Positions 1 to 64,000 of a stretch of 64,000 nucleotides of DNA are shown here, one piece after another. Every line of letters starts with the position of its first letter. Positions within the stretch are counted from its first letter, which is position 1. The notes beneath the pieces were generated by a model, which made no database searches, was not told the origin of the DNA, and saw only the letters and a program-made list of their open reading frames with translations. The DNA is from Capsulimonadaceae bacterium (GTDB lineage: Bacteria; Armatimonadota; Armatimonadia; Armatimonadales; Capsulimonadaceae), in NCBI GenBank assembly GCA_965215505.1, contig OZ244065.1, forward strand, positions 1,664,001 to 1,728,000. The letters are read 5' to 3'. The translations under genes and the position numbers were made by a program.

Positions 1-165
1 GGCGTCCGTGCCGGGCGACAGGACAACAAGTATGTCCTTGCCGTTGACGGTCCAGGGGGACTGGGCATTCACAGGAGGTGCTATGAGCCACAGCAGTAGC
101 AGAGATGCGAGTGCTATTGCTAGCACGAGTGAGCGAACGCAGAGCGGTTGTCGGATCGTCTTCAT
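1..165 (-). CDS. Secreted protein, N-terminal part (runs off the window edge)
   Basis: Hand translation MKTIRQPLCVRSLVLAIALASLLLWLIAPPVNAQSPW... looks like a signal peptide; GAGGAG RBS upstream. Not in the ORF track. Confidence 0.6.
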   Translation of the reverse strand, partial: MKTIRQPLCVRSLVLAIALASLLLLWLIAPPVNAQSPWTVNGKDILVVLSPGTDA

Positions 166-336
166 TGTCGAGTCTCCTCGTAAAGAACTTACCGGATAGT
201 TGTCAGCATCCTGCTGGCCTAGGAAGCACCTTCCCCATTGTGGTCTTTCACTTAGTAGGCGATGTCTCGGCTTCGCGTACTCCTCCTTCTGGCTAAGTAG
301 TTTGCAATGATAGCGAAAAGATGTGCATACGCTTGG

Positions 337-1392
337 CTAGGCGGTGTCGCCCACGACCAGCTCCACCGGCAGAGCCGTCTCGGCGGGGAGCGTTTCGCCC
401 TCGATCCGGCGCACCAGCAGTTCCACCGCCGTGCGGGCGACCTGCATCCAGGGCGAGCGGACCGTCGTCAAGCGCGGGCCGAACGTGGGCGGCGGGGTGA
501 CCCCGTCGAAGCCGGTCACCGCCAGGTCTTCGGGGACGCGCAGCCCGAGGCTCCGGCAGTGCCCCAGCAGGTCGTCCGCCGCCGCGTCGTTCCAGCAGAC
601 GGCGGCGGTGGGGCGCTGGTCGCGCGGCGTCTCCGTCCACAGCATCTCCGGCGGCGTCAAGTGGTCCAAAGTGTTCAGGGCGACGCTCTCGACCGCCTCC
701 AGACCTAGAGCGTATACGGTTTCACGGAACGAGAGCAGCCGGCGGAGAGCGGAGACGCGCGGGTAGTTACAGTCGCGGTAGAAGAGCGAGCGGTGGCCCT
801 TCCCGGCCAGGAACCCGACGATCTGACGCATCCCGGAGGCATCGTCGGCGACCACGGAGGGCACTCCGGGGACGGCGTCCACGATGGCGACGGCGGGCAG
901 GGCGGAGGCGGTCAGGAGCGGGACCAGCGGGTCGTCGCTGTTGGTCAGCAGGACCAGCCCGTCCACCCGCCCGTCGGCAAGCTCCGACAGTATCCGCTCC
1001 GGCGAGTGCCCGTGGAACGCCCCGTGCAGGAGCAGATCCTTCTGGTGGGTGTCGCACCCCTCCTGCAATCCGCCCAGCAGCTCGGTCAGGAAGTAGCTGC
1101 GCCCGTTCAGATAGCCGTACCGCGTGTAGACGCCGAGGATGTCGGTCCGCCGGCGGCGCAGGTTCCGTGCGGCGATGTTGGGCCGGTAGTCCACCTGTTT
1201 CACCACATCCAGCACCCGCTGCCGGGTCGCCTCCGACACGCGCACGGTCTTGGAGTTCCCACTGAGGACGGCGGAAACCGTCATTTTGCTGACGCCGGCC
1301 CGCTCGGCGATGTCCTTGATTGTCGGCCGATATTGTTTCTCTACTGCCCGCCCCTTTTCCGATTTACCGTTAAACCTAGTACATCGTAACAC
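337..1392 (-). CDS. LacI-family transcriptional regulator (true start uncertain)
   Basis: N-terminal HTH PTIKDIAERAGVSKMTVSAVL, YRPNIAARNL hinge, C-terminal VPEDLAVTGFDG and LTTVR. Confidence 0.93.
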   Translation of the reverse strand: MLRCTRFNGKSEKGRAVEKQYRPTIKDIAERAGVSKMTVSAVLSGNSKTVRVSEATRQRVLDVVKQVDYRPNIAARNLRRRRTDILGVYTRYGYLNGRSYFLTELLGGLQEGCDTHQKDLLLHGAFHGHSPERILSELADGRVDGLVLLTNSDDPLVPLLTASALPAVAIVDAVPGVPSVVADDASGMRQIVGFLAGKGHRSLFYRDCNYPRVSALRRLLSFRETVYALGLEAVESVALNTLDHLTPPEMLWTETPRDQRPTAAVCWNDAAADDLLGHCRSLGLRVPEDLAVTGFDGVTPPPTFGPRLTTVRSPWMQVARTAVELLVRRIEGETLPAETALPVELVVGDTA

Positions 1393-1444
1393 AGCACTTC
1401 AAATATGTCAAGTGTAATCAAAAATATATTTTATTCGGTAAATC
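1361..1444 (-). promoter_or_regulatory. Promoter of the LacI gene with two LacI-type operator-like sites
   Basis: Minus strand TTGACA (1411-1406), 17 nt, TACGAT (1388-1383); near-palindrome TTTACCGTTAAA at 1363-1374; GATTTACCG repeated inverted at 1436-1444. Confidence 0.6.
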
Positions 1445-1527
1445 ACGCACAAGGGCTGCGGCGGGGCGGAGTGCAAGCCGGGGTATAATCTAAAATCATT
1501 CCCGGACGCTCGTAACGGAGGCGGCAC

Positions 1528-2482
1528 TTGAACCCAAACGGACACACGGGCCGGTGGCGGCACTTGCCTGTGTTGGTGGGTGTCCTCGGCACATCGGCCC
1601 TGACGCCTTGGCTGCCGGCGCACGCGGCTAGTTCACCGGCAAGACTACAGGCGAAAATGGCGGACATCGTGCGCGTCACGGGCGGTCCGGTGGGAGCCGC
1701 CGTAGTGGTCGTGGAAGGGGGCCACGTCGTCGCCCTGCACGGCGAGCAGAGGTTTCCCATGCAGAGCGTCTACAAACTGCCCATCGCCATGGCCGTGCTG
1801 CATCAGGTTGATCTGGGGAGACTGCGGCTGGGCCAAAGGGTGAAGATCGGGCGGGGCGATCTGGTCCCGCCCTCGCGGGGCAGTGCGATTCGGGACAAGT
1901 ACCCAAACGGTACGAAAATGACGGTTTCGGAACTGCTGGGTGCGATGCTGGAAGTCAGCGACGGCACAGCCTCGGACGTCCTCCTGGAGATAGTCGGCGG
2001 CCCGGAGCGGGTGACGGCGTATGTGCGCGGCCTGGGGGTGAGGGGCGTTGCCGTCGCGACGACGGAGGGGGCAATGGCGGGGGGCGAGCAGATACAATAC
2101 CGGGACTGGGGGACGCCGGGCGCGCTGGCGGGCCTGCTGTGCGCCCTGCAAAAGGGGGAAGGGTTTGTCGGGGTCCAGCCGCCGTTTGCTGCTGGGCCTG
2201 ATGGCCGCAAGCAGGACAGGGCCGGACCGGATCAAAGGGCTGCTCCCGGTGGGGACCATCGTCGCGCATAAGACCGGGTCGAGCGGGACCGTGAACGGCC
2301 TAACGCGGGCGACGAATGACGCGGGGTTGATAACGCTCCCGGACGGCAAGCACCTCGCAATAGTCGTGTTCGTGTCGGACACGCGGGCGGATGAGGAGAT
2401 ACGAGACGCGGTGATCGCGAAGATCGCGCGGGCAGCCTGGGACGACCGGGCGGGGCTGGAAGGCCGCCGTAAAGACCATTAA
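1528..2482 (+). pseudogene. Class A serine beta-lactamase, split by a frameshift near 2154-2158
   Basis: FPMQSVYK (SxxK), SDG and TTE in ORF 1528..2271; HKTG and TNDAGLITLPDGKH in the +1 frame ORF ending at 2482. Confidence 0.85.
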
Positions 2483-2509
2483 AAACAACCGCCGATCAAT
2501 CGCGCTTCA

Positions 2510-3565
2510 TCACCGCTCGCGCGTCAGCGCATAGTCGGCCAGCGCGTGCAGTGCCTCACGGTAGGGGGAGGCGGGGATGGCCTGGAGCGCGCCTTGGGCG
2601 AGCGCGACGTAGCGGCGGGCGGCATCCGCCGTGCGGGCGTAGCCGTCGTGGCGGGCGATGGCATCACGGACGTTCGCGATCTCCGCATCCGTCAGCGCCT
2701 CCGGCTCCTGCAAGATGTGCAGCAGGTCGCGGCGCTCGGCCTCACCCACGTCGAGCAGGGTCAGGATGAGCGGCAGGGTCATCTTGCCTTCCCGCAGGTC
2801 GCCGCACAACGGCTTACCGGTCTTGACCGGGTCGCCGGTGTAGTCCAGGAGGTCATCGGCGATCTGGAAGGCCAGACCGCAGTTCAGGCCGTAACTCGTC
2901 AGTGCGGCCAGCGCCTCGGGGGTGGCCCCGGCCAGCATGCCTCCGACCTCGCAGCAGCCGGCGATGAAGCCTGCCGTCTTCTTGTGGATGATCGTCAGGT
3001 AGGTTTCTTCCGAGGTGTCCACGTCGCCTTTGGCCGTGATCTGCAAGACCTCGCCTTCGCTCAGGCCGACGGTGACTTTGGAGAAGACACAGATGACGTC
3101 AATGTTGCCCTCACGGGCGGCGAGGTTGATGCTCTTGGCGAGCAGATAGTCGCCGACCAGGACGCTGATCTGGTTGCCGAACGCGGCGTTGGCCGTGGGC
3201 CGTCCCCGCCTCTCGGCGGCCCCGTCCACCACGTCATCGTGAATCAGGGAGGCCATGTGGATCAGCTCGGCGGCGGCGGCGGAGGCGTAGATGGTCCGGG
3301 CCGGGAACTGCCCGGCGGCGGCGCGGGCCGCCAATGTCACGAGAGCGGGGCGCAGGCGCTTCCCGCCCGCCGAGAGCGTGTGGCCGGAGATGGCATAGGC
3401 CGCCCGGACATCCGAGCGGATCTCGTCGCCGAGCAGCGCCTCCACGGCCGTCAGGTCGTCCTGAACGCAGTCCAGGAAGTTGACCCGCCCGGCGGGGGCC
3501 GGGGCGGGAGAAACGGTCGCCTCAGAAAGAACGGTCGCGGTGGCTCCCATGCTGTTTATTCCCAT
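2510..3565 (-). CDS. Polyprenyl diphosphate synthase
   Basis: GGKRLRP, LIHDDVVD...RRG, FQIADDLLD motifs. Confidence 0.95.
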   Translation of the reverse strand: MGINSMGATATVLSEATVSPAPAPAGRVNFLDCVQDDLTAVEALLGDEIRSDVRAAYAISGHTLSAGGKRLRPALVTLAARAAAGQFPARTIYASAAAAELIHMASLIHDDVVDGAAERRGRPTANAAFGNQISVLVGDYLLAKSINLAAREGNIDVICVFSKVTVGLSEGEVLQITAKGDVDTSEETYLTIIHKKTAGFIAGCCEVGGMLAGATPEALAALTSYGLNCGLAFQIADDLLDYTGDPVKTGKPLCGDLREGKMTLPLILTLLDVGEAERRDLLHILQEPEALTDAEIANVRDAIARHDGYARTADAARRYVALAQGALQAIPASPYREALHALADYALTRER

Positions 3566-3595
3566 CTAGTAATCGGCAAGAGGCTTACGAGAATC

Positions 3596-4354
3596 TTACG
3601 AAAGAGGCTTGACGCCAACATGGACGCAGACAAGCCCGAAGGTGAGGTCCACCCAGCGCACCTCGGCCAGCCCCGCGCGACGCATCCGGTCGGCGAGCTG
3701 ACGCCGGGTGTCGAAGAGCGCCACCGAGGCGGGCAGGTAGGCGTAGGCGTCGGGCCGCCCGCTGACCTTGCCGCCGACGGCGGGCATGACATAGCGCGAG
3801 TGCAGCTCATAGGCCGTGCGGAACGGGCCGGGCGGCGGCTGCGAAAACTCCAAGCAGACCACGCGCCCGCCGGGCCTGACGACGCGGGCCATCTCGGCAA
3901 AGCCCTTGTCCCGGTCCGCGACGTTGCGGATGCCAAAGGCGACCGTAGCCGCGTCAAAGCTGTCGTCGGCGAACGGCAGTCGGGCCGCGTCCCCCTGAAC
4001 CTCCCCCACCCCGTTTTTGGCGAACCGCTCGGCCCCGTTTTGCAGCATCGGCAGCGAGAAGTCCGCCGCCGCCACCAGCCCGGCCGGCCCCACCGCCTGA
4101 CGCAGACGGACCGCCCAGTCGCCCGTCCCGGAGCAGACGTCCAGCACACTGCCGCCGGCGTTCAGGGCGGCGCAACGGGTCGCGAAGACGCGCCAGCCGT
4201 GGTGGATTCCCGCCGACAGGAGCGAGTTCAGCAGGTCATAGCGCGGCGCGATGTCGTCGAACATCGCGCGCACATAGCGCGCCTTCTCTTCGTCCGTCAC
4301 GGGCCGGTCAAGGACGAGAATGCCGCTCGGCGGCTTGGTGGCTGGGACAGACAT
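3596..4354 (-). CDS. menG: UbiE/MenG quinone C-methyltransferase
   Basis: MFDDIAPRYDLLN, VLDVCSGTGD, FGIRNV, LEFS. Confidence 0.9.
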   Translation of the reverse strand: MSVPATKPPSGILVLDRPVTDEEKARYVRAMFDDIAPRYDLLNSLLSAGIHHGWRVFATRCAALNAGGSVLDVCSGTGDWAVRLRQAVGPAGLVAAADFSLPMLQNGAERFAKNGVGEVQGDAARLPFADDSFDAATVAFGIRNVADRDKGFAEMARVVRPGGRVVCLEFSQPPPGPFRTAYELHSRYVMPAVGGKVSGRPDAYAYLPASVALFDTRRQLADRMRRAGLAEVRWVDLTFGLVCVHVGVKPLS

Positions 4355-4504
4355 TGTGAAAAAATCCGCAAACTTTGGTAGGATTATACCCACCAAGCGG
4401 CTAAGTGTCAACGCGGCGACGGAAAATCGCTGAAACCTAGTAAGCGTAACGGAGTCTGATAGGATGAAGACGAGGCGACGAGGATCAAGACGAGGATCAA
4501 CACG

Positions 4505-5041
4505 ATGAACATAACCATGCACGCCACGACCATCGTCGGCGTCAAGAGGGACGGCAAGGTCGCCATTGCGGGCGACGGGCAGGTGACTCTGGACAAGACC
4601 GTGATGAAGAACACGGCGAAGAAGATACGGAGGCTGTACCAGGGCAAGGTGCTGGCCGGTTTCGCGGGCAGCGCCGCCGATGCCATGGCGCTTGCGGACC
4701 GTTTCGAGGCCAAGCTGGAGGCGGCCAACGGCAACTTGCAGCGGGCGGTGATCGACTTCGCCAAAGAATGGCGCTCGGACCGCGTCCTGCGCCGCTTCGA
4801 GGCGCTGATGATCGTCGCCAACCCCGAGTACCTGCTGGTCGTCTCGGGCGACGGCAATGTACTGGAAACCGACGACGGCATCGCGGCCATCGGCAGCGGC
4901 GGCCCCTACGCGCAGGCGGCGGCGAAGGCTCTGGTGGAGAACACGGACCTGTCGGCGCGGGAGATCGCCGAGAAGGCGCTACGCGTCGCCGCCGACATCT
5001 GCATTTACACCAATTCCAACATCACAGTGGACGAACTATGA
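4505..5041 (+). CDS. hslV: ATP-dependent protease subunit HslV
   Basis: TTIVGV...[28 protein letters not shown]. Confidence 0.97.
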
Positions 5042-5844
5042 AAGCCATTCTCACCCACACAGCCTGTCTCCTGCTCGGGCTGGCACCGCTGGCGGCGCGC
5101 GCCCAGAACATGCCCGCCGTCCCGCTGGCGCAGGCGCGGGCCTTCGCGCTCGGCTACACGCTGCGCGCCTGCGACCTGCGCGCGATCGCGTTCACAAGCT
5201 CCGTCAAGGGCCTCAAAACCATAGACGACGACCAAACGGCGGGTGAGGTCGCCCGGCTGGAACGGGAGGCCACCGCCCTGCGGCACACGCAGGCGGTCTC
5301 CTATGGGCAGATCAACGGCCTCCTGACGAAGATGAGCGCACCCGCCCCGCTGCGCGCCTGGGCGTCCAAGGCGGCCACCGGCCTCGCGGGGCCGCCGGTC
5401 TATGGGGCGGAGGAGCAGGCGCTGGCGAAGAGCGACCCGAACACGGCGGCCGTGCTGGCCGCCCTTGACGAAGTCTCCGCGCTGAAGACGGAGTCCGACG
5501 CCGAGCTGCCCCTCCTGGCTGCCTGGCTCGGCACCGGCGGCGGCCCTCTTTCGGTCTGGACCGCAGAGGTCGGCACCTACACCGCCGACCTGCGCGCGGC
5601 GGCCACGACGCCCGCCCAGGCCGTCCCGCCCCTGCGTGCCGCCCGCCGCCTGCTCCAGACCGCGCCGCCGGGGGCACCATCCCTGACGCGCGCGTACTTG
5701 GCGGCGATGGCCCCGCGCGGCGGCAACCTGGGCGACCTGGCGACGGTCACTCCTCAGCCCATCTCGCCCGAAAAGATGGCCGGCGTTGCCGAGGGCCTGC
5801 TGGCGGTCTACGTCCCGCGCCCATCATCCAGCACGGCCAAGTGA
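5038..5844 (+). CDS. Hypothetical secreted protein between hslV and hslU
   Basis: ATGA overlap with the hslV stop; signal-peptide-like [22 protein letters not shown]. Confidence 0.7.
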
Positions 5845-5894
5845 GCTGGGTGCGGTTAAATGGGCCGGACGGAGGATAGGGGTATACTAGCCGC

Positions 5895-7382
5895 ATGGAA
5901 GACATGATGGAAGACATGACGCCGCGCGAGATCGTGGCCGAGCTGGACAAGTATATCGTCGGGCAGCAGGCCGCCAAGCGCGCCGTCGCCATCGCGCTCC
6001 GCAACCGCTACCGGCGTCGGCGTCTGGCAGACGACCTGCGCGACGAGGTCATCCCCAAGAACATCCTGATGATCGGACCGACCGGGGTGGGCAAAACGGA
6101 GATCGCCCGCCGACTCGCGACCCTGGCCCGCGCGCCGTTCGTCAAAGTGGAGGCGACCAAGTTCACCGAGGTCGGCTACGTCGGGCGGGACGTGGATTCG
6201 ATGGTGCGCGACTTGGTCCAGGCCGCGCTCCGAATCGTCGAGGGCGAGAAGATGGCCGAGGTGCGCGAGAAGGCCGAGGAGCAGGCGGTAGACCGCATCG
6301 TGGACCTGTTGCAGCCGCGCCGCGAAGTCAAGACGGCGCGGATACGGCTCCCTAAGCCCGGCAGCGGCGAGAACCCCCTGGAGGCGCTGTCGCAGTTCTT
6401 CGGGCAGAGCGCCCCCCCGGCCGCCGCGCCGGAGAAGGAAGCGGCGGAAGAGGAGACGGACGAATACGCCCAGCGGCGGCGGGAGCAGGAAGGCCGCGTC
6501 CGCGAGCGCCTGCGGGCGCAGATCGCCTCGGGCGTCAAGGACGGCGACCCGCTGGAGATCGAGGTGGAGGAGAGCGGCCCGACGCCGTTTATGCAGGTGA
6601 TGTCGCCGCAGGGCGGCATGGAAGAGATGGGCATGGACATGCAGGGGCTGTTCGGCTCCATGATGCCCAAGAAGCGCAAGAAGCGGACGCTGACGATCAA
6701 AGAGGCGCGTGAACACTTCGCGGGCGAAGAGGTGCGGGCCTTGATCGACCAGGACGCCCTGACGCGCGAGGCGGTGACGCGGGCGGAACAGAGCGGCATC
6801 ATCTTCGTGGACGAGATGGACAAGATCGCCGGGCGCGGCGCGGGCGGCGGGTCCGGGCCGGACGTCTCGCGCGAGGGGGTGCAGCGGGACATCCTGCCGA
6901 TCATCGAGGGCAGCACGGTCCAGACCAAGTACGGACCGGTCAAGACCGACTTCGTGCTGTTTATCGCGGCGGGCGCGTTCCACCTGTCCAAGCCCTCCGA
7001 TCTGATCCCCGAGCTTCAGGGCCGCCTGCCGATCCGGGTGGAGTTGGAGAGTCTGACCCAGGACGACTTCAAGCGCATCCTGACCGAGCCGCGCAACGCC
7101 CTGATCAAGCAGTACGTCGCCCTGCTCGCCACCGAGGGCGTCACGGTCGAGTTCACCGACGACTCCATCGCCGAACTCGCCCGCGTCGCCGCCGACGTCA
7201 ACGCGCAGATGGAGAACATCGGCGCGCGCCGCCTGCACACGATCATGGAGCGGCTGCTGGACGACCTCTCGTTCGACGCGCCCGACCTGGAAGACAAGAC
7301 CCGGAAGATTGATGCCGCCTATGTGCGCGAGAAGCTGGACGACATCGTCAAGGACGAAGACCTGAGCCGGTATATCCTTTAA
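5895..7382 (+). CDS. hslU: ATP-dependent protease ATPase subunit HslU
   Basis: [48 protein letters not shown]-terminus. Confidence 0.97.
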
Positions 7383-7423
7383 GGGCGGCGGATTGTGCCG
7401 GTAAGGGCGGCGGATTGTGCCGG
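7380..7423. repeat. 22-bp tandem duplication at the hslU stop
   Basis: TAAGGGCGGCGGATTGTGCCGG x2. Confidence 0.9.
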
Positions 7424-7489
7424 CTGCCGGACCCGCCCTGGTGGCAGTTGGTATGGGACGAAGCATCAACAATCGGGTATCATATACCC

Positions 7490-8176
7490 ATGATAACGGT
7501 GCGGATGCTGTTTTTTGCCCATTTGCAAGACGTAGCGGGGACACGCGAGTTCTCCCTGTCACTGCCGGACGATGCGACGGTGCAGGCGGCGGCGGCGGCA
7601 CTCGAGGGGCATTCAGCGGGCTTCCAAGACCTGCTCCGTCATGCCCGCGTGGCAGTCAACGCCGAGTTCGCCGATGCCGACACGCTACTACATGAAAACG
7701 ATGAAGTCGCCTGGATGCCGCCGATGAGCGGAGGGGCAGGCCCGCCGCTGCTGACGCACGGCACGGTTGACATGGACGGCCTGAGCCGGGCGGTGGAAGC
7801 CTCAGGCTACGGAGCGGTGGTGACGTTCGCGGGCAACGTCCGGGACAACGCGCGCGGCCTGCAAGTGCTTTATCTGGAGTATGAAGGCTACGAGCTGCTG
7901 GCCGAGAAACACCTGGCCCGGCTCGTCGCCCAGGCCGAAGGGCGCTGGGGCGTGAAGTGCGCCGTGCAGCACCGGCTGGGGCGGCTGGAGATCGGCGAGT
8001 GCAGCGTCGGCGTGGCCGTCGCCTCCCCGCACCGGGCGGAGGCGTTCGAGGCCTGCCGCTGGCTGATGGACACCCTGAAAGAGACCGTCCCGATCTGGAA
8101 GCGCGAGTTCTTTGCGGGCGGCGCACACTGGGTGGAAGGGCCGAAGACCGTCGCGAGTGAAACGCCGCAAGGCTGA
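7490..8176 (+). CDS. Fused molybdopterin synthase MoaD-MoaE
   Basis: MoaD-like N-domain ending PPMSGG, then MoaE motifs GAVVTFAGNVR, HRLG, SPHRAEAF, LKETVPIWKRE. Confidence 0.92.
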   Translation: MITVRMLFFAHLQDVAGTREFSLSLPDDATVQAAAAALEGHSAGFQDLLRHARVAVNAEFADADTLLHENDEVAWMPPMSGGAGPPLLTHGTVDMDGLSRAVEASGYGAVVTFAGNVRDNARGLQVLYLEYEGYELLAEKHLARLVAQAEGRWGVKCAVQHRLGRLEIGECSVGVAVASPHRAEAFEACRWLMDTLKETVPIWKREFFAGGAHWVEGPKTVASETPQG

Positions 8177-8193
8177 ATTAGAAACCACGTCTC

Positions 8194-8736
8194 ATGATCG
8201 AAATGCCGCAGATAGTTGAAACGCCGCGCCCCCCCGCCGTCATCCTCCGCCCGATGCGCCTCGAAGACATTGAGCACGTCTCCCGCCTAGAGCGCCGCTG
8301 CTATACCCTGCCGTGGAGTTCCAGCGCCTACGTCACCGAGGTCGGCAACCCCTCCGCCTACTACACCGTCGCCACCGAGCAGGATAACACCATACTCGGC
8401 TATGCGGGCATGTGGGTCATCATGGACGAGCTGCACATCACGACCATCGCCGTGGACCCGGTCCAGCGCGGGCGCAAGATCGGCGAGCGCCTGCTGCTGG
8501 ACTTGATCGAGGAGGGCACGGCGCGCGGCGCGGAGCGGGCGACACTGGAGGTGCGCGAGCGGAACACGGTCGCCCACAACCTGTACCTCAAGTACGGCTT
8601 TGAAGACGTGGCCGTCCGCAAGAGCTACTACAGCGACAACGGCGAGAACGCCTTGATCATGTGGGCCAACGACCTGATTCTCCCGGCCTATCAGTCCATG
8701 CTGCGCGACTACAAGGCGCGGCTGGCGGAGGGTTGA
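8194..8736 (+). CDS. rimI: Ribosomal-protein-alanine N-acetyltransferase
   Basis: GYAGMWVIMDELHITTIAV, TLEVRERNTVAHNLYLKYGF, RKSYYSDNGENALIM. Confidence 0.9.
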   Translation: MIEMPQIVETPRPPAVILRPMRLEDIEHVSRLERRCYTLPWSSSAYVTEVGNPSAYYTVATEQDNTILGYAGMWVIMDELHITTIAVDPVQRGRKIGERLLLDLIEEGTARGAERATLEVRERNTVAHNLYLKYGFEDVAVRKSYYSDNGENALIMWANDLILPAYQSMLRDYKARLAEG

Positions 8737-9446
8737 TGCGCGTCCTCCACCAGTCCTTCTCCGGCCCCGAGACCTGCCACTATCTGCCCGACCGGGACGC
8801 GACCCAGGAGTACGTTCAGGTCGGGCAGTTGTCGCCGGAAGAGTACGAAGCACTGATGGACCGGGGCTGGCGCAAGTTCGGCCCGATGCTCTTCCGCCCC
8901 GTCTGCGCGGGCTGCCGGGAGTGCCGCCCCCTCCGAATCCCCGCCGAACTGTTTACACCTGACCGAAGCCAGCGGCGGGCGCTGGCGCGCAATGCCGACC
9001 TCGTGGTCCGCTACGCACAGCCGACCGTGGACGAGGCCCGGCTGGACCTCTACCGCCGCTACCACACCTCCCAGGCGGCCTACAAGGGCTGGCCGGACGG
9101 GGAGCGGTCGGAAAAAGGCTACGTCTTCCAGTTCGTCCATAACCCCCTCCCTGCCGTCGAGATCAGCATTTGGGAAGGTGACACGCTGCGGGCGGTTGCC
9201 TTGACGGACGTGACGCCGAACGTCGTTTCGGGCGTGTACCACTTCCACGAGCCGGACTGCCGGCAGCGCGGGCTGGGGACGTTCGCCATGCTGCACACCA
9301 TCGAGCTTGCCAGGCGGCTCGGCCGGCGCTGGGCCTACTTCGGCTACTACGTTGCCGAGTGTCCGAGCATGAGCTACAAGACCAACTTCCGGCCCTGCGA
9401 GATATTGGGGACGGACGGCGTCTGGCGCGAGCCGACGAAGGATTGA
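8736..9446 (+). CDS. Ate1/Bpt-family aminoacyl-tRNA-protein transferase
   Basis: CHYLPDR, GWRKFG..FRPVC..CRECRPLR, SQRRAL, LGTFAML, YFGYYVAECPSMSYK. Confidence 0.88.
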   Translation: MRVLHQSFSGPETCHYLPDRDATQEYVQVGQLSPEEYEALMDRGWRKFGPMLFRPVCAGCRECRPLRIPAELFTPDRSQRRALARNADLVVRYAQPTVDEARLDLYRRYHTSQAAYKGWPDGERSEKGYVFQFVHNPLPAVEISIWEGDTLRAVALTDVTPNVVSGVYHFHEPDCRQRGLGTFAMLHTIELARRLGRRWAYFGYYVAECPSMSYKTNFRPCEILGTDGVWREPTKD

Positions 9447-9529
9447 ACCGCGTCCAAGAACAGGGTACAATAGGAGCAGAACTCTCAGAGAGTATAGGAA
9501 CTCCGACCATGCCGCAAGGAATTGACCTC

Positions 9530-9838
9530 ATGCCTGCCGTTCTTCCCGACGAGCGCACCCTGGAAGCCCCCGACGAGCGCGAGCAGCGGACGCCGCCCGG
9601 CTCCGACGGGCCGTACATGGTGATCCTCTACAACTGCGACTGTCACACCTTTGAGCAGGTGGAGAAGCAGCTCCAGAAGGCCATCGGCTGCACCTTAGAA
9701 AAGGCGGAAGCCTTCGCGATCGAGGTGGACTCGACGGGCCGCGCCGTGGTTTTCTCCGGGTCGGAAGAGGAGTGCGAGAAGGTCGCCAACATCCTGCGCC
9801 AGATCCGCCTGCAAGTGGAGACCGACAAGTCCGCTTGA
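9530..9838 (+). CDS. clpS: ClpS-like adaptor protein (alternative start 9509)
   Basis: YMVILYNCDCHTFEQV...EVDSTGRAVVFSGSEEECE matches the ClpS pattern. Confidence 0.8.
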   Translation: MPAVLPDERTLEAPDEREQRTPPGSDGPYMVILYNCDCHTFEQVEKQLQKAIGCTLEKAEAFAIEVDSTGRAVVFSGSEEECEKVANILRQIRLQVETDKSA

Positions 9839-9849
9839 TCGCGCACGGC

Positions 9850-11121
9850 ATGACTGACCTACTCCCCCACCTCGTCACCCCCATCCCCGGCCCGCGCTCG
9901 CGCGAACTGGCCCGGCGACTGCGCCGGGCCGAGAGTCCCAACGTCACCTACCTGGCCCCCGATTTCCCCGTCTTCTGGGAGGAGGCGCGGGGCTGCCTCG
10001 TCACCGATGTTGACCGCAACCGCTTCCTCGATGTGACGGCGGCCTTCGGGGTCGCCTCGGTCGGCCACAGCCACCCGCGTGTGGTCGCCGCTGTTCGGGC
10101 ACAGGCGGAGAAGCTGCTGCACGGCATGGGTGACGTTCACCCCTCGGAAGTCAAGGTCCGGCTCTGCGAGCGCATCGCCGCGCTCGTCCCCCTCCCCGAT
10201 GCTCAGGTAATCTTAGGGCAGAACGGCGGCGATGCCGTCGAGGCCGCCCTGAAGACGGCGATGCTCGCGACCGGCCGGCCCGGCGTGCTGGCGTTTGAAG
10301 GCGGCTACCACGGCCTGACCTACGGAGCGCTGGACGTGACGGCGCGGGCGGACTTCCGCGCGCCGTTCCGGCAGCAGCTTGGCGGTTTCACGCGGCATCT
10401 CCCCTACGGCTGCTCTTTGGAGGAAGTCCGCGCACATCTTGCCGAACACAGGCCGGGCGCGGTCCTGGCCGAACCCATCCAGGGGCGCGGCGGGATCGTC
10501 GTCCCGCCGCCGGGCTGGCTGCGCGGCCTGCGCGGCATTTGCTCCCAGACGGACACCCTGCTGATATTCGACGAGATCTTTACCGGCTGGGGCCGGACGG
10601 GGGCCTGGTTCGCCTGCGACCATGAAGGCATGGTTCCAGACATCCTCTGCGTCGGCAAGGCGATGGGCGGCGGCCTGCCGATCTCCGCCTGCGTCGCCTC
10701 GGCGGGCCTGATGGCGGCCTGGGGCGAGTCCACGGGGGAGGCGCTGCACACCAGTACGTTTCTAGGCAATCCTGTGGCCTGCGCCGCCGCGCTGGCCGCC
10801 CTGGACGTTCTGGAAGAGGAAGACCTGCCCGCCCGCGCCGTGCGGATAGGCGCAGTCTTCACGGACGGCCTGTGTACCCTACAGGCCGAGTTCCCCGAGC
10901 AGATCGTGAGTGTGCGCGGGCGCGGCCTGATGCTGGGGCTGGAGTTCGACGCGCCGAGCCGGGCACTGTCCCTGGTCCCCGCCGCCCTGCGCGCGGGGCT
11001 GATCGTCCTGCCGGCGGGCGACGGCCGGGTGCTGGAGTTCGTGCCGCCCCTCGTCATTGAAGAGGAGCAGATCGCGTGGTGCCTGGCGACGCTGCGGTGC
11101 CTGCTGGCATCCGCCGCGTGA
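9850..11121 (+). CDS. Class III PLP-dependent aminotransferase
   Basis: EPIQGRGG, LIFDEIFTGWGRTG, GKAMGGGLP, STFLGNP. Confidence 0.92.
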   Translation: MTDLLPHLVTPIPGPRSRELARRLRRAESPNVTYLAPDFPVFWEEARGCLVTDVDRNRFLDVTAAFGVASVGHSHPRVVAAVRAQAEKLLHGMGDVHPSEVKVRLCERIAALVPLPDAQVILGQNGGDAVEAALKTAMLATGRPGVLAFEGGYHGLTYGALDVTARADFRAPFRQQLGGFTRHLPYGCSLEEVRAHLAEHRPGAVLAEPIQGRGGIVVPPPGWLRGLRGICSQTDTLLIFDEIFTGWGRTGAWFACDHEGMVPDILCVGKAMGGGLPISACVASAGLMAAWGESTGEALHTSTFLGNPVACAAALAALDVLEEEDLPARAVRIGAVFTDGLCTLQAEFPEQIVSVRGRGLMLGLEFDAPSRALSLVPAALRAGLIVLPAGDGRVLEFVPPLVIEEEQIAWCLATLRCLLASAA

Positions 11122-11243
11122 TAATGGGCTTGATTTTCCCGATCTGTTTGTGTCATAGTGACTTGGTTCACGCCCCCGGCCGCCGCAGTCCGTCTACCCG
11201 TGTCCTCTCAACCTATCCTGATTCTCCGAGAAAGACCTGCCCA

Positions 11244-13271
11244 ATGACCCGACGCACCCGCGCCGTCGCCCTGGCATGCGGCCTGCTGGCCGTCTTATCC
11301 CCTTCCGCGCCGACTCTGGCCGCCCCGCCCGGACATGGGCTGGATCTCTCCGCCATGGACACAAGCGTCAAACCCTGTGACGACTTCTACCGGTATGCCA
11401 ACGGCAAGTGGCTGGCGCGTACCGCCGTCCCGGCCCAGTACCCCCGATGGGACAGCTTCGGCGACGTTTACGAGCGCAACCTGGCCGTCGAGCGCGGCCT
11501 GGTGGAGCGCGCGGCGGCCGACCGGCGAGCGGACCCGAACAGCCCCGAGGGCAAAGTGGGCAGCTTCTATCGGGCTGCCACTGATGAGGCCCGCATCCAG
11601 GCCGACGGCGTCACGCCGCTCGCGCCCGAGTTCTCCCGCATTGACGCCGTCCGGGACGTTCCGGGCCTGCTGGTGGCCCTCGGCCACCTGCACCGCATGG
11701 GGATCGGCGCGGGCTGGGGCTTTTACGTCGGCCAGGACGACAAGGACAGCACGCAGGAGATCGCGCACCTCGTCCAGGGCGGCACCAGCCTGCCGGAGCG
11801 CGGTTACTACGAGCGCACCGACAAAGAGACGCAGGCGACGCGGGACGCCTTCGTCGCCCACGTCACCAGGACTTTCATGCTAACCGGCGAGGGCGCGGAC
11901 AGGGCCGCCGCCGACGCTAAGACGGTGATGGCGATGGAAACCCGGCTCGCCCTCGCCTCCAAGGCACCGACCGACCTGCGTGATCCGCAGGCCAACTATC
12001 ACAAGATGACCCTGGCCGAGCTGGACGCGCTCACGCCCAATGTCCGCTGGGAGCCTTACTTCATGGCCCTGCGGCTGCACGATTTGGGCGCGCTGGATGT
12101 CGGCCAGCCGCAGTTTTTCGTCGAGGCCGGCCGGATGCTCGCCGACGTGCCGCTGGCCGATTGGAAGACTTACGCGCGCTGGCAGATCGTGGACACTGAG
12201 GCGGGGCGTCTCAGCAAGCCGTTCGACCGGGAGCATTTCGCCTTCTACGGCACGACACTCAGCGGCACGAAGGAGCAGCAGCCCCGGTGGAAGCGCGCCC
12301 TGGGCGCGACTGACGTGGCGGTGGGCGAGGCCCTGGGGCAGCTCTATGTGGCGCAGGCGTTCCCGCCCGCCGCCAAGGCCCGCGCCTTGGCCCTGGTCCA
12401 GAACCTGAAAGGCGTCCTGCGCGACGACCTGACTCAGCTCCCCTGGATGGGGCCGGACACGCGCCGACAGGCCCTCGTGAAAGTTGACGCGATGGCGATC
12501 AAGATCGGCTACCCGGACAAGTGGCGCGACTATTCTAAACTGGACGTGTCCAGCCCCTCCTACGTCGTGAACGCCATGCGCGCGGATGAGTTCGAGTTCC
12601 AGCGCAGCCTGAACAAGATCGGCAAGCCCGTGGACAAACAGGAATGGGGCATGACGCCGCCAACGCCGGACGCCTACTACGACCCGCAGAACAACACCAT
12701 CAACTTCCCCGCCGGCATTTTGCAGCCGCCGTTCTTCAACGCCGACGCGGACGACGCCGTCAATTACGGGGCCATTGGGGCGGTCATCGGACACGAGATG
12801 ACGCACGGGTTCGACGACCAGGGCCGCCAGTACGACGCCCAGGGCAACCTGCGCGACTGGTGGACGGCGGACGACCTGAAGAACTTCACGCAGCGCGCAC
12901 AAGGAATCATCTTCCAGTATTCGGCCTACGAGCCGCTGCCGGGCCAGCACATCAACGGCGCGCTGACGACGGGCGAGAACATCGCCGACATCGGAGGTCT
13001 GAAGATCGCCTACCTCGCCCTGGAGAAGTCCCTGTCGGGCAAGCCCCGGACGAGGATAGACGGGTTCACGCCGGAGCAACGCTTCTTCCTGTCGTTCGCC
13101 CAGATGTGGCATGACAAGCGGCAGCCCGCCTACGCCAAGGTCGCCTTGGCGACCGACCCGCACTCGCCGGACCAGTACCGAGTCATCGGCGCACTGGCCG
13201 ACACGCCCGAGTTCCGCCAGGCCTTCGGCTGCCCGCCCGACCCCAAGGCCAGTTCAACCACCCTCTGGTAA
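11244..13271 (+). CDS. M13-family (neprilysin/PepO-like) metallopeptidase, secreted
   Basis: Signal peptide, PCDDFYRYANG, HEMTHGFD, GENIADIGG, DPHSP. Confidence 0.95.
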   Translation: MTRRTRAVALACGLLAVLSPSAPTLAAPPGHGLDLSAMDTSVKPCDDFYRYANGKWLARTAVPAQYPRWDSFGDVYERNLAVERGLVERAAADRRADPNSPEGKVGSFYRAATDEARIQADGVTPLAPEFSRIDAVRDVPGLLVALGHLHRMGIGAGWGFYVGQDDKDSTQEIAHLVQGGTSLPERGYYERTDKETQATRDAFVAHVTRTFMLTGEGADRAAADAKTVMAMETRLALASKAPTDLRDPQANYHKMTLAELDALTPNVRWEPYFMALRLHDLGALDVGQPQFFVEAGRMLADVPLADWKTYARWQIVDTEAGRLSKPFDREHFAFYGTTLSGTKEQQPRWKRALGATDVAVGEALGQLYVAQAFPPAAKARALALVQNLKGVLRDDLTQLPWMGPDTRRQALVKVDAMAIKIGYPDKWRDYSKLDVSSPSYVVNAMRADEFEFQRSLNKIGKPVDKQEWGMTPPTPDAYYDPQNNTINFPAGILQPPFFNADADDAVNYGAIGAVIGHEMTHGFDDQGRQYDAQGNLRDWWTADDLKNFTQRAQGIIFQYSAYEPLPGQHINGALTTGENIADIGGLKIAYLALEKSLSGKPRTRIDGFTPEQRFFLSFAQMWHDKRQPAYAKVALATDPHSPDQYRVIGALADTPEFRQAFGCPPDPKASSTTLW

Positions 13272-13290
13272 GGATTCACAAGGAGACGCG

Positions 13291-15375
13291 ATGAAACGAC
13301 GATGGAAAGTAGCGGCCCTGCTGGGCCTGCTCGGGGCGGGCGCGGCCGGCGCGCGGGCGGACGAGGGCATGTGGCCCTATAACAGCCTGCCGACGGCGCA
13401 GATCCAGGCGAAATACGGGTTCGGCATCACTGACGCCTGGGCGGGGCACCTGCAAAGGGCGTCCGCCCGCGTCGGCGGCGCGTCCGGCTCGTTCGTCTCC
13501 GCCGACGGCCTGGTGATGACCAACCACCACGTCGGCCTGGACACCCTCCAGAAGCTCAGTACCGCCTCGCACAACTATGTGCGGGATGGGTTCACCGCCC
13601 GGACGCGGGCGGACGAGGCGAAGGCCCCCGACCTGGAGATCAACGTCCTGGACAGCATCGTGCCGGTGACGGATCGGGTGCAGGCGGCCGTGAAGCCGGA
13701 CATGACGGCCGCGCAGGCGTTCCGCGCCCGCCGCGCCGCCGTCGCCGCGATCGAGAAAGACTCGCTCGACAAGACGGGCCTGCACGGCAGCGTCGTGACC
13801 CTGTTCGGCGGCGCGCGCTATGACCTCTACCGCTACAAGCGCTATACGGACGTCCGGCTGGTCATGGCTCCGGAGCAGAACGCCGCCTTCTTCGGCGGAG
13901 ACCCGGACAACTTCGAGTACCCACGCTATGACCTGGACATGTGCTTCTTCCGGGTCTACGAGAACGGGCAGTCCGCGAAGGTCAAGGACTATCTGACGTG
14001 GAGCAAGACCGGAGCGAAGGACGGCGATCTTGTCTTCGTTTCGGGCCATCCGGGGCGGACCGAGCGCCTGAACACCGTGGCGGACCTGGCCTACGACCGG
14101 GACGTCGCCCTGCCGCTGGCCTTGAACGGCCTGCGCCGCCGGGAGGTGCTGCTGACCAGTTGGGGGCAGCGCCTGCCCGAGAACGCGCGGATCGCCCGGC
14201 AGGCGCTGTTCGGCACGCAGAACAGCCGGAAACTGCTGACCGGCGAGCTGCAAAGCCTCCAGGACCCCGCCGTGTTCGCGCAGAAGCAGGCGCAGGAACA
14301 GGCATTGCGGGCGCGTGTCGCCGCCGACCCCAAGATGCAAGCCGCGTTCGGCGATGCCTGGACTCAAGTGGAACAGGTGGATGCGGCCCAGCGGGCGCTC
14401 ACCGCGAAATACGGGGCGTTCGCCGGCGGACGGTCCCTGACTTCGGGCCTGTTCAACATCGCCCAGACACTGGTCGAGACGGCCCAGGAGGACCGGAAGC
14501 CGAACCCGCAGCGTCTGCCGGAAGACAGCTCGGCCAACCGCGCCTCGCTGGACCGTCGGCTGTTCTCGCCCGCCCCGATCTATCCGCAGTTCGAGCGCCT
14601 GACCCTGGCCGACTCGCTCGCCTCGATGGAGGAGACATTGGGCGCGAGTGATCCGCTCGTCCTCCAGGCACTGGGCGGCAAGTCGCCCTCAGAGCGCGCC
14701 GCCGAACTGGTAGACGGGACGAAGCTGGGCGACGTGGCCGAGAGGGAGCGGCTCCAGGCGGGCGGCGCGGCGGCGATCAAATCGTCCCAAGACCCCATGA
14801 TCAAGCTGGCCGTGCTGCTCTCGCCCGCCTTGCGCGCGCTGCGCCGGCAGAGCGAAGACCAGGTGGCGAGCGTCCGGCAGCAGGCCTACCCGAAGATCGC
14901 CCAGGCGGAGCTTGCGGTGGGCGGCGGGAGCGTCTACCCCGACGCGACCGGCACCCTGCGGCTGTCCTACGGCGTCGTGAGCGGCTACACGCAGGACGGC
15001 GGCAGCGTCCCCGCCTCCACGACGATGGGCGGCCTGTTCTCCTATGCCTCCCAGCACGACGATCAGGACCCCTTTCAGCCTTCGCCGTCCTGGGTCAAGG
15101 CCAAGGACCAGATCAGGGCCGACACGCCCTTCGACTTCGTCTGCACGGCGGACATCATCGGCGGCAACTCGGGCAGCCCGGTCGTCAACAAGGCCGGCGA
15201 GTTGGTCGGCCTGATCTTCGACGGCAACATCCAGTCTCTCGGCGGCAGCTACGCCTACACCGACACGCAGGCGCGTTCGGTTTCCGTTCACTCGGAGGCG
15301 ATCATCGAGGCCCTGCGCCACATCTATAATGACGACGCGCTGGCCGACGAGATGCTGTCCGGCCATCTGCCCTAA
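13291..15375 (+). CDS. S46-family dipeptidyl peptidase, secreted
   Basis: ADEGMW, TNHH, DIIGGNSGSPV, GLIFDGN. Confidence 0.93.
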   Translation: MKRRWKVAALLGLLGAGAAGARADEGMWPYNSLPTAQIQAKYGFGITDAWAGHLQRASARVGGASGSFVSADGLVMTNHHVGLDTLQKLSTASHNYVRDGFTARTRADEAKAPDLEINVLDSIVPVTDRVQAAVKPDMTAAQAFRARRAAVAAIEKDSLDKTGLHGSVVTLFGGARYDLYRYKRYTDVRLVMAPEQNAAFFGGDPDNFEYPRYDLDMCFFRVYENGQSAKVKDYLTWSKTGAKDGDLVFVSGHPGRTERLNTVADLAYDRDVALPLALNGLRRREVLLTSWGQRLPENARIARQALFGTQNSRKLLTGELQSLQDPAVFAQKQAQEQALRARVAADPKMQAAFGDAWTQVEQVDAAQRALTAKYGAFAGGRSLTSGLFNIAQTLVETAQEDRKPNPQRLPEDSSANRASLDRRLFSPAPIYPQFERLTLADSLASMEETLGASDPLVLQALGGKSPSERAAELVDGTKLGDVAERERLQAGGAAAIKSSQDPMIKLAVLLSPALRALRRQSEDQVASVRQQAYPKIAQAELAVGGGSVYPDATGTLRLSYGVVSGYTQDGGSVPASTTMGGLFSYASQHDDQDPFQPSPSWVKAKDQIRADTPFDFVCTADIIGGNSGSPVVNKAGELVGLIFDGNIQSLGGSYAYTDTQARSVSVHSEAIIEALRHIYNDDALADEMLSGHLP

Positions 15376-16253
15376 CTGCCTATAAACTCCTCAATCGCGG
15401 CGTTGATGATCCCCGGATGCTCATGCACCACCCAGTGCGAGCCGCCGGGGATTTGCCGTATCGTGAGGTCCGGGACGTACTCCCCCAGACCCTCCAGATT
15501 GCCGAGCAGCAGCGCCGTGTCCTTAGCACCCCACAAAACCAGAGTCGGCGTCGGGATGGGCTGGATGGCCTCGCCGGGAACAAACCGGGCCGCCCGGTAG
15601 TAGTTCAGCCCGCCCGAAAGCGCGCCCGTCCGGGACCAGGCCGCGAGATACCGCCGCCGGTCGTCCGGCGGGAACGCGCCGGGGGCCGCACCCCCGAAGA
15701 CCGCCCGGCGTAGAAAGGCGAAGCGCCCCGCCCGCAGCAGCGGCTCGGCCAGCGGGCTGCGGAACAGCGCGACATAGGCGCTGGCAAGCCTCTGGGCCGG
15801 ATTGTTCAGCAGCTCGCGAACGAAGACGGCCGGGTGCGGCGCGTTGACGATGACCAGCTTTTCCAATCGATCCGGGTGCCGGGCCGCGAACTGCCAGGCG
15901 ACCACGCCGCCCCAGTCGTGCCCCACTAGGATGGCGGGCCGGTCCGGGCTGATCCTGTCTAGGATAGCCGCCACGTCGGCGACGAGGTTTGGAAGGCCGT
16001 AGGCATCCACGTCCTGCGGCTTGTCCGACTGGCCATAGCCGCGCATGTCAAGTGCCGCCGCAGCGCGCTTCGTGCCGAAGAATTCCAATTGGCGACGCCA
16101 GGCGTACCAGGAATCGGGGAAGCCGTGCAGGAACAGCATCGGCGCGGGGCCATTCAAAGATGCGCCCGGAAACGCCGTGACGAGGTGCAGCAAGACGCCA
16201 TTTGCGGGTATCAGTGCGCGTTCCCAGGGAGCCGGGGCAGAAGTGTTAGACAT
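15372..16253 (-). CDS. Alpha/beta hydrolase (epoxide hydrolase-like)
   Basis: LHGFP, GHDWGG, GSHWV. Confidence 0.92.
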   Translation of the reverse strand: MSNTSAPAPWERALIPANGVLLHLVTAFPGASLNGPAPMLFLHGFPDSWYAWRRQLEFFGTKRAAAALDMRGYGQSDKPQDVDAYGLPNLVADVAAILDRISPDRPAILVGHDWGGVVAWQFAARHPDRLEKLVIVNAPHPAVFVRELLNNPAQRLASAYVALFRSPLAEPLLRAGRFAFLRRAVFGGAAPGAFPPDDRRRYLAAWSRTGALSGGLNYYRAARFVPGEAIQPIPTPTLVLWGAKDTALLLGNLEGLGEYVPDLTIRQIPGGSHWVVHEHPGIINAAIEEFIGS

Positions 16254-16417
16254 GGCGCGTTATTCCCCCAGCCGCTCCCCGATAACCCGTAGCGCCGCCG
16301 AGAAGCAGGAGTCCGCCTGCTTGACCGCGAACAGACCTAAACGCGAGTGAAGCAAACCATCATACGGCGGGTCTCAATGGAAGACGGAGCGGCGCTGGAC
16401 CGCGAGGAGGCGGGAAC

Positions 16418-17974
16418 ATGAACACAAGCAGGCACAAGAATTGGGCGGCTCGGCTCGTGGCGGGGTCTACCCTGACTGGATGGGCGGCGGCGGCACTGGC
16501 CGCGCCGGTCGCCCCGCCGGCGGCGGAGTCGGGCGGACACGCGCTGACCATCTACAACCAGAACTTCGCGGTGGTCCGCGAAACCGTGCCGCTGGCCCTG
16601 ACGGCGGGCGTCAACCATCTGACTTTCAGCGACATCACCTCACACCTGGAGCCGGACTCGGTCGTCCTGCGCGACCCCGCCGGGCTGCGGACGCTGCAAG
16701 TCCTGGAACAGAACTACCGCTCAGACCCGATCTCGGAGGGGCTGCTGCTGAACCGCTACGAGGGCCAGACGATCGACTTCCAGGTGACGCACGGCGACAA
16801 GACGGAGATCGTCAAGGGCAAGATCGTCCGCAGCGGCTACGTCATCCACAACAACGCCTTTTCCTACGGCCAGAACTACTACCAGGGGCAGATGGGCTAC
16901 GCCAACGGCGGCGCGGGCCAGCCCTTGATCGAGGTGAACGGGCGGCTCCAGTTCACGCTGCCCGGCCTGCCGCTCTTCCCCGCCCTCAGCGACGACTCCA
17001 TCCTCAAGCCCACGCTCGACTGGACGGTGCAGACCGACCGGGCCGGGCCGCTGAACGCCGAGCTTGCCTACATCACCGAGGGCATGACCTGGAAGGCCGA
17101 CTATAATCTGGTTTCCCCCGAAGTTGGGAACAGCCTGGACATGGTGGGCTGGGTGACGATGGACAACCAGAGCGGGAAGTCTTTCGACAATGCTCGCATC
17201 AAGCTGATGGCGGGCGACGTGAGCAAGATTCAGTCTCAGAACTCGTATGGGGGCGGTTTTGGCGGGGGTGGCGGGTATGCCGGCGGGGGCGGCCAGCCGG
17301 CCGTCTCCGAGAAGGCGTTTGACGAGTACCACCTGTACACACTTCAGCGGCCCACGACCTTGCGCGACCGCGAAACCAAGCAGGTGGAGTTCGTCCACGC
17401 CTCGGGCATCCCGTCCAGCGTCCTCTATGTCTACGACGGTGCTGCCCTGGACTCGAGCCAATACAACTATAGTGATTGGCAGGCTCGGACCGTCGCCACC
17501 TACGGGACGCAGTCGAACACCAAGGTTTCGGTCTTCCGGGAGATCGTCAATTCCGCCAAGAACGGCCTGGGCATCCCCCTCCCCAAAGGCCGCGTCCGCT
17601 TCTACCGCCGGGACGCCGACGGGCACCTGGAGTTCATCGGCGAGAACACCATTGACCACACGCCCAAGGACGAAACCCTGCGCGTCTACACCGGGAATAC
17701 GTTCGATCTGGTCGGCGAGCGGCGGCAGACGGACTTCCACAGCAACAACAATAACACCGTCGTTACCGAAACCTTCGAGATCAAGGTCCGCAACCACAAG
17801 GCGGTCTCCGTCGAGTTCCGCGTCGTGGAACACCTCTACCGGGGGCTGACCTGGACCATTGAGGAACACTCCCAGGCGTTCACCAAGACCGACGCCCACA
17901 CCATTGAATTCCGCGTCCCGGTCGCGCCGAACGCCGAGGGGGTCGTCACCTACACGGCACATTACACTTGGTAG
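16418..17974 (+). CDS. DUF4139-like secreted protein
   Basis: LTIYNQNFAVVRE, WKADY, EYHLYTL, ETKQVEF, PLPKGRVRFY. Confidence 0.75.
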   Translation: MNTSRHKNWAARLVAGSTLTGWAAAALAAPVAPPAAESGGHALTIYNQNFAVVRETVPLALTAGVNHLTFSDITSHLEPDSVVLRDPAGLRTLQVLEQNYRSDPISEGLLLNRYEGQTIDFQVTHGDKTEIVKGKIVRSGYVIHNNAFSYGQNYYQGQMGYANGGAGQPLIEVNGRLQFTLPGLPLFPALSDDSILKPTLDWTVQTDRAGPLNAELAYITEGMTWKADYNLVSPEVGNSLDMVGWVTMDNQSGKSFDNARIKLMAGDVSKIQSQNSYGGGFGGGGGYAGGGGQPAVSEKAFDEYHLYTLQRPTTLRDRETKQVEFVHASGIPSSVLYVYDGAALDSSQYNYSDWQARTVATYGTQSNTKVSVFREIVNSAKNGLGIPLPKGRVRFYRRDADGHLEFIGENTIDHTPKDETLRVYTGNTFDLVGERRQTDFHSNNNNTVVTETFEIKVRNHKAVSVEFRVVEHLYRGLTWTIEEHSQAFTKTDAHTIEFRVPVAPNAEGVVTYTAHYTW

Positions 17975-18063
17975 GAACTCTTGCCAATCCTGCGCTGTTT
18001 CAGGTAATATCATCTCAGCGACCGACACTGACCGAGTGAATTTAGATTAGGACGGTGACAGAC

Positions 18064-18954
18064 ATGGCGGAAGAGCAGAAGTCAACATGGAAGACCAAGG
18101 TGGGTCTGGCCGAGATGCTCAAGGGCGGCGTCATCATGGACGTCGTGAACCCGGAGCAGGCGATCATCGCCGAGGAAGCCGGCGCGACGGCGGTGATGGC
18201 CTTGGAGCGCGTGCCCGCCGACATCCGGCGCGACGGCGGCGTGGCGCGGATGTCCGACCCGAAGATGATTAAGGGCATCATGGACGTCGTGACCATCCCG
18301 GTCATGGCGAAGGCCCGGATTGGGCACTACGTCGAGGCGCAGATATTGGAGGCCCTGGGCGTGGACTTCGTGGACGAGTCCGAGGTGCTGACGCCCGCCG
18401 ATGACGCCTTCCACATCTCAAAGCACGACTTCAAAGTCCCCTTCGTCTGCGGCTGCCGCGATCTGGGCGAGGCCCTGCGGCGCATCGGCGAGGGCGCTTC
18501 CATGATTCGCACCAAGGGCGAGGCCGGCTCGGGCAACATCGTGGAGGCAGTCCGGCACATGCGGACCGTGCTGGGCGGCGTCCGCCGCATCCAGGCCATG
18601 CCGTTTGAAGAGCTGATGACCGAGGCCAAGAACCTGGGCGCTCCGTATGAGCTGGTCGTCGAGATCCACCGGACCGGCAAGCTGCCCGTGCCGAACTTCA
18701 GCGCGGGCGGCATCGCCACCCCCGCCGACGCGGCCCTGATGCGCCAGATGGGCGCGGAAGCGGTCTTTGTCGGGTCCGGCATCTTCAAATCCGGCGACCC
18801 CAAGCGGCGCGCACGGGCAATGGTGGACGCCTGCACCCACTACGACAACCCGATGATGCTGGCCGAAATCTCTAACGACATCGGCGAGCCGATGGTGGGC
18901 ATCAACTTGAACTTCGTGCCCAAGGAAGAGATGATGGCGAATCGCGGCTGGTAG
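18064..18954 (+). CDS. pdxS: Pyridoxal 5'-phosphate synthase lyase subunit
   Basis: [33 protein letters not shown]. Confidence 0.97.
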
Positions 18955-18969
18955 CACAGGCCGGCAAAG

Positions 18970-19004
18970 AAAGAGCGGCTGCCCCCTTGGGGCAGCCGCT
19001 CTTT
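18970..19004. terminator. Bidirectional intrinsic terminator between convergent pdxS and rsr
   Basis: AAAGAGCGGCTGCCCC-ctt-GGGGCAGCCGCTCTTT with A/T tracts on both sides. Confidence 0.85.
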
Positions 19005-19026
19005 TGTCGTGTCGGGCCTTGCCATG

Positions 19027-20628
19027 TCAGGCGACCGCGAAGTCGCTCATGACGTTCGGCGTTGCGGTCGAGAACCCGACCACGTCCATCATGCCCGCGT
19101 CGTCGGGGTCGGCGATGGTGAATTTATTGGACACCATGCCGCAGACGATCAGCTTGGCCGGGATGCCCATGCGCTCCCGGTACAACCGCAGGGCCTGGAC
19201 CGGCTGGATGTTCCCCGCCCACGTCTCCGAGTCGGTGTAGACGACGAACACGTCCGCTTCGACCTTGTTCTTCAGCGCCCAGACCATCGGCAGGGCGCAG
19301 TCGGTCCCGGCGAAGGGCAGACCGCTGACCGTCTTCAGCACGTCGTCGAGCCGCTGGCGCGGGCTGATATTCAGCGGCATGAACGTCGTCGAGAACGCCA
19401 TGAACCGGTGACGCGCCTCGGTCGCCGCCGTGATCAGGGCCATCGCCGCGCTGGCGACGCGCGGCGTCAGGCCCGGAACGCCCGCGATCTGACCGCCCTC
19501 CATCGAGCCGGACACGTCCAGGGCGAGCAGCCACCGCTGGCCGGTCGGCGTGACGTTGCCGAACGAGGCGTAGAACGCCGCGTCCAGGGCGTCCACGATG
19601 GCGGGGACCGGCGTCCAGCTATTCCCACCGCGCTCGCCATGCCCCTGGGCATAGGTCTTCAGGGCAGACAGGACCTGAATCGGATGGACCCGCGCCTTCC
19701 GCAGACGCGCCCCGTCGGTGATCTGCGCGGCCACCTTCTGAGTCTCCGGCCCCATCGAAGTGAGCAGGCCCACCCGCGTCAGGGTCGCCAGGTTGCGGAT
19801 GAGCGCCGTCATCGGCATCTCCTCCAGCAAGGCCTCCCAGACGAACGGGTCGGTGAGCCACTGCGTCGGGACCGCCTCACGCGGCAGCCGGTACTCGCGA
19901 ACGAGTGCGGCGACCTGCGCCGCCGTCTCTGCCGTTTTGACCCGCTCCGATGCCCAGACCAGCCGCAGGGCCGGGTCCGGGTGGGGCATCTCGCCGACCG
20001 ACTCCCACCCCTGGGTCAGCCAGTGGTAGAGCGCGAAGTGCTGCTCCGTCGCGGGCTTCGGGTGCGAGAGCCGCAGCAGGTCGCGGTGGCTCCAGCCGTC
20101 CCGCTGCCCGTACTTGACCGCCTGGTAGGCCAGCCTGTCGGCGGGCATCTGGGCGTACCAGTTGCCGACCGCCTGCCGCAGCCCGCGGCCCCAGCCGCGC
20201 ATCCCGTCCACATACTGCGCGAAGTGGAACAGGTGCGTCCCGATCCGTGCCACGACCGGCAGGGCCGCCAGCGCCTTCCGGCGCGTGTCCTCGTCGCCGA
20301 GTGCAGCGCACATGGCGAGTGCGAACAGGGCGGGGTCGTTCTTCGGCGCGCGCCCGGCCTCGGACACGGCGACGATCTCGCGTACGACGCGCGGGCCGTC
20401 CGCGCCGATGCACCGCTTGACCGCCTCGGCGTTCTCCAGCGTCAGGGTCGTCTCGCCCGCGTAGAACGAGCCGCCCTCGGTTCCCAGCGCGAGGAATCGT
20501 GCCAGCCGCGTCCAGTCGTCCACGGCGAAGGTGAACCCGCCCGCGCTGTTCGCGACCTGGGCCGAGCCGGGGATGGGCCGGCTCTGCGGCGTCACTTTCT
20601 TGTTAAAAACCGTCTTCAAGTACGTCAT
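19027..20628 (-). CDS. rsr: Ro60/TROVE-domain RNA-binding protein (Rsr)
   Basis: NSAGGF..VDDWTRLARFLALGTEGGSFY, KYGQRDGWSHRDLLRLSHP, MPMTALIRNL, vWA MIDAS LDVSGSM, TDSETW; ATG at 20628 follows an AAAGGAG RBS. Confidence 0.96.
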   Translation of the reverse strand: MTYLKTVFNKKVTPQSRPIPGSAQVANSAGGFTFAVDDWTRLARFLALGTEGGSFYAGETTLTLENAEAVKRCIGADGPRVVREIVAVSEAGRAPKNDPALFALAMCAALGDEDTRRKALAALPVVARIGTHLFHFAQYVDGMRGWGRGLRQAVGNWYAQMPADRLAYQAVKYGQRDGWSHRDLLRLSHPKPATEQHFALYHWLTQGWESVGEMPHPDPALRLVWASERVKTAETAAQVAALVREYRLPREAVPTQWLTDPFVWEALLEEMPMTALIRNLATLTRVGLLTSMGPETQKVAAQITDGARLRKARVHPIQVLSALKTYAQGHGERGGNSWTPVPAIVDALDAAFYASFGNVTPTGQRWLLALDVSGSMEGGQIAGVPGLTPRVASAAMALITAATEARHRFMAFSTTFMPLNISPRQRLDDVLKTVSGLPFAGTDCALPMVWALKNKVEADVFVVYTDSETWAGNIQPVQALRLYRERMGIPAKLIVCGMVSNKFTIADPDDAGMMDVVGFSTATPNVMSDFAVA

Positions 20629-20640
20629 CGTCTTTGTCTC

Positions 20641-20662
20641 CTTTCGGCCCCAGTGGGGCAAG
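20641..20662 (-). promoter_or_regulatory. Ro-binding-site-like hairpin overlapping the rsr Shine-Dalgarno
   Basis: RNA CUUGCCCC-acu-GGGGCCGAAAG runs into GAG of the SD; same motif as in the Y RNAs. Confidence 0.6.
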
Positions 20663-20665
20663 TGC

Positions 20666-20744
20666 CGGACAGGCAAGGGGTGCGCCTGGGTGTTGGTTTT
20701 CTGGTTTCAAGAAGAGTGTTAACCCAAACACTTCGGCCCGTCCG
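20666..20744 (-). ncRNA. Y RNA, linear type (unit A)
   Basis: 5' CGGACGGGCCGAAG-UGUUUGGGUUAAC...CUUGCCUGUCCG 3'; the termini base-pair. Confidence 0.8.
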
Positions 20745-20762
20745 TGTCACAGTGTCACGATC

Positions 20763-20909
20763 TGAAGAGCGGCAGGACTTGCACCTGCACTGCCTCTCGG
20801 CAACGCCGTCCCTGATAACCGTTATCCTGCGGCCTGCAAGCGGGCAAAGGTCGGTAACGGGAATGCCTTGCGGCCACGACGCGCGTCTGCTGATTTCGCC
20901 ACGCTCTCC
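20763..20909 (-). ncRNA. YrlA-like tRNA-mimic Y RNA (unit B)
   Basis: Acceptor GGAGAGCG/CGCUCUUC, Leu-like D arm UGGCGAAAUCAGCAGACGCG, T arm GCAGG-UGCAAGU-CCUGC, internal UUUGCCCGC..GCAGGCCGCAG..GGUUAUC. Confidence 0.8.
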
Positions 20910-20957
20910 ATCGTTGGTTCAGGCCATGGCCTGAACCGGCTCCGTCGTCAGTATGCA

Positions 20958-21095
20958 TGAAGAGCGGCAGGAGTCGAACCTGCTGCCTCCGGGGTGAAAG
21001 ATAACCGTTTTCCTACGGCCCGCATCGCAGGCAAGTGGCGGAAACGGGAACCGCCTTGCGGCGACCCGGTGAGCTGCCGTTGCTCCACACTCTTC
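20958..21095 (-). ncRNA. YrlA-like tRNA-mimic Y RNA (unit C)
   Basis: Acceptor GAAGAGUG/CGCUCUUC, D arm GAGC-AACGGCA-GCUC, T arm GCAGG-UUCGACU-CCUGC, internal CUUGCCUGC..GCGGGCCGUAG..GGUUAUC. Confidence 0.82.
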
Positions 21096-21100
21096 ATCGC

Positions 21101-21218
21101 TGGCTCAGGCAAGGTGATTGCCTACGGGTGTCACCCCGTACTGGAGTTCATCGCTCCAGCGCTTTGCTCTTGGTCAGGGTGCGATCACTCGATAACCCGT
21201 ATGCTGCGGCCCGAGCCA
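21101..21218 (-). ncRNA. Y RNA, linear type with a large multi-hairpin loop (unit D)
   Basis: 5' UGGCUCGGGCCGCAG-CAUACG-GGUUAUC...CUUGCCUGAGCCA 3'. Confidence 0.8.
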
Positions 21219-21235
21219 TTCTTATCCAGTTGTCA

Positions 21236-21344
21236 TGGAGGCGATCGGAGTCGAACCGATGACCGTGTGGTAACCATCTTCCAGCGGCCCGCGAAGCAGG
21301 CAAAAGGCGGCGATGGGTTGCTCTACCTACTGAGCTACGCCCCC
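21236..21344 (-). ncRNA. YrlA-like tRNA-mimic Y RNA (unit E)
   Basis: GGGGGCG-UAGCUCAGUAGGUAGAGC...UUUGCCUGC-uuc-GCGGGCCGCUG..GGUUACC...AUCGG-UUCGACU-CCGAU-CGCCUCCA. Confidence 0.85.
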
Positions 21345-21350
21345 GCCTGT

Positions 21351-21416
21351 GGTTCAGGCAAATGCCGCGCCTGGGGGTAATCTTAACAGGATAACCCAGG
21401 CGCTTCGGCCCGAACC
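21351..21416 (-). ncRNA. Y RNA, minimal linear type (unit F)
   Basis: 5' GGUUCGGGCCGAAG-CGCCUG-GGUUAUC...CCAGGCG..UUUGCCUGAACC 3'. Confidence 0.8.
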
Positions 21417-21442
21417 GGTGTCTCGCTCTTCGTATCCAGTTG

Positions 21443-21567
21443 TGGTGGAGAGCGGGAGGATTCGAACCCCCGACCCCGTCAGTGATAATGATAACCGTCA
21501 TCCAGCGGCCCGCGGGGCAGACAAAGGGCGGAGACGGATCGTGCTCTGCCACTGAGCTACGCTCCCC
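21443..21567 (-). ncRNA. YrlA-like tRNA-mimic Y RNA with encoded CCA (unit G)
   Basis: GGGGAGCG-UAGCUCAGUGGCAGAGC...UUUGUCUGC..GCGGGCCGCUG..GGUUAUC...GGGGG-UUCGAAU-CCUCC-CGCUCUCC-A-CCA. Confidence 0.85.
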
Positions 21568-21630
21568 GTATTCGGCGATCCGCTATTCAGTTATGACCGG
21601 CCCCGCCTGGCAGCAGGGCCGGAAAAGGAC

Positions 21631-21720
21631 GTTCAGGCAAAAGGCGTCCTGGGATCATCCCGTTGCCGGGATTTGGATTCGAACCAGTGTGCCAGATAAC
21701 CCAGGGACTACGGCCCGAAC
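21631..21720 (-). ncRNA. Y RNA, linear type with a T-loop-like hairpin (unit H)
   Basis: 5' GUUCGGGCCGUAG-UCCCUG-GGUUAUC..UGG-UUCGAAU-CCA...UUUGCCUGAAC 3'. Confidence 0.8.
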
Positions 21721-21744
21721 TTCAATCTTCGTCGTGGTCTTCGC

Positions 21745-22077
21745 CTAGAACCGGAAGGCCGCGAGGCAGCCCGCGAGGCAGGCCAGAAGCAGCAGGAGCA
21801 TGAGCGCGTCGGAAACGCGCGACAGGCCCGCGTTGTGGCCCTTGCCATCCCGCTTCGGCTCCGGCGCGGGCGGCGGGGCGAACTCCAGGATGATCAGGTT
21901 GCCGCGCCGCTCGATCACCCGTCCCACGCTCCTGCCGGGGGGCTTCGGGTTACGCTCCGGGGGATGGCCCGTGCGCTCCGCGAAATAGTGGACCAGACAC
22001 AGCGGCGCAGCTGTGTCGCCCCCGCTGTCCCCCACCCCCTGCATGTCTTCGTCGTACTCCGTGATGTCGTATGTCAC
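21745..22077 (-). CDS. Hypothetical protein with a C-terminal hydrophobic helix, first gene after the attenuator
   Basis: GAAGGAGA RBS 5 nt before GTG; C-terminal LMLLLLLACLAGCLAAF. Confidence 0.65.
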   Translation of the reverse strand: MTYDITEYDEDMQGVGDSGGDTAAPLCLVHYFAERTGHPPERNPKPPGRSVGRVIERRGNLIILEFAPPPAPEPKRDGKGHNAGLSRVSDALMLLLLLACLAGCLAAFRF

Positions 22078-22103
22078 TGGTTTCTCCTTCAGGAAAAGCG
22101 TTC

Positions 22104-22160
22104 AAAGAAAAAGACGCCCACCGCTCGGCTTGTGGGCCTTTGCGGTGGGCGTCTCTTTCT
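22104..22160 (-). terminator. Intrinsic terminator (putative attenuator) in the leader of the Y RNA-rsr unit
   Basis: AGACGCCCACCGC / GCGGUGGGCGUCU stem followed by UUUUCUUU on the minus strand. Confidence 0.8.
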
Positions 22161-22186
22161 CACGGGTACACGAGTGTGGTGAGTGT

Positions 22187-22333
22187 CTAAGGGACGAGTC
22201 CTCCGTCAAAGGAAGCAGTCGGGCGCTGGTACTGGGCGTTCACGAGCCACTGCCCACGACCGGCGGGGTCGGACTGGTGGCGCTCGCTGGTTAATGTGCT
22301 AACGTAAATCATGCTGGTCTGCTTCAGTGTCAT
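22187..22333 (-). CDS. Putative 48-aa leader peptide
   Basis: Hand translation MTLKQTSMIYVSTLTSERHQSDPAGRGQWLVNAQYQRPTASFDGGLVP*; AAAGGAG and GAGGA upstream; lies between the promoter and the terminator. Confidence 0.6.
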   Translation of the reverse strand: MTLKQTSMIYVSTLTSERHQSDPAGRGQWLVNAQYQRPTASFDGGLVP

Positions 22334-22370
22334 TGTCCTCGGCTGCTCCTTTCACTAAAATCGGTTGGTG

Positions 22371-22403
22371 CGTATGATACCCATACGTTCAGCGGCTTGT
22401 CAA
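22371..22403 (-). promoter_or_regulatory. Sigma70-type promoter with an overlapping palindrome
   Basis: TTGACA (22403-22398), 18 nt, TATCAT (22379-22374); CGTATG-N5-CATACG at 22371-22387. Confidence 0.7.
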
Positions 22404-22432
22404 GGGGTGGGGCGAAATAGTTTTGCGCGGCC

Positions 22433-23695
22433 TCACAGCTTCGTGCTGCTGTTGAGGAAGGACTGGGCGTAGATGCCGCCGCGGAGGGCATCACTGGCGG
22501 CCTTGGCGAGCGAGGCGGTCGTCTCGCCGGGGTGCAGGGCCACGTCCGCGGGGGTGATCGTCAGCAGCGGCTTGTCGGAGATCAGCACCTGGTCGCCGCT
22601 GGACTCGATTTGGTACATCTGCAAGCCGCCGTCCAGCAGCGTGTTGAAGCGGTCGGCGATGGCCTTGGCCCGGTTCAGGTCCGGGTCGGACAGGGTCGGC
22701 AGGGTGTGGTTGACGAACACGATGTCCTCCCCGCCGCCCGGCGCGGGGTGGACGAGGGCGTGGGGGGCGTCGGTCGCCTCGCGGACGGCGTGTGTGGTGA
22801 TGGGGACGTTCATGGCATCGAGTTCCGCGCGGATCATCCCGACGCGCTCGGTCGTGTAAGGGTGGTCCATTAGGATGCCCAGCTCGACCTTGGGGCTGCG
22901 GGCCTCGATGTCGGCCAGCCGCTGCATGAACGTCATCATGGCGACGGGATTGTAACCCGCCTTCTGCAAGAGGAGGGTGCCGCCATGGTCGGCGTCCGCC
23001 TCGGCGGCCTGGCTGTATTTGGTGTTGAGGATGCCCATCTGCGCGTACTGCGCGCCCGCCGCGAGGTTCGCGATGTCGGTCGTGTTGACGTGGGCAACGA
23101 TTGCGGCCAGCAGACCCGCGATCATCTCGGTGTTCATCTTGGACTGCTCGTGCGACAGCGACTGGATGTGGTGGTGGGCGGCGTGGGTGATCTCGTGGGC
23201 CAGGACGCCGGCCAGCTCGTCGTCGGTGCGGACGAACTTCAGCAAGCCGGAGTTGACGTAGACGTAGCCGCCCGGCAGCGAAAAGGCGTTGACGTCCTTC
23301 TCGTCAATGACGAAGAAGTGCCAGGTGAAGGGGAAGGTCCTGTCGTTGCCGTAGTCGGCGTGATAGGTCGTCGTGTTGGCTATGGCGGCGAGCTTCTGGC
23401 CGATGGCGTTGACTCGGTCCAGAACGGCCTTGTCCTTGACCATCTTGACGGCCTTGTTGACCTGTGCGGAGGCGTCCGCACCCTGCTTTGCCTCGTCGGC
23501 GGCCTGGGCCTTGTCGCGGGCGGACAGAGGCGCGGGCGTCGCCATGGAGAGCGCGCCCGTCGGGGGGAGGCCGGCGGCACGGGCGGACACCCCCCACCCC
23601 AGGCAGGCCAGGGTCGTAAACAGCAGAGGCTTGATGTTCGCGGGGGGCTTGATGTTCGCGGGGGGCTTGATGTTCGCGGGGGGCTTGATGTTCAT
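22433..23695 (-). CDS. M48-family metalloprotease, secreted
   Basis: VNAFSLPGG, ELAGVLAHEITH, EADAD, GYNP, DHP. Confidence 0.9.
   Translation of the reverse strand: MNIKPPANIKPPANIKPPANIKPLLFTTLACLGWGVSARAAGLPPTGALSMATPAPLSARDKAQAADEAKQGADASAQVNKAVKMVKDKAVLDRVNAIGQKLAAIANTTTYHADYGNDRTFPFTWHFFVIDEKDVNAFSLPGGYVYVNSGLLKFVRTDDELAGVLAHEITHAAHHHIQSLSHEQSKMNTEMIAGLLAAIVAHVNTTDIANLAAGAQYAQMGILNTKYSQAAEADADHGGTLLLQKAGYNPVAMMTFMQRLADIEARSPKVELGILMDHPYTTERVGMIRAELDAMNVPITTHAVREATDAPHALVHPAPGGGEDIVFVNHTLPTLSDPDLNRAKAIADRFNTLLDGGLQMYQIESSGDQVLISDKPLLTITPADVALHPGETTASLAKAASDALRGGIYAQSFLNSSTKL
23628..23693. repeat. 18-bp tandem repeat (about 3.7 copies) encoding NIKPPA at the M48 N-terminus
   Basis: GGCTTGATGTTCGCGGGG repeated. 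Confidence 0.92.
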
Positions 23696-23751
23696 GGCAT
23701 GTTTTCCAGATCGCCGACGCATATGCCGGAAGGATATGATATAATGGCGCT

Positions 23752-24834
23752 ATGACCCGTATGTACGTTCTGACGGTTCTTTTCCTGCTCGCGCTCCTGC
23801 ATCCCGTCCGGGCGGACGACACGCTGCCCGCCCTGCTTGGGCAGGCACAGAAGGCCAAGGATGCGGGACAGGTGGAGGAGGCATTGGGCGCGCTGGTCAC
23901 GGCCCGCCGGTCCTATCCGACCTCGAACGAGGCGGCGCGGCGGCTGGAGACGCTGGTCGGAGCGGGCCTGCCGCCGCACCTTCGGAGCGACTGGCTCGGC
24001 GCTGTGCCGGTAGACGCCACCTCTTTGCCTTACGACCTCGGCACCCTTATCGTTCCCAAAACCTACCTGCCGACACACGCCGAGGAGCCTCAGCACCACT
24101 GGTCGTTCGCTAAGGCGGCCTACGTCTACTCTGCGGACGGTCAATCGCTCCGCCTGTTCTGCGCGGTGCATTACCCCACCGACGCGGACGCCGCATTGGC
24201 GGCGCGCATCGCCCGCCTGCTCGCGCTGGCGCACCAGACCTTGACGCGCAGGACCGGATCGGAGGCCGCCAACGGGGCCGTCCCATTCGACGTCTGGCTC
24301 TGCACCGGGGGGCAGAGCGGCGGCGAGCAGTGGCGCGACAACCTGTACCTGTACGACATCGAGACGCCCCGCTCGTCCATCGAGTGGCTGCGCGAGACGG
24401 TCCACGAGTACGCCCACCTCGCCCTGCCCGCCATCGGCGGCTACGAGGCACCCGAGTATTGGGCCAACGGCTACCTCGGCGAGCGGCTCCTGGTGCGCTG
24501 GATGGAGCGCGGACCGGACGGGCCGGCCCATGTCGAGGCGCTGTGGGGCGACTTCAGCGGTGCCCCCAACTTCGACCGGCTCCTGATCGCCCCCCCGCTG
24601 GCGCTCTACAGGAAGATCGGCCCAAGCCCCATCTGGCTGGCGCGCAAGGACGAGGCTGGGATGCGCTATCTGATCGGGCAGGCCTTGACTTTTGACGACA
24701 AGTATGGCGCGTCGCGTCTAGGGGACGCCTTCCGACGGCTGCCCCGCTTCCGCGAGGCGACCGCCAAAGACTTCGCCGCCGCGCTGGCCGAGTCGCTCGC
24801 GGCGGACCCTGCCCACGCCCAGGGCACCCCATGA
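23752..24834 (+). CDS. Secreted hypothetical protein with an HExxH zincin-like motif
   Basis: Signal peptide; VHEYAHL. Confidence 0.7.
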   Translation: MTRMYVLTVLFLLALLHPVRADDTLPALLGQAQKAKDAGQVEEALGALVTARRSYPTSNEAARRLETLVGAGLPPHLRSDWLGAVPVDATSLPYDLGTLIVPKTYLPTHAEEPQHHWSFAKAAYVYSADGQSLRLFCAVHYPTDADAALAARIARLLALAHQTLTRRTGSEAANGAVPFDVWLCTGGQSGGEQWRDNLYLYDIETPRSSIEWLRETVHEYAHLALPAIGGYEAPEYWANGYLGERLLVRWMERGPDGPAHVEALWGDFSGAPNFDRLLIAPPLALYRKIGPSPIWLARKDEAGMRYLIGQALTFDDKYGASRLGDAFRRLPRFREATAKDFAAALAESLAADPAHAQGTP

Positions 24835-25724
24835 GCAGTCTAGCACGGAACGCCCACGCCAAGATCAACCTGACGCTTGATGTCGGCACGCGCCGTCCCG
24901 ACGGCTATCACGACATCCGCTCCGTCATGCAAACGGTCGCGCTGCATGACACCCTAACAGTCACCCGGACGCCGGACGTTCCCGGCGTCCGCCTGGAAGT
25001 GACGGGCGAAGAGGGCGAGGGCGTCCCCGCCGACGAGTCCAACCTGGTCCACCGGGCGGCCGTGCGCCTGCAAAAAACCGCCGCCGCGCGCGGGAGTGTG
25101 CCGGGTAATGAGAGTGGCCTGTATGTCCTCCTGTACAAGCGCATCCCCTCTCAGGCCGGGCTGGGCGGCGGCAGCAGCGACGCGGCGGCCACACTGCTCG
25201 CCGTCGATGCGCTGTTCGGCCTGACGCTTCCTCATGCGCGCCTCGCAGAGATCGGCGCGGCCCTGGGGGCGGACGTGCCTTTCTTCTTGACGGGCGGCAC
25301 GGCTTTGGTGGAGGGCCTGGGCGAGCGCGTCTCGCCCCTGCCGCCGCTGTCCCCGCCCTGGCACTTGGTGATCGTCAAGCCGCCCGTCGGCGTCCCGACG
25401 GCGGCGGCCTATGCCGCCCTAGATGCCCTGCCGGGGCGTGTGCCGGGGGCGGCGACGGAGGCTTGGCTGCGGGGCGGACGGAACCCGGCGAACGACTTCG
25501 AGCGGGTAGTCTTCCCCGCCTACCCCGAGGTCGCATCGGCCCACGCCCTACTCCGTCAGACAGGCCAGGACGGGGAAAGTTTCACGCCCCTGCTCTGCGG
25601 CAGCGGTTCGTGCCTCTTCCGCCGGGTCTTGACGGCGGAAGACGGGCGGCGCATAGCGGAAGAGATCGAGAATGCCGGCCTGGGCAGATGCTGGGTAACG
25701 GCGACAGTGGGGGCAGGCGAATGA
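24831..25724 (+). CDS. ispE: 4-diphosphocytidyl-2-C-methyl-D-erythritol kinase
   Basis: AKINLTL, DGYHDIRSVMQ, KRIPSQAGLGGGSSDAA, LGADVPFF. Confidence 0.95.
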   Translation: MSSLARNAHAKINLTLDVGTRRPDGYHDIRSVMQTVALHDTLTVTRTPDVPGVRLEVTGEEGEGVPADESNLVHRAAVRLQKTAAARGSVPGNESGLYVLLYKRIPSQAGLGGGSSDAAATLLAVDALFGLTLPHARLAEIGAALGADVPFFLTGGTALVEGLGERVSPLPPLSPPWHLVIVKPPVGVPTAAAYAALDALPGRVPGAATEAWLRGGRNPANDFERVVFPAYPEVASAHALLRQTGQDGESFTPLLCGSGSCLFRRVLTAEDGRRIAEEIENAGLGRCWVTATVGAGE

Positions 25725-25750
25725 CGACGGGTGAAAAATGAGTGTGAAAA

Positions 25751-26524
25751 ATGAGTCTGAATGTCGTGGTGCTGGCGGGCGGCAGGAACAGCGCGGAGAT
25801 GGCGGCGGCCACCGGCGTCAAGAACCGCGCTCTGATACCGCTGGGCGACCGGACGATGCTGGACTATGTCACGTCCGCCCTGGGCGGGACCGCGTCCGTG
25901 GGCGAGGTCTACGTCGTCGGCGATGTCCCGGCGGGGCCGGGCTACCGGGTCATCAGGGGCGGCGAGACGCTGCTGGACAACCTGATGGCGGGGGTGCGGG
26001 CGGCGGAGGCGGGCGTGGGCGGGGACCGGCTCCTCGTCAGCACCTCGGACATCCCGTTCCTGACGCCCCAGGCCGTGGATGACTTCGTCGGCAGCGCAGT
26101 CCGGTCGGGCGCGGACCTGTGCTGCTCCTATGTGCCCGTGGGCCTCTGTTACGCGCGCTTCCCAGACATGAAGCGCACGGCGGTGAAGCTGCGCGAGGGG
26201 CGACTGACGCTGGGGAACCTGATGCTGGTCAACCCGCACTTCCTGATGGCGAACCAGGAAACGATCTCGCGGGCTTATGACGCCCGGAAAAGCCCGGTCA
26301 AGGTCGCGCAGATGCTCGGGCCTGGCCTGCTCGTCCGGCTGCTCCTGGCCCAGCTTATTGCGCCTTCCCTGCTGACGGTCGGCGCGCTGGAGCGGGGTGT
26401 CGGCAGGCTGCTGGGGGGAGGCGCGCGGGCGGCGGGCATCCGGTCGGAGTACCCGGAGATCGGCACCGACGTGGACAAGCCGGGCGACGTCGCCGTCGCC
26501 CGGCGGATGCTGGCGGAGGGTTAA
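25751..26524 (+). CDS. MobA-like NTP-transferase-domain protein
   Basis: VVLAGG, DIPFL, DVDKP. Confidence 0.8.
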   Translation: MSLNVVVLAGGRNSAEMAAATGVKNRALIPLGDRTMLDYVTSALGGTASVGEVYVVGDVPAGPGYRVIRGGETLLDNLMAGVRAAEAGVGGDRLLVSTSDIPFLTPQAVDDFVGSAVRSGADLCCSYVPVGLCYARFPDMKRTAVKLREGRLTLGNLMLVNPHFLMANQETISRAYDARKSPVKVAQMLGPGLLVRLLLAQLIAPSLLTVGALERGVGRLLGGGARAAGIRSEYPEIGTDVDKPGDVAVARRMLAEG

Positions 26525-27783
26525 TCCTCCGCCGGGTCGTCGCTCAAGTCGAGCGGCAGGTTTTCCGTTTGGGGCGACGTCGGCCTGATGGTCGCGGGGG
26601 GGCCGCCGCGCGGGCGCGGCTTGCGGACACGCTTCTGGGAGGCGCTCCGGTGGTCCTCGGCGGCGATGTAGTGGCGCACCCGGTTCCCGCCCGCATCCTT
26701 GGCCGCGTACATGGCGGCGTCGGCAAAGTCGATCAGGTCGGCCATGACGGCGGCGTCCTGCGGGCAGGCGGCGATGCCGAGGGAGAGGCTGACGGGCAGA
26801 TCAAACTCGGTACGCAGGGCCTGCGCCTGCCGCCGGATCCGGTCGGCGACGGCCAGGGCGGCTTCCACCGAGGTGCCGGGCATCAGCCAGGCGAACTCGT
26901 CACCGCCGTACCGCGCGACCACATCGGTGTCCCGCGCCTGCCCCGCCAGAAGGCGGCCCACCTGCCGCAGTGCCTGGTCACCCGCTCCGTGCCCCTGCGT
27001 GTCGTTGACTCCCTTGAAGCCGTCTATGTCTATCATGGCGACGGCCAGCGTGTCGGTGCGGCGGTTGGCGTGTTCGATCCGCTGGCGCAGCGCGGACTCG
27101 AAGTGGGAGCGGTTGTAGAGGCTGGTCAGCGGGTCACGCTTGGCCCCCTCCAGTACGTCCTCGATCTGCCGATTGAGCCGCAGCAGCGTCTCCCGGACGG
27201 AATTGTGCCCCGCCCCGCCTACCTGGTATCCCTGCTGGGCGAGGTGCGCGGCGGTGGCGATGACGAAACGGCATTCAGGATCGCCGTTGGCGAGGCAGGC
27301 GGCCTCGGCGCACTCGACCTCACCACTCGGAAAGCCACCCAAAGGCGGCAGCCCCCGGACGACCCCCCGCAGCAGTCCGCGCAAATAATCGCAGACAGAA
27401 CCCGTCCGCCCCCGCATCGTGTCCGCTTCCAGGCTGTCCTCAACGCGGATCGTGATCTCGTCCGACTGCCGGGAGGACTGTTCCAGTCGGAGCCGCCCGT
27501 AGCCGGCCTGTGTCAGCACACCCAGCGCCCGCTCCAGCCGGGCGAATCCGGCATCAGCTCCCTCCACCTCGGCGACAGAGGCCATGACGCGCTCCGCCGA
27601 GGCGGTCCCGGCCCGGTAGAGGATGTCGGCGGCGAGGTCGGCACCGATTTCCTGTGTCATCTGTTCCCGCAGGGCATGGAGGCCCCCGGCGTCCTGGAGG
27701 AAGACGCGCTCACCCCCGACTTCCATGCGCCCGGCCTCCCCCGCTCCGGGCATGGCCGGCGTCTCTGAGTAACTCATATTCAT
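26521..27783 (-). CDS. V4R-domain diguanylate cyclase
   Basis: V4R features (GYG, C..LRG, E..CLANGDPECRF) followed by DPLTSLYNR, DIDGFKGVNDTQGH..GD, RYGGDEF. Confidence 0.9.
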   Translation of the reverse strand: MNMSYSETPAMPGAGEAGRMEVGGERVFLQDAGGLHALREQMTQEIGADLAADILYRAGTASAERVMASVAEVEGADAGFARLERALGVLTQAGYGRLRLEQSSRQSDEITIRVEDSLEADTMRGRTGSVCDYLRGLLRGVVRGLPPLGGFPSGEVECAEAACLANGDPECRFVIATAAHLAQQGYQVGGAGHNSVRETLLRLNRQIEDVLEGAKRDPLTSLYNRSHFESALRQRIEHANRRTDTLAVAMIDIDGFKGVNDTQGHGAGDQALRQVGRLLAGQARDTDVVARYGGDEFAWLMPGTSVEAALAVADRIRRQAQALRTEFDLPVSLSLGIAACPQDAAVMADLIDFADAAMYAAKDAGGNRVRHYIAAEDHRSASQKRVRKPRPRGGPPATIRPTSPQTENLPLDLSDDPAED

Positions 27784-27950
27784 CCGTGCTGTCTTGCGCT
27801 TCCTAGAGAGTCTGCGTCTCCCCGAGTTGCCGTTCAGCTTCTCCGGGGGGGCGATTCTCCTGTTTGTATCTGTATAAGCACAAACCATGCCAAAACTGTG
27901 CCTTCCCGAATTTATTTTTCATCCGCGTGCCGCCGCGAACCGCAGGTCCT

Positions 27951-29456
27951 TCATGCAGTACCTTCAGCCGCCTCCAGTTCCGACAGCAGGCTGTAAAGTG
28001 AGGCCATCCAGGCGTGACACGGCTCATCTATGGGGGCAAGGTCCGGGCGGCGGCGTCCCAATGACTCAGCGTAGGCGCGCACCCACCTGATGGCGAGTTC
28101 GGCCTCACTCGCCGCAGCCACTTTAGAAGCCCGATCAAACTGCACGCTCACCCAATCTTCCAGTGTCAGTATGCTGATCACTACGCCATGCAAGTCCTCG
28201 ATCTGCTCGACCCTGAATTTCACTTTTTCCAGATGTTCCGGCGTTTCGCTCGTGACGAACCCTGCCTGATCGACGCTGCCTTGGCCACTCAGTTTTTCGT
28301 TCAGTTCCTCGAGTTCTTCCCTGAGGTCGGGTTTCCCGAATTTGGCGTCCCATGCCTCAACGATCTCGCCGTCCACCTGAAGCTCGATGTCTGCCACGTT
28401 GCCGTGTTTTTTGTTGGCGGATCGCATTTGACTGAGGGGGATCAGGCGGCCATCAAGTGCCTCCACCTCCTGCAACGCCTGCATGAGACTGTGCATGGCG
28501 ACCTCCATCACTCGGGCGCTGTAGTCGGCTTCGTAGATGTGTCGTTTCAGCAGCGCGGTGATAGAGGGCCGATCAACCAGTCTGCCGGAGGATTGAAGGC
28601 GACCTAACAGATCGGTCGAGCTTGACACGAGCGCCTTGAACTCCGAGGCATTGTTGAGCAGTTGTGACAGCAGATATTGAAGTGCCGCCAGAGGAGGCAT
28701 CTTCCCCGCCTCCAACAGCTCTATCATCTCCATCCATTGTCGCCGCGCTCCGCGCGTCCCAGCTTTGTAGACCTCAGTGTAAGGGTAGTTCTCGGCAAGA
28801 GATCGCGTCATGAAAACGCCGTCACGATTCAAGCGGATGAGGTCGTACTTACGCAGGATGGGGGTTATTGATGGACGGTCAATGGCTGTCCGCATCGCCA
28901 CGCCCTCCACCCAGGAGAACAGATCTTGTTTTTCCTCGGCATCCTCGCCCGCCGCAGATCCCGTCGGCTTGCGGGGGAGGCGAACGCTGCGTCCACCGGC
29001 GGAGCGCCCTTTGTGGAGGCGCACACTCTGCTGCGGCTCTACGGCTTTGATGCAGAGCTGTAACACGGACAGTGCGACCAGTGCCCTGCCGACCTCACTT
29101 GTGACCGCCACCACCAAAGCATTCAGAAGCCGTCTGTGGCTGTCCCTCAGGAGGTCCAGGTTGGCCTCTACGGCACCCGGCTCATCGCGGCACAGCAGTA
29201 TCTGCTTCTCTAAAAAATTACCATTTTCTACGGCAAGCGCGGCGCTTATCGTTCGTGACCGCTCCCGCGCCCCTTCACTCTGAGGCCCTTCATGGAACAC
29301 CTCTACCGTTCCATCCGGCCGCACCAGTTCACTGCGGTCGGCGTAGACACGCAGATGGAGTTGAGCCGCCTCGGGGCCGTCACTTGCACCCGCATTGACG
29401 TCCGACGGGATTTTGTCTTGGGAGCTTCGTATGACTTGGTCGGCGTTATCACTCAT
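27951..29456 (-). CDS. Putative restriction endonuclease (PD-(D/E)xK-like)
   Basis: Starts 2 nt after the methyltransferase stop; ADIEL...EAWDAK motif; visibly lower GC. Confidence 0.55.
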   Translation of the reverse strand: MSDNADQVIRSSQDKIPSDVNAGASDGPEAAQLHLRVYADRSELVRPDGTVEVFHEGPQSEGARERSRTISAALAVENGNFLEKQILLCRDEPGAVEANLDLLRDSHRRLLNALVVAVTSEVGRALVALSVLQLCIKAVEPQQSVRLHKGRSAGGRSVRLPRKPTGSAAGEDAEEKQDLFSWVEGVAMRTAIDRPSITPILRKYDLIRLNRDGVFMTRSLAENYPYTEVYKAGTRGARRQWMEMIELLEAGKMPPLAALQYLLSQLLNNASEFKALVSSSTDLLGRLQSSGRLVDRPSITALLKRHIYEADYSARVMEVAMHSLMQALQEVEALDGRLIPLSQMRSANKKHGNVADIELQVDGEIVEAWDAKFGKPDLREELEELNEKLSGQGSVDQAGFVTSETPEHLEKVKFRVEQIEDLHGVVISILTLEDWVSVQFDRASKVAAASEAELAIRWVRAYAESLGRRRPDLAPIDEPCHAWMASLYSLLSELEAAEGTA

Positions 29457-29458
29457 GG

Positions 29459-31459
29459 TCAGAGGGTCTTTCTAAGCTGGATGCTGCGGGGCGTCAGTGT
29501 CGGGAAGGCGTAGGGGATCAGATACTCTCCTGGCAGTATTTGTGGATTGGTGTTGCTGTTGCGGACCTCATAGCCCATCGAACGCAAGGTTTTGAGCGCC
29601 GGCACCACCTCATCCTCTGGAACCCCCCAGGCCTCCGCGAAGACGGATGAGGGCATTTGTGAGGAGACACCGATGCCCCCTATCACCTTGGCCAAGATGC
29701 GCCACTCCATCGCAGGGGGGGCCATGCTCGACATGTACATCCATGCGCGCATCTTGGGCGCGTACTGGTAGTAGCCCGAGAGTTGAACCAGGTCAGCAAT
29801 TCCGTACTTCTCTTCAACCGTCTCTTCAAAGGCTTTCCACAGGGCCGTCAGCAATGCCGGCGCGCGGCCGGAGCCACAGAGCGTGACGGACTGTAAAGGA
29901 ATGGGCCACTCCATTCCCTGGGCCGGCTCGATGCTGATCGAATAGCTGAAGCCGTCATCCCTGCCCGCCTCAGGCTCCAGAGGGGAACTGCTGATGATCG
30001 GCGTGAGTTGATCTCCCCCATAGTGTAACTGCACAGGGAAATTCCCCTGGCCCGCGTCGTTGACGAGAGCGAAAGTTTGGGTCAGGTAACGTATTTCCCT
30101 CTTGACAAAGACGCCGCGCGGCACGGAAGATGGAGATAACTCAGGCATCGCCGCGATCGCGGCCCTAGCCTTCGCGGCGTACTTCTCCGTCAGAGTACGC
30201 TTGCGGGTACGGAATCCGAGCGTCTGGCCTTCTTCAAGATAGTGCATCGGGAACGGGAGGGCCGTGTCGAATATCTGGTTCAGGATGCTGAGGGCGAGGA
30301 TTCGGCCGATCTGCGGCGGGACAGAGTTGCCGATCTGATGGATGCGCGCTTGGCGCGGGCCGACGAGTTCATAACCGTCAGGAAAGGTTTGTAGGCGTTT
30401 CATCTCGGCCGTACTGAAGTGCCGATTTTCCCACGAGAACGGCCCGGTATAAGCGCCGCCTTGTGCCTTGACTGTACGCACGGGTGTCAGGGGGTCCGCC
30501 TTGTACATGAGGTCGCTGAACTTCGACCGCCATGCGAACACGGGCGTCGGGTGCCCCATCTCGCGCGTGTAGAACGAATAGTTCAGGCCTGGAGGTATGT
30601 CGCAGATCAAGTGTCCCCACTTCCCGCGCATGAGGAGTGAATTCTCTTCAGTAGGGTCGGCCCCCATCACGGCCTCGCCTGCGGAGTAGAAAGCTCTTGC
30701 GGTGTAAGCGTCCGGCCCGTGCGTCGGACACGGAAAGCGATAGTGACGGATGGCAACGGCATCATCCCGCAGACCGATGATGAACAACCTTTCGCGATGC
30801 TGCGGTACGCCGTAGTCGGCCGCGTCCAGCACCCGGAAGTGAATGACATAGCCGGCATCGCGAAAAGCCTGCTGGATATGACGCCACGGTTCCCCGCCTT
30901 CGGCACCCGTGATGCCGTAGACGTTCTCAAAGAGAAAGCCCACAGGGCGGAGCGCCTGCAATATACGCACATACTCTTGGAACAAAGTGCCGCGTGGGTC
31001 GGTGGTTCCTTTAACCCCGGAAGCCCGCCTGCCCGCTGCCGAAAATGTCTGACAGGGTGGCCCGCCGATGATGAAGTCTATCCCAAGGTCCGCAGGCGGC
31101 TGATACTCGCGGATGTCTACACACTTCACCGTGCCGGTCAGCATCTCCCCCCGACGCGCATTCGCTTCAAGGGTGGCCGCGAACCGCTTCTCGATCTCGA
31201 CCATTTCCACCACATGAAACCCCGCATCATGGAACGCGATGTCGAGGCCGCCGCCGCCACTGAACAAGCTCAACGCGCGGACCGGGCGGCGGTCATGGGT
31301 GGCTAGCCAGAGGCGAAGGTTCTCTCCGAAGCGGTCCGGCCAGGCCGGGCCGGGTGGCACGCCGAGGGCCGATAACATCTGCCCGTGCCAATCTTCAAGC
31401 ACTTCAGGACGAGGCTCAAAATCAAAAAGGGTGGGTTGGGGGCTGTTCAAGGAAAGCAT
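29459..31459 (-). CDS. DNA (cytosine-5)-methyltransferase with a long C-terminal extension
   Basis: LFSGGGG, GGPPCQ, FENV, QHRER, RLQTFP, QIGNSVPP. Confidence 0.93.
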   Translation of the reverse strand: MLSLNSPQPTLFDFEPRPEVLEDWHGQMLSALGVPPGPAWPDRFGENLRLWLATHDRRPVRALSLFSGGGGLDIAFHDAGFHVVEMVEIEKRFAATLEANARRGEMLTGTVKCVDIREYQPPADLGIDFIIGGPPCQTFSAAGRRASGVKGTTDPRGTLFQEYVRILQALRPVGFLFENVYGITGAEGGEPWRHIQQAFRDAGYVIHFRVLDAADYGVPQHRERLFIIGLRDDAVAIRHYRFPCPTHGPDAYTARAFYSAGEAVMGADPTEENSLLMRGKWGHLICDIPPGLNYSFYTREMGHPTPVFAWRSKFSDLMYKADPLTPVRTVKAQGGAYTGPFSWENRHFSTAEMKRLQTFPDGYELVGPRQARIHQIGNSVPPQIGRILALSILNQIFDTALPFPMHYLEEGQTLGFRTRKRTLTEKYAAKARAAIAAMPELSPSSVPRGVFVKREIRYLTQTFALVNDAGQGNFPVQLHYGGDQLTPIISSSPLEPEAGRDDGFSYSISIEPAQGMEWPIPLQSVTLCGSGRAPALLTALWKAFEETVEEKYGIADLVQLSGYYQYAPKMRAWMYMSSMAPPAMEWRILAKVIGGIGVSSQMPSSVFAEAWGVPEDEVVPALKTLRSMGYEVRNSNTNPQILPGEYLIPYAFPTLTPRSIQLRKTL

Positions 31460-31552
31460 TCACTCAGTCGTTCCCGGCCAGGCGCTGCCGGACGTGCAAA
31501 AAGCAGAGGGCGCGGCCATCCACTGTCGGGGCATGACCTGATTGTACCCCTT

Positions 31553-33976
31553 TCATCCGCGCGCCGCCGCGAAGCGCAGGTCCTTCATGATCCGCAGTTG
31601 GTACAGGGTGAAGCCGACCAGCAAGGCCCCCATGACCCAGGCCGCCGCCGTGGCGTAGCCGAATTTCAGGAACAGGAAGGCGTTGTACCAGATCTCCAGG
31701 CCCAGCGTCTGGGTCGAGTAGAGCGGCCCGCCGCCGGTCATCACCAGGATGTTGTCGGTGGCCTGGAAGGTCCCGATGACCGCCCCGACGAGGTTGATGA
31801 TGATGAGCGGTTTCAGGGTCGGGACTGTCACGCGCCAGATCTTGGTCCAGATGCCCGCGCCGTCCAGGTCCGCCGCCTCGTACATCTCCGTCGGGATGGA
31901 GCGCAGGGCGGCCTGGTAGATCAGACTGCCCGGCCCCGCCGAGGCCCACACAGACGGCAGGATGACCGAGAGCAGGGCGATCTTCGGGTCTTCCAGCCAC
32001 TTCACCGGGTCCGGGTGCAGCCCGAAGGCGTGCGCCGCTGAGAGCAGCAGCGAGTTGAACAGGCCGTTCGGCGTCCCCTCTTCAAACCACTTCCACATGA
32101 ATGTGATCGCCAGCGGCGCGGTGATGGCGGGGAGGTAATAGAGCGTGCGGAACAGGACCTTGCCGCGCGGCACTTCCGTCAGGCCGAAAGCGACGGCCAG
32201 GGGCAGGAAGAAGCCGAGGGTAAGGCTGATGCCGGTGTAGAGGAACGAGTTCCGGACGCCGTACCAGAACGTCTCCGACATGAACAGGTCAATGAAGTTG
32301 TCCAGGCCGATGAACGAGTTGGCCCCCAGGATGTGGTAGTTCTGGAAGGCCATGATCAGGCCCCGGATCAGCGGGTAGTAGCGCCACACGAGGATGGACA
32401 CGACGGCGGGCAGCATGAACAGCCAGATGAGCAGGTGGACGGACAGCGGCAGGCCGGCAGGCCGCGTCGAGAACACGCGCGCCGCCCGCTCCCGCGCCCG
32501 CGACGCCATCAGGCGGCGGCCCAGCCAGGAGAGGTAGGCCAGCAGCCCGGCGGACAGCAGCCCGAAGACCGTCCACGCCCATGCCCGCCGCACCCGCATG
32601 ACGTCGGGCGGGACGAAGCCGGTCAGCTTGGCGTCCACCGACCGCGCCGCCGTGTCCAGCAGGGCTTTCGGGTCGGCGTTCGGGTTCTGCTCGATCTCGC
32701 CCAGAGGGATGCCCAGCAGGTTGTAGATCTGGCTCATGTTCTCGCCGTAAGGCTCCGGGTGCCCGTGCGTGAACAGCGTCTCGTTCGTCTTGAGCCAGAC
32801 CTTGGACTGCGGCGACGTGTAGTCCTCGTACCCATACTTTTGCAGGGCGACCGGGTTGACCGTGTTGCCAAGCCCCGCCTCCACATAGGACTGCGTGCGG
32901 ATGCGGTCTGCCTCATCGCTCGCCATGAACTTGACGAACTGCCAGGCCGCCTCGCGGACCTGCGGGTCCTTGATCTGCGACGAGATGCCCCACATGTAGG
33001 CGTTGGCCTCGTTGGCCGTGATGCCGGTCGGCCCCTTCGGCATGGGTGCGATGCCGACGACGCTGGGGCTGATCTGGGTGGCATCGGCCTGGTTCGCGAT
33101 CACGTTGCTCTGGTACTGGAACCACATGGCGACCTTGCCCTGCGCCCGGTCCTGCCCCAAGGTGCTGCTGTGAGTGGCGACGCCGATGTAGGTCTTGCCG
33201 TCCTTGCCCTTCCAGGGCGCGGTGATGAGCTTCCGGTAGAACTCCAGGGCGGTGACTCCGGCGGGCGTGTTGAAGGCCGCCACCCACTTGCCGTCCGGGC
33301 CGCGCTTGATGACCTCGCCGCCGGCCTGCCACAAGAAGTTGATCCACCAGTACGCGGAGGCGTCCGAGTCGGTGCCGAACTCGAAGCCCCAGACGCCCTT
33401 GGGCTGGTCGGTCAGGGCCTGGGAGTCGGCATAGAACTCGTCCCAGTTCGCCGGCGGCTTGTCCGGGTCGAGGCCCGCCGCCTGGAACATGTCCTTGCGG
33501 TAGTAGAGCGCCTGGACGGCGGCGAGGAACGGGACGCTGTAGATGTGGCCGTGCCCGGCATCTTTAAGGATAGGCAGGAGGGTCGGCTGGATTCGCGCCA
33601 GCACGGCGGGGTCGCGTTGCAGGTAGGAGTCGAGCGGCAGCAGGAACCCCTGCTGGATGTAGGAGGCCGAGGACCGGAAGTTGACGTAGACCACGTCCGG
33701 CGCGCTGCCCCCGGCGAAGGCCAGCAGGAGGTTCGACTCGGCGGCCGACCCGCCGATCTGGAGGCCCTGGGCGCTTTCCAGCCGGATGTCGGGGTGGGCG
33801 CGCTCGAAGGCATCCACGATGGCCCGGTCGGCGTGGGATTTCGGGTCGGTCGCGTTCTTGTCGGGCAGCTTGAAGCCGCCCGCGCCGCCGACGCGCAGGA
33901 CGACCGGCCCGGACTGGGCATGGAGGGGCAGGACAAAGGCGAGAACGAGCGCGAGGCAGGCAAGGAGTCTTTTCAT
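31553..33976 (-). CDS. Fused extracellular solute-binding protein and carbohydrate ABC permease
   Basis: Signal peptide and SBP domain (LYYRKDMF), then permease EAA motif YEAADLDGAG. Confidence 0.88.
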   Translation of the reverse strand: MKRLLACLALVLAFVLPLHAQSGPVVLRVGGAGGFKLPDKNATDPKSHADRAIVDAFERAHPDIRLESAQGLQIGGSAAESNLLLAFAGGSAPDVVYVNFRSSASYIQQGFLLPLDSYLQRDPAVLARIQPTLLPILKDAGHGHIYSVPFLAAVQALYYRKDMFQAAGLDPDKPPANWDEFYADSQALTDQPKGVWGFEFGTDSDASAYWWINFLWQAGGEVIKRGPDGKWVAAFNTPAGVTALEFYRKLITAPWKGKDGKTYIGVATHSSTLGQDRAQGKVAMWFQYQSNVIANQADATQISPSVVGIAPMPKGPTGITANEANAYMWGISSQIKDPQVREAAWQFVKFMASDEADRIRTQSYVEAGLGNTVNPVALQKYGYEDYTSPQSKVWLKTNETLFTHGHPEPYGENMSQIYNLLGIPLGEIEQNPNADPKALLDTAARSVDAKLTGFVPPDVMRVRRAWAWTVFGLLSAGLLAYLSWLGRRLMASRARERAARVFSTRPAGLPLSVHLLIWLFMLPAVVSILVWRYYPLIRGLIMAFQNYHILGANSFIGLDNFIDLFMSETFWYGVRNSFLYTGISLTLGFFLPLAVAFGLTEVPRGKVLFRTLYYLPAITAPLAITFMWKWFEEGTPNGLFNSLLLSAAHAFGLHPDPVKWLEDPKIALLSVILPSVWASAGPGSLIYQAALRSIPTEMYEAADLDGAGIWTKIWRVTVPTLKPLIIINLVGAVIGTFQATDNILVMTGGGPLYSTQTLGLEIWYNAFLFLKFGYATAAAWVMGALLVGFTLYQLRIMKDLRFAAARG

Positions 33977-34094
33977 ACGGGCAGGTTCATAGGCAATCTT
34001 ACAGACGGGTGGATGACTTTATCATACGGCATGACAGGCCTTTTGTCAAGGAACTTTGTCAAGGAACCCGGCTCATTCCGGTATAATGGAGGCC

Positions 34095-34862
34095 ATGTTA
34101 GCCACCCGCATCATCCCCTGCCTCGATGTCCAGAATGGCCGCGTCGTCAAGGGCACGAACTTCGTCAACCTCCGGGACGCCGGGGACCCCGTGGAGCGCG
34201 CCGCGCTGTACGACGCCCAGGGCGCGGACGAACTGGTCTTCCTGGACATCACGGCCTCGCACGAGAAGCGCGACCTGATGTTCGACTACGCCCGCCGGGT
34301 GGCCGAAGAGGTCTTCATCCCCTTCTGCGTCGGCGGCGGCATCAAGACGGTGGAGGACTTCCGGCGCATCCTGAAGACCGGCGCGGACAAGGCCAGCATC
34401 AACACCGCCGCCGTCACCGACCCCGGCCTCATCACCGAATGTGCCAAAGACTTCGGCGCGCAGTGCGTCGTCGTCGCCGTGGACCCCAAGAAGACGGGCC
34501 GGACGCCCTCGGGCTGGGAGGTGCATATCCACGGGGGCCGGACGCCGACCGGCCTGGACGCCCTGGACTGGGTGCGGGAGATGGAGGACCGGGGGGCGGG
34601 CGAGATCATGCTGACCTCGATGGACGCCGACGGGACTCTGGCCGGCTACGACATCCCCTTGACCTTGGCCGTGACACGGCTGGTCGGCATCCCCGTCATC
34701 GCCAGCGGCGGCGCGGGGAGTTTGGAACACATCCACGAGGCCCTGACGGCGGGCGGCGCGCAGGCGGCCCTGGTTTCCAGCATCGTCCACTACGGGACGC
34801 ACACGGTCGGGGAGATCAAAGAGTACCTCGCCGCGCGGGGCATCCCCGTCCGGCGGGTGTGA
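34095..34862 (+). CDS. hisF: Imidazole glycerol phosphate synthase cyclase subunit
   Basis: [29 protein letters not shown]. Confidence 0.97.
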
Positions 34863-34965
34863 TTCGGAGGCCATGCCGAGAGGAGAGCCGAAAAGAGGGC
34901 GGGGGGCCCCCGCCCTCCTTCCGCGCCCTCCTTCCGCGCCCTCCTTCCCCGGCCCACTTTGCCGG

Positions 34966-34995
34966 TTGACGGAGGCCACGCAAAAAGAGTATAAT
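34966..34995 (+). promoter_or_regulatory. Promoter of tRNA-Pro
   Basis: TTGACG, 18 nt, TATAAT, 8 nt upstream of the tRNA. Confidence 0.75.
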
Positions 34996-35003
34996 AGCCT
35001 AAT

Positions 35004-35079
35004 CGGGGTGTAGCACAGTTGGTAGCGCGCAAAGTTTGGGACTTTGAGGCCGCAGGTTCGAGTCCTGTCACCCCGACCA
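35004..35079 (+). tRNA. tRNA-Pro (TGG)
   Basis: CGGGGTG/CACCCCG acceptor, CAAAG-TTTGGGA-CTTTG anticodon arm, GGTTCGAGTCC, encoded CCA. Confidence 0.97.
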
Positions 35080-35160
35080 TTGAGCATCAAGTGACGGCTT
35101 ACTGACCACCTGGGGACGCATAATCTATGCGTCCCTTCTTTCTTGCAAGGAGACGCGACG

Positions 35161-36519
35161 GTGAAAGCGAAGTGCATGGTCTGCCATGAGGGATACGACG
35201 TGGAGCGGGACCGGGGACAGGTCATCGAGATTGACGGAGTGGGGAACTACATCTGCCACCGAGATTGGCCCGGCTTCACAGCGGGCGTGGACCTGCAAAA
35301 GAAGGTGCAGGAGGCCGCCGAGGGTGTCCACATGGAGCGCAACGAGGCCAAGCGGGCGGAAGCGCGCGCCCAGCTCGCCGAGTTCAACCAGACGCCGCGC
35401 GACATCGTCGCCAAACTTGATGAGTACGTCATCGGGCAGGAGCGCGCCAAGAGGGACGTTGCAGTCGGGCTGTACGACCACCACCGCATCCATCAGGGCG
35501 ATCTGGCCCACACCGAGGCGGGGACCAAGGCGGACATCGAATTAGAAAAGGCCAACATCATGCTGGTCGGGCCGTCCGGCAGCGGCAAGACGCTGCTGGC
35601 GAAGACGCTTGCCCGGTCATTGGGCGTCCCTTTTGCTTCGGCTGATGCCACCAGCCTCTCGCCGACCGGCTACACGGGGAACGACGTGGAAAGCATCCTG
35701 ACGGCCGCCTACATTGACGCGGGGGAGGATTTGGAATGGGCGGGGCGGTCGGTCATCTTCATCGACGAGATTGACAAGATCGCCCGCAAGTCGCAGGCCA
35801 ACCCCAGCATCACGCGCGACGTGTCCGGCGAGTCCGTGCAGCACGCACTTCTCAAGCTGGTGGAAGGGACGATGGCGCAGCTTCCCCTGGGGGCGTCAGG
35901 CCGCAAGCACCCGGACGCGCCGCCGGAATATATTGACACCAGCAAGATCCTGTTCATCGGCGGCGGGGCGTTCGAGGGTTTCCCGGAGATCGTCGCGAAG
36001 AAGATGAAGCGGCAGACGGAGCGGACGATGGGCCTGCGCGCGAACCCGTCCGCCATCTCGGGCGACCCACAGCGCGATTACGAGATTTTGGCCGAGGCCC
36101 CCGCCGAGGTCCTGATCGAGAGCCTGATCGAGTACGGTTTCGTGCCGGAGTTCGCGGGCCGCTTCCCGATCATCGTCCCGCTCGCGCCGCTGACGAAGGA
36201 GCAGATGCGGCTGGCCCTGACGACCCCGAAGAACTCCGTCGTCAAGCAGCAGGTCGAGCTGTTTCGGCGGGACGGAATCGCCCTGGACATCACCGAGGCC
36301 GCTCTGGATGCCATCGTGGAGAAGGCCGTCAACATGAAGACGGGCGTCCGCGCCCTGCGCTCGCTCGTCAAGAGCATGAGCAGCCAGGCTCGGTACGACC
36401 TCGCAGGGGACCCGAGCGTGGTGGCCGTGGAGATCGGGCCGGAGACGCTGGACGATCCGCGACGCTACCAGGTGACACGGCGCGGCGCGCTGGCGGCGAA
36501 CCGGGCGGAAGCGGTCTAG
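35161..36519 (+). CDS. clpX: ClpX-like AAA+ ATPase (divergent)
   Basis: LDEYVIGQ, GPSGSGKT, IDEIDKI, RDVSGESVQ, RKHP; AAGGAG RBS before GTG. Confidence 0.88.
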   Translation: MKAKCMVCHEGYDVERDRGQVIEIDGVGNYICHRDWPGFTAGVDLQKKVQEAAEGVHMERNEAKRAEARAQLAEFNQTPRDIVAKLDEYVIGQERAKRDVAVGLYDHHRIHQGDLAHTEAGTKADIELEKANIMLVGPSGSGKTLLAKTLARSLGVPFASADATSLSPTGYTGNDVESILTAAYIDAGEDLEWAGRSVIFIDEIDKIARKSQANPSITRDVSGESVQHALLKLVEGTMAQLPLGASGRKHPDAPPEYIDTSKILFIGGGAFEGFPEIVAKKMKRQTERTMGLRANPSAISGDPQRDYEILAEAPAEVLIESLIEYGFVPEFAGRFPIIVPLAPLTKEQMRLALTTPKNSVVKQQVELFRRDGIALDITEAALDAIVEKAVNMKTGVRALRSLVKSMSSQARYDLAGDPSVVAVEIGPETLDDPRRYQVTRRGALAANRAEAV

Positions 36520-36545
36520 CGGAAGCGGTCTAGCGGAAGCGGTCT
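36505..36545. repeat. 14-bp tandem triplication at the clpX stop
   Basis: GCGGAAGCGGTCTA x3 (last copy partial). Confidence 0.9.
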
Positions 36546-36617
36546 CTCGGGAGCTTTCTGAGGCGGGGACAAGGGCGCGGGAGAGACTCTCCCCGCGCTC
36601 TTCCCGTTGGCCCTTGC

Positions 36618-37115
36618 TCATTCCCTGTCCCCCGTGACGGCCCCGCCGTTGTTCCTGTCCCGCGCGGCGGCGTCGGCGGCATCTTCGGCGGTCTCATAGT
36701 ACAGGCTCTTCTCCACGCACACCGTAGTGCCCCTCGGGTCCGTCGTGCTGAACTCGATTCCGTCGGCCAGACTCTCGACCAGGGACAGGCCGTAGCCTCC
36801 GTGCCGCTGCCCCCCCCACCCGTCGGAGCGCTCCGAACCGACCGGAAGCACGTCCTCCCTCTTGAAGCCTCGCCCCTCATCGGCGACCGTGATGACGACC
36901 TTGGCCTCGTAGTACTCCAGCGTCATCAGGAAGTGAGGCGCTTCCGAATGGGCGTGTCGGATGACGTTGGCGCACAGCTCGCCGACGATGATCTCCACGT
37001 CGTCAATGATCGGCCCGTTCACCTTCATGTCTTCCAGCAGGCACCGACTGAGGACTCGCGTCGTCCGAATATAGGTCACGTCTTCGGGGAGATGCAGCGA
37101 GAGCCGAAGTATCAT
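36618..37115 (-). CDS. RsbW-like anti-sigma factor / HATPase protein
   Basis: ELCANVIRHA, DEGRGF, GGYGLSLV, GTTV. Confidence 0.85.
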   Translation of the reverse strand: MILRLSLHLPEDVTYIRTTRVLSRCLLEDMKVNGPIIDDVEIIVGELCANVIRHAHSEAPHFLMTLEYYEAKVVITVADEGRGFKREDVLPVGSERSDGWGGQRHGGYGLSLVESLADGIEFSTTDPRGTTVCVEKSLYYETAEDAADAAARDRNNGGAVTGDRE

Positions 37116-37888
37116 AGATCTGTTTCTTTCCTCGTGTCCAGGCACGGAACCGGGGCGGCCAGAATCTGCACCAGCGCGGGGCTGATCTTTTCCAGTGGGA
37201 GTACAAGATCTATGCAGCCGGTCTCGACCGCGCTGCGGGGCATGCCCGCGAACCGGCTGCTCGCCTCGTCCTGAGCGACAGTGACCCCGCCGGCCGCTTT
37301 GATGGCCCGCACGCCCTGCGCGCCGTCGCTGCCCGTCCCCGTCAGCACGACGGCCACGGCCTTCGCGCCGACGCTTTCCGCCAGGGAGCCGAACAGCAGG
37401 TCAGCGGAAGGCCGCCCCAGCCCTACTCTCGTGGCGGGGGTGAGCGAGAGCGTCCCATCGGGGCAGACCTGGAGGTGGCTGCCGCTCGGGGTGACATAGA
37501 CCCAGCTCATCTGGGGACTGTCCCCCTGCTGTATCTCCTTGACGCGGAGAGCCGTGCGGCGGCTCAGGAGGTCGGCCAGCCCGCTGCGGGGTTCCGGGGA
37601 GATGTGCTGGGCGATCAGGATGGGCGCGGGGAAGTCTTCGGGCAGTGCGGAAAGAACCACGCTCAGGGCATGGATACCGCCCGCGGACGCCGCGAGCGCG
37701 ACGATTGGTGTGGTGCAGGGAAAAGTCGAGTTGAAGTAAGCGCCAAGGTGGAACGGGGCCGAGCCGTGCGGGCGGGCGAAGGGCTGTTGGAGCGGAATGA
37801 GAACACGAGACCTTTCACGAAGAGAGCGGCGCAGAGGAAAGGTCTCGGGGGAAGTCACAAGAGCTTGGACCAAAAAACATTGGTGCAT
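37112..37888 (-). CDS. Stand-alone CheB-type methylesterase (start uncertain)
   Basis: ASAGG, QH, RPSADLLF, LTGTGSDG, QDEASS..GMP. Confidence 0.85.
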   Translation of the reverse strand: MHQCFLVQALVTSPETFPLRRSLRERSRVLIPLQQPFARPHGSAPFHLGAYFNSTFPCTTPIVALAASAGGIHALSVVLSALPEDFPAPILIAQHISPEPRSGLADLLSRRTALRVKEIQQGDSPQMSWVYVTPSGSHLQVCPDGTLSLTPATRVGLGRPSADLLFGSLAESVGAKAVAVVLTGTGSDGAQGVRAIKAAGGVTVAQDEASSRFAGMPRSAVETGCIDLVLPLEKISPALVQILAAPVPCLDTRKETDL

Positions 37889-37998
37889 TACCTTCTCCCC
37901 ACTTTTGTCGGAGGCTAAACACCAATCAGGCCGGCGGGGAACTTTTATTTTGGCCGAAGGGTTCTTTCACATAAACGACGGCGGGATGAGAGAATCGA

Positions 37999-38568
37999 AT
38001 GATCAAGCTCTACACATGGGGGCCGACGACGCCGGAGACGGTGATGAGCCAGACCGTCGCGCCGGATATCGGCCATTCGGCCCTCGAAGTCACGGACGGA
38101 CACGGCAGGGCGCGGGCGTATGCCAGCTTCTGGCCCGAGCGCGACTCGCTGATCGGGAAGATCACGCAGTTATGGAAGCACCGGCAGGAGCGGAACCCCA
38201 GCAGTTACTCCCAGGAGAGTGATCCGCAGGGAGGCTACATGCAGCGGGAGGCCGACCACGCCGACCAAATATTCGGGCTGGACGAGGACACGGTCGTCCG
38301 CCTCTGGGAGCATCTGCGGGAGAGTGAGTACGACTTCCTCAAGTGGAATTGCGCCAGCCTGTGCAAGCTGCTGATCTTGGCGTCCGCGCCCGCCCAGAAT
38401 GATGCCGCCAGGGAGTTCGTCCTCAGTGCGTCAGCACTCGCGAACCTCAGCGACCCCGACGAGCTGCTGGCGGCCCTGCGCGCGCTCACCACATCGCCGT
38501 TCATCATCAGCCACCCCGAAGAACTGCGCCACCTGGCTGAAGCCTACGCCATCGCGGACGGTTCTTGA
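37999..38568 (+). CDS. Hypothetical protein
   Basis: Isolated ORF with GHSAL, YASFWP and WNCA motifs. Confidence 0.65.
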   Translation: MIKLYTWGPTTPETVMSQTVAPDIGHSALEVTDGHGRARAYASFWPERDSLIGKITQLWKHRQERNPSSYSQESDPQGGYMQREADHADQIFGLDEDTVVRLWEHLRESEYDFLKWNCASLCKLLILASAPAQNDAAREFVLSASALANLSDPDELLAALRALTTSPFIISHPEELRHLAEAYAIADGS

Positions 38569-38639
38569 GCGATAGCCTCTTGCATCGCGCCGGGCCGAGT
38601 GGGGACCGGCCCTTCAAAGTGGGGACGCTATTTCGCCTG

Positions 38640-39227
38640 CTATCCACTTTTCGGGTTCTTGGGGCGCTTGATCCAGTTGCCTTCGCGCACCTCGCGCATG
38701 GTCATGATGTAAGCCAGGAGCAGGGAAGAGGCGAGGGAGGGGTAGGCCGAGGCGCGCGGGAACGGCTCCATGTAATAGACGTCCGGCGGGTCGCCGTCGC
38801 CGCGCAGGATCAGCGAGCGCTCTTTCGTCTCGCGGCGCACGGCGACGCCGCCGCGCCAGCCGTGGCCGAGGATGTCGAAACCGCCCATCCGCTCCTGTCC
38901 GTCGTTGATGCGGAAGAACTCCCCGGTCAGACCCGACCCGCCGGGGTAATAAGAAGCGGCGACGTCCGTCGTCCCCTGCGGCGTCGGGCGCAGCAGGAGC
39001 CGCGAGCGGTCGTGCCGCATGACGCGCCAGGGCTGCGTCTCCCCGGCTGGCACGACTCCCTCCCCCAGATGCAGCGAGGCGGCGAGGCTGCCGTCGGGCC
39101 AGGAGGCGACATAGTACCAGAGGTACTTGTGGGTGGGGACGACGATGCCGGGGAGTGTCGCGCCCGCCCGCCGGATCTGGCGGGCGCGAATCGTGAGCAG
39201 CCTGTCTATGGGCGTGAAGAGGTCCAT
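38640..39227 (-). CDS. Hypothetical protein
   Basis: ORF starts 3 nt after the YHS gene on the same strand. Confidence 0.65.
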   Translation of the reverse strand: MDLFTPIDRLLTIRARQIRRAGATLPGIVVPTHKYLWYYVASWPDGSLAASLHLGEGVVPAGETQPWRVMRHDRSRLLLRPTPQGTTDVAASYYPGGSGLTGEFFRINDGQERMGGFDILGHGWRGGVAVRRETKERSLILRGDGDPPDVYYMEPFPRASAYPSLASSLLLAYIMTMREVREGNWIKRPKNPKSG

Positions 39228-39230
39228 GCG

Positions 39231-39515
39231 TCAGTGGGCCGGCTTGACGAGCGAGGCGGTCTTGGCGTACTTCTGCGGGTCCTTGTCAAAGGCGGGCTTG
39301 CAGGAGGAGCAGCAGAAGTAGTAGGTCTTGCCCTTATAAACGCTGGAGCCGACGGCCTCCTTGACCGAGGCGATCTTCTCGCCGGTGACGGGGCAGACCA
39401 GGGCGGCGGGCTTGGCCGCCGGTTTGGCGGCGGGCTTCGCCTTGGTGGCGGGGGCCGCGAGCAGGGCGGCGGGCAGCAGAAGGGCGGCGGCGGCCGCGAG
39501 CAGGGTACGGGTCAT
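39231..39515 (-). CDS. Secreted YHS-domain protein
   Basis: CPVTG...YKGKTYYFCCSSCKPAFDKDPQKY. Confidence 0.88.
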   Translation of the reverse strand: MTRTLLAAAAALLLPAALLAAPATKAKPAAKPAAKPAALVCPVTGEKIASVKEAVGSSVYKGKTYYFCCSSCKPAFDKDPQKYAKTASLVKPAH

Positions 39516-39610
39516 TTCATTCTCCTTGACTTTATCAGCGACTATCTCCCATAATAAGCCCGAGCGGTGGGGGAAAAGTTCCCCGCGCGCACGGACTAAG
39601 GAGATTCAAC

Positions 39611-40009
39611 GTGGAACGAACATTTTTGATGGTTAAGCCGGACGGCGTCCAGCGCCGGCTCGTGGGCGAGATCATCCGCCGGTTTGAGAACAAAGGCTTC
39701 ACGCTGGCCGAGCTGAAGATGCTGACGCCGACCCGCGAGATGGCCGAGGCGCATTACGGCGTCCATCGCGGCAAGCCGTTCTTTGAAGGCGTAGTCGGCT
39801 TCATCAGCTCCGGCCCGGTCGTAGCCATGGTCTGGGAGGGCGAGGACGTCGTCGCCCTGGCCCGCAAGGTGATTGGGGCGACCAAGCCCGCCGACTCGAC
39901 GCCCGGAACCATCCGGGGTGACTACGCAAACACCATCGAGCAGAACCTCATCCACGGGTCGGACTCGGTGGAGAACGCCCAGACCGAGATCGGTATTTGG
40001 TTCAGCTAA
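39611..40009 (+). CDS. ndk: Nucleoside diphosphate kinase
   Basis: [29 protein letters not shown]. Confidence 0.97.
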
Positions 40010-40029
40010 TCTGCGCCTCGGCAAATCCT

Positions 40030-40260
40030 CTAGTCCTGGTCGGTGCCGGCGAGCAAGGCGAATAGCTGGATATTGCCACACCCATCACACAGTCGCGCCC
40101 GGATCGGCTTCTCCGTTGACCTGAATGTCAGCCAGGGGCCGTCCGGGTGAAACTTCGTCTGATACCGCCCTTGTAGCTTCCCCCAGGTGAAAGACGTTTG
40201 GCTGCACAGGAAACAGACGGCCCCTGAGTCAGCCTCCTGGTAGTCTATGACCTCAGCCAT
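40030..40260 (-). CDS. Small zinc-ribbon-like protein
   Basis: CFLC...CDGCG. Confidence 0.6.
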   Translation of the reverse strand: MAEVIDYQEADSGAVCFLCSQTSFTWGKLQGRYQTKFHPDGPWLTFRSTEKPIRARLCDGCGNIQLFALLAGTDQD

Positions 40261-40262
40261 AA

Positions 40263-40475
40263 TCAACACTTCCCTAAATAGTCCGCCAATTCCAGCCCCT
40301 GCTGATAATCCGCCATACCTGCCTCGGCCAGCGCCACATCCTCTGCCGCCAACTCTTCGTAGAGGGCAATCAGGGCCGGGTCCTGAAGCGAACGACGCAA
40401 GCCCTTCTGCCTGATCAAGACCGTTTCAAGCGCGGCATCCACATCATCTTCCAGCATCACCGGCAGCGTTTTCAT
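40263..40475 (-). CDS. Small acidic hypothetical protein (antitoxin-like)
   Basis: Directly after pheT; DVALAEAGMADY C-terminus. Confidence 0.5.
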   Translation of the reverse strand: MKTLPVMLEDDVDAALETVLIRQKGLRRSLQDPALIALYEELAAEDVALAEAGMADYQQGLELADYLGKC

Positions 40476-40484
40476 GGTGGTTTC

Positions 40485-42512
40485 TTAGCGCCGTTCCGCC
40501 CCCGCCCGCTCGGCCAGCAGGGCGGCGACGGCGGCCATCTGCGCGTCCACTTCGGCGTCGGTCAGGGTGCGGTCGGCGGCGCGGAAGGTAAGGCGCAGGG
40601 CGACGCTCTTCTTGCCGGCGGGGACACGCTCGCCGGTGTAGACGCTTTGCAGGCCGATTGCCTCGGTCAAGGCCGAGTCGGCGGCTTCGCGGGCCGTCGT
40701 CTCTAGCAGGGCGTAAGGTGTGGCGGCGTCCACGAGTGCGGCGATGTCACGAGACACGGCGGGGAAGCGCGGCAGGGCCGTGTAGCGGTGCGTCCCATCC
40801 GCATAGGCCAGCAGGGCGTCGGCGTCCAACTCGAAGACGGCGACGCGGCCGACCCCAGCGGGAACGTCCAGGTGCGCCTTGACAGCGTCCGGGTCAAGTT
40901 CGGCAACGTAGCCGATGACTTGGCCGGGCAGTGACACCGAGGCACACCGGCCGGGGTGCAACAGAGGGCGTGTCTCGGCGGCGAAGGTGACGCGGGGGAG
41001 GGAAAGCGCAGCGGCTAAACTTTCTACGAGGCCCTTGGCGGTGAAGAAGTCTATGGAAGGCCCCGTCAGCACGGCGGCGACGTGGCGGGTTTCGACGTAT
41101 TTACCTTCAGCTTCGCCTCGGTCGAAGACCTTGCCGACCTCGAACACCTGCACCTCCGCCTGGCGCTGGCGCGCGTTCCGGGCAAGCACTTCCAGCAGGT
41201 TCGGGACCAGGGACTGGCGCAGGCCGGACAACTCGGCGGAAAGGGCCTGGCGGATCGTGACGCGGCGGGCTGCCTCGCGCGGGTCGTCGAAGGGCGATGG
41301 CGCGGCGAGCGAATGCGTCAAGGCTTCTGACAGGCCAAAGCCGATCAGGGCCGTCCGAAGACGGGCCGCAAGCCTCCCCGCCGGCTCATCTCCCCCACCC
41401 GCCCCGCGCGCGGGCGGCAAGGTTTCGGGCAGGGTGTCGTAGCCGATCATGCGGCCGACCTCCTCGATCAAGTCAATCTCCTTGACCAGATCAGGCCGGA
41501 AAGTGGGAACAGTCACCGACAGCGGCTCCTGCGTGGCCCCGACAGCCAGCCCCAGGCGGCGCAGGCTGCCCGCGATGGTCGCCTCATCGAGCCGCGTCCC
41601 GAGAATGGCGTTGGTGCGCGACGGCCGCAGGGTCAAGACACGCTCGCGGGCGGGCTGCGGGTACAGGTCAATCCGGCCCAGCACGACCTCGCCGTCGGCA
41701 AGTTCGGCCAGCAGGTCGCAGGCGCGTTCCAGGGCGACGGGGGCAAGCTCCGGGTCCACGAACCGCTCGAACCGGTAAGAGGCTTCCGTCGAGAAGCCGA
41801 GCGCCTTGGCCGTCCGCCGGATGCTGCCGGGGTCGAAGTGGGCCGACTCCAGGAAGATGTGCCTGGTGGTCGTGGAGACTTCGGTGTCCGCCCCGCCCAT
41901 GATGCCCGCCAGGCCGATGGGACGGGACTGGTCGCAGATCGCCAGCATGTCCGGCGTCAGCGCCCGCTCCGTGCCGTCCAAAGTCTTCAGAGTCTCGCCC
42001 GCGCGGGCGGCCCGGACGACGATCTGCCCCTCGGGCAGCGTTGCGTAATCGTAGGCATGAAGGGGCTGGCCGAGTTCGAGCATCACATAGTTCGTGACGT
42101 CCACGACGATGTTGATGGACCGCATCCCCGCCGCTTCCAACCGCTTCCGCATCCAGTCCGGCGCGGGCCGGAAGACGATGTTGCGGATCAGCTTGCCGGT
42201 GAAGCGCGGGCAGCGCGCAGGGTCTTCGACGCGGACGCCGACCCAACGCTTGATGTCGGCGTTCTCATCCGGCAGGGGAGCGGGCTGCCACGCCAGGGGC
42301 CGGTCCAGCGCGGCGGCGGCCTCGCGGGCGGTCCCGACGACCGAGAGCCAGTCGCCCCGGTTGGGCGTGATCTTGGTGTGAAAAACCGGCCCGTCCTCGG
42401 ACGGCGTCGTCTCCTCCACCTCCAGCCCGGCCATGGTCAGTTTGTCGGCTAGGGCGTCATTGCCTAGCGGTGTGTCTACAAATTCTCGGAGCCACTCTAC
42501 GGGGAGCTTCAT
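40485..42512 (-). CDS. pheT: Phenylalanine-tRNA ligase beta subunit (short form)
   Basis: ITPNRGD, VDVTNYVMLELGQPLHAYD, EASYRFER, DLIEEVGR, RTLTD. Confidence 0.96.
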   Translation of the reverse strand: MKLPVEWLREFVDTPLGNDALADKLTMAGLEVEETTPSEDGPVFHTKITPNRGDWLSVVGTAREAAAALDRPLAWQPAPLPDENADIKRWVGVRVEDPARCPRFTGKLIRNIVFRPAPDWMRKRLEAAGMRSINIVVDVTNYVMLELGQPLHAYDYATLPEGQIVVRAARAGETLKTLDGTERALTPDMLAICDQSRPIGLAGIMGGADTEVSTTTRHIFLESAHFDPGSIRRTAKALGFSTEASYRFERFVDPELAPVALERACDLLAELADGEVVLGRIDLYPQPARERVLTLRPSRTNAILGTRLDEATIAGSLRRLGLAVGATQEPLSVTVPTFRPDLVKEIDLIEEVGRMIGYDTLPETLPPARGAGGGDEPAGRLAARLRTALIGFGLSEALTHSLAAPSPFDDPREAARRVTIRQALSAELSGLRQSLVPNLLEVLARNARQRQAEVQVFEVGKVFDRGEAEGKYVETRHVAAVLTGPSIDFFTAKGLVESLAAALSLPRVTFAAETRPLLHPGRCASVSLPGQVIGYVAELDPDAVKAHLDVPAGVGRVAVFELDADALLAYADGTHRYTALPRFPAVSRDIAALVDAATPYALLETTAREAADSALTEAIGLQSVYTGERVPAGKKSVALRLTFRAADRTLTDAEVDAQMAAVAALLAERAGAERR

Positions 42513-42766
42513 TCTGCGTCTTCATTCCTGGGTGCTGACAACCGCTTCTCCATCTTCAACAACGTGTTTTCCAGGCGCAACGCCATCTTCTCCCGTTCGT
42601 GCGTTTCGTTCTCGCGGATGTGCTGCATCTCCCGCGCCAAGAGTTATACGGCGGTCGAGAGTTGACGCACTTCACGCTGAAGTTCTTTGATGTCGGCGCG
42701 GTTCTGCTGCAACGTTTCTCCGAAGTTGAAAAGCATCTTTGCCATGTCGGAAAGTTTTTGCCACAT
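42509..42766 (-). pseudogene. Small coiled-coil gene with an internal TAA (42646-42644)
   Basis: MWQKLSDMAKMLFNFGETLQQNRADIKELQREVRQLSTAV*LLAREMQHIRENETHEREKMALRLENTLLKMEKRLSAPRNEDAE*; final TGA overlaps the pheT ATG. Confidence 0.65.
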
Positions 42767-42768
42767 GG

Positions 42769-42960
42769 TTACGCCGCCTTTAAGGTCTGCATGATGTCCA
42801 TCAGAATCGCATCCGTTTCCGCTCGGAGCGTTTCGATCTCCTGCCGGTCCTCTTTCATCCGCTCCTGAAGAAGATGCATCTCGCCCAGATAGCGGTCAAC
42901 AGCAGAGGCGTATTCCGCCTCCACATTCGACGTTACTTCAAGAGTGACTGTTTTTGCCAT
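42769..42960 (-). CDS. Small coiled-coil hypothetical protein
   Basis: GGAGA RBS and TACAAT upstream; ends 2 nt before the pseudogene start. Confidence 0.6.
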   Translation of the reverse strand: MAKTVTLEVTSNVEAEYASAVDRYLGEMHLLQERMKEDRQEIETLRAETDAILMDIMQTLKAA

Positions 42961-43071
42961 GATGGATTCTCCCTGAGCTATTGTACCATGATAGCCTAGT
43001 TCACAGTGCCCGAAGCCATTCTTCTCCACGAACAGCCTTCACGATACGGTGAAGCTCATCGCGTGGGGCCA

Positions 43072-43353
43072 CTACTCACCATCTGGTATTGACGCACGCC
43101 TATCTGATAGCGGCTTGTGACAGTAGACTGGAACCATGCACGCCAGCGTGAAATAAGCATAGCTCGAACTGGTCCAGTGGAGCAATACCAGCCAGACGAA
43201 TGTTGCGAGGCCCCAGAGTAGGACGAGGGTTTGATACGCCCAATATAATGCGGTGCGCTTTTTGCCCTGGCACCAAGCCCGCGCTATGCGCCACAACCCG
43301 ACGAAACAGAGGGCTAATAAGAACCAAGCGAAGATTTCACAGACAGTCCGCAT
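43072..43353 (-). CDS. Small membrane protein
   Basis: Three hydrophobic segments; lower GC. Confidence 0.55.
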   Translation of the reverse strand: MRTVCEIFAWFLLALCFVGLWRIARAWCQGKKRTALYWAYQTLVLLWGLATFVWLVLLHWTSSSYAYFTLACMVPVYCHKPLSDRRASIPDGE

Positions 43354-43430
43354 TGTCTCTTGGTGGCCTGCTCCACCCGTTGCTGGTCCTAGGTACAGTC
43401 TAGGACCTGATACGACTGGTAGCAGTCTTT

Positions 43431-44417
43431 TTAGAACTGCCGCAGGAAGCGGAGGTCGTTTTCGGTGAAGAGGCGGATGTCGTCAATGCCGTACTTCGCC
43501 ATCGGCATCCGGTCTATGCCCAAGCCCCAGGCGAAGCCGGTGTAGCGCTCCGAGTCAATGCCCATCTCGTCCAGGATGTTGGGGTGGACCATGCCCGCGC
43601 CGCCGAGTTCGAGCCAGCCGGAACCCCAGCGGATGGCGACTTCGACGCCCGGCTCGACGAAGGGGAAGAAGTCGGGGCGGAAGCGGATCTCGACCTCGCC
43701 GAAGAGGCGGCGGACGAGTTCGGCGAAGGTGCCTTTGAGGTCGGCCAGCGTCAGGCCCTCGTCCACGGCGAGGAGGTCTACCTGGTGGAAGGTGTGGGAG
43801 TGGGTGGCATCCACGGCCTCATAGCGATAGCACTTGCCGATGGTGGCGGCACGGATGGGCGGCTTCTGGGCCTGCATGACGTGGGCCTGGAAGGCGGTCG
43901 TCTGGGTCCGCAGCAGGTGGGTGGGGTCCACATAGAACGACATCTGCTCGTCGAAGGCGGGGTGGTCGGGCGGGTAGTTGAGGGTCTGGAAGTTGTAGTA
44001 GTAGTCTTCGATGTCCGGCCACTCGGCGAACCGATAGCCCATGCTGACCAGCGCGTCTTTGACCGCCTGCGCCTGGCGCGTAATCGGGTGCTGGGTCCCG
44101 CGCGGGTAGGTTGCACCGGGCAGGGTCACGTCCACGGCGTCGGCGGCGAGGCGGGCGGCGCGCTCATGCGCGGCGAGGCCGGAACGCTTCTCGTCGAGCA
44201 GGGCGGTCAGCTCGTCCTTGCGGGCGTTGACGGACGACCCAAAGCGCGGCTTTTCGTCGGGCGGCAGAGTGCCGACGAGGCGCAGGAGGCCAGTGAGCTG
44301 GCCTTTGCGCCCCAGATACGACACCTCGACGGCTTCTACCTCGGCGGTGGTCGCGGCCGCCTCCAGGGCGGCCTTCGCTTCCGACGTGACCTGCTCTAGC
44401 TGCTCCGTTGCAGTCAT
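43431..44417 (-). CDS. pheS: Phenylalanine-tRNA ligase alpha subunit
   Basis: LLRTQT, DATHSHTFHQ, FPFVEPG, ELGGAGMVHP, NDLRFLRQF. Confidence 0.96.
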   Translation of the reverse strand: MTATEQLEQVTSEAKAALEAAATTAEVEAVEVSYLGRKGQLTGLLRLVGTLPPDEKPRFGSSVNARKDELTALLDEKRSGLAAHERAARLAADAVDVTLPGATYPRGTQHPITRQAQAVKDALVSMGYRFAEWPDIEDYYYNFQTLNYPPDHPAFDEQMSFYVDPTHLLRTQTTAFQAHVMQAQKPPIRAATIGKCYRYEAVDATHSHTFHQVDLLAVDEGLTLADLKGTFAELVRRLFGEVEIRFRPDFFPFVEPGVEVAIRWGSGWLELGGAGMVHPNILDEMGIDSERYTGFAWGLGIDRMPMAKYGIDDIRLFTENDLRFLRQF

Positions 44418-44421
44418 GGCG

Positions 44422-44808
44422 CTAGGAGGCCGTGACCAGCGTGTGGGTCGGCGCGGGGGTGGTGATGTTGAGCGACGCGACCAGAGCATTGAAAGCCGTG
44501 TTATCGCTGATTGCCATCTCGGACAGCACCTTGCGGTCAAGCTCGACTCCGCTCGCGCCGAGGGCGGCGATGAAGCGGCTGTACTGGACTCCCTGCGCGC
44601 GGCAGGCGGCGTTGATCCGCGCGATCCAAAGCTGGCGGAACTCACGCTTTTTGTTGCGGCGGTCCCGGTAGGCGTACTGTCCGGACTTCATCACCTGCTC
44701 GTTGGCGCTCTTGAAGAGGCGCGACTTGCCGCCGAAGTAGCCCGAGGCTTCCTTCAAAATCTTGTGGTGGCGCTTGTGCTTCATCACGCCGCGCTTGACT
44801 CGTGCCAT
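44422..44808 (-). CDS. rplT: 50S ribosomal protein L20
   Basis: [31 protein letters not shown]. Confidence 0.98.
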
Positions 44809-44855
44809 GGTTCCCTAGTTCCTTTTCCTGAATAGTGTCGTCCCGAGCGTCCGCC

Positions 44856-45062
44856 CTACTTGGGCAGCCCGTTCGGGAGCATCCGCTTGATGGACTTCCG
44901 CTTGCCCTTGTACAGTTCCGTATCCGAGGTCAGCGTCCGCAGGTTGGAGCCACTCTTGTGGATATTCAAATGGTTGTGGTGCGCGTGGCTGTGCATCAGC
45001 TTCCCGGTTCCGGTCTCCTTGAAGCGCTTGGCCGCCGTCTTGCGGGTCTTGATCTTCGGCAT
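44856..45062 (-). CDS. rpmI: 50S ribosomal protein L35
   Basis: MPKIKTRKTAAKRFKETGTGK. Confidence 0.96.
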   Translation of the reverse strand: MPKIKTRKTAAKRFKETGTGKLMHSHAHHNHLNIHKSGSNLRTLTSDTELYKGKRKSIKRMLPNGLPK

Positions 45063-45156
45063 TTTCTTGTTTCCTTTGATGAGGCTGTTGACACGGCAAC
45101 GAACCCGGCGCACGGTCGGTGTCCGGGTTCGCTCAGTCTTCCCGAATGGTTTCTTG

Positions 45157-45846
45157 CTAGGCTGCCGGCGGCGCGTCCGTGGCGGGCGGCGCGGGTGCGA
45201 CGACCGGAGCGGGCGCGGCTTCCGGTGCGGCACTGGCGGCGGGCTTCGGCGCGACCGCCGGTTTGGGCACGGCTGGCTTCGGCGCGGGCGACCCGCCCGC
45301 CTTGTTCGGCGTCAGGACGGCGTACATGGTACGGCCTTCCATGGCGGGCGGCTTCTCGATCTGCGCCACGTCGGCGACGCGCTGGAGGAAGGTGTCGAGC
45401 TGTCCGCGCCCGACCTCCGGGTGCCGGATCTGGCCGCCGATGAAGCGGAAGGTCACTTTGACCTTGTCGCCGTCTTCCAGGAACTTGCGCGCGTGGTTGA
45501 CCTTGGTTTGCAGGTCATGTTCCGACAGCATCCCGTAGCGCGGGTCCAGCCGGATGTCCTTGAGTTCGCTCTGCTTGTGCTTCTTGGCGGACTCTTTCTC
45601 TTTTTTGGCCTGCTCGTACTTGTACTTGCCGTAGTCCATAATCTTACAGACCGGCGGCTGGGCCTGCGGGGCCACTTCGATCAGGTCAATCCCGCGCTCG
45701 CGGGCGATGAGAAGCGCCTCGCGCGGCGTCATGATGCCGAGCTGGCCTCCGTCGTCGTCAATGACGCGGATCTCGCGGGCGCGTATCCGCTCGTTCATGT
45801 TGACCCGTGGCTCGCGCGGGTCCCTGCGAAAGTCTCTGCTGTTGAT
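45157..45846 (-). CDS. infC: Translation initiation factor IF-3, probable ATC start
   Basis: NERIRAREIRVID, PPVCKIMDYGKYKYE; in-frame ATC at 45846 after a GAGGA RBS. Confidence 0.93.
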   Translation of the reverse strand: MNSRDFRRDPREPRVNMNERIRAREIRVIDDDGGQLGIMTPREALLIARERGIDLIEVAPQAQPPVCKIMDYGKYKYEQAKKEKESAKKHKQSELKDIRLDPRYGMLSEHDLQTKVNHARKFLEDGDKVKVTFRFIGGQIRHPEVGRGQLDTFLQRVADVAQIEKPPAMEGRTMYAVLTPNKAGGSPAPKPAVPKPAVAPKPAASAAPEAAPAPVVAPAPPATDAPPAA

Positions 45847-45854
45847 GTTTTAGG

Positions 45855-45937
45855 TCCTCACCCACTAGAAAAAGTCGGTGTGCGTGGGCCGACACCGAGC
45901 GAGTTTTATTGTAGCGCATTCGGCACGAAAATGTCAA
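45855..45937 (-). promoter_or_regulatory. infC promoter and putative L20-leader-type regulatory RNA
   Basis: TTGACA, 18 nt, TACAAT; leader hairpin UCGGUGU/ACACCGA followed by CUUUUU; loop CCCAC is complementary to GUGGG next to the SD. Confidence 0.6.
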
Positions 45938-45963
45938 TGCCCCGCCACGAGATGTCGCGGACA

Positions 45964-46374
45964 TTACCGGACGACCTCCAGGGCAGAACCATCAGCAAGG
46001 CGGTAGACATAGAAGTCGCTGTCCACGGTGAAGATGCGTGTCAGAGATTGGCTTTCCGCCGTGACGACCAGTGAGGCATCCGCCAGATCCATAGGCGTGT
46101 CTTTGTACTTAGTCATTAGCGTCTGCATCCGGTCAATCTCGGTAATCGTCAAGTCATGCAGCAGGAGATCGCCCGAAGAGCGCAAAGCCCAGAGACGGAC
46201 TTGGTAGCGGTATCCGCCCACCTCGCCGAGCAGATACATCGCTTCGGTGAAACAAGGCCAGGTCGTCAGCATTGGTTCCATCGGCAGGCGCTTGGCGGCT
46301 GCCACACAAGGCGCGTGAAGGTCATCATCTTCGTCCAGCAGGGCGACCAGTGGGCCTGTGTCCGTAAGCGTCAC
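45964..46374 (-). CDS. PIN-domain (VapC-like) toxin
   Basis: LTDTGPLVAL, TEAMYLL, MDLADASLV, TVDSDF. Confidence 0.88.
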   Translation of the reverse strand: MTLTDTGPLVALLDEDDDLHAPCVAAAKRLPMEPMLTTWPCFTEAMYLLGEVGGYRYQVRLWALRSSGDLLLHDLTITEIDRMQTLMTKYKDTPMDLADASLVVTAESQSLTRIFTVDSDFYVYRLADGSALEVVR

Positions 46375-46670
46375 AACTTGCCCTCGCGCCGCTTCCGGGC
46401 CATGCCTTCGGCAAACTTCCTGCCAGTATCCGTCGCCATCTGTGCCCCACCGGGGATATGTTCGCCGCTATGGATGGTGCCGATGTAGTCACTCAGCAGG
46501 TCAAACAGGGAGGTCCCAGACTTCCTCTCCGGCGGTTCAATGGCGGGCGGAAAAGTCTTGCGGAGAACATCCAGTGCGAGTAACTCCGTCGTCGTACCCT
46601 GCCGCCGAGCCTGTTGAGCCACCGTTTCTTCGATCTCAGGCGGCAACGTGATAGTCGTCATTCCGTTCAC
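46371..46670 (-). CDS. Putative antitoxin of the PIN toxin
   Basis: RHH-like N-terminus TTITLPPEIEETV; overlaps both the thrS stop and the toxin start. Confidence 0.7.
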   Translation of the reverse strand: MNGMTTITLPPEIEETVAQQARRQGTTTELLALDVLRKTFPPAIEPPERKSGTSLFDLLSDYIGTIHSGEHIPGGAQMATDTGRKFAEGMARKRREGKL

Positions 46671-48454
46671 GCTTTCGTTTCTTCAAGCAGGCGGTTCAGG
46701 AAGTCTACCTGACTGAGCGCGCCGAGGTCCGTACCGCCGCGCTGGCGGACCGAGACGTTGCCCGCATCCCTGTCCCGGTCGCCGACGACGAGCATGTACG
46801 GGACCTTCTGGGACTCGGCCTCGGCGATCTTCTTGCCGACCTTCTCGTTGCGCCCGTCCATCTCCACGCGGAAGCCGGCGTCAACGAGGTTCGTTCTGAC
46901 ACTTTCCGCGTATTCTTTGTGCCGGTCGGCGATGGGCAGGATGACCGCCTGGACGGGCGCGAGCCAGGTGGGGAATGCGCCCGCATACTGCTCGATCAGA
47001 ATGCCCAGGAACCGCTCGGTGGAGCCGGTGACGGCCCGGTGCAGGACGACCGGCGTGTGCGGGTGGCTGTCCTCGCCGATGTAGGAGCAGCCGAGCCGGG
47101 CGGGCTGGATGAAATCCACCTGGATGGTGGAGATCTGCCACTCGCGGCCCAGCACGTCCCGCGTCAGGAAGTCGGCCTTGGGACCGTAGAAGGCCGCCTC
47201 GCCGCTGGCCTCCACATACTCCACCCTGTTCGCGTCCAGGGCGGACCGCAGGGCGTTCTCGGCAAGCTCCCATTTCTCGTCGTCCCGGACGAACTTGCTT
47301 TCGGGGTCGTCGTCGCGCAGGGACAGGCGGACGTAGTAGTCGGTGAACCCGTACCGCTGCAAGGTTTCGCGGATGAGCTGCAAGGCCAGCGTGAACTCGC
47401 TCTCGATCTGATCCGGCGTGCAGAAGATGTGGCAGTCGTCCTGGGTCAGCGACCGGACGCGGGTCAGGCCGTTCAGCTCACCGCTTTTTTCGTAGCGGTA
47501 CAGAGTCGCGAACTCGGCATAGCGCAGGGGCAGGTCGCGGTACGAGTGCATCTGCGTGTTGAACAAAGTCATGTGCGAGGGGCAGTTCATCGGCTTCAGG
47601 CGCATCCGGTCCCCGCCGGGGTCCACCATCGGCGGGAACATGCCGCCCGCGACCTTGTCGCCGTAGTTGTCCAGGTGGCCGGATTTGCGGTACAGCTCTT
47701 CCTTAGCGATGTGACCCGTCCAGACGTGCTGGTAGCCGTACTTGGTCTGCAAGTCGCGGACGTAGGTTTCCATCGCGTGCCGGATGGCCTCGCCTTTGGG
47801 CAGGAACAGGGGGATGCCGGGGCCGATGTCCTCGCTGAAGGCGAACAGGCCGAGCTGCTTGCCGAGGACGCGGTGGTCGCGCTTCTTGGCTTCTTCCAGC
47901 CGGACGTAGTAAGCGTCCAGCTCCCCCTGCGTATCGAACAGAACCCCATAGATGCGCTGGAGCTGGGGGCGCTTCTCATCGCCGCGCCAGTACGCGCCCG
48001 CCGTGTGGTCCAGCTTGAAGACGCCGATCTGGCCGGTGCTTTCGACGTGCGGGCCACGGCAGAGGTCGGTGAACGGCCCCTGCGTGTAGAACGAGATCGT
48101 CTCGCCTTCGGGCAGGTCACGGATCAGCTCGACCTTGTAGGACTGCCCCCGCGCCTCCTCAAAGGCGGTCGCCTCCTCGCGCGGCTTCTCGGCGCGGGTC
48201 AGCGGCAGGTCTTCGCGGCGGATGCGCTTCATCCTGGACTCGATCTCGACCAGGTCCTCCGGCGTCAGGGGCCGGGGCAGGTCGAAGTCGTAGTAAAAGC
48301 CTTCCTCGATCGGCGGGCCGATGGCGAGCTTGGCCTCGGGGAACTTTTCCAGCACCGCCTGCGCCATGACGTGCGCGGCGGTGTGCCGCTTCTTCCAGAT
48401 GTCGCTCACCGATGAGCCGCCGGGGTTGTCCAAAGAGTTGTCTGATTTTGCCAC
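46667..48454 (-). CDS. thrS: Threonine-tRNA ligase (no N-terminal TGS domain)
   Basis: RHTAAHVMAQAV, DLCRGPH, RDHR, LKPMNCP, GLTRVR, FYGPK. Confidence 0.97.
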   Translation of the reverse strand: MAKSDNSLDNPGGSSVSDIWKKRHTAAHVMAQAVLEKFPEAKLAIGPPIEEGFYYDFDLPRPLTPEDLVEIESRMKRIRREDLPLTRAEKPREEATAFEEARGQSYKVELIRDLPEGETISFYTQGPFTDLCRGPHVESTGQIGVFKLDHTAGAYWRGDEKRPQLQRIYGVLFDTQGELDAYYVRLEEAKKRDHRVLGKQLGLFAFSEDIGPGIPLFLPKGEAIRHAMETYVRDLQTKYGYQHVWTGHIAKEELYRKSGHLDNYGDKVAGGMFPPMVDPGGDRMRLKPMNCPSHMTLFNTQMHSYRDLPLRYAEFATLYRYEKSGELNGLTRVRSLTQDDCHIFCTPDQIESEFTLALQLIRETLQRYGFTDYYVRLSLRDDDPESKFVRDDEKWELAENALRSALDANRVEYVEASGEAAFYGPKADFLTRDVLGREWQISTIQVDFIQPARLGCSYIGEDSHPHTPVVLHRAVTGSTERFLGILIEQYAGAFPTWLAPVQAVILPIADRHKEYAESVRTNLVDAGFRVEMDGRNEKVGKKIAEAESQKVPYMLVVGDRDRDAGNVSVRQRGGTDLGALSQVDFLNRLLEETKA

Positions 48455-48556
48455 GTCGCTTCTCCATACCAAAGAGTGCAAGGAGTATAGCCGAACGGCA
48501 GGCCGTTTGTCAAACGCGGGCGGGAAGCGAGTATAATGGGTGGAAAGGAGAACGCC

Positions 48557-48895
48557 ATGGCACTTCTGGAAAGCTACGTCGCCGAACCGCCGCCGCTGTA
48601 TAAGACGGAGCAGGGCGCGATCCGGGTGCGCGGAACGCGGGTTTCACTCGACACAGTGATCTACGCCTATAACAGCGGGGCGACGCCGGAAGCCATCGTC
48701 CGATCATACACGACGCTGAAGCTCCGCGACGTGTACGCCGTCATCACCTACTACTTGGACCATCAAGACGTGGTGGATGCGTACATCGCGCGGCGGGAAG
48801 CAGAAGCGGCAGAGATCCGCAAGGAGATCGAGGCGAATCAGCCTTCCAACGCGGAGTTCGGCGCACGCTTACAGGCCCGCCTTGCGGAGAGTTAA
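48557..48895 (+). CDS. DUF433-family protein (antitoxin-like)
   Basis: IRVRGTRVSLDTVI..GATPEAIV..Y.TL.LRDVYAVITYY. Confidence 0.85.
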   Translation: MALLESYVAEPPPLYKTEQGAIRVRGTRVSLDTVIYAYNSGATPEAIVRSYTTLKLRDVYAVITYYLDHQDVVDAYIARREAEAAEIRKEIEANQPSNAEFGARLQARLAES

Positions 48896-49027
48896 GACGA
48901 GTGAATGAATTCACTCGCTCCAAGTAGAAGCGTCCAAGGGAGGCGATAACGGCACAGGCCGTCAAGAGGTCCTGTCTTCTGTCCCTTGGACAGGTCCTAC
49001 GTCAGCGAGTGATTCCAATCACTCGTC
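48896..49027. repeat. Inverted pair of 24-bp palindromic elements (REP-doublet-like)
   Basis: GACGAGTGAATGAATTCACTCGCT (48896-48919) and AGCGAGTGATTCCAATCACTCGTC (49004-49027). Confidence 0.7.
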
Positions 49028-49102
49028 CCTGCCCCTCCCCCTCAAAATCCTCCGCGCACGAGTCGCGCCTTCAGCGGTCTAACGGGTGTATAATAGACTC
49101 CC

Positions 49103-51634
49103 ATGTACGCCGACATCATCGTCCAGATTGACGTGGCCGGGCTGCCGCAGCCGCTCACCTATGCAGTCCCCCCCGCCCTGCCGCTCACCGTCGGTTCAGC
49201 CGTCGTGGTCCCGTTCGGGGCGCAGGCGGCGGTCGGCTACGTCGTCGGGCTGAAGGACGAGTGTCCGCCGGAGATGGCGGCGAAGATCAAGCCGGTCGCC
49301 GCGCGGATCGAGAACGCGCCGGGCTTCGACGCGCCAATGCTGGCCTTGGCGCAGTGGGTAGCGGAGCAGACCCTGTGCGACCTGCGGGACGCCCTGCGGC
49401 TGATCGTGCCGGATGTGATGTCGTCGCAGATCAAGACGACCCTGACATTGGCCGAGGACTGGGAAGAGCGGCTTGCCGGGTCGCGCGCCCCCTCGCAGAA
49501 AGATCTGGCGTCAGCCCTGGCTGCGCTGGGCGGGTCGGCGGAGCCGGCCAAGCTGGCGAAAGCCTTGGGGCAGGCGAAGCCCGGCCCTGCCCTGGCCGAA
49601 TTGCGGAAGAAGGGCATCATCACCGAAGAGCGGTCGGTTAAATTGCCACCGGCCCGGCGGAAGATGGTGCGCCTGCTGCGCCTGGCCGTCACTGCGGACG
49701 TGGCCGGGGAAGAAGCCGCCCGGCTGGAGCGGGCGGGCGCGGCGCGTCAGGCGCGGCTGCTGCGTGCTCTGGTGACGGCGGAGGAGGAAGGCCGGGCCTC
49801 GAAGATGCCGTCCTCGGGGCTGGCCGTGGGCGCGAGCGCCGGGGCGGCGGCGAAGGCTCTGGCGGAGAAGGGGCTGGCACGGTATGCCGAGGTGCCGAGC
49901 CGGCGGGACCCGTTCCAGTTCTTCGGCTTCGTCGCGGGGGACGCGCCGCCGCTGACCGACGCCCAGGCGCGGGCGACGAGCGAAATCGGGCATCATCTCC
50001 AGGCGCGGGACGGGCGGACTTTGCTGCTGCACGGAGTCACCGGGTCGGGCAAGACGGAGGTCTACCTGGATGCCGTCGCCCGGACGCTGGCGCTGGGGCG
50101 GAACGCTTTGATCCTGCTGCCGGAGATCGGACTGACGGCGCAGGTGCTGGACCTGTTCAAAGCGCGCTTCGGGGCGGACGAAGTGGCCGTGCTGCACTCG
50201 GCCCTGTCGCTGGGCGAGCGGCACGACGAGTGGCGGCGGATACAGTCGGGCGAGGCGCGCGTCGTCGTCGGGGCACGGTCCGCTGTCTTCGCGCCGGTGC
50301 CCAATCTGGGGCTGATGGTGCTGGACGAGGAGCACGACGGCTCCTACAAGCAGGACTCGAACCCGCGCTACCATGCGCGTGACGCCGCCCGGTTCCGGGC
50401 CGCCCAGACGGGCGCGACGGTGATCCTGGGCAGCGCGACGCCTTCTCTGGAGAGCTTCTACCTGGCACAAGCGGGCGAGTACGGGCTGATCTCGCTGGCC
50501 GAACGCATTGACAGCCGCCCCCTGCCGCCGGTCGCCGTGGTGGACTTGCGCGAAGAGATGAAGGCGGTCCCCGTGCCGGTCATCAAGACGGCGGATAAGA
50601 CGGCGGCGGGGAAGCAGGAGCGCCCCGAGCCGCCGCCCCGATCCGTCTTCGGCGCGGACCTTGCCGCCGCTTTGGGCTGCTGCCTGGTGCGGCGCGAGCA
50701 GGCGATCTTGTTCCTCAACCGGCGCGGGTTCGCCTCGTTCCTGCTCTGCCGGGACTGCGGGTTCACGTTCCACTGCCCGAACTGCGACGTCTCGCTGACC
50801 TATCACCACGCGGGCCGCTTTCTCCAGTGTCACCACTGCGACTTCCGGCGGCGCGTCCCGGACGTCTGCCCGACGTGCGGGGGGCTGCGCCTGCGGCCGT
50901 TCGGGGTCGGGACGGAGAAGGTGGAGGACGCTGTCCGCCGCCTGCTCCCCGCGGCGCGGACCCTGCGGATGGACCGGGATACGATGTCGCGCAAGGGCGC
51001 ACACGCCGAAACGCTGCGGGCCTTCAAGCGCGGCGAGGCGGACATCCTGATCGGGACGCAGATGGTCGCCAAGGGCCTGGACTTCCCCAACGTCACCCTG
51101 GTCGGGGTCGTCAGCGCCGACACGGCCTTGAACATCCCGGACTTCCGCGCCCCGGAGCGGGCCTTCCAGCTTCTGACCCAGGTGGCGGGGCGGGCGGGGC
51201 GCGGCAAGGTGCCGGGGCAGGTGATCGTGCAGACGTTCTCGCCCGACCACGAGAGCGTGCTGTTCGCGGCCCGGCACGATTATTTGGGCTTCTACGCGCA
51301 GGCCATTGGGGAGCGGCAGGAGCTTGGGTATCCGCCCTTCGCGCACATGGCGAATTTGGTCTTCACGGACGAGGCCGAGGACGAGGCGCGCAAGCGCGGC
51401 TACCGGATGGCGAACGTCCTGCGGGCGCACATCGGCGCGGACGCGGGCGTCAAGCTGCTCGGCCCGGTCGCCTGCCCCCTGTCGCGCCTGCGCGGGCGGT
51501 ATCGCTGGCATCTCGCCCTGCGCGCGCCCGCCAAAGAAACCCTCCTGGGACTCCTTCGGACCGCCCTGGCGGAGATGACGGCGGCGGAGCGGCAGGGCCT
51601 GTCTCTGGACATGGACCCGCTTTCGATGCTCTGA
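49103..51634 (+). CDS. priA: Primosomal protein N'
   Basis: GVTGSGKTEVY, DEEHD, four CxxC pairs, GTQMVAKGLDFP, QVAGRAGR. Confidence 0.97.
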   Translation: MYADIIVQIDVAGLPQPLTYAVPPALPLTVGSAVVVPFGAQAAVGYVVGLKDECPPEMAAKIKPVAARIENAPGFDAPMLALAQWVAEQTLCDLRDALRLIVPDVMSSQIKTTLTLAEDWEERLAGSRAPSQKDLASALAALGGSAEPAKLAKALGQAKPGPALAELRKKGIITEERSVKLPPARRKMVRLLRLAVTADVAGEEAARLERAGAARQARLLRALVTAEEEGRASKMPSSGLAVGASAGAAAKALAEKGLARYAEVPSRRDPFQFFGFVAGDAPPLTDAQARATSEIGHHLQARDGRTLLLHGVTGSGKTEVYLDAVARTLALGRNALILLPEIGLTAQVLDLFKARFGADEVAVLHSALSLGERHDEWRRIQSGEARVVVGARSAVFAPVPNLGLMVLDEEHDGSYKQDSNPRYHARDAARFRAAQTGATVILGSATPSLESFYLAQAGEYGLISLAERIDSRPLPPVAVVDLREEMKAVPVPVIKTADKTAAGKQERPEPPPRSVFGADLAAALGCCLVRREQAILFLNRRGFASFLLCRDCGFTFHCPNCDVSLTYHHAGRFLQCHHCDFRRRVPDVCPTCGGLRLRPFGVGTEKVEDAVRRLLPAARTLRMDRDTMSRKGAHAETLRAFKRGEADILIGTQMVAKGLDFPNVTLVGVVSADTALNIPDFRAPERAFQLLTQVAGRAGRGKVPGQVIVQTFSPDHESVLFAARHDYLGFYAQAIGERQELGYPPFAHMANLVFTDEAEDEARKRGYRMANVLRAHIGADAGVKLLGPVACPLSRLRGRYRWHLALRAPAKETLLGLLRTALAEMTAAERQGLSLDMDPLSML

Positions 51635-51666
51635 CTCGCTGCGCTTTTGTGCTATAATAACCGGCA

Positions 51667-52266
51667 ATGACGGACGGGGGAGAAATGGACGGGGGAGAAA
51701 ACGCGATGGCGAGAGCCGCGGCCAGGCTGACCGATCTGATCCGCAAAGACGATCCGATCGTCAAGTACGACGAGGCGGAGGGGGTCCACCTCCTGCGCCA
51801 GAGGTCCAAGCCTGTTTTGAGCGTCAACGAGGACGTGGTGGAGCTGGTGGCGCACATGGAGCGCATCATGCGGGCGGCGAACGGGGTCGGTCTGGCCGCG
51901 CCGCAGCTCGGCATCCTGCAACGCATCTTCGTTTACGATGCAGGCGATGGCTTCCAAGCGATCGTCAACCCGAAGATTCTGGGGCGCAAGGGGGAGCAGG
52001 TGGGCGTGGAAGGCTGCCTCTCCATCCCCGGCTTGCAGGGGGACGTGATTCGGGCCAACGAGGTCGTCGTCAAGGGCACGGACCAGTTCGGCAAGCCCGT
52101 CCGAATCCGCAGCGACGGCCTGGCCGCCCGAGTCATCCAGCACGAGAACGACCACCTCGACGGCATCCTCTTCATCGACCGTAACCCGACGGACCTGCAC
52201 TGGGTCACGGCGGAGGAAGAGGAAGAAGAGGAAGCCGACGGCACGGCGGGACAGACGCGGGAATAG
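51667..52266 (+). CDS. def: Peptide deformylase
   Basis: GVGLAAPQ, EGCLS, HENDH. Confidence 0.96.
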   Translation: MTDGGEMDGGENAMARAAARLTDLIRKDDPIVKYDEAEGVHLLRQRSKPVLSVNEDVVELVAHMERIMRAANGVGLAAPQLGILQRIFVYDAGDGFQAIVNPKILGRKGEQVGVEGCLSIPGLQGDVIRANEVVVKGTDQFGKPVRIRSDGLAARVIQHENDHLDGILFIDRNPTDLHWVTAEEEEEEEADGTAGQTRE

Positions 52267-52277
52267 ATTGGCATAAG

Positions 52278-53207
52278 ATGCGCCTCTTGTTCATGGGAAC
52301 GTCACCGTTCGCCGTCCCCACGCTCCACCGCCTGGACGCCTCGCCGGGCCATGACGTGCTTGCCGTCGTGACGCAGCCGGACCGGCCCTCGGGGCGCGGC
52401 GGCAAAATGTCCATGTCGCCCGTCAAGGAAGCCGCCCAAGCGGCGGGGCTTGTGCTGCTTCAGCCGGAGAAGGTGCGCGCCAAAGATTTCGCCCAGACCG
52501 TCCGGGAGATGGCACCCGAGATCATCGTCGTGGCCGCCTTCGGCCAGATCATCCCGCAGCGCGTCCTCGACATCCCCCCGATGGGCTGCATCAACGTCCA
52601 CGGCTCCCTGCTCCCGCGCTGGCGCGGCGCGGCCCCCATGCAGTACGCGCTCATGGCGGGGGACGCCGAGACGGGCGTGACCACCATGATGATGGACGCC
52701 GGGCTGGACACGGGCGACATCCTCCTGCAAGCGGGGATGCCGTTGGGCGATGTCGAAAGCCTGGCCGTTCTTGAGTCGCGACTGGCCGAGATCGGGGCGG
52801 ACCTGCTGATGGAGACGCTGGACGCCCTGGCGCGCGGCGACTGCCCGCGCACCCCACAGGATGCGGCTTTCGTAACGCTCTCCCCCTCCCTGCCGCCGGA
52901 CATCGGCTTGCTGGATTGGGACCGGCCCGCCGCCGACCTGCACAACCTGGTGCGGGGCGTCACGCCCAAGCCGGGCGCTTACACGATCTGGCAGGGCAAG
53001 CGCCTGAAGGTCTGGCGCACACGGGTCGCGGAAGCGGTCGGCGGGGTGCCGGGGACGGTTGAGAGTGTAGGGATCGGGGGTATAACTATTCATACAAGCA
53101 AGGGGGCTTTACGCCTGCTCGAAGTGCAGCCGGAGAGCAAAGGCCGCATGACGGCGGACGCCTGGGCACGCGGCGCGCGCGTCACGGCCGGTCAGAAAAT
53201 AGAGTAA
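52278..53207 (+). CDS. fmt: Methionyl-tRNA formyltransferase
   Basis: FMGTSPFA, TQPDRP, NVHGSLLPRWRGAAP. Confidence 0.96.
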   Translation: MRLLFMGTSPFAVPTLHRLDASPGHDVLAVVTQPDRPSGRGGKMSMSPVKEAAQAAGLVLLQPEKVRAKDFAQTVREMAPEIIVVAAFGQIIPQRVLDIPPMGCINVHGSLLPRWRGAAPMQYALMAGDAETGVTTMMMDAGLDTGDILLQAGMPLGDVESLAVLESRLAEIGADLLMETLDALARGDCPRTPQDAAFVTLSPSLPPDIGLLDWDRPAADLHNLVRGVTPKPGAYTIWQGKRLKVWRTRVAEAVGGVPGTVESVGIGGITIHTSKGALRLLEVQPESKGRMTADAWARGARVTAGQKIE

Positions 53208-53217
53208 GGAGCCGGAG

Positions 53218-53568
53218 ATGGGATTGCAGGAGGAGCGGCTGGAACGGGGCATCGCGTATAAGCTTGAAGGCCGCTATGACGAGGCCGTGGCCGACTTCCG
53301 CCACCTGCTGACGGAGAACGGCGACCACGCCGAAGCTCACCATCAGCTCGGCCTCGTCCTCGGCTTCATCGGCGACTTTGAAACGTCGCTGGCGGAACTG
53401 GAACACGCCACACGGCTCGACCCCAGCAACACGCTCTCCCGGAATGACCTTGCGCTGACCTATACGATGCTCGGCATGTACGACGAGGCGAAGGCCGAAT
53501 TCGCCCGTGTTCTTGCCCAGGACCAGGGCAATGACGTGGCCCGGCGCAACCTCACCTACCTGCTGTGA
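53218..53568 (+). CDS. TPR-repeat protein
   Basis: TPR-like helical repeats. Confidence 0.8.
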   Translation: MGLQEERLERGIAYKLEGRYDEAVADFRHLLTENGDHAEAHHQLGLVLGFIGDFETSLAELEHATRLDPSNTLSRNDLALTYTMLGMYDEAKAEFARVLAQDQGNDVARRNLTYLL

Positions 53569-55901
53569 TGCGAAGGCTGATCGGCCTCCTCCCCTTCCTT
53601 GCGCTCCTTGTGCCGCCCTGCCTGCTGCTGTGGCCCGTCGTGGTCCACGGGGAGGCGTTCCTCCCCGCCGACATGTTGCGCGACATCGCCCCGTGGCGCA
53701 CCGCCGATCCCGCCTCGCTCGTCCCGTGGAACCCCTTGATGTGGGACGGCGTGGCCGAATTCTATCCTTGGCGGCTGTTCGCCGCGCAGACGCTCCGCTC
53801 AGGCTATTTGCCGCTGTGGAACCCGCACCAGTTCTGCGGCACCCCGTTCGTCGCAAACTCACAGTCGGCGGTCTTTTACCCACTCAACCTTCTGTTCTGC
53901 CTCCTGCCTGTCGCGCGGGCCTTCGGCGTTAGTGTCCTGCTGCACCTGTTCCTCACCGGCGTCTTTTCCTACCTTTTCCTGCGTTCGCCCGCCCTGGGGC
54001 TGGGCCGGGCGGCTTCGCTCGTGGGTGCGGTCGCCTGGCAGACGTGCCACTGGCAGGTGGCCTGGCTGGCCCTGCCGACGTTCCTGTGCGTCTCCGCCTG
54101 GCTGCCGCTTGCCCTGCTGCTGGTAGACAAGGCTGCCGAGCGGCCCTCGATGACGCGCGCCGTGCCGCTGGGCCTGTGCCTCGGGCTGATGCTGCTGGCG
54201 GGCCACCTCCAGATCGCGCTTTACTGCTTCGGGTTGGTCGCGGCCTATGCCGTGTTCCGCCTCCTGCCGCGCGTTAAAGCTCACTGGCCGGCTTTGCTCG
54301 GCTGTGCCACGCTGGCGCTCGCCCTGGCCTTCGGGCTGGCCGCCCCGCAGCTACTCCCCGCCTTCGAGTTGGCGCGCGTCTCGCACCGGGCAGGCGGGTC
54401 GCCGACCTGGGCCGCGTATCAGGGCTATGTGCGCCTGGCCGTGCCACCCGCTAATCTGGTGACGCTGTTCCTGCCGGGCTTCTTCGGCAGCCCGACGCGG
54501 GGAACCTACTGGGGGATCGGCCTGAACGGCGGGCCGGGCGCGTACATGGAAAACGCCTGCTACGGCGGCGTCCTCGCCCTGCTGTTCGCACTGACCGGGC
54601 TGGCGGCGACGTGGCGCAGGAGCGCGGCGACCCGGTTCTTCGCCCTCTCCGCCGCTGTCTCTCTGCTGCTGGCCCTAGGGACGCCGCTGAACGCACTGCC
54701 CTTCTTCGGCCTACCGGGCTTTGCCCAGACCGGCTCGCCGGGCCGCATCCTGGTCCTGTGGTCGTTCTGCGTGTCCGTCCTGGCGGCAGTAGGGACGCAG
54801 GCCGCGTTGCAAAAACAGTGGCGGGCGTTAGGCTGGGGCGCGGGCGCGTTCGTTGCCGTCTTCCTGCTGGCTCTGGGCTATGCCGCCCTCTGGGTGGGCA
54901 ATAACTATCGGGAGTTCCCGCTCGGTGCCATACTCGGGACTGATGCCGACCTGTGGCGGCTCCCGCTGGGCCTCTTGTTCGGCGCAGCGGCGGCCCTATG
55001 GCTGTGGCATCGCGGCAGTATCAGGACGCCGGTTCTGGGGACCGCTTTAGCCGTCCTAGTCGTGGCAGACCTGTTGGCGGCTGGCTACGGCTTCAACCGG
55101 ACGACGGCACCCCAGAACGTGTACCCCATAACACCGCTGATCGCCTTTTTGCAGGCGCACAAGGCGGAAGGCCGGATCATGCCGGTCAACCGCCGCTGGA
55201 GCTTTGACCCGTTTAAGCCGCCGCCCGCCATACTGCCGCCCAACGCGGCGACTGTCTACGGGCTGGACGACGTACAGGGCTACGACTCACTGCTGACCGG
55301 CCAGTATTTCCAGTTCGCGATTGCCATGGACGGTGGTTCCCCTGCCCCGCCGGAGAACGGGAACATGGTATTCACCTACGGGATGGGTTCGTGGGAGGCG
55401 CGGGAGGCGGGGGCACGTTTCGTGGTGACGCGGGAGCCACTGCCGGGGGCAGCCCCGGTGTTCCAGGATGGTGGGGGTTACGTCTACGAGGATAAAAAGG
55501 CGCTGCCGCGAACGCGACTTGCTGGGGAGAAATTGAGTGCCGAAGGCATCGGCTTTGTGTCATTGCCACAGCCACCAACACGCTGGAGTCTGCTGGCAGG
55601 GACAGAAAGCCTGTCACCGCCCCGGACAGTGGTAGTAGCCGACCAATGGTATCCCGGCTGGCGTGCCTACTTCGGTGGGCAACAGGCGGCTCTGGAGCGG
55701 GGGCCGGACATCTTCCGCACTGTCACACTCACGCCGAAACAACTCATACACAGCGCAACCAACAACCCGATAGAGATGCACTACGAGCCGGAGGCGTTCC
55801 AGGTCGGCCTCTATGCGCTCTGCCTGGCGCTGGGGGGGGCGGCGGCCGTCACGGCCGCCGCGTTCACGCGCAGACTAAACCGCCGTCGCCGCCGCGCTTG
55901 A
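53565..55901 (+). CDS. YfhO-like multi-pass membrane protein
   Basis: PLWNPHQFCGTPF, FYPLN, AGHLQ, WYPGWRA. Confidence 0.75.
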   Translation: MMRRLIGLLPFLALLVPPCLLLWPVVVHGEAFLPADMLRDIAPWRTADPASLVPWNPLMWDGVAEFYPWRLFAAQTLRSGYLPLWNPHQFCGTPFVANSQSAVFYPLNLLFCLLPVARAFGVSVLLHLFLTGVFSYLFLRSPALGLGRAASLVGAVAWQTCHWQVAWLALPTFLCVSAWLPLALLLVDKAAERPSMTRAVPLGLCLGLMLLAGHLQIALYCFGLVAAYAVFRLLPRVKAHWPALLGCATLALALAFGLAAPQLLPAFELARVSHRAGGSPTWAAYQGYVRLAVPPANLVTLFLPGFFGSPTRGTYWGIGLNGGPGAYMENACYGGVLALLFALTGLAATWRRSAATRFFALSAAVSLLLALGTPLNALPFFGLPGFAQTGSPGRILVLWSFCVSVLAAVGTQAALQKQWRALGWGAGAFVAVFLLALGYAALWVGNNYREFPLGAILGTDADLWRLPLGLLFGAAAALWLWHRGSIRTPVLGTALAVLVVADLLAAGYGFNRTTAPQNVYPITPLIAFLQAHKAEGRIMPVNRRWSFDPFKPPPAILPPNAATVYGLDDVQGYDSLLTGQYFQFAIAMDGGSPAPPENGNMVFTYGMGSWEAREAGARFVVTREPLPGAAPVFQDGGGYVYEDKKALPRTRLAGEKLSAEGIGFVSLPQPPTRWSLLAGTESLSPPRTVVVADQWYPGWRAYFGGQQAALERGPDIFRTVTLTPKQLIHSATNNPIEMHYEPEAFQVGLYALCLALGGAAAVTAAAFTRRLNRRRRRA

Positions 55902-56258
55902 CGGAGCAGCCTTTGCCGCCGCGAGGGCTTCCTCTTCCGTCGCATAAACGCCGAAGATTGTGTTCAGGCGGGTAATCTGGAGCATCCTCTGGATGGAGTC
56001 GTTGCACCCACTTAGGTACAAAGCACCGTCGAGGGGTCGCAGGCGCTTGGTGGCGGAAAGCAGGGTGCCGAAGCCGCTGCTGTCCATATACGTCACCTGT
56101 GTCATGTTGATGATGATGGCGGGCTTGTTCTCGTCAATGGCGGCGCTGACCGCCTCTTTGAACTGCGGGGTGGTGTAAATGTCTATCTCGCCGACCACGT
56201 CCAAAACGGGGATGCCGTCGAGATGACGCAGGCTGGTTTCTATTCGCATGGTCTCCAT
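55875..56258 (-). CDS. STAS-domain anti-anti-sigma factor
   Basis: GEIDIYT, VTYMDSSGFG. Confidence 0.9.
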   Translation of the reverse strand: METMRIETSLRHLDGIPVLDVVGEIDIYTTPQFKEAVSAAIDENKPAIIINMTQVTYMDSSGFGTLLSATKRLRPLDGALYLSGCNDSIQRMLQITRLNTIFGVYATEEEALAAAKAAPSSAAATAV

Positions 56259-56308
56259 GAATGGGTCTTCTCCTGAGAAACGGTGAAAAGGGTGAGGCTT
56301 AGGCGTAT

Positions 56309-57091
56309 TTACCCAATGTGGCGAAAAATAAACGGGGCGAGCAGGATGAGGTCGAGGGTCAGCGAGATCGCCCAGTGCGCGAGGAAGCCGTACACGAAGG
56401 ACCGGGTGCGGAGGGCGAGGACGCCGAGGATGATGCCGCCCGGCAGGGCGCTGAGAACTTCGACCGGCGGCTTCGAGGCACCGGGGACGTAGGACCAGTG
56501 CAGCAGGGCGAACAGCAAGGCCTGGATGATGACCGCGCCCCCCGCCCCCACCCTGCTCTTTTGCAGGCCGAACAGCAGGAAGCCTCGGAAGAAGAACTCC
56601 CAGCAGAACATGTAGAAGCCCATCGCCAGCTCATAGTAGAGCAGTGCTCTGAGGTTAACGCGCTGGCTGAAGAAGACCGGCCCGGTCCCCGACAGGTAGC
56701 GGCTGAGGCGGCCGTAGAGGTACTGCTGCTGGAACTGCGCGTGGAAGGAGGGGATACTGACGGCGACGGCCAGCAGCAGCACCATGACGACCCAGGCAAT
56801 CAGGGTCCACTTCAGGCCGAGCCGCCGGTCGCCGCGCGTCAGGCCGAATTGGCTCGGCTCGGACTTCAGCACCAGAATGATAGTGACGAGGGGCAGCCAG
56901 AGACACAGGCCGGTGTTGATGAACCAGTAGGCTTCGGGGGACTTGTCATCGGGATTGGTGAAGAACAGGTAGGCGGCGATGAGCAGGCCGACCAGGAAGG
57001 TGACCAGCCCGATCGCCCCATCCCCCGCCCGCCCGCCGGACTTCTCGCTCTTGTCGCCGTCCCCGCGCGGTGTTCGTGTTTTCGTCGCCAT
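56309..57091 (-). CDS. CPBP/Abi (CAAX) intramembrane protease
   Basis: WEFFFRG, FALLH, AH motifs. Confidence 0.85.
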   Translation of the reverse strand: MATKTRTPRGDGDKSEKSGGRAGDGAIGLVTFLVGLLIAAYLFFTNPDDKSPEAYWFINTGLCLWLPLVTIILVLKSEPSQFGLTRGDRRLGLKWTLIAWVVMVLLLAVAVSIPSFHAQFQQQYLYGRLSRYLSGTGPVFFSQRVNLRALLYYELAMGFYMFCWEFFFRGFLLFGLQKSRVGAGGAVIIQALLFALLHWSYVPGASKPPVEVLSALPGGIILGVLALRTRSFVYGFLAHWAISLTLDLILLAPFIFRHIG

Positions 57092-57139
57092 ACGCGGCTT
57101 AAGTTCGGCACAAAGGCTCAAGTCCCCTGCCCTGGTTTC

Positions 57140-57646
57140 TCATGGCTTATGAGGAACCGTCCGGAGGACCTTCCTGATTGGCAGGTACAGCCGCATCGGG
57201 TCATCCACGGTTGTAGCAAATCCATATTTCCGGTAGAAACTGCACGCCAGTTCATTCAGGGCGTCCACCACAACCGCGTAGATGCCGAGGTGCTGCGCCA
57301 GTTGTGTGGAACGTCTCAGCGCGTCCTGGAGTAGCAGTTCACCGAAACCGCGTCCTTGCGCTTGCCGGTCCACCGCAAGCCTCCCCATCAAGACGATTGG
57401 GATGGGATACCGAGGCAGCCGCTTCTCCGGAAGTTCCTCGCGCGCTACGGAACCGCTGGAGATCGTGTAGTAACCCTCGATATGCGCTTGACCGGAAACC
57501 ACCAGGACGTATGTTCGGCCAAGGAAGAGTTCGGCGCTCTGGCGGGCGAACCGTTAAAGATATTCGTTCAGACTCGGCTCGCCGCAATCGAAAGGAACCC
57601 GATCATGCTTCTCCGTCAGCAGTTCGATGGTGAGGTCGTCGCTCAT
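57140..57646 (-). pseudogene. GNAT toxin (AtaT/TacT-like) with a premature TAA at codon 31
   Basis: HDRVPFDCGEPSLNEYL*RFARQ...GYYTIS...LMGRLAVD..QGRGFG...VDALN..FYRKYGF. Confidence 0.88.
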
Positions 57647-57945
57647 CGCGACGGCTCACGCCCGCCGAATCGTTGCTGATATCGCTCCGCCGCCCGCTTC
57701 AGCGCGTCGTTTGGCTCTTCGTTAGCATCAATGGCTTCAAGGAAGGCATCGAAGTCGCGGTTCGAGAACGTGAGCGTCTGGTGCTTGTCTAGAACTTCCT
57801 GCGCGGACCGGACAAGGGAAGAGACGGCGAACTCGCTCAGGCTTTTGCCCGTGACGTGGGCCGCTTGCATAATCGCCTCTTTGGCTTCCGGGTCCAGCCG
57901 GAAATCAAGCCGCGTCTTCGGCTTCTTCTTTTGCAGCGTCGGCAT
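57643..57945 (-). CDS. DUF1778 RHH antitoxin
   Basis: RLDFRL..KEAIMQAA..GKSLSEF, FLEAID..EPNDALKRA; ATGA overlap with the toxin. Confidence 0.9.
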   Translation of the reverse strand: MPTLQKKKPKTRLDFRLDPEAKEAIMQAAHVTGKSLSEFAVSSLVRSAQEVLDKHQTLTFSNRDFDAFLEAIDANEEPNDALKRAAERYQQRFGGREPSR

Positions 57946-57962
57946 CTGTTTCCTCCTGCGGT

Positions 57963-57994
57963 ATTGTACCACTTGTACGGCATTCCTGCGTACA
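57963..57994 (-). promoter_or_regulatory. Toxin-antitoxin promoter -10 element and operator palindrome
   Basis: TGTACG-N9-CGTACA (57974-57994) just upstream of TACAAT. Confidence 0.65.
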
Positions 57995-58018
57995 GAATTG
58001 ACAATGACTGGTCATGAG

Positions 58019-59350
58019 TCATCGGAGCATTTTAGCCCGCGCCACCTGTGCACCGTCCATGATCGTTGGTGCATCCAGCGTAGGCCAGACGCCGCCGTCG
58101 TACAGGACCTCGCCGTCGCACAGGGTCAAAATTACGTCGTCGGCGCGGGCGGCGTAGATGAGGGCGGCGTAAGGATCGGTGGCGGGAACGGCGTGGGGGC
58201 GATCCAGGCGGACGGCGATCAGGTCGGCCCGCTTGCCCACCGTCAGGGAGCCTGTCTGATGCGCCAGGCCCATCGCCCCGGCACCGCCCAGTGTCGCCAT
58301 GCGGACCACATCGCGGGCGGTCACGACTTCGACCTCCTGACGGACGGCGCGCTGCATCAGCAGGGCGAAGCGCATCTCTTCGAACAAGTCCAGGCTGTTG
58401 TTGGAGACGGCACTGTCCGTACCCAAGCCGAGGCGCAGGCCGGGCGTTTTGAGCCAGGCGGCCAGGGGCGCGACGCCCGCGCCGAGTTTGGCATTGCTCT
58501 TGGGGCAGTGGATGATGGCCGCGCCTGTGGAGGTGAGCAGGGCGATGTCGGTCCGGGTCTGGTGGACGCAGTGGACGGCGAGTGTCCTGGGGCCGAGTGC
58601 GCCCATGTCGGACGCATACTGTGTCGGCGTGGTTTTCGGCGCTTCCCAGGTGATGCCGCGCCGGGCGTACATCTCGGCGAAGGGGCCTTCTCCGCGCTCG
58701 GTCAGGGCGCTCTCCGAGGGTGACTCGGCGATGTGGATGCTTGTCGGCAGTCCTTCCTCGGCGACATAGGCGTTGATCGCCGCGAACAGGGCGCGGCGAA
58801 TGGTGTAGAGGGCGTGCGGCGAGACGCCGACCGAAACGCGGTCCGAGGCGAGCCGCCGGTGCGCCGCGACTTTCGCTCGCAGGCTGTCCAGGATTGGCGC
58901 GATGGCTTCGCGGTCGTCAATGCCGAACAGTTCCTGGTATGCGATGCCGCGCAGGCCGCTTTCGGCCAGTACGCGCATCGTGATTCCGGCGTCCGTGTTG
59001 TCGCCCAGGGTCGTGATGCCCGCCGCGATGCATTCCAAAGCCCCGAGCCTGGCTGACCAGAGCCAGTCGTCGGGTGTCAGGGCGGCTTTGGAAGCCGTGA
59101 GGGCGCGTATCCAGGGGAAAAAGGGGACGTCTTCAAGGAAGCCGCGCAGGGCAGTGTATTCGAGGTGGCTGTGGGCATTGACCAGGCCAGGCATGAGGAC
59201 GGCTTCGCCGAAGTCCCGTCGCTCGTTTGCAGGCGTCTGGCCCGGACGGACGGCGGCGATCAGGCCGTTTTCAACCACCACTTCGCCGTTCTCGATGGGC
59301 GGGGCGTCAACGGGCAGCACCCACCGGGCGGCGTAGACGGCGGTGGCCAC
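58019..59350 (-). CDS. Amidohydrolase (MTA/SAH deaminase-like)
   Basis: PGLVNAHSH, HIAES, HCVH, LGTDS, GKRADL. Confidence 0.9.
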   Translation of the reverse strand: MATAVYAARWVLPVDAPPIENGEVVVENGLIAAVRPGQTPANERRDFGEAVLMPGLVNAHSHLEYTALRGFLEDVPFFPWIRALTASKAALTPDDWLWSARLGALECIAAGITTLGDNTDAGITMRVLAESGLRGIAYQELFGIDDREAIAPILDSLRAKVAAHRRLASDRVSVGVSPHALYTIRRALFAAINAYVAEEGLPTSIHIAESPSESALTERGEGPFAEMYARRGITWEAPKTTPTQYASDMGALGPRTLAVHCVHQTRTDIALLTSTGAAIIHCPKSNAKLGAGVAPLAAWLKTPGLRLGLGTDSAVSNNSLDLFEEMRFALLMQRAVRQEVEVVTARDVVRMATLGGAGAMGLAHQTGSLTVGKRADLIAVRLDRPHAVPATDPYAALIYAARADDVILTLCDGEVLYDGGVWPTLDAPTIMDGAQVARAKMLR

Positions 59351-59351
59351 C

Positions 59352-60062
59352 TTAATAGTGCCTGAGCTGGAGCCGCCAGGTTTCCCCGAACTGCGCGATG
59401 TTCTGGTTGACGACGTGGCCGTCACCCATCAGCTCGTTGTAGCGCTTCTGGCTGACCAGGAAGCCGCCGTGCCAGGAGCCATTGCCGTCCATCAGGACAT
59501 TGATCTCGGCGTTCTCGTGGGGGTTGTTCTGGCTGTCGTAGGCGACCAGCGAGCCGTACTTGGTGCCGAGCAGGGCGATCTCGGTGCGGTACAGATAGGA
59601 CGTCCCGTACTTCCCGTAAGCGGTCGGCGTCGCGTCAATGGGGATGGGATAGCCGCCGGCATAGGTGCTGATGTCCAGACCGGAGTAGCCGCCGTCGGCG
59701 GGGCAGTGCCACAGTTCTTTGTTGTGGATATAGGGCGCGAGGATGTCATGGAGGAACGGCATCCGATGGACCTGGGCCTGGTAGGGCGAGCCGGTCCAGA
59801 TGTCGGGGTTCGCGTACTGGTCGGACGGGTCCGTCCCAGCGGGGTAGAGGTCGTCGGCCTCGTCGGCGTACATGGAAACCGCCATGCCGATCTGGCGCAG
59901 GTTGGAGATGCAGACGGTCTGCCGCGCCCGCCCCCGGACGGAGAAGAAGACGGGGAGCAGGATCGCGGTCAGCAGCGCGATGATGCTGATGACGACCAGA
60001 AGCTCGATCAAGGTAAACGCCCGTGGTTCAGACGCCGGTCTGCCGTCGTATCGCTGTCGCAT
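59352..60062 (-). CDS. DUF1559 / prepilin-type N-terminal cleavage protein
   Basis: [33 protein letters not shown]. Confidence 0.9.
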
Positions 60063-60088
60063 GGTGCCGTTCTTTCTAATGATTGCAT

Positions 60089-60904
60089 CTATTCGAGGTC
60101 ATCGAGGTACTCGCGCAGGCGGGAGGCATACTGCGGGAAGGCGACGGCGGGGTCCGCCAGGGCGGGTATCCAGCGCTTCTCCCATTCCAGGTTGATCCAG
60201 CCGTCATAGCCGCTGGCTTTCAGCAGACGCAGCATCGGCAGAATCGGGATGTCGCCCTCGCCCAGCAGGCAGTACGTCCCGCCCGGATGGCTGTCCTTGA
60301 CGTGTGCCTGCTCAACATACGCGCCGAGGGCCTCAAAAGTTTCCGCCGGCCGCTCCCCCTGCCGGAAGGGGTGGTGCAGGTCCCAGAGCGCCCGGACGCG
60401 GGGGTGGGCCGCCTGACGCAGCACATCGGCCGCCTGCGCGCCGGTCGAGAACGCATCGTGCGTTTCCAGCACGACCCGGACCGGCCCTACGGACGCGGCA
60501 TGGTCCCCGAGTTCCACCAGGGCGGAGGCGACGCGCTTGACCGCCTCGGGGCGCTCGGACTCCTCGCCGATGCCGCCGCCGAAGACGCGCACGGTGGGGG
60601 CACCGAGGTCGGCGGCGAGGTCGAGGGCGCGGCGGCCTTCCTCCAGAGCGCGTGCGCGGGCCGCCGGGTCCGGGTCGGTGAAGGAGCAGGAGGTGTCCAC
60701 GCCGCAGATCGCAATCCCCGCATCCGCGAAGCGCCGCCGCGTCCCCCCGACGGCGGAAGGGGCGAAGGCCGGCGCTTTCGTCAGATCGAGGTCAGGCCCC
60801 AGGCCGCGCAGCTCGACGCCCGCATAGCCGTAGGCGGGCAGGCGGGTCAGAATTTCGTCCAGTGTCCAGTCGGGACAGCCCAATGTGGAGACGCCGAGTT
60901 TCAT
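60089..60904 (-). CDS. Sugar phosphate isomerase/epimerase (TIM barrel)
   Basis: GVELRG, LETHD, WDLHH, HVKD, LEWEKRW. Confidence 0.87.
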
Positions 60905-60943
60905 GCGCTCCCTTTCGGCGTCCGCGTCCCGAATTCCTGCCGA

Positions 60944-60979
60944 CAAAAAAGCGGGCCTGCCGGATGGCAGGCCCGCTTC
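60944..60979 (-). terminator. Intrinsic terminator
   Basis: GCGGGCCTGC / GCAGGCCCGC stem followed by a U tract on the minus strand. Confidence 0.8.
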
Positions 60980-60990
60980 GCGTCGCTCCC

Positions 60991-61317
60991 CTAACGGGAG
61001 TGGTGGTAGCTGCGGTGGTAGCGGTGATACCGGGCGCGCTGGTCGCGTCGTGCCTGCGCCTGGCTCTGGCTGTGGCGATCCTGTTCGTAGCGGTTCGCCG
61101 AATAGGCCGCACCCGCCGCGCCCAGGATGGTGGCGGTGTTGTTGTGCTTGAGCAGCCCGTAACCCGCGACGGCCGCCCCGGCGATGCCGAGGTTGCGCCA
61201 CTGGTTCTTGTTGCTCTGGCGGCTGGACTGGTCCGCGTGCGCCGTCAAGGGCGCGAATGTCGAGGCGGCGAGGGTCGCCGCCAGACCGATCAGGGTCCAT
61301 GCGTTCACTTGCTTCAT
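60991..61317 (-). CDS. Small secreted glycine-zipper-like protein
   Basis: Signal peptide; GIAGAAVAG and GAAGAA. Confidence 0.7.
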   Translation of the reverse strand: MKQVNAWTLIGLAATLAASTFAPLTAHADQSSRQSNKNQWRNLGIAGAAVAGYGLLKHNNTATILGAAGAAYSANRYEQDRHSQSQAQARRDQRARYHRYHRSYHHSR

Positions 61318-61586
61318 GGTTCTAAGTCCTTTTCTCCGTATGTCTGACCTCCGGCCGAGGGGGCCGGGAGTTGTTCCGCTTCTGTCTTTGAGAGACCGAC
61401 GTACACATCATTATGTTCCACGCGGATGACATGGTCGCCCGGCACGAACACCTGTTTTAGCCCGAGCAACCCGTGTGCAAGGACGATGCCCCGGAAAACG
61501 TCCACGCCCGTGTCGGCAACCACTTCCGCGACGGTCCCCAGGTCGCCGTCGGTCCCGTGGACGGTCATCCCGCGCTCGATCAGCAT
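61314..61586 (-). CDS. PRC-barrel-like protein
   Basis: GMTVHGTDGDLGTVAEV...VFVPGDHV. Confidence 0.65.
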   Translation of the reverse strand: MLIERGMTVHGTDGDLGTVAEVVADTGVDVFRGIVLAHGLLGLKQVFVPGDHVIRVEHNDVYVGLSKTEAEQLPAPSAGGQTYGEKDLEP

Positions 61587-61646
61587 GTAACTTCCTGCTT
61601 CCATGTTAGGAGGATACCCACCGCATACGCGGACAAAACGGGCGTC

Positions 61647-61676
61647 TTGACAGCCGCCCTTTTCGCACCGTATAAT
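61647..61676 (+). promoter_or_regulatory. Promoter of tRNA-Ser
   Basis: TTGACA, 18 nt, TATAAT. Confidence 0.8.
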
Positions 61677-61700
61677 AGGGTGTGAGCAGGGCAACAATGT

Positions 61701-61788
61701 GGACAGGTGCCGGAGTGGTCATAACGGAACTGTCTTGAAAACAGTCGAGGGCGCAAGCCCTCCGTGGGTTCGAATCCCACCCTGTCCG
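61701..61788 (+). tRNA. tRNA-Ser (TGA)
   Basis: GGACAGG/CCTGTCC acceptor, ACTGT-CTTGAAA-ACAGT anticodon arm, long variable arm, GGTTCGAATCC; CCA not encoded. Confidence 0.96.
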
Positions 61789-61851
61789 CTCACGCTGATC
61801 GCCATCAATCCTGTATGATTGCGGTCGTTTTACACACAAAGAGGAAGCGCC

Positions 61852-62472
61852 ATGAGAAAGTTTGTATCCCCTCTCTTGCCTCTCCCCCCCGCCCTTGCTG
61901 CGCTGGCCTGCCTCACCGCCGCGCCCGCCTGCGGGCAGTCCTACACGTTCACTAGCAACGGGACCGGAATCTACTTCACGGACACCCTGACGACGGGGCG
62001 GCCTCACGCCGTGGACTTCCTCTCCAAGACCTCCGGCCAGTCTGCCGGCAAGGATGCGATCCTGACCATCGCCGGCTTTGGTAATGCCGGCATCGTCTAT
62101 ACCAACGTCGGCCAGTTCTATCACCAGAACACCGACCTGACCACCGCCACCGTCCAGCTCCAGGATGCGGCCTCGGGGGCCATGCTCTTCGCCGGCGGCG
62201 GCCCCATGCATTACGAGTTCATCACCTCGCCCTATGGGATAGACACCCTAACGCTTGGCGGGACCACCCAAGATGCCGTCGGCACACCGTGGAACTTCAA
62301 CTTTTTCAAGGACGAGGATAAAGGGGTAGTCATCAGCAAGCTAATGGTGCCGGTTCCGGAGCCTGCGCCCGCCGTGGACCTGGGCCTGATGCTAGGGCTG
62401 ACACTGGCATCGGTAGTGTGGAACGCCCGCAAGCGGCGCAACACGGTTCAGGATGATCAGAGCAATATGTAA
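61852..62472 (+). CDS. PEP-CTERM surface protein
   Basis: Signal peptide; C-terminal VPEP, hydrophobic helix, RKRR. Confidence 0.8.
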   Translation: MRKFVSPLLPLPPALAALACLTAAPACGQSYTFTSNGTGIYFTDTLTTGRPHAVDFLSKTSGQSAGKDAILTIAGFGNAGIVYTNVGQFYHQNTDLTTATVQLQDAASGAMLFAGGGPMHYEFITSPYGIDTLTLGGTTQDAVGTPWNFNFFKDEDKGVVISKLMVPVPEPAPAVDLGLMLGLTLASVVWNARKRRNTVQDDQSNM

Positions 62473-62485
62473 AGGAGGCCCCGTC

Positions 62486-62737
62486 ATGCGCCGCCTCCAA
62501 CTTTTCGGTATTATCGCCCTGTTGACGGTGGCAGGCCGGGTCGCTCAGGCCCAGACTGGTGCCGGTCTTAGAACACAAACCGCGCCGCCGATCAAGCCGC
62601 AGAAGGCCGGAAAGGCGGCGGCCTCCCTGGCAAGCATCAGCGCAGAACTCGACCGCCTGCAACAGCAGATTGACGATCTAAGGCGGCAGGTTGCTGCGCT
62701 CAAAGCAGACAGTGAGCGCACAACGGCGAAGCCGTAG
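62486..62737 (+). CDS. Small secreted coiled-coil protein
   Basis: AAGGAGG RBS, signal peptide, heptad repeat. Confidence 0.7.
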   Translation: MRRLQLFGIIALLTVAGRVAQAQTGAGLRTQTAPPIKPQKAGKAAASLASISAELDRLQQQIDDLRRQVAALKADSERTTAKP

Positions 62738-62791
62738 AAAACAGACAGAGAGGCCCGGAGCATGATGCTCCGGGCCTCTCTGTCTGTTTTC
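62737..62791. terminator. Long hairpin, probable bidirectional terminator
   Basis: GAAAACAGACAGAGAGGCCCGGAGCA followed by its exact reverse complement, between convergent genes. Confidence 0.85.
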
Positions 62792-62808
62792 TGCCGCCGG
62801 ATGTGATG

Positions 62809-64000
62809 TCAGACGTTGCTAATCTGCTGCATAGGCTCTTCGAGAGGCTGCTCAACGGCGACTTCGACGGGTGCCGTCAACGCCAAGTTGTGTTCGCCCT
62901 CGGCTCCCAGCGGGCTGCCCTTGCGGAAGACGATGCCGCGTTCCTCGTCCACGTCCACGACGACCGTGTCGTTGGCGAGGAAGCGGCCCAGCAGGATCTC
63001 CTCGGCCAGCGGGTCTTCCACCAGACGCTGCACGGCGCGGCGCAGAGGCCGGGCACCGTACTGCGGGTCGAAGCCCTCACGGGCGAGGTACTGCTTGGCG
63101 GCGTCCGTGACCTCAAAGTCCATGCCCTTCTGCGCGACTTGCTTGCTCACCCGGTCCAGCATCAGGGTCACGACCTCGTTGATCTCCTCGGCGGAGAGCG
63201 GGTGGAAAATGATCGTCTCATCCACGCGGTTCAAGAACTCGGGCCGGAAGACCCGCTTCAGCTCGTCGGTGATGCGCCCCTTGATGCTGTCCATCTGGCG
63301 GGACACTTCTTCCGACGACTTCGGACCCGCCGCGGCCCGCCCAAAGCCCATCTCGCGCTCGCCCTGGATGGAGCGCGCGCCGATGTTGCTGGTCATAATC
63401 AGAATGACATTCTTGAAATCAATGACGCGCCCGTGCGAGTCGGTCAGCCGGCCGTCCTCCATGATCTGGAGCAGGATGTTGTAGACCTCCGGGTGCGCCT
63501 TCTCGATCTCGTCGAGCAGGACGACCGAGTACGGGTTGCGCCGCACGGCCTCGGACAACTGCCCGCCCTCGTCGTAGCCGACATAGCCGGGAGGTGCGCC
63601 GACCAGGCGGGACACGGCGAAGCTCTCCATGTACTCCGACATGTCGATGCGGATCAGGTTGTCTTCCTTCTCGAACAGGTAGGCGGCCAGGGCACGCGCC
63701 AATTCGGTCTTGCCGACGCCGGTCGGCCCGAGGAAGATGAACGAGCCGATGGGCCGCTTGACATCGCGCAGACCTGAGCGGGAGCGGCGGACGGCCTTAG
63801 AGATCGCCACGATGGCCTCGTGCTGGCCGATGATCCGCTTGTGCAACTCTTCTTCCATGCGGAACAGCTTCTGCGTCTCGGCCTCCACCAGCCGGGCGAC
63901 CGGGATGCCGGTCATGGAGAAGATGATGCTCGCGACCTCGTCCTCGTCTACGGTCTGCTTGGCGTCCTTCTTGGTCTCCTGCCAGCCTTCTTCCAGCCCG
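62809..64000 (-). CDS. clpC: ClpC/ClpB-family ATPase, C-terminal part
   Basis: [43 protein letters not shown]. Confidence 0.92.
   Translation of the reverse strand, partial: GLEEGWQETKKDAKQTVDEDEVASIIFSMTGIPVARLVEAETQKLFRMEEELHKRIIGQHEAIVAISKAVRRSRSGLRDVKRPIGSFIFLGPTGVGKTELARALAAYLFEKEDNLIRIDMSEYMESFAVSRLVGAPPGYVGYDEGGQLSEAVRRNPYSVVLLDEIEKAHPEVYNILLQIMEDGRLTDSHGRVIDFKNVILIMTSNIGARSIQGEREMGFGRAAAGPKSSEEVSRQMDSIKGRITDELKRVFRPEFLNRVDETIIFHPLSAEEINEVVTLMLDRVSKQVAQKGMDFEVTDAAKQYLAREGFDPQYGARPLRRAVQRLVEDPLAEEILLGRFLANDTVVVDVDEERGIVFRKGSPLGAEGEHNLALTAPVEVAVEQPLEEPMQQISNV

Follow-up and report, generated by a model that had tools for sequence, protein, structure and literature searches.

A hairpin resembling the Ro-binding helix of Y RNAs lies on the rsr ribosome-binding site and is a candidate site of autoregulation

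Background

Ro60, its bacterial orthologue Rsr and their Y RNAs have been studied for decades, from the human autoantigen to bacterial RNA decay. We know of no account of how a cell balances Ro60 or Rsr against its RNAs. An rsr locus in the genome of a Capsulimonadaceae bacterium raises this question directly: a short hairpin stands over the ribosome-binding site of rsr, just behind an array of Y-type RNA genes. Is this hairpin a copy of the Ro-binding helix, and could Rsr control its own synthesis through it? The window analysed here is a stretch of 64,000 nt (contig OZ244065.1 of assembly GCA_965215505.1, positions 1,664,001-1,728,000); the feature lies on its minus strand, and positions are those of the window unless stated otherwise.

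Results

The rsr gene and its start codon

The gene and the elements that precede it, all on the minus strand, are the following:

19027-20628, minus strand: rsr, a Ro60 orthologue of 533 amino acids with TROVE and vWA_Ro60 domains (domain search)
20628-20626, minus strand: rsr start codon AUG (alignments of orthologues)
20637-20629, minus strand: spacer of 9 nt between the Shine-Dalgarno sequence and the AUG (read from the sequence)
20644-20638, minus strand: Shine-Dalgarno sequence AAAGGAG, which shares the last four bases of the hairpin 3' strand
20651-20641, minus strand: hairpin 3' strand GGGGCCGAAAG, with C20646 bulged
20654-20652, minus strand: hairpin loop ACU (read from the sequence)
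20662-20655, minus strand: hairpin 5' strand CUUGCCCC, the counterpart of the 3' strand of the Y RNA Ro-binding helix

The nearest solved relatives of this Rsr are Xenopus Ro60, human RO60 and the Deinococcus Rsr. A genome-wide TROVE search, in which the D. radiodurans control also has a TROVE gene, finds rsr as the only such gene in the genome; pdxS converges on it from the downstream side. Since the proteins of 28 of the 30 rsr loci read in relatives align from residue 1 (L020 from residue 2 and L024 from residue 3), the AUG at 20628 is, by orthologue alignment, the real start of rsr. The genome itself (6.18 Mb, 66.5% G+C) uses Shine-Dalgarno sequences: in a set of 4348 long open reading frames, four-letter Shine-Dalgarno words are most frequent at -12/-11 relative to the first ATG and occur at -20 to -5 in 1265 frames, as against 535 at a control distance. 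AGGAG before rsr is thus a plausible Shine-Dalgarno sequence in this genome.

A hairpin that runs into the Shine-Dalgarno sequence

Read as RNA, the minus strand from 20662 to 20626 is CUUGCCCC-ACU-GGGGCCGAAAGGAG-ACAAAGACG-AUG. The hairpin is held by five core pairs (C20655-G20651, C20656-G20650, C20657-G20649, C20658-G20648 and G20659-C20647), beyond which C20646 is bulged and the helix goes on with U20660-G20645 and then U20661-A20644. There is no upper stem and no GGUUAUC; the loop of 3 nt closes the side that is 'terminal' in a Y RNA, and the Shine-Dalgarno sequence and the AUG come next. The match to the last upstream Y RNA, here called unit A, ends at 20666, so the gap to the hairpin is 3 nt (GCA). 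The sequence-only reading from which this analysis started had placed the hairpin 3 nt downstream of unit A and let its 3' strand run into AAAGGAG; the minus-strand sequence is exactly as it was written there, and the overlap with the Shine-Dalgarno sequence is read at 20644-20641.

The folding energy of the hairpin is ordinary (z -1.25; seven folds span -1.25 to +1.08) and does not stand out above shuffled sequences. In centroid folds the Shine-Dalgarno sequence is mostly unpaired and hardly covered by the hairpin RNA. Since the RNA alone leaves the Shine-Dalgarno sequence largely open, a protein would be needed for a block of initiation.

An array of Y-type RNAs upstream of rsr

Eight Y-type units, four canonical Y hairpins and four tRNA-like RNAs, lie upstream of rsr on the same strand, and the two kinds alternate:

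20745-20666, minus strand: canonical Y RNA, unit A (RF01656 match of 30 bits, below the gathering score of 38)
~21727-21630, 21417-21351 and 21218-21102, minus strand: further canonical Y hairpins (sub-threshold matches to RF01656, the nematode stem-bulge, or Y-type, family)
21567-21443, 21344-21236, 21059-20959 and ~20915-20770, minus strand: tRNA-like units (the last delimited by eye only)

The Ro helix of unit A is formed by ACGGACGGGCCGAAG and CUUGCCUGUCCG, and the unit carries GGUUAAC. In the tRNA-like units a closed Ro-binding module with GGUUAUC replaces the anticodon arm and loop. The remainder of these four units keeps the topology of a tRNA, with D and T arms and an open acceptor stem (two end in CCA). 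Published YrlA RNAs show the reverse arrangement, in which the acceptor stem is closed and the Ro helix is built from the termini (available part of 10.1101/312249). The Rfam tRNA model matches two of the tRNA-like units; ARAGORN reports zero tRNAs between 20000 and 22500. Because units with tRNA topology alternate with canonical hairpins, tRNA-processing enzymes could release every unit.

Nothing resembling a promoter or a terminator was found when the interval that separates rsr from the array was scanned, and the scan for promoter-like sites did not find a promoter of the array itself. Further upstream, a long GC stem followed by a U run (~22150-22105, minus strand) comes after a small open reading frame and resembles an intrinsic terminator; it lies behind a strong promoter-like site at 22403-22374 (TTGACA, 18 nt, TATCAT). 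The scan missed this stem, probably owing to its large loop.

Two further observations concern the end of the array. The junction GUCCG-GCA-CUUGCC (20663-20677 in the window; also L002-L011 and L025) is identical throughout the genus, in which Rsr identity goes down to 77%. Such invariance suggests a constrained cleavage site or the stacking of two Ro helices. In four loci the canonical Y unit nearest to rsr has shrunk to a minimal hairpin without an upper stem, with strands in the normal order (GGGCC, a few U, UGCCUG), which directly precedes the leader hairpin or the Shine-Dalgarno sequence; these are L005, L010 and L014, where it spans about -60 to -38 relative to the rsr start, and L094.

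The leader hairpin shares the core of the Ro-binding helix

The leader hairpin has the core of the Ro helix of all eight upstream units: five pairs, a bulged C on the GGC-C-G strand and a U-G pair. In neighbouring units the helix reads, for instance, CGGGC-C-G opposite UUGCCUG, and the strand order of the leader is that of the tRNA-like units. When the window was scanned without filters with a covariance model built on the leader (R1), the leader itself scored 52.7 bits and was followed, at 12.9 and 12.6 bits, by Ro modules from two of the tRNA-like units. The suggestion that the hairpin copies the permuted Ro module without its GGUUAUC part thus agrees with the model, whose best matches in the window after the leader are the modules of the tRNA-like units. 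Over all 77 rsr loci described below, the extra R1 matches are likewise mostly Ro modules of tRNA-like units.

Which bases carry this likeness can be narrowed down. The motif of bacterial Y RNAs has been given as GNCGAAN0-1G (Chen et al. 2014; PMC4201824, available part), and GCCGAAAG of the leader matches it. All 48 leaders with the element retain its GNCG part; in the second lineage (see below) most have GA or GG in place of AA. The Y RNAs of these genomes also differ among themselves in the two bases that come after GGCCG, so the constancy of these bases in leaders is best credited to the Shine-Dalgarno sequence; the GAAAGGAG part is probably conserved as such and not as a Ro motif. The likeness therefore rests on about ten bases and the bulge. 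Of the GGCCGAA-type resemblance proposed earlier, the GNCG part and the bulge hold in all 48 leaders, and the A-rich tail probably does not belong to it. A review describes the bulged C, in the part available, as the primary determinant of Ro60 binding (PMC4030889). In the leader, C20646 is bulged between a G-C and a U-G pair, so that the conserved bulged cytosine of the Ro60 helix is present.

Compared with the Ro modules of Yrn1, YrlA and YrlB (available part of PMC4201824), the leader shares the bulged C on the G-N-C-G strand; it also lies within a Y RNA locus, on the rsr strand, with the local strand polarity of the array's Y units. It differs from these RNAs in not being a small stable RNA closed by its own ends, in being closed by a loop at the end that in a Y RNA is formed by the termini, in lacking an upper stem, effector loop and GGUUAUC, and in being embedded in an mRNA leader over a Shine-Dalgarno sequence. 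We considered the leader hairpin as a Y RNA and rejected this: a Y RNA is a small stable molecule whose own termini pair to form the helix and which has an effector loop or domain, features that the leader hairpin lacks, and for this reason it is not filed as one. The closed modules of the tRNA-like units (21303-21277, 21037-21000 and others) share with it the order of UUGCC strand, loop and GGCCG strand, the core and the bulge. They continue, however, into a second stem and GGUUAUC inside a tRNA-shaped RNA, whereas the leader copy ends at the helix and runs into the Shine-Dalgarno sequence.

Conservation of the hairpin in orthologous leaders

We read 77 rsr loci, which are non-independent samples insofar as their genomes are related. 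They come from three sets:

Relatives: rsr in 35 of 61 genomes; 30 loci read; 21 with the element; without it or unclear in L015, L016, L020, L023 and L026-L030
Even sample of the phylum: rsr in 35 of 151 genomes; 22 new loci; 4 with the element (L090, L100, L107 and L109); 18 without it or unclear
Second lineage (the family of the genome that holds L050): rsr in 31 of 61 genomes; 25 loci; 23 with the element; without it or unclear in L129 and L139

The element is found at the rsr start in 48 of the 77 loci: 25 of 52 in several families of Armatimonadota (the four from the even sample represent three further families) and 23 of 25 in an unrelated family of large genomes (4-13 Mb), the second lineage. 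An alignment of rsr 5' UTRs across genomes had been proposed as a check on the sequence-only reading, absence of the hairpin from orthologous leaders being taken as evidence against it; with its recurrence in 48 of 77 loci from two unrelated lineages, this comparative prediction holds strongly, and the reading as a whole is partly supported.

The motif is absent in the other 29 loci. Five of these (L015, L016, L026, L028 and L029) have a different GC hairpin at the ribosome-binding site without the motif, and it might therefore be the hairpin as such that matters. Inspection by eye did not show the motif in records of Planctomycetota, Actinomycetota, Chloroflexota, Gemmatimonadota and others (L041-L063 minus L050 and L051), in several of which the protein match stops short of residue 1, such that the true leader may have been missed. 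Viral contigs contain two rsr loci; the leader of the one read (L113) has another hairpin and no motif.

The pairing was first assessed in a MAFFT alignment of 27 leaders (A2) that is not fitted to the structure. In this alignment 96.8% of cells are paired, 13 cells show double changes, and none of 500 shuffles reaches either value; slid controls pair in 32-76%. The bulged-C column is invariant, and the top pair changes among C-G (16), G-C (8) and U-A (3). A MAFFT alignment of the second lineage alone, with four rows misaligned, gives 83.2% paired, a value that 129 of 500 shuffles match or exceed, with G-C (11) and A-U (7) at the top pair. Because this alignment has misaligned rows and does no better than shuffles in percent paired, a fitted table of all 48 leaders was also made, in which a script chose the best-pairing 5' strand for each leader and which is therefore biased towards pairing. 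In the fitted table the five core pairs and the bulged C are present in 48 of 48 leaders. The core is nearly fixed in sequence (P2 is C-G in 48 of 48; P1 is G-C in 46, the other 2 having G-U), either U-G (29) or C-G (19) follows the bulge, and the outer pair covaries (C-G 16, G-C 18, U-A 3, A-U 8); the loops, 3-21 nt long, show no sequence relationship. Across lineages, R1 finds 6 of 23 leaders of the second lineage, two of them training sequences, and a model trained on the second lineage (R2) finds 0 of 25 Armatimonadota leaders.

The position of the hairpin is held relative to the gene that follows. Of the 48 leaders, 44 have GGCCG at a distance of 10-17 nt from the start codon; the exceptions are L017 and L018, with 21 nt, and L107 and L109, with 28 nt. 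Among the 23 second-lineage leaders, 16 use the G after the bulged C as the first G of GGAG. The distance back to the nearest upstream RNA gene, measured by eye, varies: members of the window's genus have 3 nt, other genera 1-20 nt, L024 ~60 nt and the second lineage roughly 15-30 nt. Since the spacing to the start codon is held while the upstream gap varies, the element is tied to the ribosome-binding site and not to the upstream RNA gene. Thus the pattern of conservation across these leaders, namely a fixed core and bulge, a covarying periphery, a free loop and a fixed spacing, is as expected of a protein site over an initiation region.

Chance resemblance

The words CTTGCC and GGCCGAA occur in this order within 5-40 nt of each other 43 times in the 6.18 Mb genome, and for this reason one genome alone cannot exclude chance. 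Chance is excluded by the comparison of orthologous leaders. In its own genome the leader is also the only strong R1 match (52.7 bits; the next scores 21.7 bits), and being both unique there and conserved elsewhere, the element is taken to be real. In the 61 relatives, R1 gives 20 matches of at least 32.5 bits, all at rsr starts; since these come mostly from the training set of the model, they show specificity and not discovery.

Weaker R1 matches were set aside. Those in the own genome, at 21.7 bits or below, resemble a generic hairpin with a Shine-Dalgarno sequence. Matches in G013 and G016 (32.3 and 28.2 bits) lie inside a histidine-kinase open reading frame, and nine matches in the phylum sample (24-31 bits) do not adjoin rsr.

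The second-best of these in the own genome, outside the window (C1:4677821-4677860, minus strand; 21.2 bits), reads UUUGCCCC-ACA-GGGGCGGAAAGG and then AUG. It is a hairpin of the leader type without the bulged C, before an open reading frame with a signal-peptide-like start, and is probably due to chance.

Copies before an HNH gene and the possible mobility of the locus

In the second lineage a mini hairpin of the same kind also precedes an HNH endonuclease gene (Pfam HNH) downstream of rsr, with R1 scores of 30.8 and 22.7 bits. The HNH gene is present in 11 loci, 9 of them distinct (L050/L115 and L051/L118 are duplicate pairs). The mini hairpin lies 17-23 nt before the HNH start in 4 loci and about 60-76 nt before it in 3; none was seen before the HNH gene in L050 and L051. 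In addition, a free-standing copy occurs in the array of L136. Copies before HNH genes and free-standing copies indicate that the module is reusable, which fits a small Rsr regulon and equally fits processing or the protection of mRNA 5' ends.

As to the surroundings of these genes, the HNH gene (L136, 411-1013; L128, 317-910, minus strand; also L138, L129, L116, L139 and L135) stands behind further tRNA or tRNA-like units. In L050 (1508-2437 and 4465-4966) rsr is surrounded by at least 15 matches to the tRNA model that reach the Rfam gathering score, an array which recalls the tRNA islands of phages; no GGUUAUC-type Y RNA was found in the 1.5 kb upstream of this rsr.

The Rsr of the window shares 59-65% identity with those of the unrelated large-genome family but only 50-56% with those of several families in its own phylum. 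These identities suggest that the rsr cassette may have been transferred between phyla.

Discussion

A candidate operator for negative feedback

The leader hairpin combines three features of an operator: it lies in the ribosome-binding site of its own mRNA, it resembles the RNA ligand of Rsr, and it is conserved in orthologous leaders. To our knowledge, the only protein that reads this helix is the product of the gene that follows, Rsr. Our favoured reading, to which we give about an even chance, is that the hairpin is an Rsr-binding operator that provides negative feedback on rsr translation. The Y-type RNAs and rsr would be made from one precursor, and Rsr would first fill the high-affinity Y RNAs. 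Surplus Rsr would then bind the leader site, which lacks an upper stem and GGUUAUC and is predicted to have lower affinity. The 60 kDa ring of Rsr, covering the helix and the Shine-Dalgarno bases immediately 3' to it, would keep the 30S subunit off, and Rsr synthesis would thereby be matched to the supply of Y RNAs. Processing of Y RNAs upstream of rsr from a common precursor has been described for M. smegmatis and D. radiodurans (PMC4201824, available part).

Autogenous operators that mimic the ligand of their regulator are familiar from ribosomal protein operons, threonyl-tRNA synthetase, phage coat protein and RegA. As in those systems, a copy of the ligand site stands on the regulator's own ribosome-binding site, and surplus protein is predicted to block initiation; the rsr locus differs in that the genes of the ligand, the Y RNAs, appear to be co-transcribed with the regulated mRNA. 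We know of no such operator for Ro60 or Rsr, and file the leader hairpin, by candidate function, as a putative new case of the ligand-mimic translational operators. The full-text literature that we searched, from which subscription journals are mostly missing, holds no report of feedback control of rsr or of a Y-like element in its leader and no paper that links Armatimonadetes with a Y RNA. The part of the bacterial Y RNA paper available to us (PMC4201824) describes no rsr-leader element.

A different outcome would follow if Rsr bound the hairpin for the processing or protection of the RNA, either shielding the mRNA 5' end from 5'-end-dependent nucleases or marking a cleavage site, with a positive or neutral net effect on Rsr. 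Several observations point this way: in the window's genus the hairpin lies 3 nt past the last Y RNA, across the invariant GUCCG-GCA-CUUGCC junction; in three HNH leaders it is far from the start codon; in L136 and L116 it directly follows the preceding tRNA-like unit; and Y RNAs need Rsr for stable accumulation (available part of PMC4201824). The spacing in the second lineage argues the other way, as roughly 15-30 nt (by eye) separate the tRNA-like unit from a hairpin that is still on the Shine-Dalgarno sequence. Bacterial mRNAs can carry stabilising stem-loops at their 5' ends, and the leader hairpin resembles these in its small size, its GC pairs and its place close to the 5' end of a processed mRNA. 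Such a stabiliser would, however, be expected at the end of the RNA and not on a ribosome-binding site, and the leader differs from stabilisers in its sequence-invariant core and bulge and in being fixed to the Shine-Dalgarno sequence rather than to the RNA end. On balance we regard processing or protection as a rather unlikely function.

The hairpin might also act without any protein, tuning initiation by pairing with part of the Shine-Dalgarno sequence or insulating the ribosome-binding site from the folded RNAs upstream, its likeness to Y RNAs being left over from duplication of a Ro module. Loci without the motif often have another GC hairpin beside the Shine-Dalgarno sequence, generic matches of the type 'GC hairpin + Shine-Dalgarno + AUG' occur before unrelated genes, and an alternative register, in which CUU pairs with AAG up to the first G of GGAG, is compatible with most leaders. 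The Ro register, however, preserves the pair after the bulge in 27 of 27 leaders, the alternative in 20 of 27. Although an unpaired base destabilises a hairpin, the bulged C is present in 48 of 48 leaders, and the core is kept in sequence and not merely in pairing. With centroid folds that leave the Shine-Dalgarno sequence open and energies equal to those of shuffles, a purely structural role appears unlikely. Finally, the hairpin could be a free-standing 'mini Y RNA', an Rsr ligand released from the precursor, or a site for another factor of the Y RNA pathway that stands before rsr as a by-product of the short intergenic space; free-standing copies in arrays, copies far upstream of HNH starts and the minimal canonical-order hairpins that replace unit A in L005, L010, L014 and L094 are in keeping with this, but the distance to the rsr start stays within 10-17 nt in 44 of the 48 leaders from both lineages, against a variable upstream gap, and release would cut the mRNA inside its own Shine-Dalgarno sequence, which makes it very unlikely.

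Implications for Rsr and its RNAs

The reading of the hairpin as an Rsr operator can be carried further, and here we are doubtful, though the idea deserves to be set out: Rsr may be a sequence-specific translational repressor with a small regulon, acting through a portable 'mini-Y' operator of 20-30 nt that in some lineages also controls an HNH gene, within a cassette that is mobile between phyla. If so, the mini-Y operator, made up of five pairs, one bulged C and a wobble pair, would set the level of Rsr against the supply of co-transcribed Y RNAs, and the mobile cassette would consist of tRNA-like Y RNAs, operator, rsr and HNH.

A conserved copy of the binding site on the rsr ribosome-binding site would offer a simple and directly testable answer to how Rsr and Y RNAs are kept in balance. 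The leader also defines a candidate minimal natural Ro-binding hairpin of ~22 nt, which may be useful for binding and structural work. In addition, it suggests that mRNAs with Y-like helices can be targets of Ro-type proteins and, should the wider proposal be true, Ro60 proteins generally could read such helices inside mRNAs.

Follow-up and report, generated by a model that had tools for sequence, protein, structure and literature searches.

Ro60, known as an autoantigen in humans, is a conserved protein of RNA surveillance, and Y RNAs are its adaptor RNAs. The DNA analysed here (the window, 64 kb in length) contains a gene for a Ro60 orthologue, rsr, and upstream of it on the same strand a small conserved open reading frame with a hydrophobic C-terminus, orf110. 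The gap between these two genes holds eight repeated units and one remnant (Table 1), which follow each other on the minus strand in the order H-G-F-E-D-C-remnant-B-A-rsr. All eight units are found 35–1095 nt upstream of rsr, and the same arrangement recurs in relatives. An earlier description, made from the letters of the window alone, had placed such an array next to rsr and had given the same order; the TROVE and vWA_Ro60 domains of the encoded protein and our reading of the sequence bear out both statements. It had also described about 1.05 kb as lacking a convincing coding sequence. Consistent with this description, none of the seven submitted open reading frames that lie in or overlap the array (54–134 aa) has a Pfam match above cut-off.

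The surroundings of the array are compatible with a transcript that runs through it. The reading frame orf110 ends 22 nt before unit H and belongs to no Pfam family; among the relatives' loci L002–L030, tblastn finds matches to it in 13, co-oriented and upstream of the array, and it may be co-transcribed with the array. A sigma-70-like site upstream of orf110 agrees with the promoter consensus at 11 of 12 positions and is a consensus match only. No terminator-like site was found on the minus strand between positions 18900 and 22500. The RtcB genes of this genome are at least 1.4 Mb away from the array, and an rtc operon context was rejected for this reason.

Table 1. Features of the orf110–rsr region. 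Coordinates are those of the window; R1 and R2 are our covariance models of tRNA-shaped and linear units, respectively.
Feature	Coordinates	Strand	Description	Motif	Scores
sigma-70-like promoter match	22374..22403	-	TTGACA-18-TATCAT		
orf110	21745..22077	-	small conserved ORF		
unit H	21628..21723	-	linear Y RNA (putative)	21695-21716	R2 47.2 bits; RF01656 18.2 bits (below gathering)
unit G	21443..21567	-	tRNA-shaped Y RNA (putative)	21490-21511	Rfam tRNA 38.8 bits; R1 134.6 bits
unit F	21349..21418	-	short linear Y RNA (putative)	21390-21411	R2 83.3 bits; RF01656 32.3 bits
unit E	21236..21344	-	tRNA-shaped Y RNA (putative)	21269-21290	Rfam tRNA 44.5 bits; R1 81.6 bits
unit D	21100..21219	-	linear Y RNA (putative)	21191-21212	R2 45.2 bits; RF01656 28.2 bits
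unit C	20958..21095	-	longer tRNA-shaped Y RNA (putative)	21000-21021	R1 75.2 bits at 20959-21094
remnant	20916..20937	-	hairpin formed by both end strands of a linear unit		fold -16.6 kcal/mol, z -3.83
unit B	20764..20909	-	divergent tRNA-shaped Y RNA (putative)	20814-20835	R1 48.2 bits
unit A	20664..20746	-	linear Y RNA (putative)	20718-20739	R2 52.5 bits; RF01656 30.0 bits
rsr	19027..20628	-	Ro60 orthologue, 533 aa		Pfam TROVE 9.2e-47, vWA_Ro60 1.6e-66

One helix in two folds

The feature common to all units is the motif RGGCCG-N9-GGTTAHC. The window contains eight exact matches, all on the minus strand between 20718 and 21716; shuffled versions of the window contain 0.02 on average, and none of 100 shuffles reaches eight. 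The strict motif also occurs exactly eight times in the complete genome (6,177,771 bases), always on the minus strand inside the array. Each of the eight copies has a UUGYCYG partner strand that can be read directly in the sequence, just as the preliminary description had claimed. Together these strands form a module that is present in 8 of 8 units: the helix GGGCC(bulged C)G/UUGYCYG, followed nine bases on by GGUUAUC. We refer to this helix as the Ro helix. The published YrlA motif GNCGAAN0-1G is strictly present in two of the eight units (A and F), and the others read GCCGNNG at this place.

The position of the partner strand divides the units into two classes. In units H, F, D and A it follows the motif on the 3' side and pairs with it in a terminal stem. 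The folds of these units, and matches of model R2 to all four, agree with the earlier assignment of the strands to paired 5' and 3' ends. The interiors differ from unit to unit. Unit H contains a T-arm-like hairpin with the loop UUCGAAU and a small CCCGG/CGGG hairpin; its T-arm-like stem covaries among orthologues (UUAG/CUAA, UUGG/CCAA, UGAG/CUCA and CAAG/CUUG). Unit F is reduced to terminal stem, bulged C, upper stem and a UUAUC loop (fold z -4.55), and unit D carries an internal domain of about 75 nt (z -2.48). Unit A (z -3.50) ends 35 nt ahead of the rsr start codon. The remnant aligns with both ends of intact linear units of about 190 nt that occupy the same position in three relatives (L003, L008 and L009). 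By this alignment it is a linear unit from which an interior of about 165 nt has been deleted, the putative stump of a ninth Y RNA.

In units G, E, C and B, the partner strand precedes the motif by a few bases, and the Ro helix becomes a capped hairpin within a cloverleaf. The matches of model R1 to these units confirm the claim that this hairpin replaces the anticodon arm, and units G and E also pass the gathering threshold of the Rfam tRNA model (RF00005, 29 bits). Unit G consists of an acceptor stem of 8 bp (starting G:C, G:C, G:U), a D arm, the capped Ro hairpin with UUAUC, a variable arm of 3 bp, a T arm, a discriminator A and an encoded CCA. Unit E has a 7-bp acceptor (GGGGGCG/CGCCUCC) followed by A73 without encoded CCA, and this acceptor is identical to that of the tmRNA of the same genome. 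Unit C has an 8-bp acceptor (GAAGAGUG/CGCUCUUC) and an additional GCAA-capped hairpin 5' of the Ro hairpin. Unit B is marked by the T loop UGCAAGU, a long GNRA-capped variable arm that covaries among orthologues, and an extra GCAA hairpin; its R1 score falls within the range of ordinary tRNAs, but the unit is about 145 nt long. The minimum free energies of single tRNA-shaped sequences are not significant on their own (z -0.53 for G, -1.84 for E and +1.0 for a stretch of B that was cut short at its 3' end).

In the tRNA-shaped units the position of the anticodon loop is filled by an insert of at least 48 nt, and ARAGORN called no tRNA in the array and no tRNA-shaped unit in seven other loci. 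With no anticodon loop and a negative ARAGORN result, intron-containing or decoding tRNAs are ruled out for G, E, C and B. As to descent from a single tRNA, comparison of the 5' and 3' parts with the 63 tRNAs of the genome showed only weak preferences (E is nearest to tRNA-Ala with 29 out of a possible 53, G nearest to tRNA-Gly with 26). The tmRNA model (RF00023, gathering 47) gives unit G 21.7 bits with only the ends aligned, and the genuine tmRNA lies elsewhere in the genome. A blastn-short comparison of the units with the genome returned only chance-level matches of 14–25 nt, after which the idea that the units mimic other cellular RNAs was dropped.

Searches with YrlA and Y RNA models, named in the preliminary description as a check, gave a divided answer. 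The YrlA model RF02553 had no match between 20300 and 22100 at E-values up to 10, none in the whole genome at E-values up to 0.001, and none at gathering (69 bits) in 40 related or distant rsr loci. The Rfam Y_RNA model is likewise absent among the matches at E-values up to 10 in the array region. RF01656, the model of nematode Y-RNA homologues (stem-bulge RNAs), matches the four linear units, all below its gathering threshold of 38 bits. Four orthologous linear units in relatives do pass this threshold (38.2–41.9 bits), and in the alignment the consensus spacing of this family, GGUCCG-N9-GGUUAUC, is the same as in the linear units. The negative results with RF02553 and the layout of the tRNA-shaped units (D arm ahead of the T arm, acceptor open, Ro helix closed by a cap) rule out that these units are canonical YrlA. 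The same observations uphold the claim of a circular permutation for the relation between these units and YrlA.

Covariation, conservation and linkage to rsr

De novo covariance models, a second suggested check, recovered 63 tRNA-shaped and 93 linear units beside rsr in relatives, and both sets show strong covariation. RNAalifold on a MAFFT alignment found the acceptor, D and T arms but folded the central part poorly, and the central pairs of the model were then drawn by hand. In the R1 alignment (63 units from 31 loci), 96.4% of the cells pair as compared to 81.9% in shuffles and 37–49% in slid controls, and in the R2 alignment (93 units) 93.2% as compared to 76.0% in shuffles and 34–48% in slid controls; the fit of these alignments (A4 and A6) to the models and the relatedness of their sequences both inflate pair counts relative to shuffles. 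Changes on both sides of a pair occur at 28 of 34 pairs of the tRNA-shaped units and at 16 of 20 pairs of the linear units. Conservation and compensatory changes show both architectures to be real. The acceptor, D and T helices are 98.7–99.5% paired over the 63 tRNA-shaped units. A paired GAU/AUC extension of the anticodon stem was also considered; since variation in alignment A2 gave it no support, it was left out of the covariance model.

The pair types of the Ro helix are alike in both classes (G:U, C:G, G:C, G:C, G:U or G:C, and C:G plus the bulged C). In the tRNA-shaped units, where it forms helix 4, it is 97.7% paired with core pairs identical in 53–63 of 63 sequences. Because this core hardly varies, covariation lends little support to this particular helix.

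The units are linked exclusively to rsr. In the complete genome model R2 matches only the four linear units, and R1 matches the four long units and 14 ordinary tRNAs of 72–74 nt. Among 151 genomes sampled from the phylum, 25 contain a match to R1, which is a long one in 21 genomes and only a 72-nt tRNA in the other four. In 5 of 5 distant genomes that were checked, the R1 matches lie 67–542 nt upstream of rsr on the same strand. Conservation of the units extends over six or more of the phylum's families and reaches metagenome-assembled genomes of other phyla. The array of eight had been called an expanded repertoire. This was an overstatement: relatives have two to nine units in the 1.5 kb examined per locus, and eight is a normal size for the clade.

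The two classes tend to alternate. From 134 junctions between neighbouring units, 104 join different classes (53 linear to tRNA-shaped, 51 in the opposite order), 11 join two linear units and 19 join two tRNA-shaped units. In 27 of the 53 junctions of the first type, the linear unit ends 3–7 nt before the tRNA-shaped unit, most often 4–5 nt. In the window, units E and C start 6 nt past the ends of F and D, respectively. In other arrays, ordinary tRNAs take comparable positions (L019, L022, L028–L030 and L059). These tRNAs have many identities, and a link between the arrays and tRNA-Ala genes was therefore dropped.

Proposed processing and docking on Rsr, and alternative readings

What may such an array do? 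We think it likely that the 1.06 kb separating orf110 from rsr hold the genes of eight Y RNAs of Rsr, with the stump of a ninth, and that these RNAs would be processed from precursors; they are predicted to dock on Rsr. One precursor, or a small number of them, would be transcribed from the region, possibly with the start at a promoter upstream of orf110, and transcription would continue as far as rsr. The tRNA-shaped units would be excised by RNase P together with the enzymes that mature tRNA 3' ends, and this cleavage would also set the linear units free. By way of the shared helix every RNA would then bind Rsr, and its second domain, different in each RNA (tRNA-like, T-arm-like or other), would be offered to effectors such as PNPase or tRNA-binding proteins. 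In a tRNA-shaped RNA the anticodon arm bears the Ro module at its tip, as a capped hairpin, so that the ends of the RNA lie in its open acceptor stem. The tight junctions between linear and tRNA-shaped units, in combination with published precursors, give indirect support to the earlier idea that the tRNA-shaped units may provide processing sites for release of the linear RNAs; the junctions would fit cleavage by RNase P.

The same junctions could be taken to mean that the tRNA-shaped units are nothing but punctuation, that is, degenerate tRNA genes at which RNase P and RNase Z release linear Y RNAs, without being partners of Rsr themselves. The ordinary tRNAs at comparable positions in other arrays are in line with this idea, and so is the tRNA-Asp in the Deinococcus radiodurans precursor described by Chen 2014. 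However, a cleavage signal has no need for a full Ro helix, which is nearly unchanged in 63 of 63 capped hairpins and followed by GGUUAUC at a fixed spacing, and ARAGORN recognizes no tRNA-shaped unit as a tRNA. We consider this explanation unlikely.

We give still less credit to the view that the array serves the rsr mRNA chiefly as a cis-acting leader. In this scenario Rsr would bind the Y modules of its 5' UTR, unit A in particular, and so control its own translation or mRNA decay, without any free RNAs being made. The promoter-like site upstream, the lack of a terminator-like site between array and rsr, and the position of unit A next to the start codon in most relatives would fit. By contrast, CCA-ended tRNA-shaped units and 6-nt junctions point to excision, and in the species that have been studied, processing of precursors yields free Y RNAs from the genes upstream of rsr. 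A role as leader and the production of free RNAs are not mutually exclusive. That the region is decaying repeat DNA or a set of functionless tRNA pseudogenes, as the deletion remnant and the divergent unit B might suggest, is highly improbable in view of the compensatory changes in both classes, the conservation across families and phyla and the exclusive linkage to rsr.

Within the preferred reading of the array as a set of Rsr-bound Y RNAs, the tRNA-shaped units might even be handled as real tRNA substrates. In its strongest form, this proposal holds that they are Ro60-tethered tRNA mimics that are cut by RNase P, tailed with CCA and charged with alanine, which we regard as speculative and on balance rather doubtful. 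A G:U pair at the third position of the acceptor, in an 8-bp or 7-bp frame, is found in 27 of 64 units (the 63 units of A4 and unit B); most of these 27 have a discriminator A, and 14 encode CCA. Elsewhere in the genome the same set of features was seen in the three tRNA-Ala genes and in the tmRNA. An automatic count of G3:U70 over the ARAGORN tRNAs is valid only for genes with all seven acceptor pairs recovered. Alanyl-tRNA synthetase recognizes its substrate without need of the anticodon. Alanine would therefore be among the few identities open to an RNA that carries a protein handle in place of the anticodon loop. If this proposal is true, Rsr could couple to EF-Tu, the ribosome or the charging status. 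The free acceptor end, in some units with CCA and alanine-type marks, makes tRNA-like handling by RNase P, CCA enzyme, synthetase and EF-Tu directly testable.

The unpermuted tRNA topology, often combined with G3:U70, A73 and an encoded CCA, is the new part of this finding. That such a putative Y RNA, with its acceptor end free, is natural and conserved widely shows that a tRNA mimic need not be permuted. We found no description of this wiring in the literature, setting aside Sim and Wolin 2018, Sim et al. 2020, Burroughs and Aravind 2016 and the supplementary figure of Chen 2014. There is also a lesson for annotation: ARAGORN and the Rfam YrlA model miss these units, and those that are picked up receive the wrong label, tRNA.

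Comparison with known systems

Several known RNAs share parts of this design. With tmRNA, the tRNA-shaped units have in common an acceptor/T-arm module with G3:U70, A73 and CCA and the absence of an anticodon; in contrast to tmRNA, they contain a full D arm and neither an mRNA-like domain nor pseudoknots. Another RNA to compare is b7a-tRNA, predicted and said to be strongly tRNA-like and occasionally located beside rsr (Burroughs and Aravind 2016, as summarized by Wang et al. 2018, 10.1101/312249). In that summary it is described as a partner of a Band-7 protein beside RtcB, whereas RtcB is far from the array examined here.

Parallels also come from D. radiodurans, in which Yrn2, tRNA-Asp and Yrn1 form a single precursor according to Chen 2014 (PMC4201824). 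The Yrn1/Yrn2 locus resembles our array in having several Y RNAs upstream of rsr that share one precursor with a tRNA and retain both strands of the Ro helix, and linear Y RNAs with a T arm resemble unit H. The intervening element in D. radiodurans is an ordinary decoding tRNA; in the array this element carries the Ro helix instead of an anticodon loop.

The linear units are similar to animal Y RNAs and nematode stem-bulge RNAs (RF01656; Kowalski and Krude 2015, PMC4726728) in their lower stem with bulged C, in the upper stem and in the distance of UUAUC from the Ro-binding strand. Variation of the interior is another trait they share with animal Y RNAs. They differ from these RNAs in that they are bacterial, arranged in tandem and score 18–32 bits against a gathering threshold of 38, and they are probably not products of RNA polymerase III. 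The close likeness, including the UUAUC spacing, casts doubt on the idea that the Y RNAs of bacteria have no kinship with those of animals.

A further comparison is with YrlA (RF02553) of Salmonella Typhimurium and Mycobacterium smegmatis, which like the array units adjoins rsr on the same strand (PMC4201824; 10.1101/312249). The former source places Y RNA genes within 4 kb of rsr, again on the same strand, and reports RNase P cleavage of M. smegmatis YrlA as well as the addition of CCA to this RNA (Chen 2014). It also describes a variable loop that begins with a conserved YUAY, in the same place as UUAUC in the units described here. YrlA and the tRNA-shaped units both combine a Ro-binding helix with a D arm, a T arm and an acceptor-like stem, and in the 3' half the order of elements is the same: 5' strand of the Ro helix, YUAY or UUAUC, variable region, T arm and 3' strand of the acceptor. 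The difference is in how the pieces are connected. YrlA ends in the Ro stem, has the T arm before the D arm and closes the acceptor with a loop. In contrast, the tRNA-shaped units end in an open acceptor, have the D arm before the T arm as in tRNA, and use a loop to close the Ro helix.

This topology bears on the descent of YrlA from tRNA. On a speculative reading, the unpermuted form may be the ancestral link between the two, generated by insertion of a Ro hairpin into the anticodon loop. The published origin model, as outlined in 10.1101/312249, starts instead from a dimeric tRNA transcript. In a two-piece RNA cut from a permuted precursor, reported in 2014, the tRNA-like domain carries a free 5' end and a CCA 3' end, and the Ro stem takes the position of the anticodon. 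The tRNA-shaped units correspond to the one-piece version of this RNA, encoded directly in the genome.

Two architectures in the array beside rsr

The minus-strand motif RGGCCG-N9-GGUUAHC matches eight times between positions 20718 and 21716 of the window (0.02 matches in shuffled sequence). In the whole 6.18-Mb genome the strict motif occurs exactly eight times, every one in the array next to rsr, the gene of the bacterial Ro60 orthologue. By reading of the sequence, each copy is accompanied by a UUGYCYG partner strand. Pfam returned no family above cut-off for seven submitted ORFs (54–134 aa) within or overlapping the array. The order H-G-F-E-D-C-remnant-B-A-rsr proposed in the preliminary description was borne out, and its account of the array was correct: the units are real Y RNA genes of two architectures, conserved among relatives, whose expression, RNA ends and binding to Rsr are predictions.

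In the linear units H, F, D and A the motif strand and its partner form the ends of the unit. The folds contain a terminal stem of 9 bp with a bulged C, then a second stem ending in GGUUAUC (folding z −4.55 for F, −3.50 for A, −2.48 for D and −1.98 for H). The Rfam family RF01656, nematode stem-bulge RNAs that are worm homologues of Y RNAs, aligns F, A, D and H end to end but scores them at 32.3, 30.0, 28.2 and 18.2 bits, short of the 38 bits required for gathering. The same nine-base spacing from the Ro-binding strand to GGUUAUC recurs in the consensus of this family. Four linear units of relatives pass this threshold (38.2–41.9 bits), and automatic annotation would name these bacterial units worm sRNAs.

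The partner strand of units G, E, C and B sits a short way 5' of the motif strand, with which it forms a hairpin closed by a short capping loop. An acceptor stem of 7 or 8 bp surrounds this hairpin, together with a D arm of sequence GCUC...GAGC and a T arm that reads GGUUCGAAUCC in G and GGUUCGACUCC in E and C. Two of the units, G and E, exceed the Rfam tRNA gathering score with an insert of at least 48 nt in the anticodon arm; ARAGORN called no tRNA on the array. Since single-sequence folding energies are not significant alone (z −0.53 for G, −1.84 for E, +1.0 for the B stretch as cut), the case for the tRNA-shaped folds rests on comparison with relatives.

Features of the window and of rsr loci in other genomes (L numbers)
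Feature	Position	Strand	Remarks
rsr, Ro60 orthologue	19027–20628	−	directly downstream of array; TROVE 9.2e-47, Ro60 vWA domain 1.6e-66
Remnant	20916–20937		intact counterparts L003:3388–3600(−), L008:3525–3763(−), L009:3414–3636(−), L012:791–977(+)
ACAACUGAAUA-like motif	21420–21442, 21222–21235	−	same position in L003, L004, L006–L009, L011, L014, L017
orf110 (110 aa)	21745–22077	−	hydrophobic C-terminus; directly upstream of array; kept there in 13 relatives' loci
M48 peptidase gene	22433–23722	−	precedes orf110
Linear units above RF01656 gathering score	L015:180–245, L003:4170–4278, L009:3175–3268, L012:1158–1244
rsr within tRNA gene arrays	L045, L046, L047, L050, L051, L060, L062, L063

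Covariation and linkage to rsr

Rsr is present in 35 of 61 related genomes, and most of these carry two to nine motif copies within 1.5 kb upstream of rsr, both arrangements mixed. The eight copies had been taken for an expanded repertoire; the count holds, but an array of this size is normal for the clade.

Two covariance models were built, R1 from 13 tRNA-shaped units with a structure drawn by hand and R2 from 21 short linear units. In the window, R1 scores G, E, C and B at 134.6, 81.6, 75.2 and 48.2 bits, and R2 scores F, A, H and D at 83.3, 52.5, 47.2 and 45.2 bits. On the own genome R2 matches the four linear units only; R1 matches the four long units and 14 ordinary tRNAs of 72–74 nt. 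A cut-off of E 7e-10 was set for R1 to exclude ordinary tRNAs, and the weaker B-type units were lost with it. In the resulting tRNA-shaped alignment (63 units, 31 loci) 96.4% of cells are paired vs 81.9% in shuffles, and in 93 linear units 93.2% vs 76.0%, contrasts made generous by the relatedness of the sequences and by the fitting of both alignments to the models. The sturdier evidence lies in the compensatory pair types, which are many, and in the slid controls: 28 of 34 R1 pairs and 16 of 20 R2 pairs changed on both sides, and pairing in the slid controls is 37–49% for R1 and 34–48% for R2. Per-pair tables reveal an identical pair succession and bulged C in the Ro helix of both classes, with a nearly invariant core.

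At E up to 1e-9, R1 found matches in 25 of 151 genomes of an even phylum sample, four of them with only a 72-nt tRNA; long units occur in 21, from six families. Among distant genomes searched for Rsr, long units lie 67–542 nt upstream of rsr on the same strand in five of five. Long matches also adjoin rsr in MAGs labelled Planctomycetota, Gemmatimonadaceae and Entotheonella; those in Actinomycetota MAGs are weaker and less clear. In Actinomycetota and deltaproteobacterial MAGs rsr stands among about 10–25 ordinary same-strand tRNA genes, an association broader than that with the one tRNA known in D. radiodurans.

One Planctomycetota MAG (L059:1828–2446, plus strand) contains a genuine tRNA-Ala(UGC) that abuts linear Y units on either side, with gaps of 1 and −1 between model hits. 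Two tRNA-shaped Y units come after the tRNA-Ala(UGC); in one of them the Ro hairpin has a GCAA cap, and the Ro hairpin of the other is near-identical.

The remnant is a linear unit reduced to a stump in the own genome; relatives keep the intact form of about 190 nt. A 24-nt stretch of the intact unit matches the own-genome 23S rRNA near 4117037–4117062 (22 of 24 in L009; matches of 19–24 nt in L003, L008 and L012). We take this rRNA segment to be the helix 69 loop and its 3' flank. The intact unit may be a mimic of rRNA carried by a Ro handle.

Acceptor ends, processing and transcription

Acceptor ends were tabulated for 64 units, the 63 aligned ones and unit B of the window. An 8-bp acceptor beginning G:C, G:C, G:U and followed by A occurs in 15, with CCA next in 14 of these, and a 7-bp version with G3:U70 in 12. 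Three units otherwise of the 8-bp group have A:U as third pair; C- and B-type units have neither the third-pair G:U nor CCA. Window unit G is of the 8-bp kind and E of the 7-bp kind. E has exactly the same acceptor (GGGGGCG/CGCCUCC, A73) as the own-genome tmRNA, and G3:U70 with A73 is common to the three tRNA-Ala genes of this genome. G3:U70 is the identity mark of alanine, and AlaRS ignores the anticodon. Since it is from this general rule that alanylation of the tRNA-shaped units is read, we regard it as a bold but testable reading rather than a finding. Many units of the G and E types, in different genera, are followed at their 3' end by a short motif close to ACAACUGAAUA, which may be a 3'-processing signal.

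Merged R1 and R2 matches give 53 junctions from linear to tRNA-shaped and 51 in the reverse direction, next to 11 linear–linear and 19 between tRNA-shaped units. The gap from linear to tRNA-shaped is at most 7 nt in 27 of the 53, with a mode of 4–5 between model matches. Within the window, F, D and the remnant stop 6 nt 5' of where the acceptor stems of E, C and B, respectively, begin, so that an RNase P cut at the tRNA-like 5' end would also define the 3' terminus of the linear RNA before it. Chen et al. 2014 (PMC4201824) describe M. smegmatis YrlA and YrlB in one precursor, with RNase P cleaving YrlA and CCA being added to it, and D. radiodurans Yrn2, tRNA-Asp and Yrn1 in a common precursor. 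By analogy, these systems offer a precedent for tRNA-type processing of the array.

A strong sigma-70-like promoter match lies upstream of orf110, an ORF with no Pfam family, and no terminator-like site was found on the minus strand from this match down to rsr. Co-transcription of orf110, array and rsr is plausible, and the gene order M48–orf110–Y array–rsr hints at a single functional unit. Between unit A and the rsr start codon (20629–20663, minus strand) a small GC hairpin, GCCCC-ACU-GGGGC, stands immediately 5' of the AAGGAG ribosome-binding site; it may serve processing or translational control.

Relation to YrlA

Neither of the two tests that define YrlA, the known tRNA-mimic bacterial Y RNA, places the tRNA-shaped units in this family. 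Searches with its Rfam model (RF02553) gave no match, either in the region (E up to 10) or genome-wide (E up to 0.001). As to topology, YrlA ends in the Ro stem, has its T arm before its D arm, and carries the acceptor stem as a closed loop, whereas G, E, C and B directly encode the opposite permutation. Wang et al. (2018, 10.1101/312249) stress that YrlA has no free CCA end and state that only the M. smegmatis RNA gains a tRNA-like end there, following cleavage. A table in Chen et al. 2014 (PMC4201824) lists a YrlA match in one Armatimonadetes genome, Fimbriimonas. We found no description of the unpermuted wiring in a search of full-text literature, whose reach did not extend to Burroughs and Aravind 2016 (b7a-tRNA) or the supplementary figures of Chen 2014. 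What is probably new is the unpermuted, acceptor-open tRNA mimic carrying a Ro helix, not the size of the array. YrlA and the units described here share the local order of Ro 5' strand, YUAY/UUAUC opening the variable region, and T arm, and we therefore read the tRNA-shaped units as relatives of YrlA rather than as an independent invention.

Follow-up and report, generated by a model that had tools for sequence, protein, structure and literature searches.

A conserved leader ORF and intrinsic terminator upstream of Ro60/Y RNA genes in Capsulimonadaceae: a candidate translation-sensing attenuator

Upstream of a Ro60/Y RNA locus in a bacterium of the Capsulimonadaceae (Armatimonadota) we found a compact element in which a strong promoter, a short leader ORF with its own Shine-Dalgarno (SD) sequence and an intrinsic terminator follow one another ahead of a gene for a 110-aa membrane protein, an array of Y-RNA-like modules and rsr. 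This arrangement exceeds chance and recurs in all 48 related copies that we examined. Comparison of these copies supports the view that promoter, leader ORF and terminator make up one conserved cis-acting unit by which the genes downstream would be physically gated. On balance, and by a modest degree of confidence, we favour reading the element as a ribosome-dependent, whiB7-like, translation-sensing transcription attenuator that would constitute a new leader family of the Capsulimonadaceae.

Results

A leader ORF and terminator precede the Ro60/Y RNA locus

The window, by which we mean the whole 64,000-nucleotide stretch that was analysed, carries on its minus strand, in the direction of transcription, a promoter, an SD sequence, the leader ORF, a hairpin with a U tract, the RBS and GTG of the 110-aa gene, the Y-RNA array and rsr. 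The sigma-70-type promoter (22374-22403) consists of TTGACA (22403-22398) and TATCAT (22379-22374) separated by an 18-nt spacer, with 11/12 matches. Three promoter-like sites were found between 18900 and 23900, where shuffled sequence gave a mean of 0.6, and the leader promoter was the sole one on the minus strand. The leader SD, GAAAGGAG (22353-22346), is contained together with the 5' strand of a helix that we call P1, GUGAAAGGAGCAGCCG, in the segment 22340-22355. The leader ORF (22187-22333) begins with ATG at 22333, comprises 48 codons plus TAG, encodes MTLKQTSMIYVSTLTSERHQSDPAGRGQWLVNAQYQRPTASFDGGLVP and ends in Pro-TAG at 22189-22187. It is followed by an intrinsic terminator (22104-22158) with a stem of ~20 bp, GAGACGCCCACCGC...GCGGUGGGCGUCUC, and then UUUUUCUUU. 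The stem has a conserved inner GGC/GCC clamp, and folding energies of -35.9 to -41 kcal/mol were computed for the hairpin here; the automated terminator scan missed this hairpin because its loop is longer than 8 nt. A sequence-only reading of this DNA had described the promoter, the RBS, the 48-codon ORF ending Pro-UAG, the hairpin with its U tract and the next RBS, and each of these parts was present on the minus strand where it had been placed.

The first gene past the terminator (21745-22090, minus strand) has the RBS GAAGGAGA (22090-22083) and runs from GTG at 22077 to TAG at 21745. Its 110-aa product is Pro-rich with a C-terminal membrane helix (tail-anchored), has 103 relatives, all of them unnamed, and has no Pfam assignment. 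An AlphaFold2 model of the protein had a mean pLDDT of 63.5 and predicted only a beta hairpin (52-66) and a helix (83-109); the model is low-confidence outside the membrane helix. The array of Y-RNA-like, tRNA-like modules spans approximately 20650-21740 on the same strand and starts ~25 nt past the 110-aa stop codon. It contains Rfam tRNA matches at 21236-21344 and 21447-21566 and sub-threshold matches to RF01656, a nematode sRNA family, and GGGCCG..GGTTATC / TTGCCTG stem motifs recur along it. The rsr gene (19027-20628, minus strand) encodes a Ro60 orthologue of 533 aa with Pfam TROVE (1e-46) and vWA_Ro60 (2e-66) domains; its NCBIfam Rsr score was 603 bits, under the equivalog cut-off of 900. 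A protein with TROVE and vWA domains and adjacent predicted tRNA-like Y RNAs make this a Ro60/Y RNA module. A hairpin and T tract read from the sequence after rsr, AAAAGAGCGGCUGCCCC...GGGGCAGCCGCUCUUUCUUU (18968-19012, minus strand), likely mark the end of the operon.

The element is conserved across Capsulimonadaceae

Of the 48 copies of the element, 30 come from genomes; the others come from metagenome contigs, where 18 of 19 loci had it. Within the genus the leader stands upstream of every 110-aa homologue found (21/21 genomes, this one included). In addition, it lies at a contig end in G009 and is present in six genomes of four other genera, with looser look-alikes in G059 and G070. The TTGACA upstream of the leader SD is kept in 29/30 genome copies and 18/18 metagenome copies, the exception being G058, which carries TTAGACA. 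No position of the SD block varies in alignment A1, and both SD and ATG are retained in 48/48 copies. U tracts after the terminator are weaker in G007 and G015.

The order leader, 110-aa gene, Y array and rsr on one contig was observed in 15 genomes (13 of the same genus including this one, G000, together with G061 and G062). The leader had been proposed to gate the Y RNA-rsr unit. This is directly so in three genomes of two other genera (G024, G066 and G067), where leader and terminator stand immediately before the Y array and rsr without a 110-aa gene; here, however, the first gated gene is that of the membrane protein, which the sequence-only reading had not named. A search for a uORF and terminator upstream of rsr in relatives thus succeeded in multiple Capsulimonadaceae genomes. 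The link to Ro is nevertheless partial. The leader precedes the Y array and rsr in these 15 and 3 genomes, but rsr was not found in at least seven same-genus genomes that have the leader and the 110-aa gene (G006, G008, G021, G007, G015, G019 and G023), the first three of which are 95-97% complete. Since leader and 110-aa gene stay together in these genomes, in which rsr was not found, the leader is not Ro-specific. The Y stem motifs themselves occurred in relatives only where rsr was present, except for one module in G021.

The promoter-to-terminator element matches no Rfam family, and the covariance model R1 found it to be single-copy in this genome. The three other R1 matches in this genome, all with E > 0.01, do not qualify as paralogous leaders: one of them falls on the antisense strand of this very hairpin, while the remaining pair, on inspection, are tRNA-gene terminators. 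In the sister family f2 the matches in G026 and G031 are plain gene-end terminators. Beyond those inspected, four weaker R1 matches occurred in f2 (G027, G034, G047 and G052) and one match in f1 (G064); those of G027 and G034 sit on contigs other than the rsr-bearing one.

Two other roles for the hairpin were considered and rejected. It does not serve as a bidirectional terminator for a plus-strand gene, there being no credible plus-strand gene that ends there. Termination of the upstream M48 gene is not its main role either: a strong, conserved promoter lies between that gene and the terminator, a separate hairpin follows the M48 gene in G011 and G012, and the leader is present without an M48 neighbour in G006, G009 and G015.

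The reading frame of the leader is kept while its peptide drifts

The leader ORF is open in 48/48 copies and varies in length from 28 to 73 codons. Its stop position is fixed, its indels are whole codons and its N-terminal half is unalignable, and among the first 12 loci the other two frames contain stops in 23/24 cases. The median dN/dS was 0.63 for the leader, as compared to 0.27 for the next gene (13 non-independent pairs), and it was below 1 in 12/13 pairs. Synonymous divergence was 0.09-0.38 in the last 12 leader codons and 0.26-0.74 in the rest of the leader. An open frame that is kept while the peptide drifts is what would be expected of a translated regulatory leader, and these comparisons point clearly to weak constraint on the peptide and constraint on the RNA.

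Near the C-terminus the peptide motif F-x-G-G is kept in 28/30 genome copies, and the leader peptide itself may therefore have a role. F-x-G-G is not known to be an arrest motif, and we found neither codon runs nor a known arrest motif in the leader ORF. The first Gly codon of the motif is almost always GGA in the 30 genome copies, a codon that accounts for 9% of Gly codons in the long ORFs of the window. The N-terminal parts are A-rich and rich in Thr, Ser and Asn (Thr 12.2% vs 4.6%, 2.65-fold). We rejected codon-specific sensing, since there are no codon runs and the excess of Thr, Ser and Asn is probably a by-product of the A-rich sequence that follows the start codon. The Pro-UAG ending, to which the sequence-only reading had drawn attention, is present here but did not generalize: just three of the first 12 leaders end in Pro-stop.

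If the 48-aa product were instead a micro-protein with a function of its own, perhaps as a partner of the 110-aa protein, then the terminator might simply be leaky and fix a high-to-low ratio of expression between this gene and those downstream, with no sensing of translation. The F-x-G-G motif, an ERFQSD block in most of the genus and a dN/dS below 1 in nearly all pairs would fit such a gene, as would the weak, non-covarying antiterminator described below. However, the N-terminal half is free in both sequence and length, the C-terminal codons are conserved synonymously as well and keep the rare GGA, which argues for RNA rather than peptide, and the ERFQSD block overlaps a covarying hairpin. 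A covarying helix also sequesters the SD of the leader itself, and in three genomes the leader stands directly before non-coding Y RNAs. Searches also failed to place the peptide: it matched no family in Pfam or NCBIfam, it retrieved itself alone from a set of 5.8 billion proteins, and the ESM Atlas gave no usable match. We regard the micro-protein explanation as unlikely, though it is the strongest competitor of the attenuator.

P1 and the terminator are under selection at the RNA level

P1 is a long-range helix that joins the leader SD to the 3' part of the leader ORF, where its 3' strand, the anti-SD CGACUGCUUCCUUUGAC, occupies 22205-22221 on the minus strand. The RNAalifold consensus consisted of P1 and the terminator, with the SD block paired to columns 167-175. 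The two strands pair in 93.5% of cells, with a C-G to U-A exchange in G011, and on alignment A1 96.2% of cells were paired as opposed to 35-60% in slid controls. On the same alignment 15 cells had changed on both sides, a number matched by 0/500 shuffles. The SD:anti-SD duplex reaches -14 kcal/mol or stronger in 27/30 copies, cross-genus control duplexes were weaker than each leader's own pair, and P1 was present in the truncated-transcript MFE fold of 26/30 copies. For the terminator, 98.4% of cells were paired on alignment A5 and there were again 15 both-side-changed cells, reached by 0/500 shuffles. Both P1 and the terminator are thus under RNA-level selection.

Two smaller hairpins accompany them on the minus strand. 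The mid-ORF hairpin CGACC-CCGCC-GGUCG (22257-22271), whose 3' arm continues into GUGGGC (22257-22252), shows both-side changes in 3/5 pairs and pairing in 73% of cells; the spacer hairpin CUCAC...GUGAG (22159-22183), between stop codon and terminator, shows them in 4/5 pairs, with 71% of cells paired. The fold of the whole leader had z = -3.9, and 0/100 shuffles were as good.

This much structure might alternatively mean that the leader binds a trans factor, such as Rsr, an RNA chaperone or a tRNA-like Y RNA, at P1, the spacer hairpin or the conserved terminator apex, and that this binding decides termination, with translation of the ORF being secondary. The RNA conservation is unusual for a plain terminator, the AGGC...GCC inner clamp is almost invariant, P1 and the two further hairpins covary, and feedback would be natural for the operon of an RNA-binding RNP. 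A purely factor-binding leader, however, would not need the ORF to stay open in every copy; moreover, the leader is kept where neither rsr nor Y RNAs were found, and it matches no Rfam family. We consider a trans-factor leader improbable, and more so than the micro-protein.

Transcription past the terminator

No convincing second promoter emerged in the stretch that separates the terminator from rsr. When 22110-20600 was scanned with relaxed criteria, just two weak sites appeared, each within the Y array, which bears out the earlier remark that no other promoter was obvious before rsr. In most genomes of this genus the first Y module begins 15-70 nt past the 110-aa stop, and somewhat further in G013 and G016. 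Alternatively, the short terminated transcript might be the actual product, as a small RNA that is stable, closed on itself and possibly dual-function and that acts elsewhere, while the downstream genes use unrecognised promoters. This seems to us very improbable: the strong promoter and strong terminator would indeed yield a discrete RNA of about 270 nt with paired ends, and the Y arrays and rsr of sister family f2, which lack such a leader, must use their own start sites, but the ~15 nt from U tract to next RBS and the usual spacing before the Y modules leave no room for a promoter, the relaxed scans gave weak sites in the Y array only, and the element always precedes the same cargo, with its orientation unchanged.

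Candidate antiterminators

An attenuator requires a partner for the terminator 5' arm. Our candidate is the strand B', GGAGGACUCGUCCC (22191-22204, minus strand), in the last six leader codons, where synonymous sites are conserved. B' pairs with the terminator 5' arm in the truncated-transcript MFE fold, with a gain of -9.1 kcal/mol in this genome (G000). The 5' arm was paired mainly with the ORF end in 19/30 such folds, the ORF-end window was its best partner in 16/30 leaders, and on the alignment 91.9% of cells could pair, as compared to 35-56% in slid controls.

Covariation did not accompany this pairing. There was no both-side change in 43 distinct sequences, and shuffles were not exceeded. 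In five sequences a G to A change in the terminator 5' arm is compensated in the 3' arm, while the matching antiterminator pair is left as five unpaired cells. Across leaders the gain is -3.6 to -12.5 kcal/mol, which compares with terminator energies of -19 to -41 kcal/mol. Composition-preserving shuffles of the ORF end paired about equally well in 16/30 leaders (p > 0.05), and the ORF end was a poor partner in G061, G062, G066, G067 and G070; five divergent leaders lack the pairing. The ORF-end antiterminator keeps its pairing potential without covariation, and it is weak.

A different pairing had been proposed earlier, in which GUGGGC would pair either with GCCCA within the leader (22237-22233) or with GCCCAC in the terminator 5' arm (22150-22145). 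All three motifs are present and the GUGGGC:GCCCAC pairing is strong here (-14.7 kcal/mol), but the motif is not conserved and the mid-ORF window was the best partner in only 7/30 leaders. We therefore rejected it as a conserved mechanism. A local CUUCC:GGAGG hairpin, a candidate anti-antiterminator, can pair in 86.7% of cells, a value near that of slid controls, and shows no covariation.

Discussion

The locus has features by which attenuators are recognised, namely a short ORF with its own SD following a promoter, an open frame that encodes a loosely conserved peptide, and an intrinsic terminator before the regulated genes; regulatory codons or an arrest motif were not found in the leader ORF. 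For the attenuator that we favour, we infer which strand serves as antiterminator, which way the switch turns and what it senses, as follows. Transcription from the promoter at 22403 would enter a leader of about 300 nt, the short ORF of which would be translated co-transcriptionally. A ribosome close behind the polymerase would, at the end of the ORF, occupy the anti-SD stretch as well as the final six codons. With the ORF end covered, the ~20-bp terminator would fold and transcription would stop at 22104, and the released leader would close upon itself by pairing SD with anti-SD in P1. On a leader that is translated slowly, or on which ribosomes stall or never initiate, P1 would fold, and the G-rich ORF end, or a G-rich segment in the middle of the ORF, would be free to capture the terminator's C-rich 5' arm. 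Readthrough into the 110-aa gene, the Y array and rsr would then become more frequent.

The enterobacterial trp, leu, his and thr leaders have 14-30 codons, among them tandem codons for the amino acid that is sensed, together with clear 1:2, 2:3 and 3:4 helices. The present leader differs in its 28-73 codons, the absence of a codon run and a weak candidate 2:3 helix. It resembles these amino-acid attenuators, as they are also treated in an account of whiB7 (PMC10274678), in its leader ORF and intrinsic terminator, and it would share with them alternative pairings that are read out by ribosome position. In whiB7, according to the same account, efficient translation of the uORF leads to termination and poor translation to an antiterminator and readthrough (PMC10274678). 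The likeness to whiB7 as described there lies in the distal promoter, the fairly long, non-repetitive uORF and the rho-independent terminator before the regulated gene (PMC10274678). The whiB7 uORF is enriched in one amino acid, Ala, and the N-terminal part of the leader here is Thr-rich. The logic that we propose is that of whiB7. There is no sequence relationship between the two. The cargo there is a transcription factor, whereas here it is a membrane-protein gene and/or a Y array and Ro60; and the leader here has a covarying helix over its own SD, while its antiterminator is only a candidate.

To our knowledge, control of bacterial Ro60/Y RNA expression is known only from the enteric RtcR/sigma-54 operon and from UV induction in Deinococcus. 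In the literature that we searched on rsr, Y RNA, Ro60 and Armatimonadota we found no report of attenuation control of Ro60, Y RNA or rsr. Within the enteric rsr-yrlBA-rtcBA operon, Y RNAs and rsr are described as co-transcribed and induced under RNA or translation stress (PMC7790460, PMC9879122), and for M. smegmatis a single precursor is described as being processed to the two Y RNAs encoded upstream of rsr (PMC4201824). Our locus differs from the enteric operon in its sigma-70-like promoter and in that attenuation is proposed rather than an enhancer-binding activator. The RtcR domain PF06956 had no match in this genome, and the RtcB genes lie far away, at 0.25 and 5.95 Mb, outside the window (1.66-1.73 Mb).

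As was suggested earlier, ribosome stalling may induce the Ro/Y RNA system. More broadly, the Ro60/Y-RNA RNP may be wired to a translation sensor, being off when the pioneer ribosome keeps up, with Y RNAs, Ro60 and the tail-anchored protein switched on when ribosomes lag or fail. We put this forward tentatively, at well below even confidence. If true, leader-peptide attenuation would for the first time be seen to govern Ro/Y RNA expression, and in some genera the first products under the attenuator would be non-coding RNAs. Through a leader that reads the state of translation, a machine for ribosome and RNA quality control would be coupled directly to the performance of the ribosome, and Ro biology in a little-studied phylum would become accessible to simple reporter assays. 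The shared leader also points to the 110-aa membrane protein as a co-regulated partner of the Ro module or an alternative cargo.

Results

The leader occupies 22403..22104 on the minus strand exactly and holds all the parts described in the sequence-only reading, which was therefore a correct description. A near-consensus promoter (TTGACA-18-TATCAT, 22403-22374, 11 of 12 matches), the sole promoter-like site on the minus strand in 18900-23900, is followed by a Shine-Dalgarno (SD) block GAAAGGAG (22353-22346), an ORF of 48 codons from ATG at 22333 to a Pro-TAG end at 22189-22187, a small hairpin 3' of the ORF (22183-22159) and a terminator (22158-22104) in which a stem of ~20 bp precedes a UUUUUCUUU tail. 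The whole-leader fold had a z-score of -3.9, equalled by 0/100 shuffles, and the terminator hairpin by itself reached -35.9 to -41 kcal/mol. Some 15 nt past the U tract, the RBS GAAGGAGA and GTG at 22077 open the 110-aa gene. The array of Y-RNA-like and tRNA-like modules starts ~25 nt past the stop codon of that gene, rsr (20628-19027, Pfam TROVE and vWA_Ro60 matches) lies 3' of the array, and another hairpin and T tract lie 3' of rsr, all on the minus strand. The reading had also seen no other obvious promoter before rsr, and a relaxed scan from terminator to rsr bore this out, returning two weak sites only, both within the Y array. Chen et al. (2014, PMC4201824) report that in M. smegmatis a single precursor is processed into Y RNAs encoded upstream of rsr; by analogy, this fits co-transcription of the Y RNAs and rsr here.

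Several neighboring features were also recorded. The Y module at 21447-21566 (minus strand) reads as a tRNA-like RNA that has an acceptor stem, a D arm, a T arm and CCA, and in which Ro-binding stem motifs (TTTGTCTG ... GGGCCG..GGTTATC) replace the anticodon arm; it scored 38.8 bits against the Rfam tRNA model, with a tmRNA-like match below threshold. Elsewhere in the same genome, at contig ~5953100-5953350 (minus strand), a sigma-70-like promoter, a tRNA gene and a terminator lie ~5 kb from a second RtcB match. The flanks of this tRNA gene, GUUCGGGCCG... and ...GGCCGCCUGAAC, are sequences of the Y-RNA lower stem, and the locus may be an additional Y-like tRNA chimera apart from rsr. The BepA/LoiP-like M48 peptidase gene (22433-23722, minus strand) carries in its 5' end (23636-23695) three to four tandem copies of the 18-nt unit GGGGGGCTTGATGTTCGC (plus strand), giving an N-terminal NIKPPA repeat.

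We compared the genes behind the leader across the family Capsulimonadaceae (Armatimonadota), where Rsr matches were found in 22/39 genomes, or 21 without a remnant in G022. Leader, 110-aa gene, Y array and rsr shared one contig in 13 genomes of the genus (the window included) and in G061 and G062. The Y array and rsr directly followed the leader, without the 110-aa gene, in G024, G066 and G067. The leader preceded the 110-aa gene with no rsr found in G006, G008 and G021 (95-97% complete, 1-3 contigs), in G019 and G023, and in the less complete G007, G015 and G058; G022 had leader and 110-aa gene with the rsr remnant only. The sequence-only reading had proposed searching relatives for a small ORF and terminator upstream of rsr, and this search succeeded: the leader lay upstream of rsr on the same contig in 18 of the 21 Rsr genomes. 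Two genomes (G059, G070) carried looser look-alikes with a promoter, small ORF and hairpin with a T tract, missed by our covariance model, and in G060 the contig begins inside the Y array, placing the upstream region outside it. These three gene arrangements, together with the placement in 18 of 21, argue that the leader gates the Ro module wherever this module occurs in the family, is tied equally to the 110-aa gene, and persists without Ro. The proposed gating of a Y RNA-rsr unit thus stood, but not as a property of that unit alone.

The 110-aa gene (21745-22077, minus strand) belongs to a lineage-restricted, unnamed family with 103 relatives and no Pfam match. The motifs PLCL.HY and GNL(I/L)ILEF are invariant in the protein, which also contains a Pro-rich linker and, at its C-terminus, a membrane helix with AAFRF as its last residues. 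This helix is the sole confident part of the AlphaFold2 model. Judged by gene order, it would be co-regulated with the Ro module, or be its replacement, behind the same leader. In G021, a genome assembled as one contig with no rsr found, a single Y-RNA-like module (GCTCGGGCCG...GGGTTATC) lies ~70 nt past the 110-aa stop codon. In G022, the last ~120 Rsr residues (aa 414-533) alone are left directly 3' of the 110-aa gene; the Y array and the bulk of rsr look to have been lost in a deletion.

Among sampled relatives, the leader was found by DNA search in 16/23 same-genus genomes and 0/17 others, the 110-aa protein in 20/23 and 0/17, and Rsr in 13/23 (G022 with its C-terminal remnant only) and 10/17. 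The DNA 5' of 110-aa homologues held promoter, SD, small ORF, hairpin, T tract and RBS in 21/21 genomes, the window's included. The covariance model, R1, whose span begins at the ORF end and includes the terminator, found one leader copy in the window's genome and three further matches with E > 0.01, which were rejected as leaders: one lies antisense to the leader's own hairpin, and both of those read are tRNA-gene terminators. R1 added G009 (leader at a contig end), G058, G061, G062, G066 and G067; the last five and G024 represent four genera of the family besides that of the window. Scanning metagenomes with the 110-aa family returned 19 loci, 18 with an R1 match upstream, and each of these 18 leaders had TTGACA, an SD and an ORF that stays open for 40-47 codons. 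In the sister family, no such leader was seen upstream of rsr in the four genomes read (G026, G027, G028, G034), and five other rsr upstream regions were covered by motif scan only. Two of the six weak R1 matches there were read (G026, G031) and proved to be plain gene-end terminators.

The leader frame was open in 48/48 copies (30 from genomes, 18 from metagenomes) at 28-73 codons, with the stop fixed relative to the terminator; the other two frames had stops in 23/24 cases (first 12 loci). The N-terminal half has diverged past alignment, and indels are whole codons. Median dN/dS over 13 related, non-independent pairs was 0.63 for the leader versus 0.27 for the adjacent 110-aa gene. In the C-terminal block, PAASFDGGLV in the window and F-x-G-G family-wide, synonymous sites are conserved too: synonymous divergence was 0.09-0.38 in the last 12 codons versus 0.26-0.74 in the remaining leader. 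A second conserved block, ERFQSD..GR, overlies a hairpin in which 3/5 pairs have changed on both sides. The open but drifting frame, the conserved synonymous sites and the covarying hairpin together indicate that selection favors translation itself and RNA structure more than the peptide, which had no family and no relatives in the databases searched. A functional micro-protein ahead of a leaky terminator is, in our view, unlikely, even though the F-x-G-G motif may reflect a role for the peptide itself; its first Gly is nearly always encoded by GGA in the 30 genome copies, a codon used for 9% of the Gly residues in long ORFs of the window. The variable N-terminal parts of these copies contain 12.2% Thr versus 4.6% in the window's long ORFs, with Ser and Asn also enriched, which could reflect A-rich unstructured sequence past the start codon or hint at the charged tRNA sensed.

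RNAalifold on 21 leaders returned the terminator helix and one other, the long-range P1, in which the leader SD block pairs with an ORF segment (the anti-SD) ending ~15 nt 5' of the stop. Jointly, 96.2% of their cells were paired versus 35-60% in slid controls, and 15 cells had changed on both sides, a number reached by 0/500 shuffles. The P1 duplex was at -14 kcal/mol or stronger in 27/30 leaders, and its strands have co-changed in diverged genera (G058, own pair -20.2 versus cross pairs -12.3 and -13.0).

For candidate antiterminators, transcripts were folded with their ends 5' of the terminator's 3' arm. The C-rich 5' arm paired with the last six codons (GGAGG..CGUC) in 17/21 genus copies, or 19/30 genome copies by a stricter count, and P1 was present in 26/30 of these folds. 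Over 43 distinct sequences, 91.9% of candidate cells were paired versus 35-56% when slid. Findings of equal weight speak against this candidate: no pair had changed on both sides, shuffles were not exceeded, and in five sequences a candidate pair is lost where the terminator arms covary. The ORF-end window was the best partner of the 5' arm in 16/30 leaders and a poor one in G061, G062, G066, G067 and G070, and composition-keeping shuffles of the ORF end paired about equally well in 16/30. The candidate gains -3.6 to -12.5 kcal/mol versus -19 to -41 kcal/mol for the terminator. The sequence-only reading had proposed a GUGGGC:GCCCAC pairing, which in the window's genome is indeed the strongest partner (-14.7 versus -12.4 kcal/mol), but the motif is unconserved and only 7/30 leaders have their best partner window in that part of the ORF. 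That the leader works by binding a factor we consider improbable.

Discussion

From anatomy and conservation, we lean towards reading the leader as a translation-sensing transcription attenuator. A ribosome abreast of the polymerase would mask both the anti-SD and the end of the ORF, allowing the terminator to form. Were translation slow, stalled or absent, P1 would form, and a G-rich ORF segment would then capture the terminator 5' arm, so that transcription continues through the 110-aa gene, the Y RNAs and rsr. A second effect of P1 would be to shut off the leader once the first ribosome has gone by. The same logic is proposed here as for the whiB7 attenuator, whose mechanism, as outlined in parts of PMC10274678, was our basis of comparison. 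The observation made in the sequence-only reading is confirmed, and its attenuator interpretation partly supported. In the three genomes in which the first downstream products are non-coding RNAs (G024, G066, G067), the output of the leader must be transcriptional, not translational. A small RNA standing alone, with its own promoter and terminator, is very improbable beside this recurrent placement ahead of the same genes.

The enteric RtcR/sigma-54 arrangement differs: the RtcB genes of the window's genome lie megabases off, and no RtcR domain was found in that genome. We found no Rfam family match for the leader, and the papers searched contained neither an account of rsr or Y RNAs being controlled by attenuation or a leader peptide nor any work on Ro60 in Armatimonadota. 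The leader appears to be a new family within the leader-ORF transcription attenuators, with an unusual cargo. Well conserved as it is, it yields a clearly testable hypothesis on how a Ro/Y-RNA module may be controlled.
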